Shown here: piece by piece, positions 1-64,000 of the stretch | Numbering within the stretch: position 1 is the stretch's first letter | Layout: every line of letters begins with the position of its first letter | Source: Podarcis pityusensis | Taxonomy: Eukaryota | DNA length: 64,000 bases | Strand: one strand, 5' to 3' | Assembly (NCBI GenBank): GCA_964106645.2 | Contig: OZ067044.1 | Notes under the pieces: model-generated | Seen by the model: the letters and a program-made list of their open reading frames with translations, nothing else | The model's database searches: none | What the model was told of the DNA's origin: nothing | Position numbers and translations under genes: made by a program

Positions 1-1227
1 ATAGCAATTTGTGGTGTTTGTACATTATATTGGTTGATACCAATGGCAGGGGGTTAGGATCATTTCCTTGCTTCCCAGCCTCCTTTCCTATTCACTGCAA
101 ATTCTCATCATTCCGAACCATAATTTGCTGGTACATCCATATTGAAGTTAGCCATAGTTCCTAATTTGGAATTTGTAACCCGCTTCAAATCAGTTTTTCA
201 AATGTTAGGTGGGAATGTTTGCATTAACTGCAGTTAATGACATTGGATGGTGAACCATGGTTAAGTGCTGTGGGGAAAGGGTGGGGAAATCCATGCTTGA
301 GAGGGGAGGACCTGGGGGGAAAGGGCATTATAGTCCTACCACCTGCAGTCAATCCTATAACCATGGTTAAGGCCTGGCTTGTATTACATATATGCTGGTC
401 TTGGAAGTACTTTCTCACTTTTTCAGGTGAAGCTTGCAATGGTGCGTAAAGCACGATGATGCAGTTCTGCTTAGAGTGTTGTTACCAACTCGTTGTTCTA
501 GAACTTTCATTAAGTTCGTAACAACGTAATTTATATTTCAAAATGCAGTCGTTTTAAATTTTGTAATGTTGTTTGTGCTTAAAACTAATTTAACCTTTCT
601 GTAAATATTTAGCTAAATTGTAGAATATGAGCAATCTGGTGAACCAAAGAATAGCATGTATGGCATGAGTACAGATGATGGGGTAAAGAATGATTTCTGA
701 AAATGAAGGCATCAGGGGATCTTGGTAATGTGATGCTATGGACCCAGGAGAGGCTTGCTCTACTGATTGCTCTGGATGCTTTTTATGCTTCACAAAAATG
801 GCTACTGTTGGGTTCATTATGAGGCCTTCCAGATTTGGTTTTGAGCAGATAAATTTTTTACATCGGAAATAAAATGGGCATGAGGTAACTAACTGGAGGG
901 TGTCTCATCATGTTCTATAGATTTCATTCTCCAGTTCGTAGAGATCAGCTTCTAGTTGTGTAGTAGGCAAACATCTATTAGTGAGTAGTCTTTCTAAATA
1001 ATAATCGTAAGCTACGTTTTTGACTCGTCTGCTGCTGTTGAATTAGTTCCATTTTACAGTTTACTGTTTTGATGATTTGATATTCTTAATACGTTTTGGT
1101 GGCTGCTTTGAGTGAGTAACTTTTTTAGGACCAAAAATTCAGGATTGGAATGATCCTATAAATAATAAATGTCTGGAAAACCCAATACTTCATAATATAC
1201 AGGCCGTAATAGGCATTGGAATATCTT

Positions 1228-1428
1228 CTTTTTAACCCTAAAAACAAGGTGTAAGCTTGGTTTTAAGAGAAAGAATATAAAACATTAATGAAAGTTTTGT
1301 GCAACCAGAATTAACTTTTTTCTAACCTTGAAAAACAAAACAAGGTGTAAGCTTGGTATTAAACTCAAAGTTAAAAGAGAGAGAAATAATATAAAACATT
1401 AATGAAAGTTTTGTGGAAGCAGAATTAA
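1228..1428. repeat. Imperfect tandem duplication (~87 and ~114 bp units)
   Basis: aaaacaaggtgtaagcttggt and aatataaaacattaatgaaagttttgtg..cagaattaa each occur twice. Confidence 0.88.
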
Positions 1429-2279
1429 AATCAGCAACAAAAATAAAAACAATTAAGAGCATCTGTTTTAGAATGCTTATCAGTTCTGTTTATAACAAAC
1501 GAAGAAAATCCATTATCTGCAACAATAAGGGGAATTTCCTTTTCCAAATGTTGATTTACTTGCAGAAGTGTGATCTTGCATTTAGATATTTTTGGCAACT
1601 AATGTTCCTCTCTGGTGTTTGACATTATAATTTCAGGGATACCAGTCTGCATTCTGAGCAGTTTATAGCCTACTTCACAACGCAGTTACGACGAGGGGTT
1701 GGCATCTAAACTAATTTAGACACTTTCTCTGATAGGGAACCCACAGATAGCATGATCTACAACACACTTAAGCCAATGTTATTTGATTTTAGCCTATATG
1801 CTCCAGTATTTAATACATTTTGGAAATAATAGCATTGAGTTTAATATGCTCATAATTGTGTCCACCTATGGCAATTACAAGGGAAATGGCAATCTGGTTG
1901 TGGTGGCATGTTGCCAAAGGCTGAGTTCAGCACATGGTGACAGGTGCACACAACCAGCTTGGGTAAAATAGCCACTAGGCTTTTTCACTGCCACCAGATG
2001 TAATAGTTCTGACAATGACCACAGTCTCAGTAAGTGTGTTTAGGGTGCAGCCTGGTCTTAGACATACTACTTGCTTTGAAGTCAGTTCCATAGATGTCGA
2101 AGAGAATTCCAAGCACATATGTTTAGGATCAAGATTAGTCCAATTCAGTGCAAATAAATTGGCTTAAATCCTAATACTTTGGCTTAAAATTAAATGGAGT
2201 TGTGGTTTGGGTTGTCAGCCCATTCTAGACCTATAAACGTGGTTGAATTTGCATGAGGGTTATTTTTCTCCCGACCTGG

Positions 2280-2900
2280 AAGCATGCAACATGTTTACAA
2301 ACAGGAAGCAGTTCATTATATTCATATTTATCACAACATCTGTAATGTCGACCAGGGGTCAAGTCATTACATTAAATTTATTGTAACCATTATTAATGCA
2401 TGTAGGCTTGTGCCTCAGTTATGATATAAGACTGCTGTTTCTTGATTAAAAGCTGTTTGGCAATGCCGAGATAGAATACAGATTCTCCCTGCCTCATGGT
2501 GACTGACAGCAGCTTCTGGTATTCTTCTTTTTTCTGGCAGTGGAGTATATTAATATGAACACACCTTGCAGAGTAGGCTCAGAGCTGCAAGAAGTATAGA
2601 ATGCAGAAAACTGTCTAATTTCAGCAGGCACAACTGTGCCTCCATAAGGTAGCCAAATTTATCACGGCACATTACAGAATGCAGCAAATGTCATGAAAGC
2701 CATTGTTTTTAAAAAATTTTCCCTGGGTGGCTGAATGAGGTGATTTATGGAGTTATCCATCTTAAGGGTCATCTATCAATTTTTAGTTGCTAGGCAATCA
2801 AACTAGCAGCTGTTTGCTTTGAATCAAGCTGAAAAGTTGTCAGTCATCGCATGCAGGTATGACCTTAGTGGTTAAATGCATTACCATGCATGCAAAATTA
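2280..2900. promoter_or_regulatory. Candidate intronic enhancer / conserved non-coding element
   Basis: No TE similarity noticed; TGATTTATGG (PBX-HOX) at 2741-2750, TGACAG at ~2504, TGTTTAC forkhead site at ~2292. Confidence 0.4.
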
Positions 2901-3304
2901 AAAGAAACAATGTCCTCCATTTCACCCATCATGTATGGCATATTGTAAGGCTTAACGATAATTGTAGTACAAAATGAAGTGGTGAAAAAGGAGTTAGTGT
3001 GCGCTACATACTAGACAATACCTTCTGTTTTCCTCCCAAAATAGCTAGTTATATCTTTTCAGCATGGAACGTTGTTTTCCCTATTATCCCTTTCCTTTCT
3101 AAGAAGTGTTCATTTTGAAGACAGCGACAAAAGGGAGACAAGGTCATCTTCTAACATACAAATTCTTAGGATGGTAGAACCTCCCTACTATTCCAGCAGA
3201 AATTTTGCTCTTACGTTGCAGTTTCCAGGGACCTTAAACATTGCATTGACACAAATGTTTAGCATTGGGGAAGCCATATTCTATTAATGAAAATTAGATT
3301 ACCG

Positions 3305-3392
3305 TGGCTGCGATCCTAAACACACTTACTGGCAATAAATTTCATTGAGCTACGTGGAACTTTCTACTGGGTAAACATACTTAAGATTACAG
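3305..3392. repeat. Short old palindromic dispersed repeat; relatives at ~2044-2135, 25250-25330, 30640-30735, 31480-31575, 32275-32335, 44271-44342, 49238-49290
   Basis: Recurrent motif gc(a/g)atcct..cac.tact...(a)gtaa...cattga...gga..tac..tgagta.aca..taggattgca with self-complementary ends. Confidence 0.55.
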
Positions 3393-3754
3393 TGTGTCCA
3401 CGTGTGTATCCTGCAGTCAGCTTGCTAATGTTATCTTGAGAGGATAAATCTAAGAAAGAGAAAAACTATTGTGCAAGCCATACTCAGGCTTTGTAAGCAG
3501 ATGATTCTAGTGACAGCACCACACAGTGCTCATTTTTGAAGCGTTCACATTCTGCTCAACTACTGCTTGTTAGTATCCCGATATACTAATGCCCTGCTAT
3601 TAGTATACAAAGTGCTTCACAATCTTTTATATCATCTGTCCTCGTAACAAATTGTGAGGTAGATCTTTAACATTCCTGTTTTGCAGAAGGAGCACTGAGG
3701 TCGAAGGATAGTGATTTAAAACAGAAGTATGTGTGGTACAGTGCTTGCTACTGA

Positions 3755-3966
3755 CTAAGCATTAGGAAGAACTTTCTGACAGTAGGAGCTGTTCGACAGT
3801 GGAACGGTCTCCCTCGGGAGGGGATGGACTCTTTTCCTTGGAGGTTTTTAAGCAGAGATTATGTGGCCGTCTGCCATGTATGATTTAGATGAGATTCCAG
3901 CATTGCAGAGGGTTGAGCTAGATGACCCTTGGGGTTCCTTCCAGATCTGCAGTTCTATGATTCTTT
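3755..3966 (+). mobile_element. CR1 LINE 3' end
   Basis: cattaggaagaactttctgacagt..cagtggaac..ccttggaggtttttaagcagag..gatgacccttggggttccttcc..ttctatgattct (CR1 ATTCTRTG tail). Confidence 0.88.
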
Positions 3967-5562
3967 GAAAGGCAGTCATCACCACTTCTTTATATTGCAA
4001 TCTGTACGCAATTTTGTGTCTGCCTGGTCAACTGCTGACATCCTCCAAAATACAGAAAAATAACTGAAACGAAAGCCTCAAGAGAGTGTCACTGCTTTTG
4101 AAAATCTAAACAAACCAGCCTACCCTGGAAATATTATACAGGGTTTGATGCAGAGGATTCTGGACAGCATTTGAAGAGAATTGATTTGCAGATGGCTTCA
4201 GCAAGGAGGGCAAAACTGTGTTTAAATGATCCTTCAATGTAAGAATTTAGACCAATGTCAGAAAAGTTCACATCCTGTACGTTCTAGTTAATAAGAAATG
4301 GCATCTATCCACAACAATAATTGTGTACACCCCTCGCCCCCCCCCGGCTGTTGAAGAAAGAACTTCTCTCAGTTGTCAAGAAGCTTCATAGAAGAAAAGG
4401 GAGAGAAGCTTTTAACCATGTGTACTGTGCATTTGTGACACTGTATTTATTTTGAGTTGTTTTGGGCACGGTTCACCATGGAAAAGTGACATATAAATTA
4501 AACTGAACTAAACTAAAAATATGCTTCTTGAAATTGCTTGAACTTGAAGCATTATGTGCAGCTCTGTGTATCAGATAAATCAGCAGTAAAACTCTGACCT
4601 GTGACATGCTCCTGAGAGTTCTTGCCAAAACACTACTGCAGTGATTCTACTGGTTACAACACTGCTTTCAGTAGATGCACTCTATCTTGATCAACAGTGC
4701 TAAACAGGACAAGGGCTCAGCAGCCTTGAGAATTTTTTTCTCTTTTTGGTTCGTAGCTTCAGATGACTGCATATAGGCAGAGCATTCCAAAGGTGGTGAT
4801 GGTAGATTCTCTTACACAGAAACTGTCATTACTTAAAACCTGCTGGCTCGGTCCAGCCAGGGCAAAAGGCGTTGTGGACAGGGGAATTATTTCCTTCTCC
4901 CGAAATTCAGACTTCATTTTGTTAAGAGTCCTGGGAATTGTAGCTTTGTGAGGGGTAAACTATAGTTCGCAGGATTCTGTGTGGGGAAGCCATGACTATT
5001 AAAGTGGTTTAAATGTGGTTTAAATGTGTGCTATAGGTGTAACACAATTTGCTCGCCTCTGTTGAAGTAGGAAATACGGATTTAAAAAGCCCACACAACA
5101 CATTTGGGAACTATGCACACTTTTGAGGAAACTGATGCAAAGTTGTACTGGTGATAAAACCCTTATGCTTCTTTAAAACAATTGCCAATTTTAAATTATT
5201 ATTATTATACTATTTTCACATAGGTTTATAAAACCAAACATAGCATAAACATGGAAAGTAAGAAAAATAAAATAATTAGAGCCTTTAGATAAAATAAGGA
5301 TCAGTTAAAATCTACAGCACATGTGTTGAAGCTAGTGCCATGCATACAAATAAATCAAATGATGGACCCATGATAAATAAGGCATGGCCTGGTAATCACT
5401 TTCCATAGTGAACTAGAAAGCTTCACCAGACATTGAGATTACTAGTCTTTGCTATGAATATATAATTTTATATTTTCCAGGCTTTGCTGGTGGTCTGTCC
5501 ATACTTTTGATAAGTATGATTGATGAGACAACTAGGTAGGCAGAAAAGTTTAGCCTTGTGGT

Positions 5563-5710
5563 AACAAGAGCACGGATTATCTGGTCCAGTATTCTGTTTT
5601 CTCAGTGTCTAATGAGATTCCAGTGGGAAGCTCACAAGAAGGACCTGACTGCAACATCACCCTCCCCACTTGAGCTCCCCAGTAACTAGTATTCAGAAGC
5701 TTGCTGCAGT
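5563..5710 (-). mobile_element. Degenerate CR1-type 3'UTR fragment
   Basis: atctggtccagtattctgttttctcagtg..gggaagctcacaag..ctccccagtaactagtattcag resembles squamate CR1 3' ends. Confidence 0.5.
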
Positions 5711-6377
5711 TGCCTAGGTCATTATGTTTTCAGCTGTGCAGAATCTAACTTGACAAGCTAGTGACAATCTGTACTGTGCGTAGGAGTTTTGGGTGCTTGC
5801 AAAAGTGTGTTTTGCTTTTCCACTTTCCCCACTGATGTGGTGAGAGCTAGTTTGTGCAAGTGTACTTCCTTTGTTGAAAAGATGCTATGGATGTGCCCCG
5901 AAGTCTCAGTGTCTCCCACTCCAACTCTACTGCAGAGGAAGTCACAGGTGTGATATAACTCCCAAGAGTAATGAAAGGGTGGTTGGCAACCATGGATTTG
6001 ATGCTGCTCAGTTTGTAACACAGAATTTTCGCTTGAGGTATTTTTATTTTTATTATTTTTTGCTATAAGCCCCTTCAACTTTTTCTTGGCTCTCGGCTCC
6101 TGGCTGTCATTTTGCTGCTTGAAGGAGGCAGGGTTTTGTTTTCATTTTTTCTTTCTTTCAAAGCATTGGAAACCACAACACTGCTTCATCTGGCTAGCAA
6201 TTCTCTTTTGTAGTCTTGGACTGGGGTGGTTAGCACTAGTAAGGGGTATAATGTTTATTCCTGAATACATTGAAGGCAAACCTCTATAATGCCTGGAGTT
6301 TGGTCTATATATCTATATGAGTGACTTATAGACTACTTGATCACAATAGGTCAGGTTTCAATGATACGGCTAATACT

Positions 6378-6513
6378 CAAGGCTTTTTTTCAGCTGGAGC
6401 TCACTGGATCTCAGCTCCAGCTCTTGTCACGTGGGCGCCATTGCCATTCTAAGAAAATAAGGGAGAAGTTCATGGTGAGTTCCAGCATCTATTTTTCTAG
6501 AAAAACCGCACTG
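6378..6513. mobile_element. hAT-like non-autonomous element
   Basis: Ends caaggctttttt ... aaaaaccgcactg; 8-bp flanks ctaatact/ctgatatt (6/8 match). Confidence 0.5.
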
Positions 6514-7193
6514 CTGATATTAATCCTGTCCTCAAGGGTTCAAAGCTAAAGGGTAGCAAAGAGTTGTAAGAAAGATAAGATCCCAAAATAGCCTATATCA
6601 ACATAATAAAAATTAATAAGAGCCATGTATTGTATCATTCCCTCTCTCTTGTATCTTATTCATCTCACTCAGGAGCCACCAGGCTCACACCTCACACTTT
6701 GGAACAGTGTTTTCCCACAAGGAACCTCTGTTTGGAGGGTAGGGGTGGGGGGGCAGTACTGTGGGATGTGGGCATTGTCATTCCATATTAATTCAAAAAA
6801 ATCAATAAAATATTGTTGTTTTTAAAAGAGGAGTCAATGTGGTGCCTGCCAGGTGTTGCTGAACTATGAATCCTATCAGCCCAATCCAGCATGGCCAGTG
6901 GTTGGAGATCAAGCAAGTTGTGGTCTAACAATATATGGAGGGCACTGTTTGCTTCTACCGAACTAGCTGATATTCCTTTTTCTCTACCTTCTCTTCTTCA
7001 CCATATTTTTGTTCAGTGAGTAGCTGAAACTTCTTCATCCAACGCAGTTGCAGTCACTCAGCCCAATGCTCAAACTTCTTGGTTTTCAACTTCTTTAATT
7101 CTACCAGAGTTGGGAATTGTCTGCTATCAAATGCATGTCTTTCAACACAGAAATCACAGAACTTACAAAACAGGTCTCTGTACATCTTTATCT

Positions 7194-7241
7194 GTTTTGT
7201 TTTGTTTTGTTTTGTTTTGTTTGTTTTGTTTTGTTTTGTTT
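7194..7241. repeat. (TTTTG)n microsatellite
   Basis: Direct reading. Confidence 0.9.
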
Positions 7242-10200
7242 GAGAGTACAGAACTAATTTCCAAATATTTTTTCAGCCTGGAAGTAATGTTTTATGTAAC
7301 AGATGGGGCATACTATTTTTGAGGTGGAATGCCAGACAAAGGAGATGAGTTTCTATTCTGGATGACCAAAGCTCTCTCCAGAGATTGGGTAGGAAAGGAA
7401 GGGGAGGAGGAAAATACAAGAAGGGGTTGAACTATAGCTGATGCTTCTGTATAAGCTTTCTGCAGTTATTTGAGATTGGACACGTGTAAACTTTATTTGT
7501 CATGTGAGAGTAACTGTAATTCCGCTGCAACGTTTGGCAAACAGAAAAACGTTTGTTTTCCGTTTTGTTCGTTTATCAAATTTGTTCCCCCAGAGAAGTC
7601 AAGGCAGCATTCACAGAGTTATCCCTGTGTTTTTATTAAAATTGGTAAATTATGACAGAAAAGGAAATCATTTGCATGCATACAAAAGGAAATAATGGAA
7701 AAAAAACCCCTCTAAAATAGTATGTAGCATAAGATCAAGCAAGAGAAGACACAATTACAATATTTTCATTTGGTGAGTCCGTACGTGAATTCCTTAGTTA
7801 TCTCATTTCATTTTTCCAACAACCATTTGAGGCAGGCTACTCTGAAAGAGGAAGTACGTTCAAAAGGTATGGCGATATTCATTAGGATATATAGCTTTAA
7901 TAAAGCACTATGAGAACTCAGGAAGGAGAAGTATTTCAATCTGGTGGTGCTGTCCCCCTAGAATTTAAAACCTCATGGGTAAGTGGGGAGTATGTGACTC
8001 TGGTGTGAAAAGTGGGATTGTGTTCCCTTGAGAGAAAATGAGAACTGATGTGATTGAATGTAAGAAATAGCAGCAGATGGTGGAAACCAGTTGGTGATCT
8101 TGTTCTCCCTGAAGGGCTTCTGTTTCAGCTAACAGAAGGGGAAAGCAGACAGCTTTTGCAGATTTTCCCTCCCCCGTGCAGTTGCCAGCACCCCCTAAAA
8201 ACTGAGTTGAGGAACCTTCCAGAACAGGGTTGAAGGTAGCATGGAGATATGGAGGTGGAAAGGAGAACTGGCAAAAACGCCCTCCCCTCCCTTTTTATTA
8301 GCAGAGGTGTCCACTGGATCAAAAGCCATGGTATCCACTGGATCAAAAGCGACAGGGCACTAACTGATTCCTCACAATACTCTAGGTAGAAAAGCTTCAG
8401 AAGAAGTTTGTAGAAAACCTTAAAGTAAGCCTGAAGAAGTCTGTGCAAGAGCAAGTTAGATAACCAGCTATGAGGCATGAAGGCTAACCCCGAAGCCGGT
8501 GGAGTGCTGTAGTCAATAGCTGAGAATCGGAACAAGGGGATGCTAGAAACTGGTAGTTTTGAGGAGACATCGACAGATGAAGTAAATGGTGTGTGTTGGT
8601 TGAAGATGAAGCATCGTCTTGGAGTTCAGGATCTGTCTAGTGCAGAGTGGCAGATACTCTGTTCCTTGCTTCCATTTATGGTTGTAATGTTAAGGGAACC
8701 CTGTCTGTGTTTTGTACATTCCAGTTCACCAGAGTCAGGAGCAGTTCCAGTCTAGGTTTTACAAAAAGCTCAGGAGCTCTTGATATGGGACCTGAGGCAT
8801 TTGAAGAGAGATTTCTGGTGGGCTTTTCCCATGTCCTATATGTGTGTGTTAGAGTTTGTTCCCATTAAAGTCATTTTGTCACCATCAGTCGAGTAAAGAG
8901 TTGATCTTACAGTGGTATGCTTGCATATTGCAAATAAATTAGGGCCCCTCTGGGCATCTTTCTCTTTCATAATGACTTGTGTGCATGATGATATTGGGAT
9001 GGCTATACACGATCTTGCTTTCAATATTGCGCCTGCAAACGTTACAGGACAGACATAGTTCTTCATTTCCAATCAGTGCGTGTCCCATAGCTTTCTGCTG
9101 AAATCCTGTTACAAATGTAACATGTTTGTTTGTTTGTTTGCTCCTTCTTTTGTTGCACTGTAGTGCAGGTGTGTCCCTCCAAACAGCAATAATGTGGTAA
9201 CATTGCAGAAGCATTACAGAAACACTAATGAAATGGAAAGATGTGTGGATGGTCCAGTATAAATCCACCTGTAATTCACTGATGATATGGCAGATTACAC
9301 ACACAAACACACCAAACAAACAAGCCAAACAAAACCAGCTTGGAGGGCCCCCCAGACATTACAAAGACAGCCTAATTCCCCCAATGCTCTCTCATCCAAA
9401 CTAAATCTGTTATCACTGTCCTCTGGAATAGCTCATGCCTAGTGGAAGAACAGACCATGTAACAGTATGTTTTCTTGTGCATTTCGGTTTTTTAAAAATG
9501 TATTTCATTGTGTTGTGGTAGAAAGGATTTTGTGGGTGCTTCCAAACCCAGACATTTAAAAGATGCCCTGAATTGGTGTGCCTTGCTGCTGCAAGCCACG
9601 TGGAGATTCCTTCTAATGCAAAAAGATTAGCAGGATCAATCCAAGGGGTACAGGCCAGATCAGAAATTGTAGCACTAAAGCATGCAGTAGTACGTCTTCT
9701 TTAGATATTCACTTTCTGTTTAGTGCCACAGGCATTGGAAAACTTCCACCTAGACACAGCCTGAGAGTCTGATTTGAGTGTTTGAGATGAGCTTTACCTA
9801 GGTTTTAAATTTCTTTTCCATGGATAAAGGTTTCTCAGCATTGACATGCTTCCCCGCTCCTTTTGATGAACTTTAACCACTTCTTCTGTTTTGAAATTAA
9901 TTACTAGTCCAGCTGTTTTAAAATTCTGCTGTCTGATCACTACCCTGTGCACTTTTGCTTCAATTTTATTTGCTACAAATGATCAAAGCATTCTGTGGTT
10001 TTTCTTGGATCATGGAAATAAATAAATTGGATAGTGTCAAGGGCAGAAAGCACTGAAAATGGACAGGCAATCAAAAGTCAAATTCAGTAGAAAATACAGG
10101 TGAAAATAGCTAAACAGTGATCACGAAGAACATAGAACAATGTGTCATTGCTATCAAAATACCGAAATGTGAAAGAGAAAAGTTGCTCACAACTCTGGTA

Positions 10201-10255
10201 CAAAATGTCATGTTCCTGTGACCATTTTATTTACTTGGTTGTAAACATTTGATAA

Positions 10256-10617
10256 GGGACGCGGGTGGCGCTGTGGGTAAAACCTCAGTGCCTAGGACTT
10301 GCCAATCGCATGGTCGGCGGTTCGAATCCCCGTGGCGGGGTGAGCTCCTGTCTTTCGGTCCCAGCTCCTGCCCACCTAGCAGTTCGAAAGCACCCTTAAG
10401 TGCAAGTAGATAAATAGGTACCGCTTTCTAGCGGGAAGGTAAACAGCGTTTCCGTGTGCTGCGCTCTTGCTGGCTCGCCAGAGCAGCTTTGTCACGCTGG
10501 CCACGTGACCCGGAAGTGTCTCCGGACAGCGCTGGCCCCCGGCCTCTTAAGTGAGATGGGCGCACAACCCTAGAGTCGGACACGACTGGCCCGTACGGGC
10601 AGGGGTAACTTTACCTT
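10256..10617 (+). mobile_element. Sauria SINE (full length)
   Basis: tRNA-like head with A box (tggcgctgtgg) and B box (ggttcgaatcc); BovB-type tail gagtcggacacgact; (ACCTTT)-type end; 14-bp TSD taaacatttgataa at 10242-10255 and 10618-10631. Confidence 0.93.
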
Positions 10618-11257
10618 TAAACATTTGATAAATTGCATCAGCCAAATGGAATATTTACTTTCAGAAATTGATGACTTTATTTCCTGAGAGTGTGTGACCT
10701 CTCATGCATGTATGTAGAGCAGGCTATTGTTTTTCTCTGGTAAAGTTAGTTTTCTCAGTCTGTTTTGCTAAGAGAAGTGAACTTCACGTAAGCCTTCTGC
10801 TTAGGTAGATACTTAATGGTGGTTATACCACTATGACAAAATCTTGTTGTAAGTGATTATTACATGACAAAGCAGTAAAGCAGTTTATTACTAGAAGCTG
10901 TAAATTATATTCATTGTGTTGTGTTTGAGTAGCATTCTTTTGGCATAATGTGTTCAGCTCTCAACCAGTAATCTGAGAACGGACCTATATATGGCCAACA
11001 GAACTAAGTTACCATTAATACTCTTTGTATTAACTTGTCGGAGAGCATATCCTCTTCCAGTGCATATGGTTTATCATTGATAATTTTACTTACATGTTGA
11101 CTTCCAGTGCAGTAAAATTACTGCCTGCAGGCCCATTTACAGACCACAAATGACTAGAGAATAAATAATATTGCTAGTATGATAATCTCTTACAGTTGGT
11201 ATTTGGCTTTCCTGTGATATAGCAGCAGTGGAAGTTTCTGTTAGCAAGATTCAAGTA

Positions 11258-11756
11258 CAGTGGTACCTCCGGTTACAGACACTTTGGGTTACACAATTTC
11301 AGGTTATGGACCGCAGGAAACCCGGAAGTACAGTGGTACCTCGGGTTAAGTACTTAATTCGTTCCGGGGGTCTGTTCTTAACCTGAAACTGTTCTTAATC
11401 TGAAGCACCACTTTAGCTAATGGGGCCTCCTGCTGCCGCCGCACTGCCGAAACCCGATTTCTGTTTTTATCCTGAAGCAAAGTTCTTAACCTGAAGCACT
11501 ATTTCTGGGTTAGCGGAGTGTGTAACCTGAAGCGTATGTAACCTGAAGTGTATGTAACCCGAGGTACCACTGTACCGGAAAGGGTTACTTCCGGGTTTCG
11601 CTGCATGCGCAGAAGTGCTAAATCGTGCATTGCGCATTTGCAGAAGCGCCAAATCGCGTCACGTGCATGTGTGGACGCAGCGCTGCAGGTTACGAACGCT
11701 GTGGGTTGCGGACGTGCCTCCGTCACGGATTATGTTCGCAACCCGAGCTTCCACTG
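11258..11756. mobile_element. Tc1/mariner-pogo-type MITE (outer element, interrupted by a nested MITE)
   Basis: TA|CAGTGGTACCTCCGGTTAC ... GCAACCCGAGCTTCCACTG|TA: imperfect TIRs with TA target duplication. Confidence 0.85.
11331..11572. mobile_element. Tc1/mariner-pogo-type MITE (inner, nested)
   Basis: TA|CAGTGGTACCTCGGGTTA ... TAACCCGAGGTACCACTG|TA: perfect 18-bp TIRs; internal aacctgaag repeats. Confidence 0.92.
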
Positions 11757-13721
11757 TATTTTGAAACAAAAGGGGAGGATGCTTCTTTCAAAAACTGTTT
11801 TGCCAGAAAATATTTTTTGTTGGTTTACTTATTTCCCACTGTCTAGCAAAATTAAGATATGTGATACGTGTGTATCGCAAATGAGTTCCCTTCTGTTTGG
11901 TAGGATTCTGGTTAGTTGCAATTCATGTAATGTTGAGATTACATAAATGTAGGGAGCTTGAGACTAACTTGAATTAGAACTGAACATATTCCTTAGAATT
12001 GTAGGCAGTAGCATTATGATAGTGCAGTAGGGTTGTCCGCAGTGATCCCTGCCTGGTTTTCAGTTTCTGTCATCTTCCCTCTCTCTCTCACCCCCCTCCT
12101 CTTTCTTCTCTGCACTTCATTTAAAAAAATCTGCAAGAATTGCACAGCTTTCCTGAACTTTTCTATTTCTATTTTATTTTATTTAAATATATATTTAAGT
12201 GTTATTCTTTTACAGCTCCGAAAGATATGTATTAAATCTGCCTTAATTCCCTTGTACCTCCAGCAATGCATGTTTCAGCCAAAAAAATTGCTAATTGTGT
12301 GTGGCGTACCATTGGAATATTGTTTTAGGTTTGTTCTCCTTCAGTTCCCTTTTTCTTTTAAAAAGCTCTTTATTTGTAAAGCCTTCTTTGAGCTATTCAC
12401 ACACGATTTTTCAAAACCAAAACCTAACATAAGCATAAACGTGAACAGTATCAAAAGCAAAATAATTAGAGTGTATACGTAAAATGAGCAGAACACAAGA
12501 TCTAGAGCAATGAAAGTTACAGTCATACTTGCAAAGAAAGCGAGTGCTAGAGAAGTGACAAATAAGGCATGATACACGGAACACCTCTGAATGTGAACTA
12601 TAGAGCCATGTCGCGAGGCAGAACTTGCAAGGCTTTAATGTGCATGTATCATTTTATATTTCTGGGAGTTTGCTGCTGATCTAGCAAGGCTCCTGTCATA
12701 CTAATTAGACCCCAAATAAGCAGAAAGGCCTTTGCTGCAGCTCTGCCCACGATAGCTTTAATTTGGTACATAAGCTTCTTGAACCTGAGAATATCCCACA
12801 CTTTGTGAAATCACTGGACGAATAATAATAATAATGGTTAGTCACTTTTTTCCACAGAATTTAGGGTGTGCATGAGGAGTTCCAGTTTTTAGGTATAAAT
12901 ACGGAAGGGTGGATGTTTACTTAGATATCACCCTATTGATGTTAACTTTCCTGCGTTAATTGTTCCTTATGTGATAATGGAAAACTTACATGATGCACAA
13001 TTTACTTCATTTTGCATTTTTAGATTTCTCACTACTATAGTTTTGTGACTAAATCTGAGTCGCGAACAAAGACAGTACTCCAGAACTATGCAAAATGGGT
13101 CGGATTTCTTTCCAAAGTCATTTTTTGTAGCAGATGAACATGAAGTTGCACGTTTTGCTTGGATACACACTGAAAGTGTCTCAACTCAGCACAGACCTGC
13201 ACTAAATATCTAATCTAGTGCCAACACACTTTCATGTCTGATTGACAGATGTGTGTATCTGCTCAGCATCTTGCTAGACAGAACAAAAGAAGTATGGTTT
13301 CTAGGTGAATATGTGCCTAGCTAACTGGTATGATTGCTACGAAACGTAATTATTCATTTCCTGTACCGTGTGCCTTTAATAATTAGCAACACAAGGAAAG
13401 GGACAGTTCCAGAGTTAACACCCATTCGTGGGTTTCAAATTTGAAGTAACTTGAATTGTTCAAAAGCCTTGAAGCAAAATACCACACACACCCTCCCAAA
13501 AGGTGACCATATTTTGTCTACAAGGCAGGTTTAGAAATATTTTTTCCAGGGGAATTAGTGCCTATCATGGTTCTAATCTAGAGGTAAGTATATGGTTAGT
13601 AACTTTCAATGCAAGATTAGCAAACTATATTAGTGTGTAACCAGAATAAATAAACTGGACAATATTTCATGGTTAATTTTCTAAATTGCTTTCATTTTTA
13701 TTACTTGACTTCATTTTTACC

Positions 13722-13885
13722 TCGGGCCCAAATCAAACTGCTGTTTTTGACCTGTGAAGCCTTAAACAGCTCAGGACCACAATATCTCATGGTCTACCTC
13801 TTCCCATATGAACCGACCCAAACCCTGCAATCATCATGTGAGGCCCTTTCTTGCATGCCTCCTCTATGAGATGTCTGGAGGGTGG
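13722..13885 (+). mobile_element. L2-type LINE fragment
   Basis: Translation RAQIKLLFLTCEALNSSGPQYL...PYEPTQTLQSS. Confidence 0.7.
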
Positions 13886-14598
13886 TGATGTTTAGAAAGA
13901 TGCTGGATGCAGATAGTGAGAGTCATAGGCCTGGCCTAGGTTCACTCTCCAAACTGACTCCTATTCTGGATGAAGAATATTTCATAGAGGTCTGGTGGCA
14001 GAGAAATAACTCTGTGATACAGCTCAGGAAATGTTTTTTTCAGACAGAAGTCTTAAGGCCCTATGTAATATAGAGATCAAACGCCCTCAAGATGAGCAGG
14101 TTGATGACATTTCATTGGCAGCCTGTGACATCTAAAAGCTGAACATTGCAGAACCTAATTAGTCTGAACATAATTAGTTATAAGAGGTACCTGACAGAGC
14201 ATCAAATCAGTGCAAAAGATCTTTGGTTGGATTTAGGACCCCTTTGAGGGGTTGGGGATAGAATGAAGAAAATTGCATCTGGTGCATTGCAAATGAATGA
14301 TGCCAAACTTAATTATTAAAGAAGAAACATGAGATCAAGCACAGAGAAATGAGCGTGTGTCTCAGTCTTTATGGTTGGAGCACAGCTGTCCTGGACAAAA
14401 TCTTGACTTTGGTGTGGTAGCATCAAGAGTGACATCAAGAAATGATGGAGATGCAGAGGATACATGAGGAAAGAACACAGCAGCTGCAGGAAAAAGAGGG
14501 GGGAAATGACACTGGGAGTTTGGGTTTGCTCATCTGGAAGAGTCAGAGATGAAGAGAGATTTTGAGAGTTGTTGAAAAGCAAAGCAAATGGAAGAAAA

Positions 14599-15110
14599 AT
14601 GGAAGAAGCAAAGATTACCAGTGTTGAAGCAATGATTCTTCAACATCAACTTCGTTGGACTGGTCATGTTGTGCGGAGGCCTGATGATTGTCTTCCAAAG
14701 CAACTACTCTATTCCGAACTTAAAAATGGAAAGCGTCATGCTGGTGGTCAACAAAAGAGGTTTAAAGGCTGTCTCAAGGCAAATCTTAAAAAGTGTAGTA
14801 TAAACACTGACAACTGGGAAACATTGGCCTGCGAGTGCTCCAGTTGGAGAACATCTTTTACCAAAGGTGTTAAGGGCTTTGAAGACACTCGAACTCAGGA
14901 CGCAAGGGAGAAATGTGCTAGGAGGAAGGCACGCTTGGCAAATCCACACCATGATCAACCCCCGCCCGGAAACCAATGTCCCCACTGTGGAAGGATGTGT
15001 GGATCCAGGCTTGGCCTCCACAGTCACTTACAGACTCATTGTTAAAACCATGTTTATGGAAGACAATCTTCTTCGGCTATAAGTGATCGCCAAAAAAGAA
15101 GAAGAAGAAG
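14599..15110 (+). mobile_element. RTE-clade LINE, 5'-truncated 3' end
   Basis: Translation QLRWTGHVVRRPDDCLPKQLLYSEL..GKR..GGQQKRFK..LK, C-terminal CPHC..H...H zinc finger, (GAA)n tail. Confidence 0.9.
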
Positions 15111-16569
15111 CAGCAGCAAATGTGAATTGGAATGGCACCAACTGAAAAAGAAGCCAGCAGCCGTGGAGTGGCCAGATTTCCATGTGTCTGTTGATAACAC
15201 TCCAGTCCAGTGGTAGAGATACCTTACTAACGGACCATGAAAGTTTGTGCTGTAGTGATACTGGTGAGTGAAAACATTTCTGCTTTATATGTTGCTGTAA
15301 CTTGCTCCCCAGTGTTGTAGAACAGCACCCTCTGCCCCACAGGGCTAACAAACACCATCTGCCTTGTGGGGGGAAATAAGAGAGCCGGGGCAGAAAAAAA
15401 CCCACCCTCGGACATGGAGCGTTAAAGTGCGGACTTCTGCTTGGAAAAAACAGGGCAAAAGGCAAATGTGTGTATGCCCTAAACTGGATGGATCTTGGTT
15501 GGATGCTGTATGGCAGTTCTTATTTTCTTATACCAGAGATAAGAAACCTGTGGCCCTCCAAATGTTGTTGGACTTCAGCTATCATCCATGATATCATTAG
15601 CCACGCCGGCTAGGACCGGTGGCAGTTGGAGTACAATAGCATTTGAAGGGCCTCACAAAGATCTTACACAATAAAGGAAAAGGAAGGTTTGATTCAGTTT
15701 GGGTTTAATTCAGTTTGACTGCCAGAATGTTATAACTATTCTCCTAAAAGATGTTTCAAGTTCATCCTTAGCAAATATTTGCTTTGTAAAGGCATGTTCA
15801 TCGCATTCTGGTCTCCAGTATGTTGATACTAGCCCATCCTCAAATCACTTCTGAGCATAAGTAGATAATAGGCTTTATAAGCGTATTTGTTTTGTTTGTT
15901 GGTGCTGTATTGGTGTAATCATAAAGTAAGTTTGAACTTTCATGTCCCTTTATCCTCTAGTGATGGACAAACTTAATGAAACAAAGGAATTAATACTAGG
16001 ATAGGCCTATAAATGTGTTTTTAGGGTCACCCTGTATGGATGCTGAGCTCTCAGTTAAATTGGAACATTTGTGTGGGTACACACACATATATGAGTAGTA
16101 TTAATCAGAGTAGAAGGTGGCAGAATACAGTGGATTTTTAATCCTTTTGCTGTTACAGTTATTGTTGATTCACTGTAGTTGTGCCTAGGAAAGCATCTTT
16201 GTCCAGGTCTGATAGACATACAGTATGTATGAGAGTACTGTTTTCCTTTACAGCACAACCAGACACGAAGATATGGTGAATAGGATTGGAGTAAATTTCT
16301 GTTCTGCTGTATGTGTTAATATCTAGGAATCCCACTGTAATCTCTGTTAGAAATTCCATTGTAATCCCTGCCTCCATTGCAACAATCAGTTGCAACATGA
16401 AATTTCAGTGACTGGATTTCCTGTACTATATATGAAATGAAGATGATTGCATAGAACATAAATGTGCCAGCAAGACAGATTTGCATATGGAAGTAGGTCT
16501 TCATGTGCAGCATTATGGTTGTCCATTCGCCTTCTGATATTTGCCCAGGTTTTGTAAGACAGAGTTAGA

Positions 16570-16729
16570 TCAATGGCTAAACTAGCTCAGTACTGTTTAC
16601 ACTGACTGCTAGTGGCTTTTCCAGGATTTCAGATAGGAGTTTTCCCTAGCTTTGGAAATGCCAGGGATTGAACCTGGGACTTTCAACATACAAGGCAGAT
16701 GCACTACCACTGAGCTGTACTCCTTCCCC
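16570..16729 (-). mobile_element. tRNA-derived SINE, degenerate
   Basis: Reverse complement ggggaagga..cagctcagtggtagtgcatctgccttg..gtcccaggttcaatccctggcatttcc (A and B boxes); related body at ~39830-39990. Confidence 0.7.
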
Positions 16730-19700
16730 AATAGCTCTTTAGACATAGCCTAAAAAATATAGCACTTGAAATGGCTAGTAATGTCTTTATGATACGGGTG
16801 GGGATGTACATTCCCATTCTGGACCTCTAGTTGTTATATACATATAGAGGAAGATTGGAGTCAAAGAGAGGTAATCTGTGTAAACAGATTTGGCAAGAAT
16901 TTACCCAAATGAATTTATTTTTTTCACTTAATGGAACATGAGATACTGTACACCACAAGTAAAATATAGCACTACTATTTTGGGATCTTGCAAATGGTAG
17001 ATAAGTGATCTTGTACAGCTGAATTGATGTATTGTATTCTGTACTATTGAAATGAGCCTTATAAATGAGTTTAGGAAAGTTACTAGCTCACATATTTTTA
17101 ATTTTTAATTTTACTAGTCTGTTGAGGGCTGGCCGAGGAGGAAATCTGCTACATTTCTAGTACAGGGGTGTTTGTGTCTTCCATCCTATGCTTGGTTTCT
17201 GTGCTGGATGCAAGGGAGGGATAGAGCAGCCCATCTCTCCTCTGCCAGCCTGCTCACTTGCCTGTATATAATTCCTTGACCTTTATGTCTATGACTACCA
17301 GGTGAGTGGTTAAATACAAAGCTGCCTTAGACCTATATGCAGTATGTAGAGGATTCAAAATTACAATGAAACAATAGGTGATGAATTATAGTTGAAATGA
17401 TACTTGGAGAAAGTGATACAAATGAATAGGGGGAATAATGCCTTGAAAAAACTCTGACCTAACTATTACCCCATGGAGAATGGTAAACTGGTCTGAAATT
17501 TGTAATATATCCCTGTATAATGTTCCTAGATTATCACCTTCATAATGTAAGAAAGAACTATGTTAAAAGTTAATGAAGGAACTCCAGTGGAACTCTATTA
17601 GAATATTTTTCCCGCCATTAAATGACTGGTACAGACTTTTAATGGATGTTTTAACAAGGCTCTGTTATCCAAAGGACTATTGCTCAAATTGAAATCGGGC
17701 ATATAATCAGTGAAGAGAAGCATTTTGGGTGGGAGAATATCAATGAAGTGCAAGTTGGTGGGGGGTGCAACAGTGGGAAAAGGAAAGAAGCAAGGGTTAG
17801 CCTGTATTTGTAATGACAAACGCCACAAGAATGGAGATGTGTAAACATTTCGCACAAAAATTATGGACAAGCTATCTTGAGAATGATAAACACATTACTC
17901 ACACATCTTTAGATACCACTTCAGCTTTCAAAATGAACATGGCAAGGGAGACTTTGTAATCTCCTCTCCCCACTGTTTTGCTACTCTGGGAAATATTTGT
18001 CTTGACTTTTCATCAGACATGCAATTCTAGTGTTACAGGTAAGAATACAGGGAACTGCATCACTATTCTTGCATGACCACTGGGGCTATTGAGTGTGAGG
18101 AAACGGAGGTCAACAGTCTCACTGACCATGCACAAACCTAAACTAGTTCCCTGAATATGGTTATAATCTTTCACTGTCTCATCACCCTCCAGCTGCCCTA
18201 TTCTTTGCAGCAAAATTCATAAGTCCTCACCAGTACCTCTGTGCTTTTCATTTCATTTCTGTTAGAGTCTTTTTATATAGCCCAGTTTGTTTTCTTTTCC
18301 TGTTGATTATTTTAATGTCTTACTTCCACTCCCTTTCCTCCTCATCACTGAAATAAGTATGCTTCTGCTAAAACGGTATTTTCTTCTCTCACCAAAATAA
18401 TATCTTTCTCTTTCCTTCATTATATCCTGCATCTTCCAACCTCATCCTGGCACAGCTGCAGATTTCAGAAGCCTCTTGACAGACTGTCCTTCTTGGGTCC
18501 CCCAAAGTGCTGAATTGCTCCATATCACAGTGCCAGCATTGGCTAAATTCATGAGCATGCATATCTGGCAACCATGGTAGCCTTTAATGGGCCAACCATG
18601 TGGATAAGCAAGAGGGAGGACAATATTGAGGTGGGCACTTGCAGTAGTGCAGCTATTGCAGGGCATAAGTAATAATATTAGCTGGGGACGGGCAACATAT
18701 CAGCCCCACTATGAAAGGTGTTGATACATGGTCTCACATTGCTTCAAGCTTATAGTCATGGGCCATATATTTCCCAGCAATGGCCCATACTTACCCACCA
18801 TTCATTTTCCATTTTGGTAGGTGTTGGTTACTTGCTGGTTATGAATGGCATCATATTGGCCTTAACCCTTTGATAGGCTGATATTTAGCCATATAAAATA
18901 ACCATATATTTGAAAACTTTGGTCGGTTAACACTTGTGATACCTAAGAAACATTTCTGGTTCTATCTAGATATTCTGGGGTGTTCTTCTTTTACGCTGAG
19001 TTATATATTAGCGACCACAGAAATAAGAAAGCCAAAGCCCTTCGCTCTTGGTACTAGTAAAAGCTTCATACTGGGCATAAACTGTTGTTTCTTTTGGAAT
19101 GAGGGAAGGCCAGCTCTTCTCTGAAAGCACTGAACTGGTTTAATTGAAAGAACAATTTGATTTGCTGCTATAGATGCTGCTCCAGTAAAACAGCTTGGAA
19201 TGCTAACAAATTTTTTATTTTCCTCTCCCAAGCCAAGGATTTAGTACTGGCAGGTGAACTTGTGAAGGCTGCTCTCAAATATACAGAGACAATAACTGTC
19301 TTGGAGGTGGAACTTTGTCAATATTTTTTGCCTTGAGCCAAAAAAACATTCAGAATAATGGTGTGCTAAAGTCCTGCTCAAAAATGTATCAGCTAGACAA
19401 AGGGGAATTTATTCCAACTTTAGGACTGTGCTCTTTCTTAGTCATCTGTATGTTGTAGCATCAACTATCAAGACATTTGAGGATGCCTGAAGGCATGTTT
19501 CTAGTTTCCTTTAAGTGTACATAATGCCAACTATGTTTTTGTTCTAAACGGAAACATTGCCAAGTGTTAGATTCAAACTTTAACTTATTACACCCTGAAA
19601 GCTATTTGAAGATACCTCTGTATTTTAAATATTAGCCCAACAAAACCATTTATCATTACTTAACTGGGAAATAAAATATTTATAGGAGCTTGCCATTTAA

Positions 19701-20587
19701 ATACTTCTATGTTCTTATAGCCTCTAGTGAAGACAAAGTGTGATAACAAAATACTGGGATAAATTGGCAATACATGATAATTTTATCATTATAGCAATGA
19801 ATAAAAATGTGAAGACATCATGCACAGCTATAGAACATCGATACCTCCAACCCAGAAATATAGACAAAGGAAATAAATAAAACTATTTACACATGAAAAA
19901 CAGTCTTCACTTCCCCTAATTAGGACTATAAATAGAGCTGAGTGGAATGAAGGTGTTAATGCCTCTCAAAAAGTAGCCCCATTTTTTTTGAAGTGTGTGT
20001 GTGTGTGTGTGTGGATAGATGCATCCCTGTTGTTTCAGCGACTGGACCAAATATTCCCTGTTTTGCTGGGAAGTCACAATGAAACTGCTGCAGCATGGCG
20101 AAATAGAAAGCATTGTTGTAGATGCATAGGAGCGCAGATTCTGCATATCCTCATGATATTACAGTTAGTGGAATGTGTGCTTGAATATACATTCCAGTGC
20201 GCATTCTGACCCAAATGGTGTGGGACTTCAGAGTGAGACCAGGTCAGCTTTGTTTGCTCACCACATGAGTGACATTAGCATATTTAACCATGTGATCTGT
20301 GGTTGTGGTGTGCAAGTCCTATTTCTCTTACCTAAAACCATTTGGACTCTGAGGGTTTTTGTTGAATGTTGGTAAAATGTCATGGTTTCCAATGAACATG
20401 TAACAGGAATGCTTGAAAAGCCCAAGTGAGTGAAGCACCCTAATTTTTCTGCAAGTTTCCCCTGACTTCCTTGAGCAAAATAGGCCTTATGATGGGGAAG
20501 AGTGATGGCTTAAGGCACTTGGGGCAGCTCATTAGCACACAGGAAAGGTTTTGCAAGGCTTCTTCATAGCTTGGAGCATAAGTTCCT

Positions 20588-20740
20588 GCTGGGGCTGGTA
20601 GTTGGTAGAACATGAGACTCTTAATCTTAGGATCATGGGTTCAAGCCCCACGCAGAGAAAAAGGATTCCTGCATTGCATGGGGTTTGGCCTTGATTAGCA
20701 TTGTGGCCCCTTCCAATTCTATGATTCTATAATTCTATGA
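20588..20740 (+). mobile_element. tRNA-Lys-derived SINE with CR1-type tail
   Basis: gttggtagaacatgagactcttaatcttaggatcatgggttcaagccccacg resembles tRNA-Lys(CTT); joined to attcctgcattgca..ccccttcca(attctatg)n. Confidence 0.8.
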
Positions 20741-23700
20741 CCAATGATCAGACTGGGTAGTAGGAGGGATATAGTTCAAGGCCCATTATAAGTCAAATCC
20801 ATCTCTGATTGTTCTGGGCTTAACTGCATTGAGGGTAGATCTTTCAAGCAGGGAACATTTGTTTTTCTAGCTCCTGTTTAAAGTCTTGCTCTATCTCTTA
20901 ATTCCCGTTAGCTAGGATCACATAGTGAAGGAGAAAGTAGAAACACTCTTATTAAGAATGGTGCAGAAAGAGCAGCAGATGAAAGGAAGAATGTTTGTGA
21001 AAATTCTTAGAGATTGTAAACTATAAGAAGCTTCAAAGTGGCATTGGCATATTGTACACCTCCAAAGCAGCAAATCCTTATGTCACCCAAAAAACTGCAT
21101 TAGAAGTGAGTTTTTGATTGTGCAGTGTCACAAACACAATGCTAAGTTGCAGCTGAGGAATATGCAAACAGTATTAGTAGCAGAAAGCAGCTAGGACTGG
21201 TTTTTACGTAGACATGTGCTACTGTAATTACACAATGAGGTACAGTACCTGGAATGCTGATATTTGCCAGTGTCATAGTTGTGGCATATGATAAGAGATA
21301 AAAAGTGTCTACACATAAGAGATAAAAAGTATCTAATTTATAGCAGGAAGTCCATTAATTTAGATATCATGCCAAATTATAGCACAAACCATTGTTTTCA
21401 AAACCACTTCAAACTGATTCTGATTTTCTGGCTGATTGCAAGCAATGGTTTGTTAAGTCACGTATTGTGAAAACCTTAGCTGAGCTTTCTTTCTCAAGTC
21501 CTGCCGCTGTGACCACAGCCATGGTTTGGCTTAGTGTGTTGTCCAAACCCATACACATTTTAAACCGTTAATCAAAGTTTATTCTTAGTTTATAGCTTGT
21601 GGTTTGTCTGAAGGAGACAAACCATAAACCCAGAGTCAATTACACACTAAGCCAAGCATAGTTTAGCTTACTGCAGCACAGCAGCACCAGGACCAGAGGA
21701 GAAGCAAAGCAGCTGAAATGTCTCCTATGGGACTCTGTGTACTCATGCATTCACACTAAGCCATGGTTTGCCCTAGCATTATTTGTGATACATCACAGTG
21801 TTGTAGTTCTCTTTAAACCTGTTGTACAGCACAGTATTTCATTCATTTACTCATTCATTCAAAGCATTTCTATCCTCATCTGGAAGAGCCCCCATTGTGG
21901 CTTAGAAATGAATAGGAATAACACAGCCCCTGTCCTCAGGCTCACAATTAAAAAAAGGCATGGCAGAAAAGGAAAATGGGAGTGGGAGGGAAAGCAGGCT
22001 CTGTCTCCAAATTCTTAATGTTTCAAGTTGCTTACAATGACCAGCTTCAGTGGTAACTGACTGCTGTTCTCATGCCTCTGAGAAATAGCCTGGTGATCCA
22101 GCCTTCTGGATCACCTGAAAGTTGTTTACAAGGTGGGGCCTTTGGGCACCTAGCTAAAATCTGCTGACTTCTTGCCACTCCTGTCCCCTGCCCTGCCAGG
22201 AGATGGCCTTACCTTACATGGCAGCTGGAACTGATGATCTCTGTAAGGGGATGGAGGGATCTAGCCCAGCTAGTAAGAATAGCATTGATTACATGAAAAA
22301 TGTTATCCTGGGGATTTGATTGGGAGTGCTTTCCACTGTGTATTAATTTGTAGGACTAGCATGAAAGAAACCGCCCGTAAGAAGCAGAGATAAAGATAAG
22401 CTGCATCCATACATAATGCTAAACCATGGTTTGTTATCATGATCATGTAATCATGATCTCATGATTCTTCATGCATGGAAATTATAGATTTTATTCCTGC
22501 TTTAGCTGCAAACCAAACATTTGCCATTATGGTTTGCAAATGCACTACAAACCTTGGTTACTGATTCAAGTTTGCTACTGACTTGCAAGTCATAGTTGTC
22601 AGTTCTGATCTCATGAGAAACCATAATTAAGATTCCTTAACCATAGTTTGATGTGATATGTAAACTGTGTCAGCCTCTTTATTTCAGAACATTATAGCTT
22701 TTTTGAATTTAATGGGTAGCCTTAATTTCAGAATGCTGCTTCTCTGTCTTCACAGATCATAAAGTATAGTTTCTTCCAGATTTTTTTTTTTGTCAGATAA
22801 ATTTAGCGGGTTTAGATAGAAAAATACTTTTCTGTTGTTTTTGGCTGCCTATTGCTGGGCCCTGTTTTGGATTGATGTTGATAGTTCTCCTTTCTGACCA
22901 CTTGTTGCTGCTATTATTGTTTATAATAATAAACAGCTGCTACATAGCCAGAAACTTTGAGAAACACAGTGGTGTTTGTATTATCTGGAGGGATGCAAAA
23001 CTTTCGATGGGTTGGAAAGGAAGTTAAGTATCAAAATATCCTGAATTGGGTTTTGAACTCAAACAGTAAAACATAGCATCCATCCATTGATGGAGAGAGA
23101 TAATGGGGAAGGAAGAAGCTAAGATGCTGTGGAATGGTATAGCTTTGTCTTTCCAGTCTGTGTAACAGTGGAGAAGAATCACGCTTCATTCTTTCCCCCA
23201 AGTTCCTGTTAAACATAACCAAACAGATATAATTTTTATGACCGTGGAGACTAGAACCAATTCCTTTAACTTAACAGAACAGGGATTTGCTAATATTTCT
23301 CCAGTTGTGCTTCACAGTCCTTACAAACACAACGCACACAACTCCAGTGAAGATCATTGTGCTTTAAACTCTGCAAATTGGTAAAGCCTTCACGGAAAGT
23401 AACAAGGAGAGTGCTTTGAAAACCTACAAGAAAGTACTTGATCAAAAATATAAAACACAAAATCATGAATCAATGGCAGCGAATTTCAGTTGAAGAATTG
23501 AAACCTAATTCATTCAACTGTGACTGAAAACAAACCATGTTAAATGTTTATTAACTTGTATTTCTGTTATCAGTGGATTTATGTGTAAAGGATAGGGTAG
23601 AGGGGAAGCTAGGGAAATCTTATCCGTCTGAATTATTTGCTTCTAGCCCTTAAATGGTGATGTAAGGGGAGTGTATTTTCCTCTTCCTTTTATGCTTTCC

Positions 23701-23789
23701 CCTCTGCTTTGAATTAGTGTAGCTAAATATATTATGCCATACTATTTACCTCAGTCTGCAGTTTCACTACCTCTGTATGGCTTCCCACT

Positions 23790-24370
23790 CTTAGAATTTT
23801 GCAAATAAATCACTGATCAATGTAGAGAGGCATCACGGCAAGTGTGAAGGCAGAATATTTTTTATGATGCCATAAACTGGATTTATTATTATTTTCTGCA
23901 TGCAACTTTGTACATTTAAAGTTCATCTACATAGTATGGTGTTGTATATGGGTTTCATTTAATTGACGCTAATTAACTACGGGGCTGGGTTTATTTAATA
24001 TTTTTTGTTTTGTAAAATAGTTACAAATCAGTATAGGCTATGCTGCACTGGTCTCCACGATTTCTGAGAAACTATTTTTGTCCAGTATAAAATAATATAT
24101 TATTTACATATTTGTAGAATAAGGATGCACTGTTAGTCTTTTGTTAATTTCCAGGTAATTAAACATTATTGTCTATTTATGAAAGAATTGATGTGATCTG
24201 TTTATAGTATCAAGACTGCATGATACCAAACTATAGTTGCATCCCTAATTAATGTACATAATTGTCATGGTTTTAAGGTGAAAATTAAAAAATGCTGTCA
24301 AATTAATCATCTACTAGGAGTTCATTAATTAGCTAACCTCATATAAATGGGCTGCATTTCGATGACAACT
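23790..24370. promoter_or_regulatory. Candidate intronic enhancer / conserved non-coding element
   Basis: ATAAATCA 23805-23812; CTGTCA 24295-24300 abutting ATTAATCA 24302-24309; several TAATTA palindromes. Confidence 0.45.
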
Positions 24371-24934
24371 AGGAGTGAAAACCTAACTAACTGATGTCAG
24401 TAGGAGCATTTACATTGAATTCAGTGCGATTGGTTCCACGAAATAATTTTATCTATTCTAGAGACTGTATTGGGAAACAGGAGAAATCCTTTTATAGGTT
24501 TAGTGCTTTACAGAGGTTTTTCCAGACAGAAGTCTATCAATATGACCATCTTTAAAATAATAAAACACATTTATTGTTGAACCAAAATACACTGGGTTGT
24601 ATTCAATACTGTATAAGCAGAGTTCTGCTTCCCCTTCCTTCATGCCACCCCAGATGCTTGCCCCACCTTTGGAGCAGATTTTGAGATTTTGAGGAAGATT
24701 TCAAGTAAGATGAGGAGGTAGGGAATTCCATTGGGCAAGTGGACCTCCGTTGTGTGAGCAGAACAGAAGTGTTGGACACAACCCATTTTTAACTCTCCAT
24801 CTGCCAAGGTGAAATGTATAATATCGCCATTGTTTCATGATAATGTGCAGCATATTACAAAATATTTTGCCTCATAACACATTAGCAAAACGTAGTGCTT
24901 TTAAAACTGCAGAATATATAAAGAAACAGAATTT

Positions 24935-25135
24935 ATATGGCACTTGCTTAGCGTTCTAAAATGATTCACATGCATTATCTCATTCATTTATAAAACTCTG
25001 TAAGGAAGCAGAGTGCTATTTCCATAATGCAGATAGGGAGCTGAGACTGAGAGAAAATGATTTGCTTAAGGCCAACTGAGGTGAGAGATGAATGAGGAAT
25101 TTCACATCTCACATTCTTTACCACTGCACTACACC
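24935..25135 (-). mobile_element. MIR/CORE-like SINE remnant; similar remnants at ~3600-3715, ~35285-35390, ~50810-50900
   Basis: attcacatgcattatctcattc..ctctgtaagg..tccataatgcagatagggagctgagactgagaga..tttgcttaaggcca. Confidence 0.5.
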
Positions 25136-25959
25136 TGGCCTCAGAAAAGGTCACATTGCTTTTTCAAGAATTATTGATAGCATGATACTCCTGAGCAGAT
25201 TCATCTTGTTTCTGTAGGGAATTCTGAAATGTTGAAACATTGAGGTTTCGGTTCTATACTCACCTGGGGGAAAGCCAAATTGAACAGAGTGGTGCTTACT
25301 TCTGAGTAGACACACATAGGACTGCACTGAAAGTGTATGTAGTTTTTAATCTTGCAATCTTAAAACAAAACAAACAAACACAAAAAACTGGTCCGCAGGA
25401 AGATATCAAACATGAAGTGTTAAATTAGGTTTAGAGGGTTGTATTCAGTACAGGGCTGATGCAAGAGGAATTCCCCTTCTTTTTCTCCCCACTGCAGTCT
25501 GCCGAGCCCACAAAAAGCCTCTCGTGAGGGTCTGGGATGTGAGATAGAGGATTGCAGTGGTAGAGGGATTGCGAGAAAATAGGGCAGAGGCAATTTGCAT
25601 GAGGCTCACACTCCCAGGCCTTTCCTGATTGTTCCCCACCTCTCTGATGTTACATCATGGGTAAGCATGTGTGCACAGTGGAGAGGAAGGGGCAGGCATG
25701 AATGCCCTAGTGCAAATGTGACCCTGGGTATAATGCATAATGCATTAGTTGAATTGGTTTTTTGTTTTTTTTAAATTAAATGCTGCTTATTCAGAAAACT
25801 CTTAGAGTGGTATAAACTAAACAAAAATATATGGAAATGAAAAATACAACAAAACAAGTCCAGCAAAATACACAAACATCAGTGGACAACCGTAAATGAT
25901 ATCAGCATCCCCCTTTGAGTATTTTGAGCCAGTGTTAAAAACACAAATTGATTGAAGTC

Positions 25960-26135
25960 TGTCCAACTCTTGAGAAGTCAGAAAGATTCACAGAGAGAGC
26001 ACCGGTTAGATGAATCTGGAACATGTTGTACAATCAGAAGGGGCAGTAAGGAAAAGGCAATCTCTTAGGTATCATGATCCCAAGTTGTTTATAGCTTTTT
26101 ACCCTACTAACAAAACCTTAAATTGCCTGTTTTCA
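25960..26135 (-). mobile_element. L2-type LINE fragment
   Basis: Reverse complement translates QFKVLLVG*KAINNLGS*YLRDCLF. Confidence 0.55.
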
Positions 26136-27886
26136 GGTCACTGGCGTATGATATTCCTTACAGGTTGTGGTGGCATGAGCAAAATGTCCTTAGATGATCT
26201 AAGTGATCTTACAGGATTATACAGGGGAAAGAGGTCTTTCAGGTAATGTGCACTTGCACTTCTTTCAACAAAAAGCTGTGCATTGCTTTCATTAATGTTA
26301 GAAGAGCGATACTTACATACATGGTCTATTTTATTTTATTTGAACCTAGAGTATTTTAAGGGTAGCTCATGGTGGCTTACAATTACGTAACTGTAGTTTT
26401 ATTTATATAAGAGGAACATTTCCCTTACTATTTATGAGAGCAACATGCATTTTGAAATAGAAGCATTCAAAGGTAATTACATTTAAAAAAGCAATTCTGA
26501 AACTAACAACACAGTACCCCATATCATGAATTTATACCAACTGAAAAGCGGGTAGGGAAAAAACTTTATTTTTCCTTCCTCCAACCTCTGTGTTTGTCCA
26601 TGTGTATGGTATTTCATTATGGCAAGATTATTATTAATTGTAGCCAATATATTCTTTTGTATTGTTAACCGTGTTTGCATTCATAATGCCTTGTACTAAC
26701 TCATAAAGTACAACCAACACTGAATTTATATCTATCTGTTAAAGAAATTATACATTTTTGCTGTAATACTAGTGGCAACAATAACCGTACCCTATGCGGT
26801 ACATTTATTATCTCCGCCCATCCAATTAAATCTCTGAGTAGGTCTCTCTTTGTTAGTCATGATATTCAGATACCAACATTTCATTCTAATACAGCATAAA
26901 GGGAAAAATCAAGACTGCCTCCTCCCTCCTATGCTGCTTTGTCAAATCTTGATGTGCCATTTTTGTGGCATCGAGGAAAACAAAATGACCCTTCCCTAAA
27001 TTCCTAATGCTACAAAGTTATAATTTTAAAAATAAGAATAATCAAGCTATAGGAGAATAGATGACAGAGTGAAGAAACTCAGATTTCTTACTACACTATT
27101 GATATTGGCCTAACATTCTCTAATAATCTACTAAAATTAAGAATGGGGCAAAGTGTTTGGTCCTGAGGGCCAAGAAGAAATATCCCGCAAGCCTGAGGGC
27201 CAAAGCTAATGCATATATTTTAGTTCTGCATTATTAATGTAATTTGCATGTCGTTATCAAGAACTTAGGGGATGCCACGCTACAGCTTGTGAACACATTG
27301 AGCTTATTCTACTACTGTCATTCTGAATTGCTTTCTTTCAAACTGGACAAATTTGCATTGTGATATATGAACTTGAGGCACAATTTCCTGGAAAATTTTG
27401 AACAAAGTCTCCTGAAATGCATACAGCTTTTATTTCACTAGGAATTTTCAATGAAACATGCAATGAAGCAAATGGTAGTTTTAAAAATTAGGGCAGTTGG
27501 AAATCACAATGAAGGTAAGTTTTTTTTCTTCCTAATTTGCCTTCTTGTTAGTGATCCTTTAGTATTTCTGCAGTTTCATTTCCCGAATGTGTTTTCATAA
27601 TAATAGCTAGAGGTTTGCATTTATTTTTATTTTATTTTTTAAAATGTGATTCTGTGGATTGTAATAAGAGCCTGTAGACCACACAAAAGTTATTTGGGGA
27701 CTCCATATTGATTACTTGCTATAAATTTCAGTTGCATTACTATTATCCTAACGTATGTGGTTCCAACCCAGCATAGTTGGGTCCTGTTAAATCTCACTTT
27801 CATTCAAGCTGAGGGGTTTGAAAAGTCTAGAAGCAGAGGATACATCCTGTAAGCAGCCTTGACTGTGGCCTATATGCCTTTTATCT

Positions 27887-28106
27887 TGCTGTTGTTTAGT
27901 TGTGTCTGACTCTTCGTGACCCCATGGACCAGAGCACACCAGGCACTCCTGTCTTCCACTGCCTCCCGCAGTTTGGTCAAACTCATGTTAGTAGTTTCGA
28001 GAACACTGTCCAACCATCTCGTCCTCTGTCGTCCCCTTCTCCTTGTGCCCTCCATCTTTCCCAACATCAGGGTCTTTTCCAGGGAGTCTTCTCTTCTCAT
28101 GAGGTT
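27887..28106 (-). mobile_element. BovB (RTE) LINE 3' fragment
   Basis: Translation LMRREDSLEKTLMLGKMEGTRRRGRQRTRWLD..LREAVEDR.AW.ALVHGVTKSQTQL; (CAA)-type tail; 10-bp TSD ccttttatct at 27877-27886 and 28107-28116. Confidence 0.92.
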
Positions 28107-28913
28107 CCTTTTATCTAGCATATGACTCTGTGTGTGTGTGTGTAGACATTGCCTATCAAGCTCTTAGAAAGTGGCTTTTGGCAGCCTTTATGAAACACAC
28201 ACAACACCAGAGAGACAACGGAGGCAATCAAACTGCCTCACCTGCAAAAAAATTGTCTGGAATACATACATACATATACATAAATATACATATGTGTATA
28301 TTTTAAGATGCTGCTGGCATGTTTCTCTCCCCACCCCCTCTAATAGTGATGAATGCCAACAGAAACTGAGCCCTAAAGAAGAAGTGATGTTACACTATGC
28401 TTGGAGAAAGTCCAAGGATTGCAAAAGTACAGAAAAGTCATATGCACACCTAAGGGGCACCCCCTTCCCAAATACTGCACAGTAAGGACTGAGCATGCAC
28501 AGTAGCCAAGAAATGTTGAGTGGCAGCAGGAAAAGAAATACAAAACTGAGAACAGGGAATGGAACATCCCAATTCAACCTCATACGGTTTATAGCATCCT
28601 GGTGGAAAGCATGGCTGGTTGTATAGAACCCCATTTCTGTTAGGTGTTGCATGTCTCATTTGTTAAACTAATTATCCAAACAGTTGTCTCTTCTGTACTG
28701 TCTCATTTTGCCATGTGGCCAGTGTTCCTTTCCTTTTGTAAAACGCTTCCCTCCAAGAGATGATGCCATAGCACCTAGCCACAGGGAGCATTCTAGCAGC
28801 TTTTCACAGGAACATTATCTAGTGTGGGGTCTGCCTGCTTCTATGGGCTTTGGGGGATCCTTTCTTAAACAGTGAGTTCTGTATTTTTCTGAAAGTATCC
28901 AGACTGTACAGTA

Positions 28914-29136
28914 CAGTGGTACTTCGGGTTACATACGCTTCAGGTTACAGACTCCGCTAACCCAGAAATAGTGCTTCAGGTTAAGAACTTTGCTTCAGGA
29001 TGAGAACAGAAATTGTGCTCCGGTGGTGCAGCAGCAGCAGGCCCCATTAGCTAAAGTGGTGCTTCGGGTTAAGAACAGTTTCAGGTTAAGAACAGACCTC
29101 CGGAACGAATTAAGTACTTAACCCAAGGTACCACTG
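28914..29136. mobile_element. Second copy of the same MITE, inverted relative to 11331-11572
   Basis: TA|CAGTGGTACTTCGGGTTA ... TAACCCAAGGTACCACTG|TA; body is the reverse complement of the 11331 copy. Confidence 0.92.
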
Positions 29137-32100
29137 TACTATCAATTATGCCTTCACGTAGTCTAGGACACTGGTTAATGTTACAGTGTTGCTGCTGCAT
29201 AGTGCGTGGATCTCTCTGGTGTTTAGAAACATGATTTAGATTATGGGAAGGCTCCATGAGAGAAAAAAATAGTGGGTCTTGGAGAAGTCAGAACTTTAAA
29301 ATCCTCAGTACCCATTCCTGTCTCTAATAAGCAGTTTGCATTCCTGTATCTTGTGCTCTGACCCTTATCTGTTCTTTACTGGACTAAGAGTTCTGACATG
29401 GAGAAGGATGACTACATTATTTCAAACTGTCTGTCAAACTGTACATGGGTCATTGTTTGCCGTCTTCTACCTCTCCCCTCTCAAAAAACTTGGTTTGGGG
29501 ACTTTTGCAGACGTGAAATCCTGAAAACCCACATTAAAGTTCTGTTGATTTAGTATCAAGAACCTTTATTGCTAAAAATGTGTGAGATTTACCATAAAGC
29601 AATGTGAAGAATAAATGGTTCCATTTATCGCATTTAAACCTTTAGTGCTTTTTTTTACTTTTGCACATTACTGAAAATAAAGCATTTTAGAAGCTGCTTA
29701 GTTCTTTTCGAATTGAAACATTTGAATATATGTATTTATATTTACCGTAGCCAAGTGCATTTAACTTTCTGTTTGTATATACACAAACCCATATAGACAA
29801 TTGTGCATACTTCAAATATGTCCCCCCCCCCCTTTACTATATATTGAACAGCTTATTCTAGGAGAGTAGGCTTAGTCTAATAATGACATTCCCTATGTGG
29901 ATGAAGAAATTGTGCTATGAACTATTAAAGAGATTAGTTTTTGTTTAGAAGTGGCAAATTTATTATTGCATCTTCTGATAGTGTTCTATCCTACTTGGTA
30001 GAGAACTAAACTGTTTTTTCTTGAAATACAGTTAATATACACATCTCCCCACCCCCACCCCTTTGCCATCTTTTCATTCACCTCCACTGCCTCTCAGTTT
30101 ACTCTGGCAGAGGCCTAAGTAAAGTAAACCATGTGCTTTTGTGCTGTCATATTTGATTTGGACTATATTCTCACTGTTATTTGAAGCTAACATGAAATGC
30201 AGTGTCTGCATGACCCATTTTAGCAGCCCATTATCATAATTTCACTCTCATATGGCTACTGAGTTAATGTACTTACAAATGACAGAGAAAGCATGTTACA
30301 TGACCTTAAGGGTTTTCAAAAATTAAATGACGTAGTAGGTTATATTTCAAAGAATGGCTAAAGAGAACATTTTTAATTATTATTTTTTGCACCTTAAGGT
30401 GTCACTGGTTAGCATGGCAAACGGTATTTGTGCGTGTGTTAAATATGTGAACGTATAAGCTTTATCAGAATCTGCATTCCATAATTCACTCAAAGAAATT
30501 TTGGAAGATTGATTTAAAAATGGTTCCAAAAAGAGGTTGTTGTTGTTTTGTAATTGCCTAATGCTTTACATTTCTTCATGTAGGGTAGAGGTGGCTTTTT
30601 TTTTTTTTGGTAATGTTTCAGTTCATAGTTGTTACGGTGATATTCAGCTATGTTTTACTCAGAGTAGACACACATTCATTTAATTTCAGTAGATCCACTC
30701 TGAGTACAACTTTGCTGATTAAGGGCGGTATTCAACTAAGTTTGAAATTTGTTCATGCACAAAGTATAAAGCCCTGAAGAATTACTGAGACAAGATTTTG
30801 GAGGCTGCCATATAATGGATCCTATTATACGATGATGATTCTTCAGCAGCCTTGTATTGAGCAACTTTCTTGGCAGCCATAGATAACAAGGGATTTCATG
30901 CAGGGAAATACGCAGCCTGGCAAGAGGAGGTAGCAATCTCTCCTTCCCTCTTCCACCCATGTGCTAGGTCTCTCTGCTACCTGGGGCTGGATGAAGGAAC
31001 ACCTCCTAAGCTCTTTCCCTTTCCACCAGTCCTCTTGCTAGAAGGATTTTTTTTTTTTTTTTACTACCCCACTGATAGGCTACGGTTCTGCATTCCCATC
31101 ATGGTTGTGAAGGAGAGAGCTTCCCTTCTTCTGTAGCCAGCATGAGAACGGCAGAACAAAGACTGTGGGCTAATAACTTTCATGGATTTATTTACAAGAC
31201 TGCTCTTGTAAATATTTACTGTTTATTTACAAGAGTCATTATTTCACAGTGAAAGTATGCATGTATTCATGTAGCATTTGGATATGCATCCTATTTTAAG
31301 CATACAGGATTAGCATTTTATCAGGACATAGAGGCCTATTTGGCTTTTCAAATGGAGAGTCCTTGCTGGGTTTTGGTGAAAGGCATCAGTTGTGAATTAC
31401 TGAAGTGTTTGTCTATGCATGTGTGTGTGCGCGCACACACAAACATATGGAATGAGCACAAAATTTGGGGTGGTTTCCAGCTAAGTTTTACTGAGAGCAG
31501 ACCTACTGATGTTAAATGAACCTCAGGCATGTTCATTAATTTGACCGGGTCTGCTCTGACTTAGTTGGCTACCATCCATGGAGTCTGGATACCTTTTCCC
31601 GATATTTACGTATTTAAGCCAGCAGTGGTATTTTTTTTGTACTCTTAAACAGTAAAGATCTTTGTTCCTGTGGAACTAGCTACTCCAGAATTACTCCAGA
31701 GCAAGCAAATAGTTCATGGAGTACAACCTGAAGCTCCATGGAGAAGCTCTGCCGCTTTCTTGTCACTGGTGCAGAATAATTTGATAAATTTACAAGTATC
31801 TTCATTATTAGTCATTGGCACTAATAAGACTAGGGAAAGATAGAAATGCAAGCATGTTTTCTGCCATCAGAAGCTGTAGCATTTAGCTAAAATTAGAAAG
31901 TTGTATGTAAAAGTTTTGAGGGTGGAGTGGTGGCAGAAAATGCTGCAAGGACAGAATGAAAAAGATCCACTTAAATTATGTTTCAACTATCCTGTATTCT
32001 AATTCTTACAGCAGGGTTGGGCTATTGTCATGATGTAAGCTATTGTCTTACCACTTTCCAGCTTGATTCCTACTGTTGGATAAATGCTGGAGGAGATAAG

Positions 32101-32729
32101 TGCAATGAGTGGTGAAACCCTTCTTGCACTCGCAGATGATTTATTTATTTCCTTCCACGTATATCCTGCCTTTCCCCAAAAAAGATGCACCCAAGGTGGG
32201 ATACATGTGGTTCCCAGGTTGTCATTAAAAAACTCCAAATGCCAATAACCATAAAAGCACTTTGGCTGCAATTGTGAACCTCACTGAATTCAATGTAACT
32301 TATTTCTGAGTAGACGTGCAGTAGAATTGTATTGTCAGTTTCCGTCAAATAGTTCTGTGGAGGGTTGTCCTGCTGCTGTGAGCAGTTTTTCAGGGAGCAC
32401 ATGGAACCACAGTAGGAATCAGAGGCCCAAAGAGCTTCTGTACAAGGATTCACCTTCAGATCTTAGCCATATTCAGTTATGTATTCAAGGATTTTTCAAA
32501 GTACATATGATGCTAAATGCATCACATTCTTCTATGTGATTTTTTTTTAAGAAGTACAAATCTTCCAATACAAAATCTTGCAGCAGTAAGTTAAAAGATT
32601 TCATTGATTTAAGTTTACCAAATTGGTTTCTTTGGCTGGTTAGCTTTGGTCTTGTTATTCTGCATTCGTTGTATTTAACAGTCATTAGAAGTGATGGTGG
32701 TTGCATACAGAACTGCCCCAAAGATCTTA

Positions 32730-33085
32730 TCTATGTAGAAGCTTTACACGATGGGACACCATATTTAAAAGACTCTATCCTGCATGCCATTGTTGCCAAC
32801 CCATTTATGCTTTTATATACCCTTATATATGATGTATTACAGAGGCCAAACTGGCCTCAATGAGAAATTGGGCATTTAGTGTCACCAGTCCCATTCTGTG
32901 GAACACTCTTCCAGCAGAGATTTAGCAGGCACCCTGTTATTATTTTCAGGCATCTCTTGAAGACCTTTTTGTAACTGTTTACATTTTTGATAAGTCAGTC
33001 ATTTTAATTATCTTTATTTTTACAGTTTTTATGGTGTTTTATATTTTATTGTTTATATTGTTGTGCACTGCCGTGTTGTATGAAC
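32730..33085 (+). mobile_element. Degenerate L2-type LINE 3' end (host of the PLE insertion)
   Basis: cccattctgtggaacactcttccagcagagatt (PILWNTLPAEI) ... ttgaagaccttttt followed by a T-rich 3'UTR. Confidence 0.55.
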
Positions 33086-33099
33086 TGGTGGTATATAAA

Positions 33100-33319
33100 A
33101 TAAAAAAAATCCTTCCAGTAGCACCTTTAAGACCAACTAAGTTAGTTCTTGGTATGAGCTTTCGTGTGCAAGCACACTTCTTCAGATCTGAAGAAGTGTA
33201 TCTGAAGAAGTGTGCTTGCACACGAAAGCTCATACCAAGAACTAACTTAGTTGGTCTTAAAGGTGCTACTGGAAGGATTTTTTTTATTTTGACTATGGCA
33301 GACCAACACGGCTACCTAT
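33100..33319. mobile_element. Penelope-like element (PLE) terminal-repeat fragment arranged as a perfect inverted repeat
   Basis: Arms 33097-33187 and 33200-33290 are exact reverse complements. Direct repeat ctggtggtatataaa at 33085-33099 and 33320-33334. The motif ctgaagaagtg..cacgaaagctcatacc..ggtcttaaaggtgc resembles reptile PLE ends. Confidence 0.75.
33198..33235 (+). ncRNA. Minimal type-I hammerhead ribozyme motif (PLE-type)
   Basis: GUAU(33198-201)-CUGAAGA(33202-208)-A-GUGUG/cuug/CACAC(33210-223)-GAAA(33224-227)-GC-UC^(33230-231)-AUAC(33232-235). Stem I is GUAU:AUAC, and palindromic AGCU replaces stem III. Confidence 0.7.
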
Positions 33320-33378
33320 CTGGTGGTATATAAATACTTGTATAAATAACATATCAGTTTGCTGCAGCAAAAATGCCA

Positions 33379-33465
33379 GAGTCTTGCGGCACCTTAAAGA
33401 CTTAATATACCGTATGTTATCGTGGCATGAGCTTTTGTAAACTAGAGCTGACTTTGTAATATGCA
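33379..33465 (-). mobile_element. Older degenerate PLE terminal-repeat fragment with decayed hammerhead
   Basis: Reverse complement reads tgcat....aagt...ac aaaagctcatgcc....agtctttaaggtgccgcaagactc, the same layout as the adjacent element but with the CUGANGA core lost. Confidence 0.55.
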
Positions 33466-35091
33466 GTTGGTAAAGGGGGTGTATGTGTGTGCATGTGTGC
33501 ACAGAGGAAGCAGTTTGGCCAAAAGATCATGAATGCTGGTGGTATCAATGGGCCTGAAGATAGGGGCAAAGTGATCCATTCGCAGCAGCTGTCATTGTGT
33601 TGATGCTATGTGTTTAGCTCCACCACACTCATTTTACATTAGTAGTATGCCAAAAAAAAAACCCCAACCCTAACCCAGAGTCCTGATTAAGTCTGAATTG
33701 AATTGAATTGAATCCAATCTGCTGATCAAAGTCTAGCCATTTCCTGCTGTAGAATGTCACATATATGTTAGCAGGACCTGCACACCAATGCAGTATCTGG
33801 CTGAACAAAGAATTGCTGATATGAACCAAAGATTTTCTGTCTTTTTGGAAATCTTGCTATGGCTGTTGTAGAGTTACCTAGTGCTGGAAGTAACAGAAGT
33901 CATAGGTGGGAATGGGGAGTATGATGTAGTACTGCAAAAATAGAATAAAACCAGTGTTCCCAATGGATGTGGTTACAGATTGAAGTGCAAAATATGGTTA
34001 CCCTCTGTTTCATCTTTTCCAATATTTCTTATTTTATTTTTTAAAGATCAGATGGAGGGGGGCACAGGGATCTACAAAATTAAAATTGATCAAATTGGAA
34101 TACGTAGCATTTAGGGAGAGTGGGAATTGATGTTTCCAACATATTCTTTCACTTAGAGTACACAGTTCATTCTGCATGCTTATATTGACGCCCATTATGT
34201 TTAACTCCTTTTCCCTTGGTCCCTATACTTGGGTGAGAAGATTATATCAAGATTTGCAGGCATTCCATATTTGACGATGGAAGGTTTTGTGATTTCATTT
34301 TAAATGCTGCATGGTATTATTCCTCCTAATTGGAATACGTTGCACAAACTAAAAGACAGGAGTCGGCAGTGTGTCTTAATAAGTTTGAGGGTAAGGTATG
34401 CAGTGTACCGTTTTCTTAAACCAATTTGCTCTGTACAGTGATTCTCAGCATGTAGCTTTTATGAAACCTAACCCAGTAATGTACCAGATGTGGGTCTCTT
34501 GGAGATTAATATAGAAAAATGTAAGCCAGAATCCGAACATAGATAGTCCCTCACACCGAGCAGGGCTTAGGGTGTATGTTTCCACAAATCCAAAGCCCTG
34601 GTCTCCAAACCAGTTCAAAATTCAAGCGGGACTGGATTGAACACCTGGCGTCAACACCTGGTGACCTTGGGCACCTAGAATCCTAGCAAGTTGCACTTCT
34701 GCTGCTTGCCATGGCTCCCCTTTAGAAACATTTCCAGCCCCTTGCTGCAAGCTGTCTCAGGTGGTTAGGTAAGCCATCACTTAAATTTCCACAATGTCCC
34801 AAAATACTGGCACACTGTAGGAAAAATAAATGGCAGCAAGATCCAGCCTCCTTGGCACTGTTATAACCCTGGTGCTCTCTGCTAGGTTATCCTTCCAGGT
34901 ACTGCTGTTGGAGAAGCCCACCAGAGCACACTGTGCGCAGGGTTCTCCAAACTTGGAGTCAGTCCTGAATTTAGAGAGATTCAGAAGTAACTTGGCATGT
35001 GATTAAGGTATAGAGCTCTGCTGTTCAAAGGGGGTGGGGAGCCCCACTGTGTAGACTCCAACTCTCCAGTGCAGCTATATCCATCATAGTA

Positions 35092-35261
35092 ACTCAATAA
35101 TGACTTAAGTCCATTGATTTCAATAGGTCTAGTCTAGTAACAGTCAGTGTGGAACACTACTGGTGTTAAGGATCTAATTCAACAATGACTTAAGTCCATT
35201 GATTTCAATGGGTCTAGTCTAGTAACAGTCAGTGTGGAACATTACTGGTGTTAAGGATCTA
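35092..35261. repeat. 85-bp tandem duplication (2 units, 4 mismatches)
   Basis: Units 35092-35176 and 35177-35261. Confidence 0.95.
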
Positions 35262-37767
35262 GTCTGGTGTAATTGACTTTGGAAGCCCACATTCAAATTC
35301 TATAAAAATGGAGCCATGAAGTTCACTAGGTAGCTTTGGGCAAGGCAGAATCTTTTGGCTAGTCTTATCTCATGGAGTTGTTGTAGAATGGAGTAATGCA
35401 AGGTAAATAGTAAAATATAAACATTACAAATAACTAATGGGGGTAGTAGTAATGAAAGAACACAATTATTTATTAAAATATGTGAGGCTGGTGAGGGGAT
35501 GAAACACTAAAAATGCATTCATATGAGGACATCATGGGTTTCTCCTGCTGAAAGTGAACTTTTTTTTAGAATTGTAAGACTGTCACAAGTTTTTACTATG
35601 AAAAAGGAGTAGTTTGGGGACATGTGCTGCATTTCAAGTGAAATGTCAACTGTCAATGAAGGCACAATTGTGATATTTGTCTCACACATACTGTTACAGA
35701 ATAAATCAGTTGTGGCTGATAACATTTTGACTTGGTAGGGCTGTAGCTTTTAATTTTGCTGTTTTTACAACAATAGGCCTTATATAGCACTTACTTTGGA
35801 AAGGGTGCTATTACACATGTGCAGAGTGCCACACATATACACACACACACTTCTTAGCCTGTTTATGGATGAAGGCACAAGCATGATTTTCAGCGAAGAA
35901 AGACTTCATATCTCCTATTTATAAATTCAGCCATACCACATGATAGACACACCCATTCCCAAAAAACTAAACACACAAAGTCTTATAAATGTATGGAGAA
36001 CTTAGCTACCAGTTACATGCAGTTTTCCTCCCTTCAAAAATCAATTTAACTTTTCATTATCCAAAACACTTCTCTCTAAATTAAAAGAAAAAGCGTTCCA
36101 ACCTATAGACAAAAATAATTGTTTCGTTTGAGCCAGGGCTCAGAGCATAGCAAAACATAAATGCAATTCATTGCTCAGTCCTAAAAAATGTGAGGTAATA
36201 ATCTCTGTTCATGCGCAGAGTGCATCACATCAGACTAATCATACTTAGCCTCTATGTGTGAGATAAGGGAGAATATCTTCCAGGTTTGGGAATGAATGTG
36301 GAGTCATATCCAGACAGGCAGACAGCTCAAACTTTTTATTTTAGAAATTCCCTGACAAAACTCCCAAAACAGCAAGCATAAGTAGTAGCACCAGCATTTC
36401 CCTACATCTCTTTGCATTCAGTATATCTGAACTTAAGCTAGGTAATGCACTTGTTGGAAGCAGATCCACGAACCTTTTGTAGAAATACTCTGGGAAATAC
36501 TTTGGAATTGCACATGGCTCATATCAACCTGTCCTGTCGCATCCTGAAAGCAGGGAACCCTCCTTGTTGATTCTCTGGTTACCTGCGAAGAGATTGGGCC
36601 TTGAGGGATACAGTTCTGAGCTCAGAACCGGTGTATGATTCTGAAAAAGGCTAAGGCTGCCACATGGGATTATACTTAAAGCAGACCTGTCTCCTCCCTG
36701 AACAGTTATAGTGGCTATGCTGGATAGCCTCCTAACAACAGATGGAGTGGGAGCCTTCCTAGTATGGCTGATTTTCTGGCTGTCAGATCAGTCACATGAT
36801 TTTTCTGCTCAGAGATACATGGAAAGGACCTCTTTGCCATAGCTGCACTTTTGGATTAGGATTGGCTGAGTGGTAGAGAGAGATGATTGGCTGGAGAACA
36901 GTAGATTAGCAGAAATGTTTGCAGAGCTTCTGAGTTTAGATAAACGTGTAAAATGTGTGTGGGACAGGAAAGACTGTGGATTTGAGAGGTTTCCCCGCCC
37001 CCCAATTGCTTAACATTTTCATTGAGTTGGCTGAGCCCCAGTAGCCCTAGTTGATCAACCTCCACTGGAAGAAAGACATTTTTGTACAGTGAGCACAGTA
37101 GTGAATGCAAAACTGGGGATTTTTAAAAAATAAAAATTGCCTATCCACATCATCGCATGCTATGAAGTGTACTTGATTTTAATGCAAGTTGGATCAAATT
37201 CTGGTTCTGTTGCTTTTGTTTGTTTGTTTTGTTACATACCTGTGTCTCCAGTTAAGAGAGTGCCCATTGTCTGTATTCTTAAATCATAGGTAATAACTGA
37301 TAAAAAGGAACAGTTGTTAAAGATAATCAGAGCAGTACTTGCATGTCTGGTATTTCAGCGCAAGTAGTTAATAGCCAAAAGATGTTTGCACTTAACACTC
37401 TGTGTAACTTTCAGATCTATTTCAAGGCTAAATGCTTTTTTTAAAAAAACTGCTTTTCTAAAAGTAATGTGCATTATAGCATTTATTAATATAATAAATC
37501 ATCATACTTGTCAGTCAAAAGCTAAGGATGCAGGATGTGTACTGACTATTCCAGTGATGCAATATAAATCATTCAAGATTAAATTAACTGATAATTTGGA
37601 AATTTACTTGCATGCATTTTGCACTTCCATTTGTTTTGATGACTTGCACTTTCCACAACCATCCAGGATTTTTATGAACAGTTTTTAAGGCATCTCTCAC
37701 CTCCTTCCTCTTCATTTTCCAATGGGCAAATTTTCACAGGAAGGAGAGTAGCAACATGGCCCCCCTC

Positions 37768-38059
37768 NNNNNNNNNNNNNNNNNNNNNNNNNNNNNNNNN
37801 NNNNNNNNNNNNNNNNNNNNNNNNNNNNNNNNNNNNNNNNNNNNNNNNNNNNNNNNNNNNNNNNNNNNNNNNNNNNNNNNNNNNNNNNNNNNNNNNNNNN
37901 NNNNNNNNNNNNNNNNNNNNNNNNNNNNNNNNNNNNNNNNNNNNNNNNNNNNNNNNNNNNNNNNNNNNNNNNNNNNNNNNNNNNNNNNNNNNNNNNNNNN
38001 NNNNNNNNNNNNNNNNNNNNNNNNNNNNNNNNNNNNNNNNNNNNNNNNNNNNNNNNNNN
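37768..38059. other. Assembly gap (292 N)
   Basis: Run of N. Confidence 1.
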
Positions 38060-41000
38060 CAGCACAGCTTCCCTGTGTCGGCTACGAAACTACTCTGACC
38101 ACCTAAATCAGGAGAATGAAAGGAGGCTGAATTGGACATTAGTACTGCAAATGACTGCCGTGATTGCCACTATTTCCCTCCTTCCCCCTCCCCCAAAAAT
38201 CAGCAAGCAAACCATGCGAGTTACAGTTAGACTGGTCTTCTCCCGTTTCATTTATGTTCTGCCACTTGCTGGTTTTCTGATCTGGTTTGTTTAGGTTTGA
38301 CATCAGCCAAATGGTGTAGCAGGATATCTCTGACAGATATTCTTACTGATTTAACAAGTAGCAGACCTTTGCAAAGATGGCTCTTCTACAGCAAGATTTC
38401 ATCTTTCTTAAAAAGCACACACACACACACACACACACCAAAAACCCCGTCTTTCTTCCCTTTCATCTTCTTGCCTTCTTTTTATTATTATACTTACTGC
38501 GTACTCACTACAGTTGTGAACTCTTGCAGGGGTGGGGATATAGCTACATGTAAGATTGTATTACCCAAAGGGCTTCTGTGTCTTTCCCCTTGAACTTTGC
38601 TAGCTTTTAAAACAGGAAATTAAAGCAACGAGTTACTATGTCTACAGTTACAGTGGGGCTATCTGTATGGTTTTCCTCAGGGACAAATACTCAGAATTGG
38701 CCAAATCTCAAAATCTTTATTCTGTTTTCACTCAGTTCTCAGCAGAGTATAATTCCTTTTAGTCAGTGGGAGTTTGCCAAAGTGAGCACAGTGTTCAAAC
38801 TGTGTGTGCCAATATTCCTACCAAACATTCATACTAGAAACTGGAGAGGGAATCAAAGTCAAAGGTAATTGGTTAATAGAGTTTTCGCATTCTTTTGAAA
38901 ATGTTGCATGTTTGGCATTTAGCAGATCTTGATACATTGAGAATGTGTCTGCTTATAGTTTACAACCTTTCCTTTTTTGCTCCTACTTAATACTAGTATT
39001 CTTGAAAAGATATACTGTACTGTACTTAATATTTCAGCTGTGCAGTGTGCTAAACAGTCATTTTTGTGGAGGTGGGAGGACTTGCTAAGCAGCTATGTAG
39101 AAATGTAGAACGCAGTTTCTCTAGCTCCCCTTATCCCTTGTTCTACTGTAATACTGTTCTACTGTAAAACAAATTGTAATTAAAAAAACCCCTCACACAT
39201 TTGCATACTTTTAGACCTTTCCTGTGGTCTCAGTGTACAGAAAACCCAGTGACAAACACTTCTGCAATAGCTGTAATAATAGTTTTGTTGCTTTTTTTAA
39301 ACCATTGGACATTTGCAGCATGCTATCCAATGAACAATGGAACAAAACAAACATTTTAAATGGAGCCAAAGATCCCACTGTTAGAGGTACCCAAGTAAAA
39401 TGTAACTTTAAAAATGTGCATATATAAAAAGAGCTGGTAGCTTCAGCCCCATCTGCCGTGATGCTATCATTCCAACCCATTGTTGTGTTCAGCAGCATAG
39501 CGAAGGCCACCTTAATATATGGAGAATTCAGAAAGCGGGAGGAAGATTACCCTCTTGCAGTCTACAACTATTACTCAAAACCAAATGATTTTTTTGCAAT
39601 TGAGTTCAGTTGGAAAGAGAATTTGCTCGTTGCTATTCAATAAATTAGCACACATACTTCTCAATATTTTCCCCCCAGAAGTGAGAATCTGCAGCTTTTT
39701 TTGGAATAAGCTAGAAAGTTGGTTTGGGAGCTCTGTAGCTCCACCCCACCTTTACTTTTACTACTGTGTAGTAAAAAAATAGCCTTGCCATCAAGAAGCT
39801 TTGGTTTCATACTTCGCAGTTAGTTGAACATATTAAGCTGCCTTCATATTGAGTGAGATGATTGGGTCCACCATGCCCTGTATAGTCTACTCTGATGAGC
39901 TGTGGCTCCCTGAGGTCGGCAGCAGAAGTCTTTCCCAATACTGCTGCCTGAGACCCTTATTTAAATCTGGAGATGATGCAAATGGAGGCTGAAATCCACC
40001 TGCCTGCTGATTTCACTACTTAAGGTGCCCTAGGCATCCTGGGCCTTGAGTCTTTGTCATCCTGATCTCTGGTGTTCTCAATAATGCAGCAACCCTTTGC
40101 TCGACCAAAGTGTCACCTGTCTAGGTGAGTTGTGCCATCTTCTATCTGAAGTGACAGCCATCTTTGAGTACCAGCATCTTAACTGACTTCGTTTTCATCA
40201 TCTCTGTTAGAGAAATAACGTTTTTGACAAGATGTTGGGTTTTCTTTCTCCCTCCTCTCCCTCCCCACTCTTTTCTTTCCTGCAACCTCTTAGAGCACTT
40301 GATCAAACATATATATTTCTGAAAGACTTTGCTTCCAAATGAAAGCAGCTTGAGAAAAGATGGAAACAGAAAGGAAGTTAAATGTTGATGGTGGAAGTTA
40401 ATGAATCAGGTAAAAGAGAGGACATGGTGTTAAAGAGCATGCTCTTAACAACTTTTCTTCTTCTCCACATAAAGAATGTATGGCAGTCAGTTGTGATTCT
40501 GACATCTGTTCTACCATGTAATAGTAATTTGTATAAGTAATGGAAACAGGTTAAATATTTCCATCCTAATGTTGCCAGCAGGGATAAAAACAAACATTTC
40601 AATGAAATATTCTTGACAGAGGAAGGTATCGGATGGACAGATTCATCTGCAGCTCTCCTTGACAATCCAAATACGTAAGGAAAATGGTTGTAGATGGATT
40701 GCCTAGAAGAGAAGGTGATGGAAGCGGAAGAGATGGGAAGCTTTCAGATGCCTTTTGCTTTAAGGGCTAGCATTCAGCCCAGTATGCAGAAGAACTACTG
40801 ATAGTCTTGAAGACCCTTCAGGTCTCTTACAGAGCTTCACATCGAAACAGAAACAACACATGCATTTTGCCTCCTTTTCTTACTTCTGTAAAAGTGGTGA
40901 TTTTTTTATTTTATTTTTAACTGCCTCTTACACTTCACTTGTGATCACCTTTTTGTTCTTCAGTAATTTTATATGCATGTGTGAAAGAGATTCAGGAAAC

Positions 41001-44000
41001 AGAGGTAGGGGGGAGTATATTAGTACAGAGAGTGAGTCTGGTTATTTTACAGTTCTGATTATCTTCTGATAGAAAAGTGGGGTACAAATGTCAGAAACAA
41101 ATCATAAATATATAATACATGCATGTAAACATAATGCAACATACTCATATTATAATCCCTAGAATGATTCATGCTCAATTTTTGTGTACACTAAATATTT
41201 AACAGTTACCATTTTATTTACTTCCTGCTTCATACTTTTCATTGTTGGGAATTTCTAACTGGATATTATTCTGGAAACTGCTTTGAAGTATTCTCTTCCT
41301 GAATCCACAAAATTTATCAGTTCATAGTTTGAGGTAGACCATGAAGCACAAAGCACTTGAAGTTGAAAAAAATTGGGCTTAAGCCAGTTTATTAACCTCA
41401 AGGTCACTGTAGTTGAGCTAACTAAAATGCAAATCTGCTTTAAAGTTTGTTTTAGATTCTGCATGAATGGGTTTTCCTGTTTTACAAAAATATATAGATA
41501 TGCATAAGCATGCTGATACGTATTATTATTTAAGCATGTTCTTAACTTGCTTGACGTGTAGAGTAAGAAAAGGATCAGTTACAACCGAAGGATTTTACAC
41601 ATTTCCTATATGTAGAAACACTCTCCCATGAACTTCTTCACAAGGCATATTAAAATGAATGAGACTAGAGGGACATGCGGGACACATGACATACTGTGTC
41701 TGTTTTCAGTTTCCAACCAGAATTAAGGGAACTACCCTATGCACAAGAAGCTGGCTTAAAGCATGCTAATGTAAAGTTATACCAGATTCAAACCCTGTTT
41801 AGCTGCAGGACTGCTCCTGTGCCCAAGTCTGGCAGAGGGAAAGTGAGCCTTTAGAATAGTGTTCTGTACTGGCTTGCCAAGTAATGTGACTGAGCTGAAC
41901 GGGCTTAAACCCTAACCTCTGTGGTCTCCCTCCCACTATGCCCTGCCCCAGTGCTCTAGCTTTCACTGAGCTGGTTGTGCTGGGATGAGAAGTTACACTG
42001 GAGTACCTTCAGCAGAGCTAGGGTTGGAGACTTAATGCCGGCCGGGCCAGAGATCCTAAGTTGCACAATCCCAGCAGACCCTGCCATAGGATTGCACCCT
42101 AAATTTCTCATTTTAATATGTTACATTGAAAACTACAGTGCTTAGCTTGTTTGTGACCAGGGTTGCTGTGATTATGAAACAGAAGTACACACAAACAAAC
42201 ATATGCTCAGTTACAATATTGAAATTAAGTTTTAAACATTTTGCCCTCAACAAATAATTATTTGGCACCACTGAAATTGCATGAAGTTTAATTGAGTAAT
42301 AATTAAAAACAGTGTGGAATCAATTTCTTGTTGAACTCAATGGCACTAATTCTTACAGATTTTAGCAGTTGTGGCTGCTATAATGGTAATCTTTTGCCCC
42401 CTTTAAAATAACGATTGTGGGGAATGTGTGTTTTGTATAGCAGAATAGAATAAATGTATGCAGAAAATAATAGAACAATTTAAACGGAACTGTGACTAAG
42501 AAACAGTATCACTGTATTCAATAAATAATATTATACAATTGCCCACCCCCACAATACATTATCATTATCCTATCCAATTTGCTTTTGGCTTTTCAGACAT
42601 GGTCTGGGTTATTTACAGTGTACACCTTCTCACTGAAGCAAACACAATGTCCTATACCACTAACACATACAATATATAGCACCTTGTGTCGACTTACATT
42701 AGAATACACAAATTTTAATGCTGTACAAAGATGACAGCATATCTATGGGGAGACATTGGCATCCAGAAGGCATATCATATGGGCACAGATTTTTAACAAG
42801 ATGTAATAATAGAAAACAGGAAAACAGATACTCTCGGTCTTCCTATAGCTGTAATTTGTAGGATTTCCCTCCTGCAAAATTACAGAGAGAGACAGAAAAT
42901 GAGACAAGAGAGGCTTGCTTGCATTGTACACTATAATATAGGTTGTTGCAAGTATATTTTTAGGCATCTAGAAATCAGAATAGAGTGCTTGGTTTAAATA
43001 TTTCTCTGTGATTATAGGCCACAAATGTAACCCTGCATCACACTTTTAAAATACCTGTGCTGACACAGGAGCCAAAGGAAGAAATTCAGTGGGAAATGTT
43101 TTATCACAGCGTTAAATAATTAGCTGACCTCCCTGACAGTTTCATATAGTAGCAATTAAATGCAAGCCTTTCTCTTTTCTTGATGTAGAATATTGCAGCA
43201 TTTGACTGCAAACAATTGCAGGACAAAATTTCAAAGCTTTTAATTTGAATAAACAGCTTTTAAAAAACATCAAAACATCACTGTCTATTTCCCGGTGTAT
43301 TCTGTGTTAGTAGCAACTTTATAGGCGTAAAAAAAAAGAAGAAGACGACATTGACCTTGTGAAATAGTGTATATTATTTGTGTTAACATTTTCACTATAA
43401 ACATTATTTCTGAATCCTAAGTATTTATCCTACAACAACAGGAATATTTCAATGAAATGTCCCCCCCAAGGCAATTCTATAATTTAAACCATGATGAATT
43501 ATAATATTAACAAATGCACATCTGTGTATGTGTATAGTGTAGCATAGCTGTGTAAATTCAGTTGACATAAGGAATATTTTTTAAACGTTGAAAATCAACG
43601 CAGTAAGTGTGTTCTGAATTGCTTTGTGCTCCCCTGTATAGCACTCTCATATTGTGAGCATTGAAGCAAGCTAATTTTGTCCAATAATAGTAGACAATAT
43701 AAAAACGTTTTGTAATTATTATTATTGTGTGATATAAGCAGCAGTTTACAATAAGATTTTATAGAACAAGCAAAGTAACATGAATAAAAATATATAATGT
43801 TCTCTCATTTTATAGGCACTGCAAACCAAAGTAAGTAAAAAGCAGAATTTCAAGCTCAATGCTTGTCTTTCCCACTTGTGGGTGAACAGCTAACTTTCTA
43901 TGGAGATTTCTTTTCCCCTTCGTTTGCGGCTAGGTTACGTTGTATAAATAACAGAAGAAAATCTTTACACCCAGCAAAAATGCATGACTTGCAACCGATA

Positions 44001-45161
44001 GTACAGTTCACAACCACAAATAATGAGTTAGCAAAAATTTATGTTACGGAGTAATTATTAACCAGATATGTACAGCCTGTTTTGGAGCAGTGTTGGTGTT
44101 GATTCCAATAAGGGTTATAGGATATGTAAATACCTATAGACAAAATAACGACCAGCATATAAATTATGTGAATTTTTTCTCAAGAGACTTCTAGTGAGCT
44201 TTAACTTTGCAATATGTATTACTGAAATATCACAAGATTATATTATTGCGTAGCAGTTTGTAATGCAAATGGTGCAATTCTATGCATGTTTACTCAGAAG
44301 TAAGTCTTGCTGTCTTCAGTGCGTGTGTTTAGGTTTGCAGCCATATTTATTTTAGGTAACAGTTGCAACTTTTCTGTTATTTAAATCCAGTAACAAGGTC
44401 TTGATACAGTATGCTTAGCTGTGTATGTTGTTGCAAAGTTAGGAACGTGTGCATTTCCCCGTACTGTGTGAAATTTAGAACATTTTAAAAATCACAAGCC
44501 ATTTTTGCAGCACAAATGTTAAAAACAATGCATTTCTAAACCCTTTAAAAATAAAATTCAGCATTACTATGCTAGTCCACGGAAAAGCACACATGGGCTG
44601 ATGCAAAGCCTCATATGTACCCAAATGCACAAAGCTTGTGTGTGTGTATATGGAGCCCTATTTATTTTAATAGAGAGGTCAGCCTTGAGGATAAGGGAAC
44701 CTTGTGTGCATCATACCTCCTAAATAGCTCACTTAGGGTGACTGTGATCCTGATTCCATGTTCTTCTGTGTAGACGTTGTAGTACACAGGGTGTAAGAGG
44801 ACGGAGTGTAAACATACCTTATGTCTCTTTGCAAAAGCACTGGCAGATGGACCTCTGTGTTAAAGCAGCATCAGTTTGTACAATGATATTTTAGGGATAA
44901 GAAAGTGTTTCTTCTGTTGGACTGATTTTGGTGCAACCTTTAAATGGCTAGTAACTGTAGCAAGCTGATTTCCTATTGTCTTCCGAAGCAAACGTGGTGT
45001 GCCACTGCTGGACTAAAATGCCATAATGGCTTTTACTGTAAGTCTCAACCAACTATGAAAGGGGATAATGCAGAGCAAGGTAAATGGCAGGATAAACTTA
45101 CTCATGTGTCTACCTTTAAGTAAAATATTGTAATACTGAATTTATGGGCTTTTATCCATAG

Positions 45162-45193
<32 letters not shown>

Positions 45194-45237
45194 CGGAAAG
45201 AGAATCTTTGTGTACACACACACACACACACACACAC
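45162..45237. repeat. Compound (GT)n(GA)n ... (CA)n microsatellite
   Basis: Direct reading. Confidence 0.9.
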
Positions 45238-46721
45238 CATTAAGAGTAACAAATGGCAATATCAATCTAGGCTTATATCCCACCTAGAAAGATAACCCCT
45301 GGCTTTTTCTTGCACTTTCCTGCAGAAAAGACTTGGACTAAGTTTCGTTTATTTTCCTGGATCTCCTTAGCCCTGATAAGATTCAGTATTATTCTCTTCA
45401 AACGTCTTTTTCAGTTATTAGCAGTGGTTTACTAGAAACCACATTCTTTTAAAATGGTCCCTTTTAGTAAAATAAAATGAGGTCTGGTGGGAGGAGAGGA
45501 AGGTCTAATGGATCTTAGTAGCAGAGAAAAGTACTGGACTGTGCTGGTAGGTGAAAGGGAATAAGCAGGCCTCCTTTTTTTGGCACACAGATTTTCGAAA
45601 TGTTGAATGCTGTTGAATTATGAGACCTAGGGGAATATCTTGCATCTTAGCATATGTTTCTAAGATATTTTTTTTTAAAAGAAGATTCCTTATGGGGGAA
45701 AACCCAATGCTTTTAAAAATAAGAAATCCGCAAAGTAAGCAATTAGAATTATCTTGTGGGGAAAAGCCCACCCAGCATTAGTCAGGAATTTTTTTCCACC
45801 CCACCTTTCACTATATCCCGTTTTGCTGCTTTCTCTTTTCCTGAATTGCTCCTGATCATCCCAATTTAGCTAAGGACGATCTGCTTATGGAAAAGAAAGC
45901 TTCCCATGTGGTTCTTTAGCTGGATGGGAACTGTGTGGGCAAATAGGTGCTACATACTTGAGATCCATTTCTCATCCAGCAGCTGGGGCCGTGCACTAAA
46001 GATTAGAATTAGAATTGGGGGAGCAAGAGACGCTATTCAATTGCTTCTACGCCCCTTTTCCTCAGGATGTTGAAAGAGCTGTAAATGTGGAGCTCCAGGT
46101 GCTCCTTGGGTTCTCGGTTGGATCAGAGCCACTGCACGCACAACGTGCCTAATACATAAATACATTTTGTGTGCAAACATTCATTTCAAATATTTTTCCA
46201 TGTTCTGTGAACAATACGTATAAGAAAAACATTTCCTGTATCCTTAAGCTCATTGACACACACACATATACACACTCACCTATTAGTACGTAGGACATGG
46301 TTTTTCTAGCAAAGTATGGTTTCTAGTAGAGTGGAGCTGACATGGCGTACAAATTATTTCTACTACAGTGCAAAAATCTATCTTTATCACTTAGGGTGCA
46401 TGCCTGCCACTTCTGTGAATTGGGCCCTTAGAATAGATGTATTTTGATCTAATGGCCATCTGCTCATGAATATCACATTTGCTAGTTTAAAAAATAGTTT
46501 GATTCCGATAAACACGTAATTTGGTAAGATTATATCGTTTCACCAGGTGGCATCACAATAGCAAAGTTTGATGTTTACTGTAAGCCAATAATCAAGCTGG
46601 ATATTCCGTTGCATGCTTTATATTTGTCAGCTTTAAGTATTCATCTCTCATTTTACTTTAGTTTTCGCTGCCAACTGCTCTTGCCAGAATTGTTGTGTGA
46701 TATCTGTGTCATAGTTTAACA

Positions 46722-46859
46722 CAGAGATGGAGAACCTGTGGCATTCCAGGTGTTGTTGGACTCCAACTCCTATCATCCCTAGGCAGCATGGCCAGTGGTC
46801 AAGGATGATGGGACTTGGAGCCCAACAACACATGGAAAGCCACAGGTTTCCCATATCTA
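46722..46859. mobile_element. Palindromic hAT-like MITE; related copies at ~6838-6947, ~15546-15655, ~58712-58797, ~60500-60610
   Basis: aacctgtggc..gttgttggactccaa..catc / gatg..ttggagcccaacaac..gccacaggtt fold-back; degenerate 8-bp flanks gtttaaca/atttagca. Confidence 0.7.
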
Positions 46860-48748
46860 ATTTAGCAAAAGGCTAAAGTGCTGCAGACCATTAGTATGAG
46901 CCAAAAATCTGTAGCAAGGTGTCACCTTTGGTTTCACCAGCTCTTTATAATTTAAATGCACCTTGGGGCTTATACTTCAGGTGTAGAAAATGGTATGTAA
47001 TATTCAAAGTCAACACTGCAGGATTACCCTGAGGAACTTGTCACAGTAAGTCAATAATGACGTCCCTTCAATATCTATCCCTTTTTTGTTATTGTTTAAT
47101 TCGACAATGCATTTCAGTTGCTTTCAGCAACTGAAGACACACAGCATTTTATCTGTGGGAAACTGACCCACTAAGTTTACCAAGAACTAAATCCATTAAA
47201 ATTTCAAGGATCTGGATACCCAGAGAAGTTGTAATATCCACCTACATCCTCTGTGCCTATGTTAAGAATATAATGTCTGATCCTTTTTTTTTCCTGTTCA
47301 GCTATATTGCAGTTAAACTTACCCTGGTGAGTAGCCACACTGTTTAAACTAGCTTGGTGCTTTTCAAGGAAACTCCATTAAGAAGAATCCATGTAAAAAC
47401 TGTTTGGCACTTGCACATGTTATCGTAGTAGTTTGGGCATCACAGTAAGCCATGATTTATCATGACAGGAATGATCGACAGGCTTTTGAAAGGAGGAAAT
47501 TGGAAGCTTTCGCTTTTGATTAACTTCAGTCAAGCATTGCATGTGAACCCTAAACTGTGGTTGATACTAACTTTGGTTTTCCAGAAAAAAGCAGTTTCCT
47601 AACTCATTTGAAATAAACAAATTTCAAACAATGAGTCATAGCTAAAATTAATATAGCCATAGTTTCTCAGGTTTGGGCCCTTTTGGTAAAAGACAAGTCT
47701 GGTCACAAAAAGGAAGCAAAATCTTCCAATCGCCTCCTTGCAACACTGCTGGAGAAAGAGGGGAGAGAAGGGAGCATTTGAGCCCGAAGTTGGCTGTGGC
47801 CCATCGCTGTCAAGATTAACCCTTGTTTTTTATATTGTCCAAAAACAGTCATCAGCAGGCTTAAGGAGCAATCCTGTAGGAGGATCTGCTGGGATGAGTG
47901 GGTTAGGATCCAGCAGATCTCTGGCTCAGCCAGGAAGGTCCTCATGCAGCCAGATTATGCTGGCCTAACTTCCTCACCTTCATGTTAGCCAGAAATAAAC
48001 CAGCATATGTCCCCCATACCAGCTCAGGCAGGACTCGGCTGACTGAGTCAAGCCTGGCAGATCTTAAACTGGAGTAAGCCCTGAAAAGGGGGCATGGTGG
48101 GGGTGGGACTGGGTGGGGTGGGGTGGGGTGGGGGCACTTAGGCTGGATCCAAAACCCATTCAGGTTGGTCACATGACCTGGCAACCTGATATAAATTAAG
48201 CTGGCAAAAAGGGTAGTGTACCTCAAGACACCAGCTTCTTGTGTATAGAATTGCTCCCTTAATTTTCCGATAATTTTCCAGGTGCTCCAGCTTTTTCCTA
48301 CTGAAATTTCTTTGATCTGTTAAGGTTTAAAACTTTTTCATTTCCCCCCTCCCTTTTATTCTAAATATTTTAAGTCTATAGAATAGAGCCTTCAGTAGCA
48401 AAGCACTGCCATAGGGTGCAAGACTAACCCTAGATCTGCCAGAATGCGCAAGTTAGGATTCGTCACAGTGCCTTCATTCTGGCTCAACTGTAGCTAAGCC
48501 AAGATTTGTGGAACATATGCCCTGAAAAAATGAGTGTTCCGAGGGAGAGGGGCAGGACTAAGCACACACTGGATCATCCTGGTCACATAACCTGGTAATC
48601 TGGCGTAACGTATGTTGGCAAAAAGGGTGCTGTAAATCAAATTCTGTTTATAAGGCATGTTTTCCCTCTGCCAGGCTTAGATTGACTCAGTTGGCAGTAG
48701 CCCACTCTTGAATGGTGTTTTGATCTAGCAGACTTCACACTGGTTCAA

Positions 48749-48794
48749 TTATATTATATTATATTATATTATATTATATTATATTAATTATATT
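48749..48794. repeat. (ATATT)n microsatellite
   Basis: Direct reading. Confidence 0.9.
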
Positions 48795-50314
48795 GGCTCC
48801 CCATACTTGGGATTGTTCCTTTTGTATTTCTCTTTTTTGACAGCTGTTTCAACATTTTAAAAAATGAGCTATTCTTTAATTTTGCACTATGAATGATGTC
48901 ACTGGGTTGGTGGGGGTATGTTTAATGCTATTTATATCCGACCATGCATCATTTCAGATGCATAAATCTTAATGCTTCTTAAATTAATGTTGTGATAACA
49001 GCAACGCTAATAAAAAGAATCCCCTGTCAATTTGTACCATCGTTTACATTTCAGCCTTTCAGTAATGGGTAGAGGAAAGCATATTTGCCCAGTGACTAAT
49101 TGTTCTTACCTTACTTTCAAATCCAAGTGTATATTCTAGCTCAGTTGCCATTATTGCCAAGGTGCTCTATTGGACTATCCATCTTGGAACTCTGATACGC
49201 AAGTTCAAATTTATCTTCAACCATAGATTGCTCTAAGGCTGCTTATACAAACTTAACAGGAAGTAACTCCTATAAGCTCAGTGGGACTATTGGAATAAAT
49301 GTGATTATTCATGTTAATGTCTCTGAGCCATCTGTAAAATAACAATAGTAGAGGTACCATTGTGTGCTTTACATGTAAGAACCCAATGTTTTGGGATGCT
49401 TCGAAGTTGGGAATCCAGGAGAGAAAGTGGCAGTGTGAGATGATTGGCTGGGAAGAAAAGGTTTGTCAAGAGCAATGGGATGCTGAGACTTGCTTCATGG
49501 GTGGGAAAGGAAAGGCGGAACTGGAAGAAGATGGATCAGGTTCTAAGCCAATTAGGAAAATTCTGGAACAAAGATCTTTGAAATGAGTGGTACTGGGACT
49601 TCTTGATCATCTGTGTGACTTGAGATCAAGGCACTGGATGTATAGGGGTATTTTCTAAAATAGAAAGGGAGATATAGAAGGAAGATAAAAGTTTCACAGG
49701 ATTGCTTTTGTGAAGTAAGGTGATGACTCTTTGTGTATGAAAGATTCCCAGCTTCTGGAGCCCAAAGCTTCAGCTTTTGTGCTCAAGTTGGGGTTTAATG
49801 ATTAAAATAAAACAAAGTCTAAAATCTTGTCTGGCTGAGTAAGAATGGGTGTAACACATTCTGAAGTGGTGATAGCCTGGAAGTAAACTTGCGGACGATC
49901 TTGTTTCTTCCCAGCTTAGCAAAACAAACAAAAGGTTAGAAATAAACAGGCAACTGAAGACATTAGCTGCCAGCCAGGTCTTCACAGCAGAACCTTGGGG
50001 TTATGATTTGCCAATTTAATAAACAATATCCAGGGATGGCCCAGGAGGTCAGGGTTGGAGACAACAGGTATATCAGAGGGTTGATGATTTTGTGCCAAAT
50101 AAGAGAGCATTTCATAGAAGGTGCTACCCCTGGCCCTTGGAAATGAAAGAGGCTTCTCCTGTGTCTTCCATTTCTAAACTTAGCCTTCCTCTATCAAAAT
50201 TAATCAAAATTAGGGCTATTTCATAACACCACTCACAAGGTTGTTTGGAAGGAAAAATATATAAACATTTCAAATCATTGTTCACATTAATGGACTAATA
50301 TAAGTAACAGTAAA

Positions 50315-50679
50315 GGGACGCGGGTGGCGCCGTGGGTAAAACCTCAGTGCCTAGGACTTGCCGATCGTATGGTCGGCGGTTCGAATCCCCGCGGCGGGGT
50401 GAGCTCCCGTCGTTCGGTCCCAGCTGCTGCCCACCTAGCAGTTCGAAAGCACCCCTAAGTGCAAGTAGATAAATAGGTACCGCTTTCTAGCGGGAAGGTA
50501 AACGGCGTTTCCGTGTGCTGCGCTCTTGCTGGCTCGCCAGAGCAGCTTTGTCACACTGGCCACGTGACCCGGAAGTGTCTCCGGACAGCGCTGGCCCCCG
50601 GCCTCTTAAGTGAGATGGGCGCACAACCCTAGAGTCGGACACGACTGGCCCGTACGGGCAGGGGTACCTTTACCTTTTT
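50315..50679 (+). mobile_element. Sauria SINE (full length), second copy
   Basis: About 11 substitutions relative to the 10256 copy; 14-bp TSD tataagtaacagta at 50299-50312 and 50680-50693. Confidence 0.93.
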
Positions 50680-51269
50680 TATAAGTAACAGTAGTACATG
50701 CTTCTTAATAATAATTCATAATTGATGATAAATTTGTTTTACATCTGCCCTTCTTCATTACCATATAACTTTATAAATGCTTATTTGCTCATGTTTAGTG
50801 CTTCAAGTAGTATGTAGTGTTGAGTGCTGGACTTGGATGATGGAGATTTGAGTTTAAATTCCTACTTACCTTTGAAACTCACCAGATGACCTTAGTTGTT
50901 GTACAAATAAAATGAGACTTAGAAATGTAATAAATGAATAAATAAAAAAATAAACACAACCTTTTACCTAATTTATTCCAGAAAATCCCAATTAGTTGCA
51001 GTGGCAAAATAAGTGTTGCAAATCAGAAAAAGTGGCTGAAGAATGAATTCTTAGCTTTATTCATACCAGGTTATTCTGTTAGTTAAACATAAATCCTGCT
51101 GAAATGTCATGGTATATTTTTAATTGCAACTGAAAATGCCGAATGCCATGCTTAAATTGACAGGATGTGTATCTTCATAAAGCTGAGAAATAGGGATATG
51201 TGATCTAAAATGTAAGCCTCAGTCTCACTGTAGTAGAAACAGTGGTGGGAATGAAACGAAATGTGTACG

Positions 51270-51308
51270 TTCTGTAATGAATTTTTATTTTCTTATGTAT
51301 TTTTCTAG
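51270..51308 (+). promoter_or_regulatory. Polypyrimidine tract and 3' splice acceptor of TSHZ1 intron 1
   Basis: T-rich tract 'aatttttattttcttatgtatttttctag' ending in AG directly before the conserved in-frame coding sequence. Confidence 0.92.
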
Positions 51309-53321
51309 CTTATGTTCCTGAGGAAGAACTGAAAGCAGCAGAGATTGATGAAGACAGCGTGGAGGATGACGGACTACCTCTGGACATCCAGGAAACTGAC
51401 TACATGTGCAATGATGAAACGGAGATCAAAGAGGCTCAAAGTTACCAGAACTCTCCAGTCAGCACAGCAACGAATCAGGACGCAGGTTATGGGTTGCCAT
51501 TCAGCGAAAACAGTGACCAGCTGGCTCATTTCAAAAGCACTTCCTCCAAAGAAGAGAGAGAAGATCACCAATGCTTGGACAATGCTTCCTATCCACAGGA
51601 CAGCTTGGCACAAATAAAAGCTGTCTATGCAAATTTACTATCGGAGTCTTGCTGGTCTAGTTTAGCTTTGGATTTAAAAAAATCAAAGAGTAATGAAAAC
51701 AGCCAGAAGGAAAATACCACTAATAGCAACTCTACTATCACTACCCCAAGTACCAATACTAGTACTAGTACCAGTACTAGTACCAGTACCAACACTAGTA
51801 TCACTACAAGTATCAGTAGTACTAGTAACAGTAACAATAACAGTGGTGGCTCAGGTTATGACTGGCATCAAGCGGCATTAGCCAAAACTCTGCAGCAGAC
51901 CTCATACGGACTTCTCCCAGAACCTAGTCTATTCAGCACAGTGCAGCTTTACCGGCAAAACAATAAACTGTATGGTTCTGTGTTCACTGGTGCCAGTAAG
52001 TTCCGGTGCAAAGACTGCAGTGCAGCATATGACACACTAGTGGAGCTAACAGTGCACATGAATGAAACTGGACATTATCGGGATGACAACCGAGATAAAG
52101 AAGCTGAAAAGACCAAACGGTGGTCAAAGCCCAGAAAGCGATCGCTTATGGAAATGGAAGGCAAAGAGGACGCCCAGAAAGTGCTCAAGTGCATGTACTG
52201 CGGCCATTCGTTTGAATCTTTGCAAGACTTGAGTGTCCACATGATAAAAACAAAGCATTACCAGAAAGTGCCTCTGAAGGAACCAGTACCAGCCATCACC
52301 AAACTGGTGCCTTCTACCAAAAAGCGAGCACTTCAAGACTTAGCTTCACCTTGCTCACCTGAGCCGACGGCCATCACTTCGGAGAGCACACTTAGCGAGG
52401 CAGGGAAGGACCAGAAAACTGCCAACCCCTATGTGACTCCAAACAACCGCTATGGCTATCAAAATGGTGCTAGCTACACTTGGCAGTTTGAGGCCCGCAA
52501 AGCCCAGATCCTAAAATGCATGGAGTGCGGCAGTTCTCACGACACTTTGCAGCAGCTGACTGCTCACATGATGGTCACGGGACATTTTTTGAAAGTAACT
52601 AATTCTGCTTCCAAAAAGGGGAAACAGCTAGTATTGGATCCTGTGGTAGAAGAAAAGATCCAGTCCATACCTTTGCCTCCCACCACACACACGAGATTAC
52701 CAGCTGCAAATATTAAAAAGCAGCCCGATTCTCCGGCCGAATCTACAACTTCTGAGGAGAAGAAGGACATGGAAAAGGAAAAGGTGATCGTTAGTGAAAC
52801 AGACAAAAAGATTAAAGAAGAGAATGAGGACTCTGCGGAAAAATTTGAGCCAACGGCTGTGTATCAGTACCTCAGAGAGGAAGATCTAGATGAAAGCCCT
52901 AAAGGTGGGATAGATATATTAAAATCCCTGGAAAATACAGTGACAACAGCTATAAGCAAGGCCCAGAATGGAGCACCTTCGTGGGGAGGCTATCCAAGCA
53001 TTCATGCAGCTTACCAGCTTCCGGGGACTGTTAAGCCCATTCAGCCAGCTGTGCAGAGTGTTCAGATGCAGCCATCGTACGCCAGCAGCGTAAAATCCTT
53101 GTCTTCGGAACACAGTGCACTGATCCATTCGCCAGGGAACCTGACGCCACCACCTCACAAAAGCAATGTCTCTGCAATGGAGGAGCTAGTGGAGAAGGTC
53201 ACGGGCAAAATCAATATAAAAAAAGAAGAAAAGCCTGCAGAGAAAGAGAAATGTTCTCCAGTCAAGCCATTGTCACCTGCTGCTAAGGAGAACAAAGACT
53301 TTCCAAAATCAGAGGAAACCA

Positions 53322-53355
<34 letters not shown>

Positions 53356-54526
53356 GCAGCAGCAAAAAAAGGGCCCTGAAACAGAAGTGCAGAAGGTCAA
53401 GAAGGACAGTCCAGCAGATCCTCATGCACTTAACGGTACCGAGCTACCTAAAGCAAAAGTCACAAACGGCTGTAATAACTTGGGCATCATCACAGACCAT
53501 TCAGCTGAGCCATCATTCATCAATCCACTGAGTGCTTTACAATCCATCATGAATACCCATTTAGGCAAAGTTTCCAACCCTGTAAGTCCTTCTTTGGACC
53601 CTTTGGCTATGTTATATAAAATTAGCAACAGTATGCTGGACAAACCCATTTACTCGACGACTCCGGCCAAGCAAGCTGATGCTATCGACCGGTATTATTA
53701 CGAGAACAGCGATCAGCCTATTGATTTAACGAAGTCCAAAAACAAGCCCCTGGTTTCCAGCGTGACTGATTCGGTCTCATCTCCTCTGAGGGAAAGTGCC
53801 CTGATGGATATTTCCGACATGGTAAAGAACCTCACAGGGCGCTTGACCCCCAAGTCTTCAACACCGTCTTCCGTGTCAGAGAAATCTGACGCGGATGGGA
53901 GTAGCTTTGAGGAGACGCTGGACGAACTGTCACCAGTACACAAGAGGAAAGGTAGGCAGTCCAACTGGAACCCTCAGCATCTTCTAATCCTTCAAGCCCA
54001 GTTTGCTTCTAGCTTGAGGGAGACTCCTGAAGGCAAGTACATTATGTCGGACCTAGGCCCACAGGAGCGGGTACATATCTCTAAGTTTACTGGTCTTTCC
54101 ATGACCACAATTAGCCACTGGCTGGCCAATGTGAAGTATCAATTAAGGAGGACAGGTGGAACTAAGTTTTTAAAGAATTTGGACACAGGTCACCCTGTTT
54201 TCTTTTGCAATGATTGTGCCTCTCAGTTCAGAACTGCTTCTACGTACATAAGTCACTTGGAGACACATTTAGGGTTCAGTTTGAAGGACCTGTCCAAATT
54301 GCCACTAAATCAGATTCAAGAACAGCAGAATGTTTCAAAAGTCCTCACAAATAAGACTTTAGGCTCACTTGGAATTGCTGAGGAGGACTCAGGCTCCACA
54401 TTCCAGTGTAAGCTCTGTAACCGAACTTTTGCAAGCAAGCATGCAGTGAAACTGCACCTTAGTAAAACACATGGCAAGTCCCCTGAGGACCATCTGATCT
54501 ATGTAACTGAGTTAGAAAAACATTAG
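51309..54526 (+). CDS. TSHZ1: Teashirt homolog 1, large terminal coding exon (exon 2); N-terminal ~13 aa exon lies upstream of the window
   Basis: 1055-aa open frame. It extends 5' in frame to the acceptor ttttctAG|CT TAT GTT CCT GAG GAA ((A)YVPEEELKAAEIDE, the start of TSHZ exon 2, phase-1 intron). It contains C2H2 fingers (CKDC..HMNETGH, CMYC..HMIKTKH, CMEC..HMMVTGH, CNDC..HLETH, CKLC..HLSKTH), a PIDLT CtBP motif and an atypical homeodomain (KRKGRQSNWNPQHLLILQAQF...HWLANVKYQLRR). The sequence matches my recollection of TSHZ1 rather than TSHZ2/3. Confidence 0.97.
51716..51843 (+). repeat. Coding low-complexity Ser/Thr/Asn tract built from AGTAC(T/C) hexamers
   Basis: agtaccaatactagtactagtaccagtactagtaccagtacc... 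encoding STNTSTSTSTSTSTNTS. Confidence 0.9.
53324..53365 (+). repeat. Coding trinucleotide repeat (CAG)4 CAA (CAG)8 CAA = polyQ14
   Basis: Read directly from the sequence, in frame in TSHZ1. Confidence 0.98.
53717..53731 (+). other. CtBP-binding PxDL(S/T) motif (PIDLT)
   Basis: cct att gat tta acg in frame; established teashirt co-repressor motif. Confidence 0.85.
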
Positions 54527-55880
54527 CGTCCAGGTAAGCAGCCAGGTATGCAAGTGACCACAGGAACATTGCACTAAACTTCTTCATAGTACTGCACTAG
54601 GCCTGATCTGAGCCTCTGAAATCAGTCTTACTTTTGTTGCTGAACTGCCTATCTGGACCTTGGTTTTTCTTACATACATTTTGTAGTTATATTTATATGC
54701 TCTTTGTCTGATCTGTGCATGTTTTTTTTAAAGCTTTCTTTTCTTTTTCTGTGAGTCAAAGTCTGACCTTTATTTTCAACATCTGTCCTTGATGTTAAGC
54801 TATCTTTTGTAGAATATAGTGGGAGACACTATTGAGAGACGTTAATTTAGCCGTAAAGAAAGACACAAAGAACAATAACAAAAAGACATCCTAAAATTAC
54901 AAAGTTGCCATGACAATAAAGGTCACAGAACCCCGTAGTGTCAGTTTTTTTTAACCCTCTGAGGACTGTAATAGCATTGTTGTGCCTTTCCCAAAAGAAG
55001 GTTTTGTGTTTTAATTTTAAAAAAGGCATTTCATATTAACAAAACTGTGTTAAAATGTCAAAAAAAGCCCTTTTAAAAATTGCAGTCTGATTTGCAGAGA
55101 AAAGATGCATGCAGTTCTTTGACGATGATGAAAAGCTATGAAGTGCTCAAGGGGTTAGAAAACCACAGTCGTGTTTAAGAAAATAAAAATAATAAACCAA
55201 GTTGCCACTATGCCCAAATCCTCTGGATGCTGAAAATTGCCACTTGGCTGGCAAAAAAAAGTATGCAAGTTATTTTTAAAAAATGTACAAATGCTTTCCC
55301 CCCCCTTTTCTTTTTTCCCCTGTAAGATACTGCAGTTTATAGTTATTTACAAATGTAAGCTTTGGTACAAGCTGACCTTTCTATAGTGTGCTGCATTGGT
55401 ACATTTAAAACAAAACAGAAAAAAGTGGGGCAAGTGTTGGATTCAGTTCCTTGTAAATTGCCAGCATCAGCTTAGGGGAAAAAAAAGTACATGTTACATA
55501 TCGTACCATTTTAAACTGTTCAACTTCCTTTGTACCTTCTGGCTGTATGCTTTTCTCTTTTAACTTTTTATATTGTCATTTTATATTCAATTTCTGTGTA
55601 TATAATGTAAAACCACACTTTTTTTGAATAAAATTTAGTTCCTGCAGCTTGAGTTAAATAGAGAAATTTTACTGGCACCTGCATCTTCCCAGATGCATGT
55701 ACTCAAAGGAACTATCTGACAAAATAAATAAATAAATAAAAATAAAGCAAGCAATGCACTATGAATTATACATTTTGATGTTTTATCATTAATATTGTAC
55801 AGTAAATTTTTTTTTTTGGTTCACACAATTAAATCCACTGTTTTCTCAAGTGTAAAATAAACCCACATGCAGTTCTTGAT
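54527..55880 (+). other. TSHZ1: TSHZ1 3'UTR (end approximate)
   Basis: AU-rich, TE-free sequence after the TAG. AATAAA at 55627-55632, a cluster at 55723-55746, and 55856-55861, the last followed by a U/GU-rich stretch. Confidence 0.7.
55856..55861 (+). terminator. Candidate distal polyadenylation signal AATAAA
   Basis: tgtaaAATAAAcccacatgcagttcttgatttatgtatattgtgatg: upstream UGUA, downstream U/GU-rich element. Confidence 0.55.
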
Positions 55881-56621
55881 TTATGTATATTGTGATGTCG
55901 TCATTACTTTGCCTTTGAGGTCTTCATTTCAACAGCGAAGAGGTTTCAACCTGAAGTATGTTTGGAGTCGTTTGTGTATTCTAATATGCTGCGTTCTGTT
56001 GCCTATGTATTAGTGATACCTCAGAATGTTATTGCAATGGTTTACAGATGCCCATGGATGCAAACTTGTGACTTTACCGGTTAGGAATGAGTGGTGTGTC
56101 CATCCCTGAAATGTAAGACCTTTTTAAACACTGCCCTGCCGCAAGCTGTATATAAACTCATAATCGGTACCCAGCTGTCTGTTGTCAGGAGGACCCACAG
56201 GTGGTTTGAGAAGCCAAAGCAGGCAGATCATATTATAACTGTTGCCACCATGTTGGACTCCATCTTAGGCTGACCAAACCAAACAGCCACTAGAACACTT
56301 TCTCCTGATGAGATGCTCATTTTATCATTATCCATGAGTACTGCAATGTGGCTGGGGAAGTGAATGAGCCATTTCTTAATAAGATACACATTTCTGGCCA
56401 ACCACATTCTCATGCCTTTTTACTAAAGTGCAAATCAAAAGTGAAAGTGGGATCCCATTGGGATTCAGAGATGGGCCTTTGTTCTGGACCAAGTCTGGAC
56501 CAGTTGAAGACCACTGCCATAGAGTGGCAGTGGAATTAGGGATCATGCCAATGTCAAACCCTAAGAATATGAAAGGAATGTGAAAGGAGTAAATGTATTG
56601 GGCTATAAGAATATGAAAAAG

Positions 56622-56703
56622 TGACTCACCTTCATTGCAGGTTTTTAAGCAGAGGTTGAATGGCCATCTGCCAGGGATTCTTTAGCTGTGATTCTTGCAT
56701 TGT
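56622..56703 (+). mobile_element. CR1 LINE 3' fragment
   Basis: ccttcattgcaggtttttaagcagaggttgaatggccatctg, homologous to 3830-3905. Confidence 0.7.
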
Positions 56704-56704
56704 C

Positions 56705-57880
56705 TGTCAGAGATGCATTCACCAGCTCTGAAGTCCAAATGTTGAGCTCAGATTTTAATACCTGGGAAGGGTCAGGATGCATGGAGCAAATGGTGGAGCT
56801 CAAAACTCCAGGAAGCTTGTCCACATCCTCAGGCTACACAAATGGAACCGTGTCTAATAAATCATGACAACATGGTGTCCTGGCCACACCCGTCTCTTGA
56901 TTCTGCCAAAACCACATCATCCAAATTGGTATGAATGCGAGTGGTTTTTCTCTGCAAAATTAATCTAAATTGGTCACAGCAACCTTTTGAGTCCTCTGAC
57001 CTCTTATCACCTGTTCTCCCAAGCCTTGCTACCCAGAAAAGCTCCACTGGCCGACATTGTGTAGAAGCAATTGTGGAAAAGTAAGATTTCTTTGCTACCA
57101 TCTCCGCTGCAGAGTAAGTCCTAAATCTGTTTCTTACCCATGTCCGTGAAAAGGTTTAACTTTGTCAGACAAAGATCTGCTCATGACAATGGAGAATGTC
57201 ATTGGCTCCCCCAGTCACAGATCAATATAGTCCTAAACCAGAACATGAAATAAGATCTAAAGTGTGTCCTGTCACATGTGTTGGACTGTATGTCATTTGA
57301 CACATATCCATGGTTGTTATAGCAGCCATAAAATCCCAAGCCAAGCCATTTATGTTACAGGCTCCGAAAGACCATATGTTTTGGGGTCCTCAACACCACT
57401 GCCAGCCCAGATAGGCAGCAGTATAGATAATGCAATAACAGAAACTCAATCCTGTCTTGAGTCCCCAGGAACAGCTACAGACCCCTTACAAGTGGCTGAT
57501 CAGGTGTCTTGCCAGGAAGATGGAATCTGTAAAGACCCATCTTTACAGATACTGCACCCATCCCCACCCCTCAAATTGCTTGGTGTTGTGTGTCTGATAC
57601 CTGGTGGATACACAGGGGAGATATTTACATCTCACTCTTCATTCCATGAAGTCTTAATGCTAGAAACACAGTCGGCATACTCATCCTAGATCAGATCAAG
57701 GATTGTTAACACCTTTCCCTTACACAACATGGTGCTTGCAAGCAGCACTTTCAGACCCAAGGGAGCTGTAGTTAAGCCAGCAGATTTCCTAAGGTTGAGC
57801 AACAGTGGAGATGGCACAAAGATGTCTGACTTGCCTCCCGTCCATTTGTCACCTCGGCCTCTCACTGCCATAGCAACTTC
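56705..57880 (-). mobile_element. Degenerate L2-type LINE ORF2 5' part (endonuclease and linker)
   Basis: Minus-strand peptides GLKVLL..., LDLI*DEYAD, YPPG, AKKSYFSTIASTQCRPVELF, PEDVDK, LVNASL, in collinear order with stops and frameshifts. Confidence 0.7.
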
Positions 57881-58997
57881 TGTCCTTCGTGGTGGTCTTT
57901 CCTGACTCCCTGTTCATTTCTCACCCTTAAACTCCATTATCTTAACATCCCTTAACACGAAAACATGCCTAATACTGCTGGTGAAACACACCCATATTAT
58001 TAACAATAATTAACAATAACAAGAGCAAAATGAGAAGTAACTCCCAGTCTACTTATTTCAATGATTCTTCAGTAGCTGAAAGCCCTTTAGTGGTTGAAAG
58101 CCCTTACACCATACTTCAATGCTTGTTCATGCAATGCATTTGAAAAAATGATGCATAACATTTCCTAAAGGTAAATTAACAGCAGAATTTCACTAGAGTA
58201 AAGTAGGCCCCAAGCTTTGTACACTTTTCTTGCAGAGTAGGGATGCATAGCTTGGCATAGTGTAGAATTATTTAATATCTGCAAAGATTTAAAAAAACCC
58301 CTAAACTCTGTCCCTGATTGTTCTGGCTGTGTGTTTTGTAAGTAATTCTGTTAGATAAAAAATATTTTCTAGAGCCTATCCTGTAAGTAGGTTTCCACAC
58401 AAATGTAAGATTTTGCTTGTGGATCCATTTTTGAACATTCACACAAACCATTCTGGCGCATTGTTTCTGCATATAAATTTTCATGAGATGACTTCACACA
58501 TTATCCCATGAATGCCAAATGTTTTTTTCTGGGAGAGGCACAAAAAGTTAGAGAGCTGTGTAAGGCTTCTGAATTTACACGAGCCCCTATTTGTGCTTTG
58601 AAAACACAGGTAGCAAAGCACCCCCCAAACAGCCACTGGAAATCCTAATGCCTTTTCTGTTATAGAAATCAGCAGTGGGACCACAGTACAGGAGCAGGTG
58701 GTTTAAACCACGAACCTGTGGCCCTCTAGATATTGCTGGTCTATAACTTCCATCATCCCTGATCATTGGCCATGCTGGCTGGGGCTGGTGGGAATTTGTC
58801 TTGTTGAAAATTCCACTCCCAGGTGACTGTTTGCCTCAACTAGGAAAAGTTGCATGCATATCGGGGCAAAGGGCAGCTTTTGGTAGGACAAATTTAAGCA
58901 GAAAAGGGTTAAGCTCACCTGTGTCACAATCCAAATTTAGAAGCCAAGGTTTGCCCTTGGCTTTAGATTGTGGTTAAGGAGGAAAGGGCTTGATCAT

Positions 58998-59350
58998 AAT
59001 AATATTATAGTAATAATTTATTTATACCCCGCCCATCTGGCTGGGTTTCCCCAGCCATTCTGGGCTGCTTCCAACAAAATATTAAAATACAATAGTTCAT
59101 CAAACATTAAAAGCTTCCCTAAACAGGGCTGCCTTCAGATGTCTTCTAAAAGTCTGGTAGTTGTTTTTCTCTTTGACATCTGGTGGGAGGGCGTTCCACA
59201 GGGCGGGTGCCACTACCGAGAAGGCCCTCTGCCTGGTTCCCTGTAACTTGGCTTCTTGCAGCGAGGGAACCGCCAGAAGGCCCTCAACGCTGGACCTCAG
59301 TGTCCGGGCAGAACGATGGGGGTGGAGACGCTTCTTCAGGTATACTGCTA
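58998..59350 (-). mobile_element. L2-type LINE 3' fragment
   Basis: Translation RTLRSS..LLAVP...RAFSVVAPALWNALP....FRRHLKAALFREAF, followed by a 3'UTR and TAA-rich tail; possible short TSD tgatcat (58991, 59351). Confidence 0.88.
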
Positions 59351-62300
59351 TGATCATGGCTTAGATGTTGTGCTTCACTAAAAAGACTGGGGAGAAAAAG
59401 TAGTTGTGAGTGCATTCCAAGCTTTGTGCTGTCCCAGGAAACCATGGTTTGGCTTACATGCAGATGGTTCTTACCTCTTGTTAGTGGCAAGAAGGAAAGA
59501 ATATAATGCACAAGCCCACAAAACAGCTGGTACTTTTTCATATTCTTATAGTCCTCTGAGGCTTTGACATTAGTTCTTACTTAGAATACAAGAAGACAGA
59601 CCTGTACTTTTTAAATATTGCATTTTGAAGTAAAGCTGAGTGCTATCACATCAGGTGTTTCCCTTAATCTTTATTTCTGTTCTATTCAATGCAGATGTCA
59701 CTTAGAATGTAAAAGTGAGCTGTCAGGGCCTTCAGTGCTCCATGCTATGAGTGCTGTGACAATTAATGCATGTGAAAGCCAGGCATCCACTATCCATTAC
59801 ATATTTTGAATGGGTATTCTGTAGGAGCACCTCTGAGAGGTTTGCTTTTCAGGTATTGCTGTCGTGACTTGGATGGATGGAGACAACCCGATTTTAAATG
59901 GATCAGCTGTCTTTTTTCTTTATAAATAGATCAGTTAGTAAATGAAAATATATGTTGCTGTAAATCAGGAATGGTGCTATTTTGGGCCTGGTTAGTGCTG
60001 AAAAAGCTTTCTCGCCAAGTATCTCCTGCTTGTTGAAAGATGTGCACCAGCAAATGTGTCTGTAGATGTTAATGAAATGCAGAGTTTCTGAAACCATGGT
60101 AGACAAATATGGATACAGGTGTGACCATGTTTAGGAACAGCATGTAATTATAATGACCAGATTTTAATTGTTTGGGAAATCATCTTGCCAGAATCAAAAG
60201 ATGAGCACAGATACTTTGGACTTTTACCAATATGTAACAGAGCATTTTTTTTTTTACCCTACAGTTCTGTATATAAGATCTTTCTGGCCATTAACAACTT
60301 CCATTTGGAGTAGAACCAACGCCTTTATGGAATTGCTCACAAATAAATGGATTGTGGCCTGCAACCCATACTTAACTGCTTAATGGCAAAACTGATTTCG
60401 CTGGTGAATGCTTGCAGCCTTAATATGCCTGTATATTTCTTTTGTAACTTGCAATTACAAAATTGTAATGTGTCCTAAGGAGTTGTTTAGGAACAGCTAA
60501 TGTGGTGCCCTCTAGATATTGCTGGAGTACAACACTCATCATTGCCAGCCAGCAGTGTCATGGATAGTGGGACTTGTAGTCCCAACAGTACCTGAGGGTG
60601 CCATGTTGCTTACTCTGTTTGGTGTTTTATCAAAATGAATGTGTGTGTGTTTAAAAACAACAACAAGAGCAACTGGAGCCAAGATCCTTCGCTTTTAAAA
60701 AGACCATGTACATTATTTAAAGTCCTATTTTCAAGCCAGCATTCTTCAGTTTTCTCTACTGATTTCAGGTTAGCCAAGCCCGTGTTGTATCTGGAAAGCA
60801 TATTCAGCTGGTGCCAGAACATGCCACAGAGGTCTTTTAAATTTCCTCCCCTACCTCCACTGGTAAATACCTATGTTCTGTAGGGGATTGAGCTATTTAG
60901 GTATTTTGTTTCACTTCAATTACCGGGTGATTATGCATTTTAGGCCCAAGGGATTATGGAAGAAGAAACAAAACTTTTGAAGTTATTACGTAAAATAAGA
61001 TTGTGCTTTGCTGCCATAGGCTTAATTCTTCTTCTTCTTTCCGTAATAGCCTTAGAAATCGTTGTTTGTTTTGCTACAGGCCTGCAAACATGATTACGGG
61101 ATATTTAGTTGTAGGTGAAGAGGTTGCCTGGGACAAATAACAGCTCTAAAGTGGGCCCTGACCTAATACAAATGGCGGGAAAGCTCCCTTGGAAATACTA
61201 GGTGTAGAGAGTGGTCTCAACGCTAGATGACCCTGCTGTCTTTGAGGCATTTCATGGCATCGCTGATGAGTTTTGTAAGATTCTGGTATTAAAATCACTT
61301 TTTTTAAAGCAGCAAGGAAGACTGTGACTGGACAATCCTTCATCCCTGTGTTTGATCAATTGCATTAAGGCAAACATTCTGAGAATACCACATGGTGAAG
61401 TATGAAAATGGCAAGGTAGGTGAAGTATGATTTCTCCCAATACCTTGGTTGTATTTTGGTTTTATTTAGCGGCACTGCACAAAGGGCTGTGCGACAGAGT
61501 TTAGAAATTCAATATTTACCCATTGAATTGGAGATCCCCACTGAGGGAATGTCTCTGCAATGTGTGTGCTTTGTATGTGTGTATGTATATTTTTTACTCT
61601 AAAGCAATTTAGGAAAGGTGGGTATTTTATTAACATCAGCTGCCATAAGTAAGTGACCTACATAACCTTTCCAAGCCACTCATAAAGAAAGGAAACTAAG
61701 TGCCTCAGGGCCTGCATACATATTGTAAGCCTCTCTTTATTCTGTTAAAACATTCAACATTTATTGTGTCTCTCTCCTTTCAAGAGCAGCGCAAGCTACC
61801 TTTTGTCTTCAATGCATCTTTCAGTGTTTACATTTTGCCAACAATAGGAACAAGAAGGATCTTGGTTTGCCCCCTTTTGTGAGTCAAATAGCTTGAATTC
61901 TATGTAGTTATTTTGTTGCGGAGGATGGTATGCTTCAGAAGTGTTCACATGTCCCTCTGAAGGGTCCTAATGCTTTATAAAAGTTGTAGTTCATTATATA
62001 TATATTAATATTTACCCATGTGAGCTCGTGGACCAAAAAAGGGCTTTCCCCAGGCACTGTGCCCTGAAATACACATTTCGCTGCACCGCACAAGATTGCG
62101 TACCCCAAAAACGCTTTTTTAAGGGCGAGACCTTGGCTCGAAATTGCTCTAGAGCAAGGTGCTCCAAATGGCCACTGTACTCTCACGGAGGGGAAACGGG
62201 ATGTCCTGATTTTCCGGGGCAGTTGGTGGGTATGTATTATGTTCTACTTTTAAAAGATTATCATCCCGATACCCTTATACACACTGTTGAGTGCAGTTAT

Positions 62301-63164
62301 GATATTGAAACCCAATAACCTATGATTTACAATTCAGAGGCCAGACTTGTGAACACATGCATCTTTCATTTTCTTCTTCTCTGAAGTGACTCCTTCCTTT
62401 CCCAGTGTTAACCATGGTTTCATGTTACATGTGCATCAGTGCAAACCATGGTTCATGTGAAAAGCAGTGACTCGTCTGTGACTAAGGTACCATTTCCCAT
62501 ATGTGCCTGCTAAACCACTGAGGCCTTTGTTCCTGTTCATAGTGCCCTCACACCTGAGATTAGTGAAGTGGTGACCAGGAACACCCACCCAGGCTATGGG
62601 ATTTTCCACAGTGTGTTTGGTATCCACTCTTTATTCAGCATCAAGTTCCAACTGTGATTTGATCAATCATTTGAGAACAAAGGGAGGTATATAAAGTGTT
62701 TTATGTTGCCTTTTTCTGCTGTTTTATAAGACATTTTAATGTTTGATTATTGTGCTTTTGTTGTTTTAATTTTTAAGGTATTTTTGTTAGCTGCCATGCA
62801 AATCTGTGGTAATATACGTATTTGAAATAAGAATTAATATTATTTGTTACCTTTCTTTACTGTCCTTCACCTGAAGATCACAGGGGAGGTTCACAACATA
62901 AAAATACGAAATGAAAGCACAGATTGCATAATAAAACAAAACCGAAAGTAAAACAAACCACGCGAATAAAAGTCAGTAAGTGATGTCCCGTGCAAATTTA
63001 CAGGTATGATTTTGTCTGCACGGAAAATTCCTCTTATGCTCCCCATTCTCTTCTCTCTCCCCACTCACATATAGACTCAATCCACACTTGCATTATACAT
63101 ACACACTCATCTGTATTCCCTATATGAACCTGCCTGGGTTTTTTAATCTTTGGGAGAGTCCTTC

Positions 63165-63310
63165 ATTTGGTTCTGCCACCCTCACAGGCATGCTTGGTAG
63201 GGACATGCGAGAGGGCCTTAGTGGTGGCCGCTCCCAGAATTTGGAGCTCCTTTCCTAGAGAAGCTCCCTCCTTCTTGTCCTTCTTGTTTCAACAGGCTTT
63301 TTTTTGGGGG
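63165..63310 (+). mobile_element. L2-type LINE 3' fragment
   Basis: Translation LVGTCERALVVAAPRIWSSFPREAPS. Confidence 0.6.
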
Positions 63311-64000
63311 GGGGGGAGGACTGACTGCAGTGCTGTTTTTATTGGAATTGTTTGTATTTTTACATATGTACATAATTTTCTTTCTCTCAGTGTTTAATTG
63401 ATTTGCCCCCCCTCCCGAATGATATTAAAGTGTGAAGAAACTTGCTCATGACATAAACCCATAGGAAACCCCTTGTATTCCCAGTCTAAAAATCGCACAA
63501 ACGCTTAGACAGCGCACATACATGCGCCCTTGCCCACATTTTTTGCTGTCATTCCTTTCCCCCGATTGTTCCGTTAAATGTAACATTTTTCTTTAAGCCC
63601 TGGTTAGACTTAGTTTGTCACTGTGAGGTTCCAATGTATAACATCTTATTTGTTGTCATGGAAGCACAGTTACAAGCTCAATGTCACAAAAGAGCCATCC
63701 TCCAACAAAACAATGAGAATTGGCAGAGCAACTCAGCAAGTCACCATCCTTCTGTAGGTTTTGAGGGAGGAAAAAACACAGCAGCCAGGCCTTTTGAAAG
63801 GGAGCAAGTGTTTAAATGTTCCAGGTGGCTTTCTTTCCTTTTAACCACTGCAGCTTTCCACTGAAGCAAAGAAATGGTGAGGCTGGAGTTCCTGTCCAGC
63901 AAAAGTGAATGCTGCTCTATCTCAAAAAGTATTGCATTTTGCATGATAATTTTTTTTTAATTATTATTATTACTATTACTATTCTCACTATTCAGTATTA

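Follow-up and report, generated by a model that had tools for sequence, protein, structure and literature searches.

A perfect palindrome in TSHZ1 intron 1 of Podarcis pityusensis is very probably a recent, 5'-truncated insertion of an abundant Penelope-like retrotransposon

Introduction

Truncated insertions of Penelope-like retrotransposons (PLEs) have been described with an inverted 5'-truncated copy and a tail of 30-40 bp at one end (PMC8557442), and also with an inverted pLTR that is 37 bp shorter, a 31-bp tail, target-site duplications (TSDs) and palindromes at the junction (PMC3846280). The one-sided tail is a hallmark of PLEs (PMC8557442, PMC3846280, PMC11167929). In Anolis, the PLE protein cleaves AT-rich DNA on both strands and extends both, and the tail is bounded by two RT start sites (PMC11167929). 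The hammerhead of this element (Poseidon_Ac or PAc, from Anolis carolinensis) depends on the element's protein; insertion in vitro proceeds without the hammerhead, and no RNA ends were observed at the hammerhead site (PMC11167929). Reptile PLEs carry minimal hammerheads (min-HHRs), including close pairs on opposite strands; cleavage of monomeric min-HHRs was not detectable and that of dimers was weak (PMC4209133).

The locus described here lies in a 64,000-nt stretch of the Podarcis pityusensis genome (contig OZ067044.1, hereafter the window). It shares with the truncated EN+ insertions of Penelope/Poseidon and Neptune (PMC8557442 Fig. 2, PMC3846280) the head-to-head inverted copy, the one-sided tail of ~30 nt, the TSD, the AT-rich target, the palindrome or microhomology at the junction and the pLTR hammerhead. 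However, the copy here is extremely short, its ORF is gone and its arms are still 100% identical, and the TSD is 15 bp long compared to 8-10 bp in the rotifer examples and 12-15 bp in the reptile stubs of Table 1. PAc (PMC11167929) is alike in having a tail between two RT start sites, cutting of both strands and an AT-rich target, and a PAc-type gecko stub has the same architecture and sits in the same intron as the insertion here. PAc differs in the sequence of the terminus and in the palindrome, which is ACGU in PAc and AGCU here; additionally, the PAc ORF begins inside stem II, whereas a start codon is absent at that place here. No essential difference was found from the min-HHR (PMC4209133): the motif has the full core, the extra nucleotide after position 9, the G10.1-C11.1 pair, a stem II within the 5-6 bp range, a 4-bp stem I and a palindromic 15.2-16.2, and stem III is absent, with cleavage here being a prediction from sequence. 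Animal non-LTR retrozymes (bioRxiv 10.64898/2026.07.22.740005) resemble the locus in being non-coding, in the type-I hammerhead and in their origin from PLE pLTRs. However, the units of retrozymes are arranged head to tail in tandem and can form dimers, and the assignment to this class was rejected because the locus is a single head-to-head stub with no head-to-tail tandem.

Results

The host gene is TSHZ1 on the plus strand; its 1055-aa ORF (51359-54526) shares 98.9% identity with the protein of Podarcis raffonei. TSHZ1 exon 1 is outside the window, and the placement in intron 1 is by colinearity with the gecko gene: positions 1-51307 of the window are colinear with gecko TSHZ1 intron 1, with conserved blocks to the left and right of the site. 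This places the insert in an intron, with its hammerhead on the transcribed strand, which upholds the position given in a first-pass annotation of this DNA. The insertion falls outside the conserved blocks of the intron. The exon contains a CAG-rich run at 53303-53361.

Self-comparison of the window confirmed the perfect 91-bp arms and 12-nt spacer of that annotation: 33097-33187 and 33200-33290 are 100% complementary over 91 nt, and they are the sole perfect inverted repeat of such size within the 64 kb window (Table 1). No second copy of the young arm was found elsewhere in the window. The predicted fold of the palindrome is -175.9 kcal/mol (z = -26). The spacer, reported to repeat the start of the arm, belongs to a 14-nt tandem duplication (33186-33199 = 33200-33213), and an inner 13-bp fold-back without spacer is centred at 33186/33187. 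The exact 15-bp direct repeat at 33085-33099 and 33320-33334 has a chance probability of about 4e-6 for two 40-nt boundary zones. A feature absent from the first-pass annotation is the 29-32 nt tail (33291-33319/22). Two head-to-head element ends stand in an AT-rich site, one with a tail of ~30 nt and one without.

Table 1. Features of the insertion, its surroundings and comparable stubs in other reptiles
Feature	Position	Strand	Remarks
Left TSD copy, 15 bp	33085..33099	+	Last 3 nt common to inverted arm; single in X12 empty allele
Inverted PLE terminus copy, more truncated, without tail	33100..33187	-	Hammerhead core present, stem I broken
Junction: 13-bp spacerless fold-back at 33186/33187, then 5-nt microhomology (33195-33199)	33186..33199	+	
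Sense copy, 5'-truncated PLE terminus (pLTR end and tail), high-copy family	33195..33322	+	
Minimal type-I hammerhead, no stem III, palindromic AGCU	33198..33235	+	Predicted cut after C33231
One-sided tail, 29 nt (32 nt counting 3 nt common to right TSD)	33291..33319	+	PLE hallmark
Right TSD copy	33320..33334	+	Exact 15-bp repeat; X12 empty site
Older decayed PLE terminus, same broad type, separate	33350..33464	-	Covered by contig 9 of X12
TSHZ1 large coding exon (host gene)	51308..54526	+	ORF and protein comparison
Gecko stub, Poseidon-type, TSHZ1 intron 1	L001:53490-53704		TSD 12, arm 68, spacer 30
Natator stub	L008		TSD 14, arm 74, spacer 25
Carettochelys stub	L009		TSD 14, arm 68, spacer 9
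Caretta stub	L010		TSD 15, arm 44, spacer 53

Four read runs of related lizards were compared (X1, X4, X12 and X21, the last as raw reads). The search for empty-site alleles was successful in X12, where contig 9 (5,870 nt) joins 32400-33084 directly to 33320-34000, with the junction at letters 3272 to 3273 of the record and one copy of the 15-mer left. An empty site with a single 15-mer indicates a true insertion of 220 nt plus a 15-bp TSD, in agreement with the TSD first proposed. The older terminus at 33350-33464 is present in the empty allele and is thus not part of the young insertion; the young copy landed 15 nt from this old relative. In the two closest runs (X1 and X4), contigs break at both sides of the insertion site. 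Just left of the insertion, at 32832-32939, there is another multi-copy repeat with high depth in all runs. At position 33886, 9 extra letters are present in X1 and X12 and not in X4, and from this difference the species of X4 may be the closest to the window.

The arm is matched by thousands of contigs in three of the runs, and the fourth has an arm depth of about 270 raw reads compared to 0 on the unique flanks. For a genome of about 1.4 Gb this would amount to some 2,800 copies or more, an approximate value derived from a capture library. Upstream of 33195 the family sequence continues in every run (X21: 63 reads, 0.89 agreement), so the copy here is 5'-truncated and 33195-33199 are natural letters of the family; loose ends before 33195 in 4/4 runs show the match between these upstream letters and the 5-nt microhomology. 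Ends of family sequences are concentrated behind 33291 and behind 33322, on either side of the tail. Minority letters at 33216, 33243, 33258 and 33259 are mirrored in the left arm; where checked, they make up 29-46% of the depth in X1 and 0.4-5% in X4, X12 and X21. As both arms carry the same minority letters, the hairpin was made from one young template, and judged from these letters the insertion is the product of a young subfamily. The very recent date first suggested is borne out by the young-subfamily letters and the empty allele of X12.

An element-by-element check agreed with the earlier description of a full hammerhead core on the sense strand and a broken stem I on the antisense strand. 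Stem I is formed by 33198-33201 and 33232-33235 and stem II by 33210-33214 and 33219-33223, and the core consists of CUGAAGA (33202-33208), the extra nucleotide at 33209, GAAA (33224-33227) and AGCU (33227-33230). Stem I of the minus-strand motif is broken, with 2 bp. The motif at 33198-33235 fits the description of min-HHRs (PMC4209133). An Rfam search gave no hammerhead match, as expected for a motif that lacks stem III; Rfam miRNA and sRNA matches were rejected since they scored below the gathering score and reflect the hairpin alone. Paired changes were found in stems I and II across the reptile copies, with 8 cells changed on both sides, and 75% of cells were paired compared to 25-42% in slid controls, although 11 related sequences give this comparison modest power.

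Many copies of the family start exactly at 33198, which is the start of stem I. Upstream of stem I, a branch-point-like motif, a pyrimidine tract and CAG are present in lacertid and turtle copies (L009:76420-76442), and together these resemble a 3' splice site bordering the ribozyme on its 5' side, as has been reported for Drosophila virilis Penelope (PMC4209133).

Around TSHZ1, head-to-head stubs flanked by TSDs and bearing a one-sided tail were found in the gecko and in three turtles (Table 1), where this architecture arose independently. The termini in turtle, skink and gecko are homologous to the arm of the window. The tail and ORF start of the gecko stub resemble those of PAc. In two sea turtles, palindromic stubs occupy a matching position 3' of TSHZ1 (L008:69128-69359, with arms 97% complementary, and L010:70538-70774). 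If these two are orthologous, hairpins of such kind can persist long.

Discussion

The data presented here make it very probable that this locus holds a 5'-truncated, dead-on-arrival insertion of a PLE abundant in lacertids, made recently by a young subfamily. The PLE origin proposed at first is supported by the terminus, the minimal hammerhead, the one-sided tail and the inverted-copy architecture. The locus also has the insertion features of EN+ PLEs: a TSD with an empty allele, an inverted 5'-truncated copy, a tail at one end, a minimal hammerhead in the pLTR, and a dispersed high-copy family with variable 5' truncation. The parent PLE is presumably of the Neptune-type clade, a probable assignment that serves as a lead only. 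Motif scans of the window and eight reptile loci revealed no remnants of RT or GIY-YIG ORFs, and a 30-aa Poseidon-type peptide from gecko used as a query returned two uninformative proteins and no full ORF. As no RT and GIY-YIG ORF was recovered with this exact terminus, hammerhead, tail, terminus and architecture are what remains, and membership in the PLEs is based on these four features. When metagenome and viral contigs were scanned for DNA patterns, the outcome was either no match or chance matches to bacteria and phages (L004-L007).

The structure of the junction suggests how such an insertion could be made. The GIY-YIG endonuclease would nick both strands 15 bp apart, and reverse transcription would begin at two PLE start sites, one at the end of the tail and one about 30 nt inside. 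Two RT start sites fit a right copy that ends with the tail and a left copy that is about 30 nt shorter. Synthesis would then halt just past the hammerhead, followed by a brief fold-back of 13 bp, and the two cDNA ends may have been joined via the 5-nt microhomology, a step read from one junction. A switch across these 5 common letters, to where the sense copy naturally has its 5' end, would produce the 14-nt duplication. This order of events at 33186-33199 is inferred, and self-priming (PMC3846280) is an alternative origin of the fold-back.

The first-pass annotation went further and proposed a discrete, non-autonomous hairpin family with a unit of ~220 nt. Such a mini-element, SINE-like or retrozyme-like, would be transcribed, and the PLE protein would move it in trans as a unit of constant size. 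It is known that mobilisation in trans is possible for pLTR sequences on their own (PMC3846280) and that retrozymes stem from PLE pLTRs (bioRxiv 10.64898/2026.07.22.740005). Also, a spacerless junction with two extra letters behind 33185 reaches a depth of about 2,100-2,500 compared to about 26 for unique DNA (X1, X12), and X4 has an 89-nt contig identical to the arm with a depth of 297 compared to about 5. However, this recurrent junction is not the junction found here, and it occurs also in a species nearly without the young subfamily. Young-subfamily letters are present in both arms here. The first-pass annotation had itself named differing inversion breakpoints as the mark of ordinary truncated insertions, and the left-to-right arm joints listed have different breakpoints in 14/14 cases, with another 103 joints lying outside the listing. 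In X21, position 33188 is covered by 5 of about 366 raw reads at arm depth (about 1%). Additionally, the family extends upstream, neither a promoter nor a tandem arrangement was seen, and the sizes of the other reptile stubs are all different. A discrete mini-element is therefore very unlikely, and the proposed family is not supported, as copies in related lizards have their fold-backs at many different positions.

A few fold-back junctions near 33185-33190 recur at tens of copies. The recurrent 33185 junction may represent either a hot spot or a minor lineage of re-mobilised hairpins. A broader idea, that junctions at the 5' edge of the hammerhead recur because short hairpin stubs are re-mobilised in trans as a non-autonomous family, or that perfect intronic hairpins feed siRNA/ADAR silencing of the young master element, is speculative and improbable.

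It was also proposed that the hairpin is a selected, self-silencing arrangement, in which the sense hammerhead would otherwise cut TSHZ1 pre-mRNA and only shielded intronic copies survive. The sequestration part of this proposal agrees with folding predictions. The hammerhead fold can be imposed only at a cost of about 52 kcal/mol, and complete pairing of the core with the left arm is predicted as soon as the transcript extends to 33215, when the cleavage site has yet to be transcribed. The stub in TSHZ1 pre-mRNA is thus predicted to fold into a 91-bp hairpin in which the ribozyme core is trapped. Retrozymes of Xenopus are depleted from introns (bioRxiv 10.64898/2026.07.22.740005), and in other reptiles several intact stubs are antisense to TSHZ1, though in a small sample. 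However, sequestration need not be adaptive. Intron 1 of TSHZ1 in Anolis sagrei contains an unshielded, TSD-flanked Poseidon-type stub on the sense strand (L012:45283-45404, plus strand) with the full hammerhead core and one mismatch in stem II. Given that lone minimal hammerheads barely cleave and that this unshielded copy exists, self-silencing is unneeded. By analogy with the monomeric min-HHRs (PMC4209133) and the protein-dependent PAc hammerhead (PMC11167929), the ribozyme would have next to no activity unless a partner or the element's protein were present, and most likely the insert is carried in TSHZ1 as a neutral passenger. The insertion, which is absent in a close relative, is also too young to show persistence. 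Selection for self-silencing as the reason for persistence is therefore extremely unlikely.

An assembly or library fold-back artefact has next to no probability: no listed contig crosses the palindrome in X1 or X4 and assemblers are troubled by complex PLE insertions (PMC8557442), but the inversion is confined to element sequence, the TSD is perfect with an existing empty allele, the tail is one-sided, and the same architecture is present in four other reptile assemblies, and two turtles (L008, L010) have one such stub at corresponding positions.

The hammerhead in this PLE insertion is simply part of the pLTR, and the combination of palindrome and mini-ribozyme is the usual footprint of PLEs in reptiles, not a new mobile element. 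Nor does the locus suggest that TSHZ1 is regulated by the insert. Taken singly it carries little weight, being one among thousands of PLE stubs with an architecture that has already been described, and its use is that of a clean, young case for which the empty allele exists and the junction can be read. Stubs collected genome-wide could test how PLE insertions are completed, including the two RT start sites and self-priming versus priming on two strands, and stubs could also act as presence/absence markers in lacertid lizards.

Other repeats were observed in the window. Two 300-nt copies that are 97% identical (10254-10553 and 50313-50612) represent a young dispersed repeat, and related elements at 11250-11582 and 28904-29140 have short terminal inverted repeats and are likely small DNA transposons. 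The window has an N gap at 37768-38059, and an 85-nt tandem duplication with 95% identity is located at 35090-35259.
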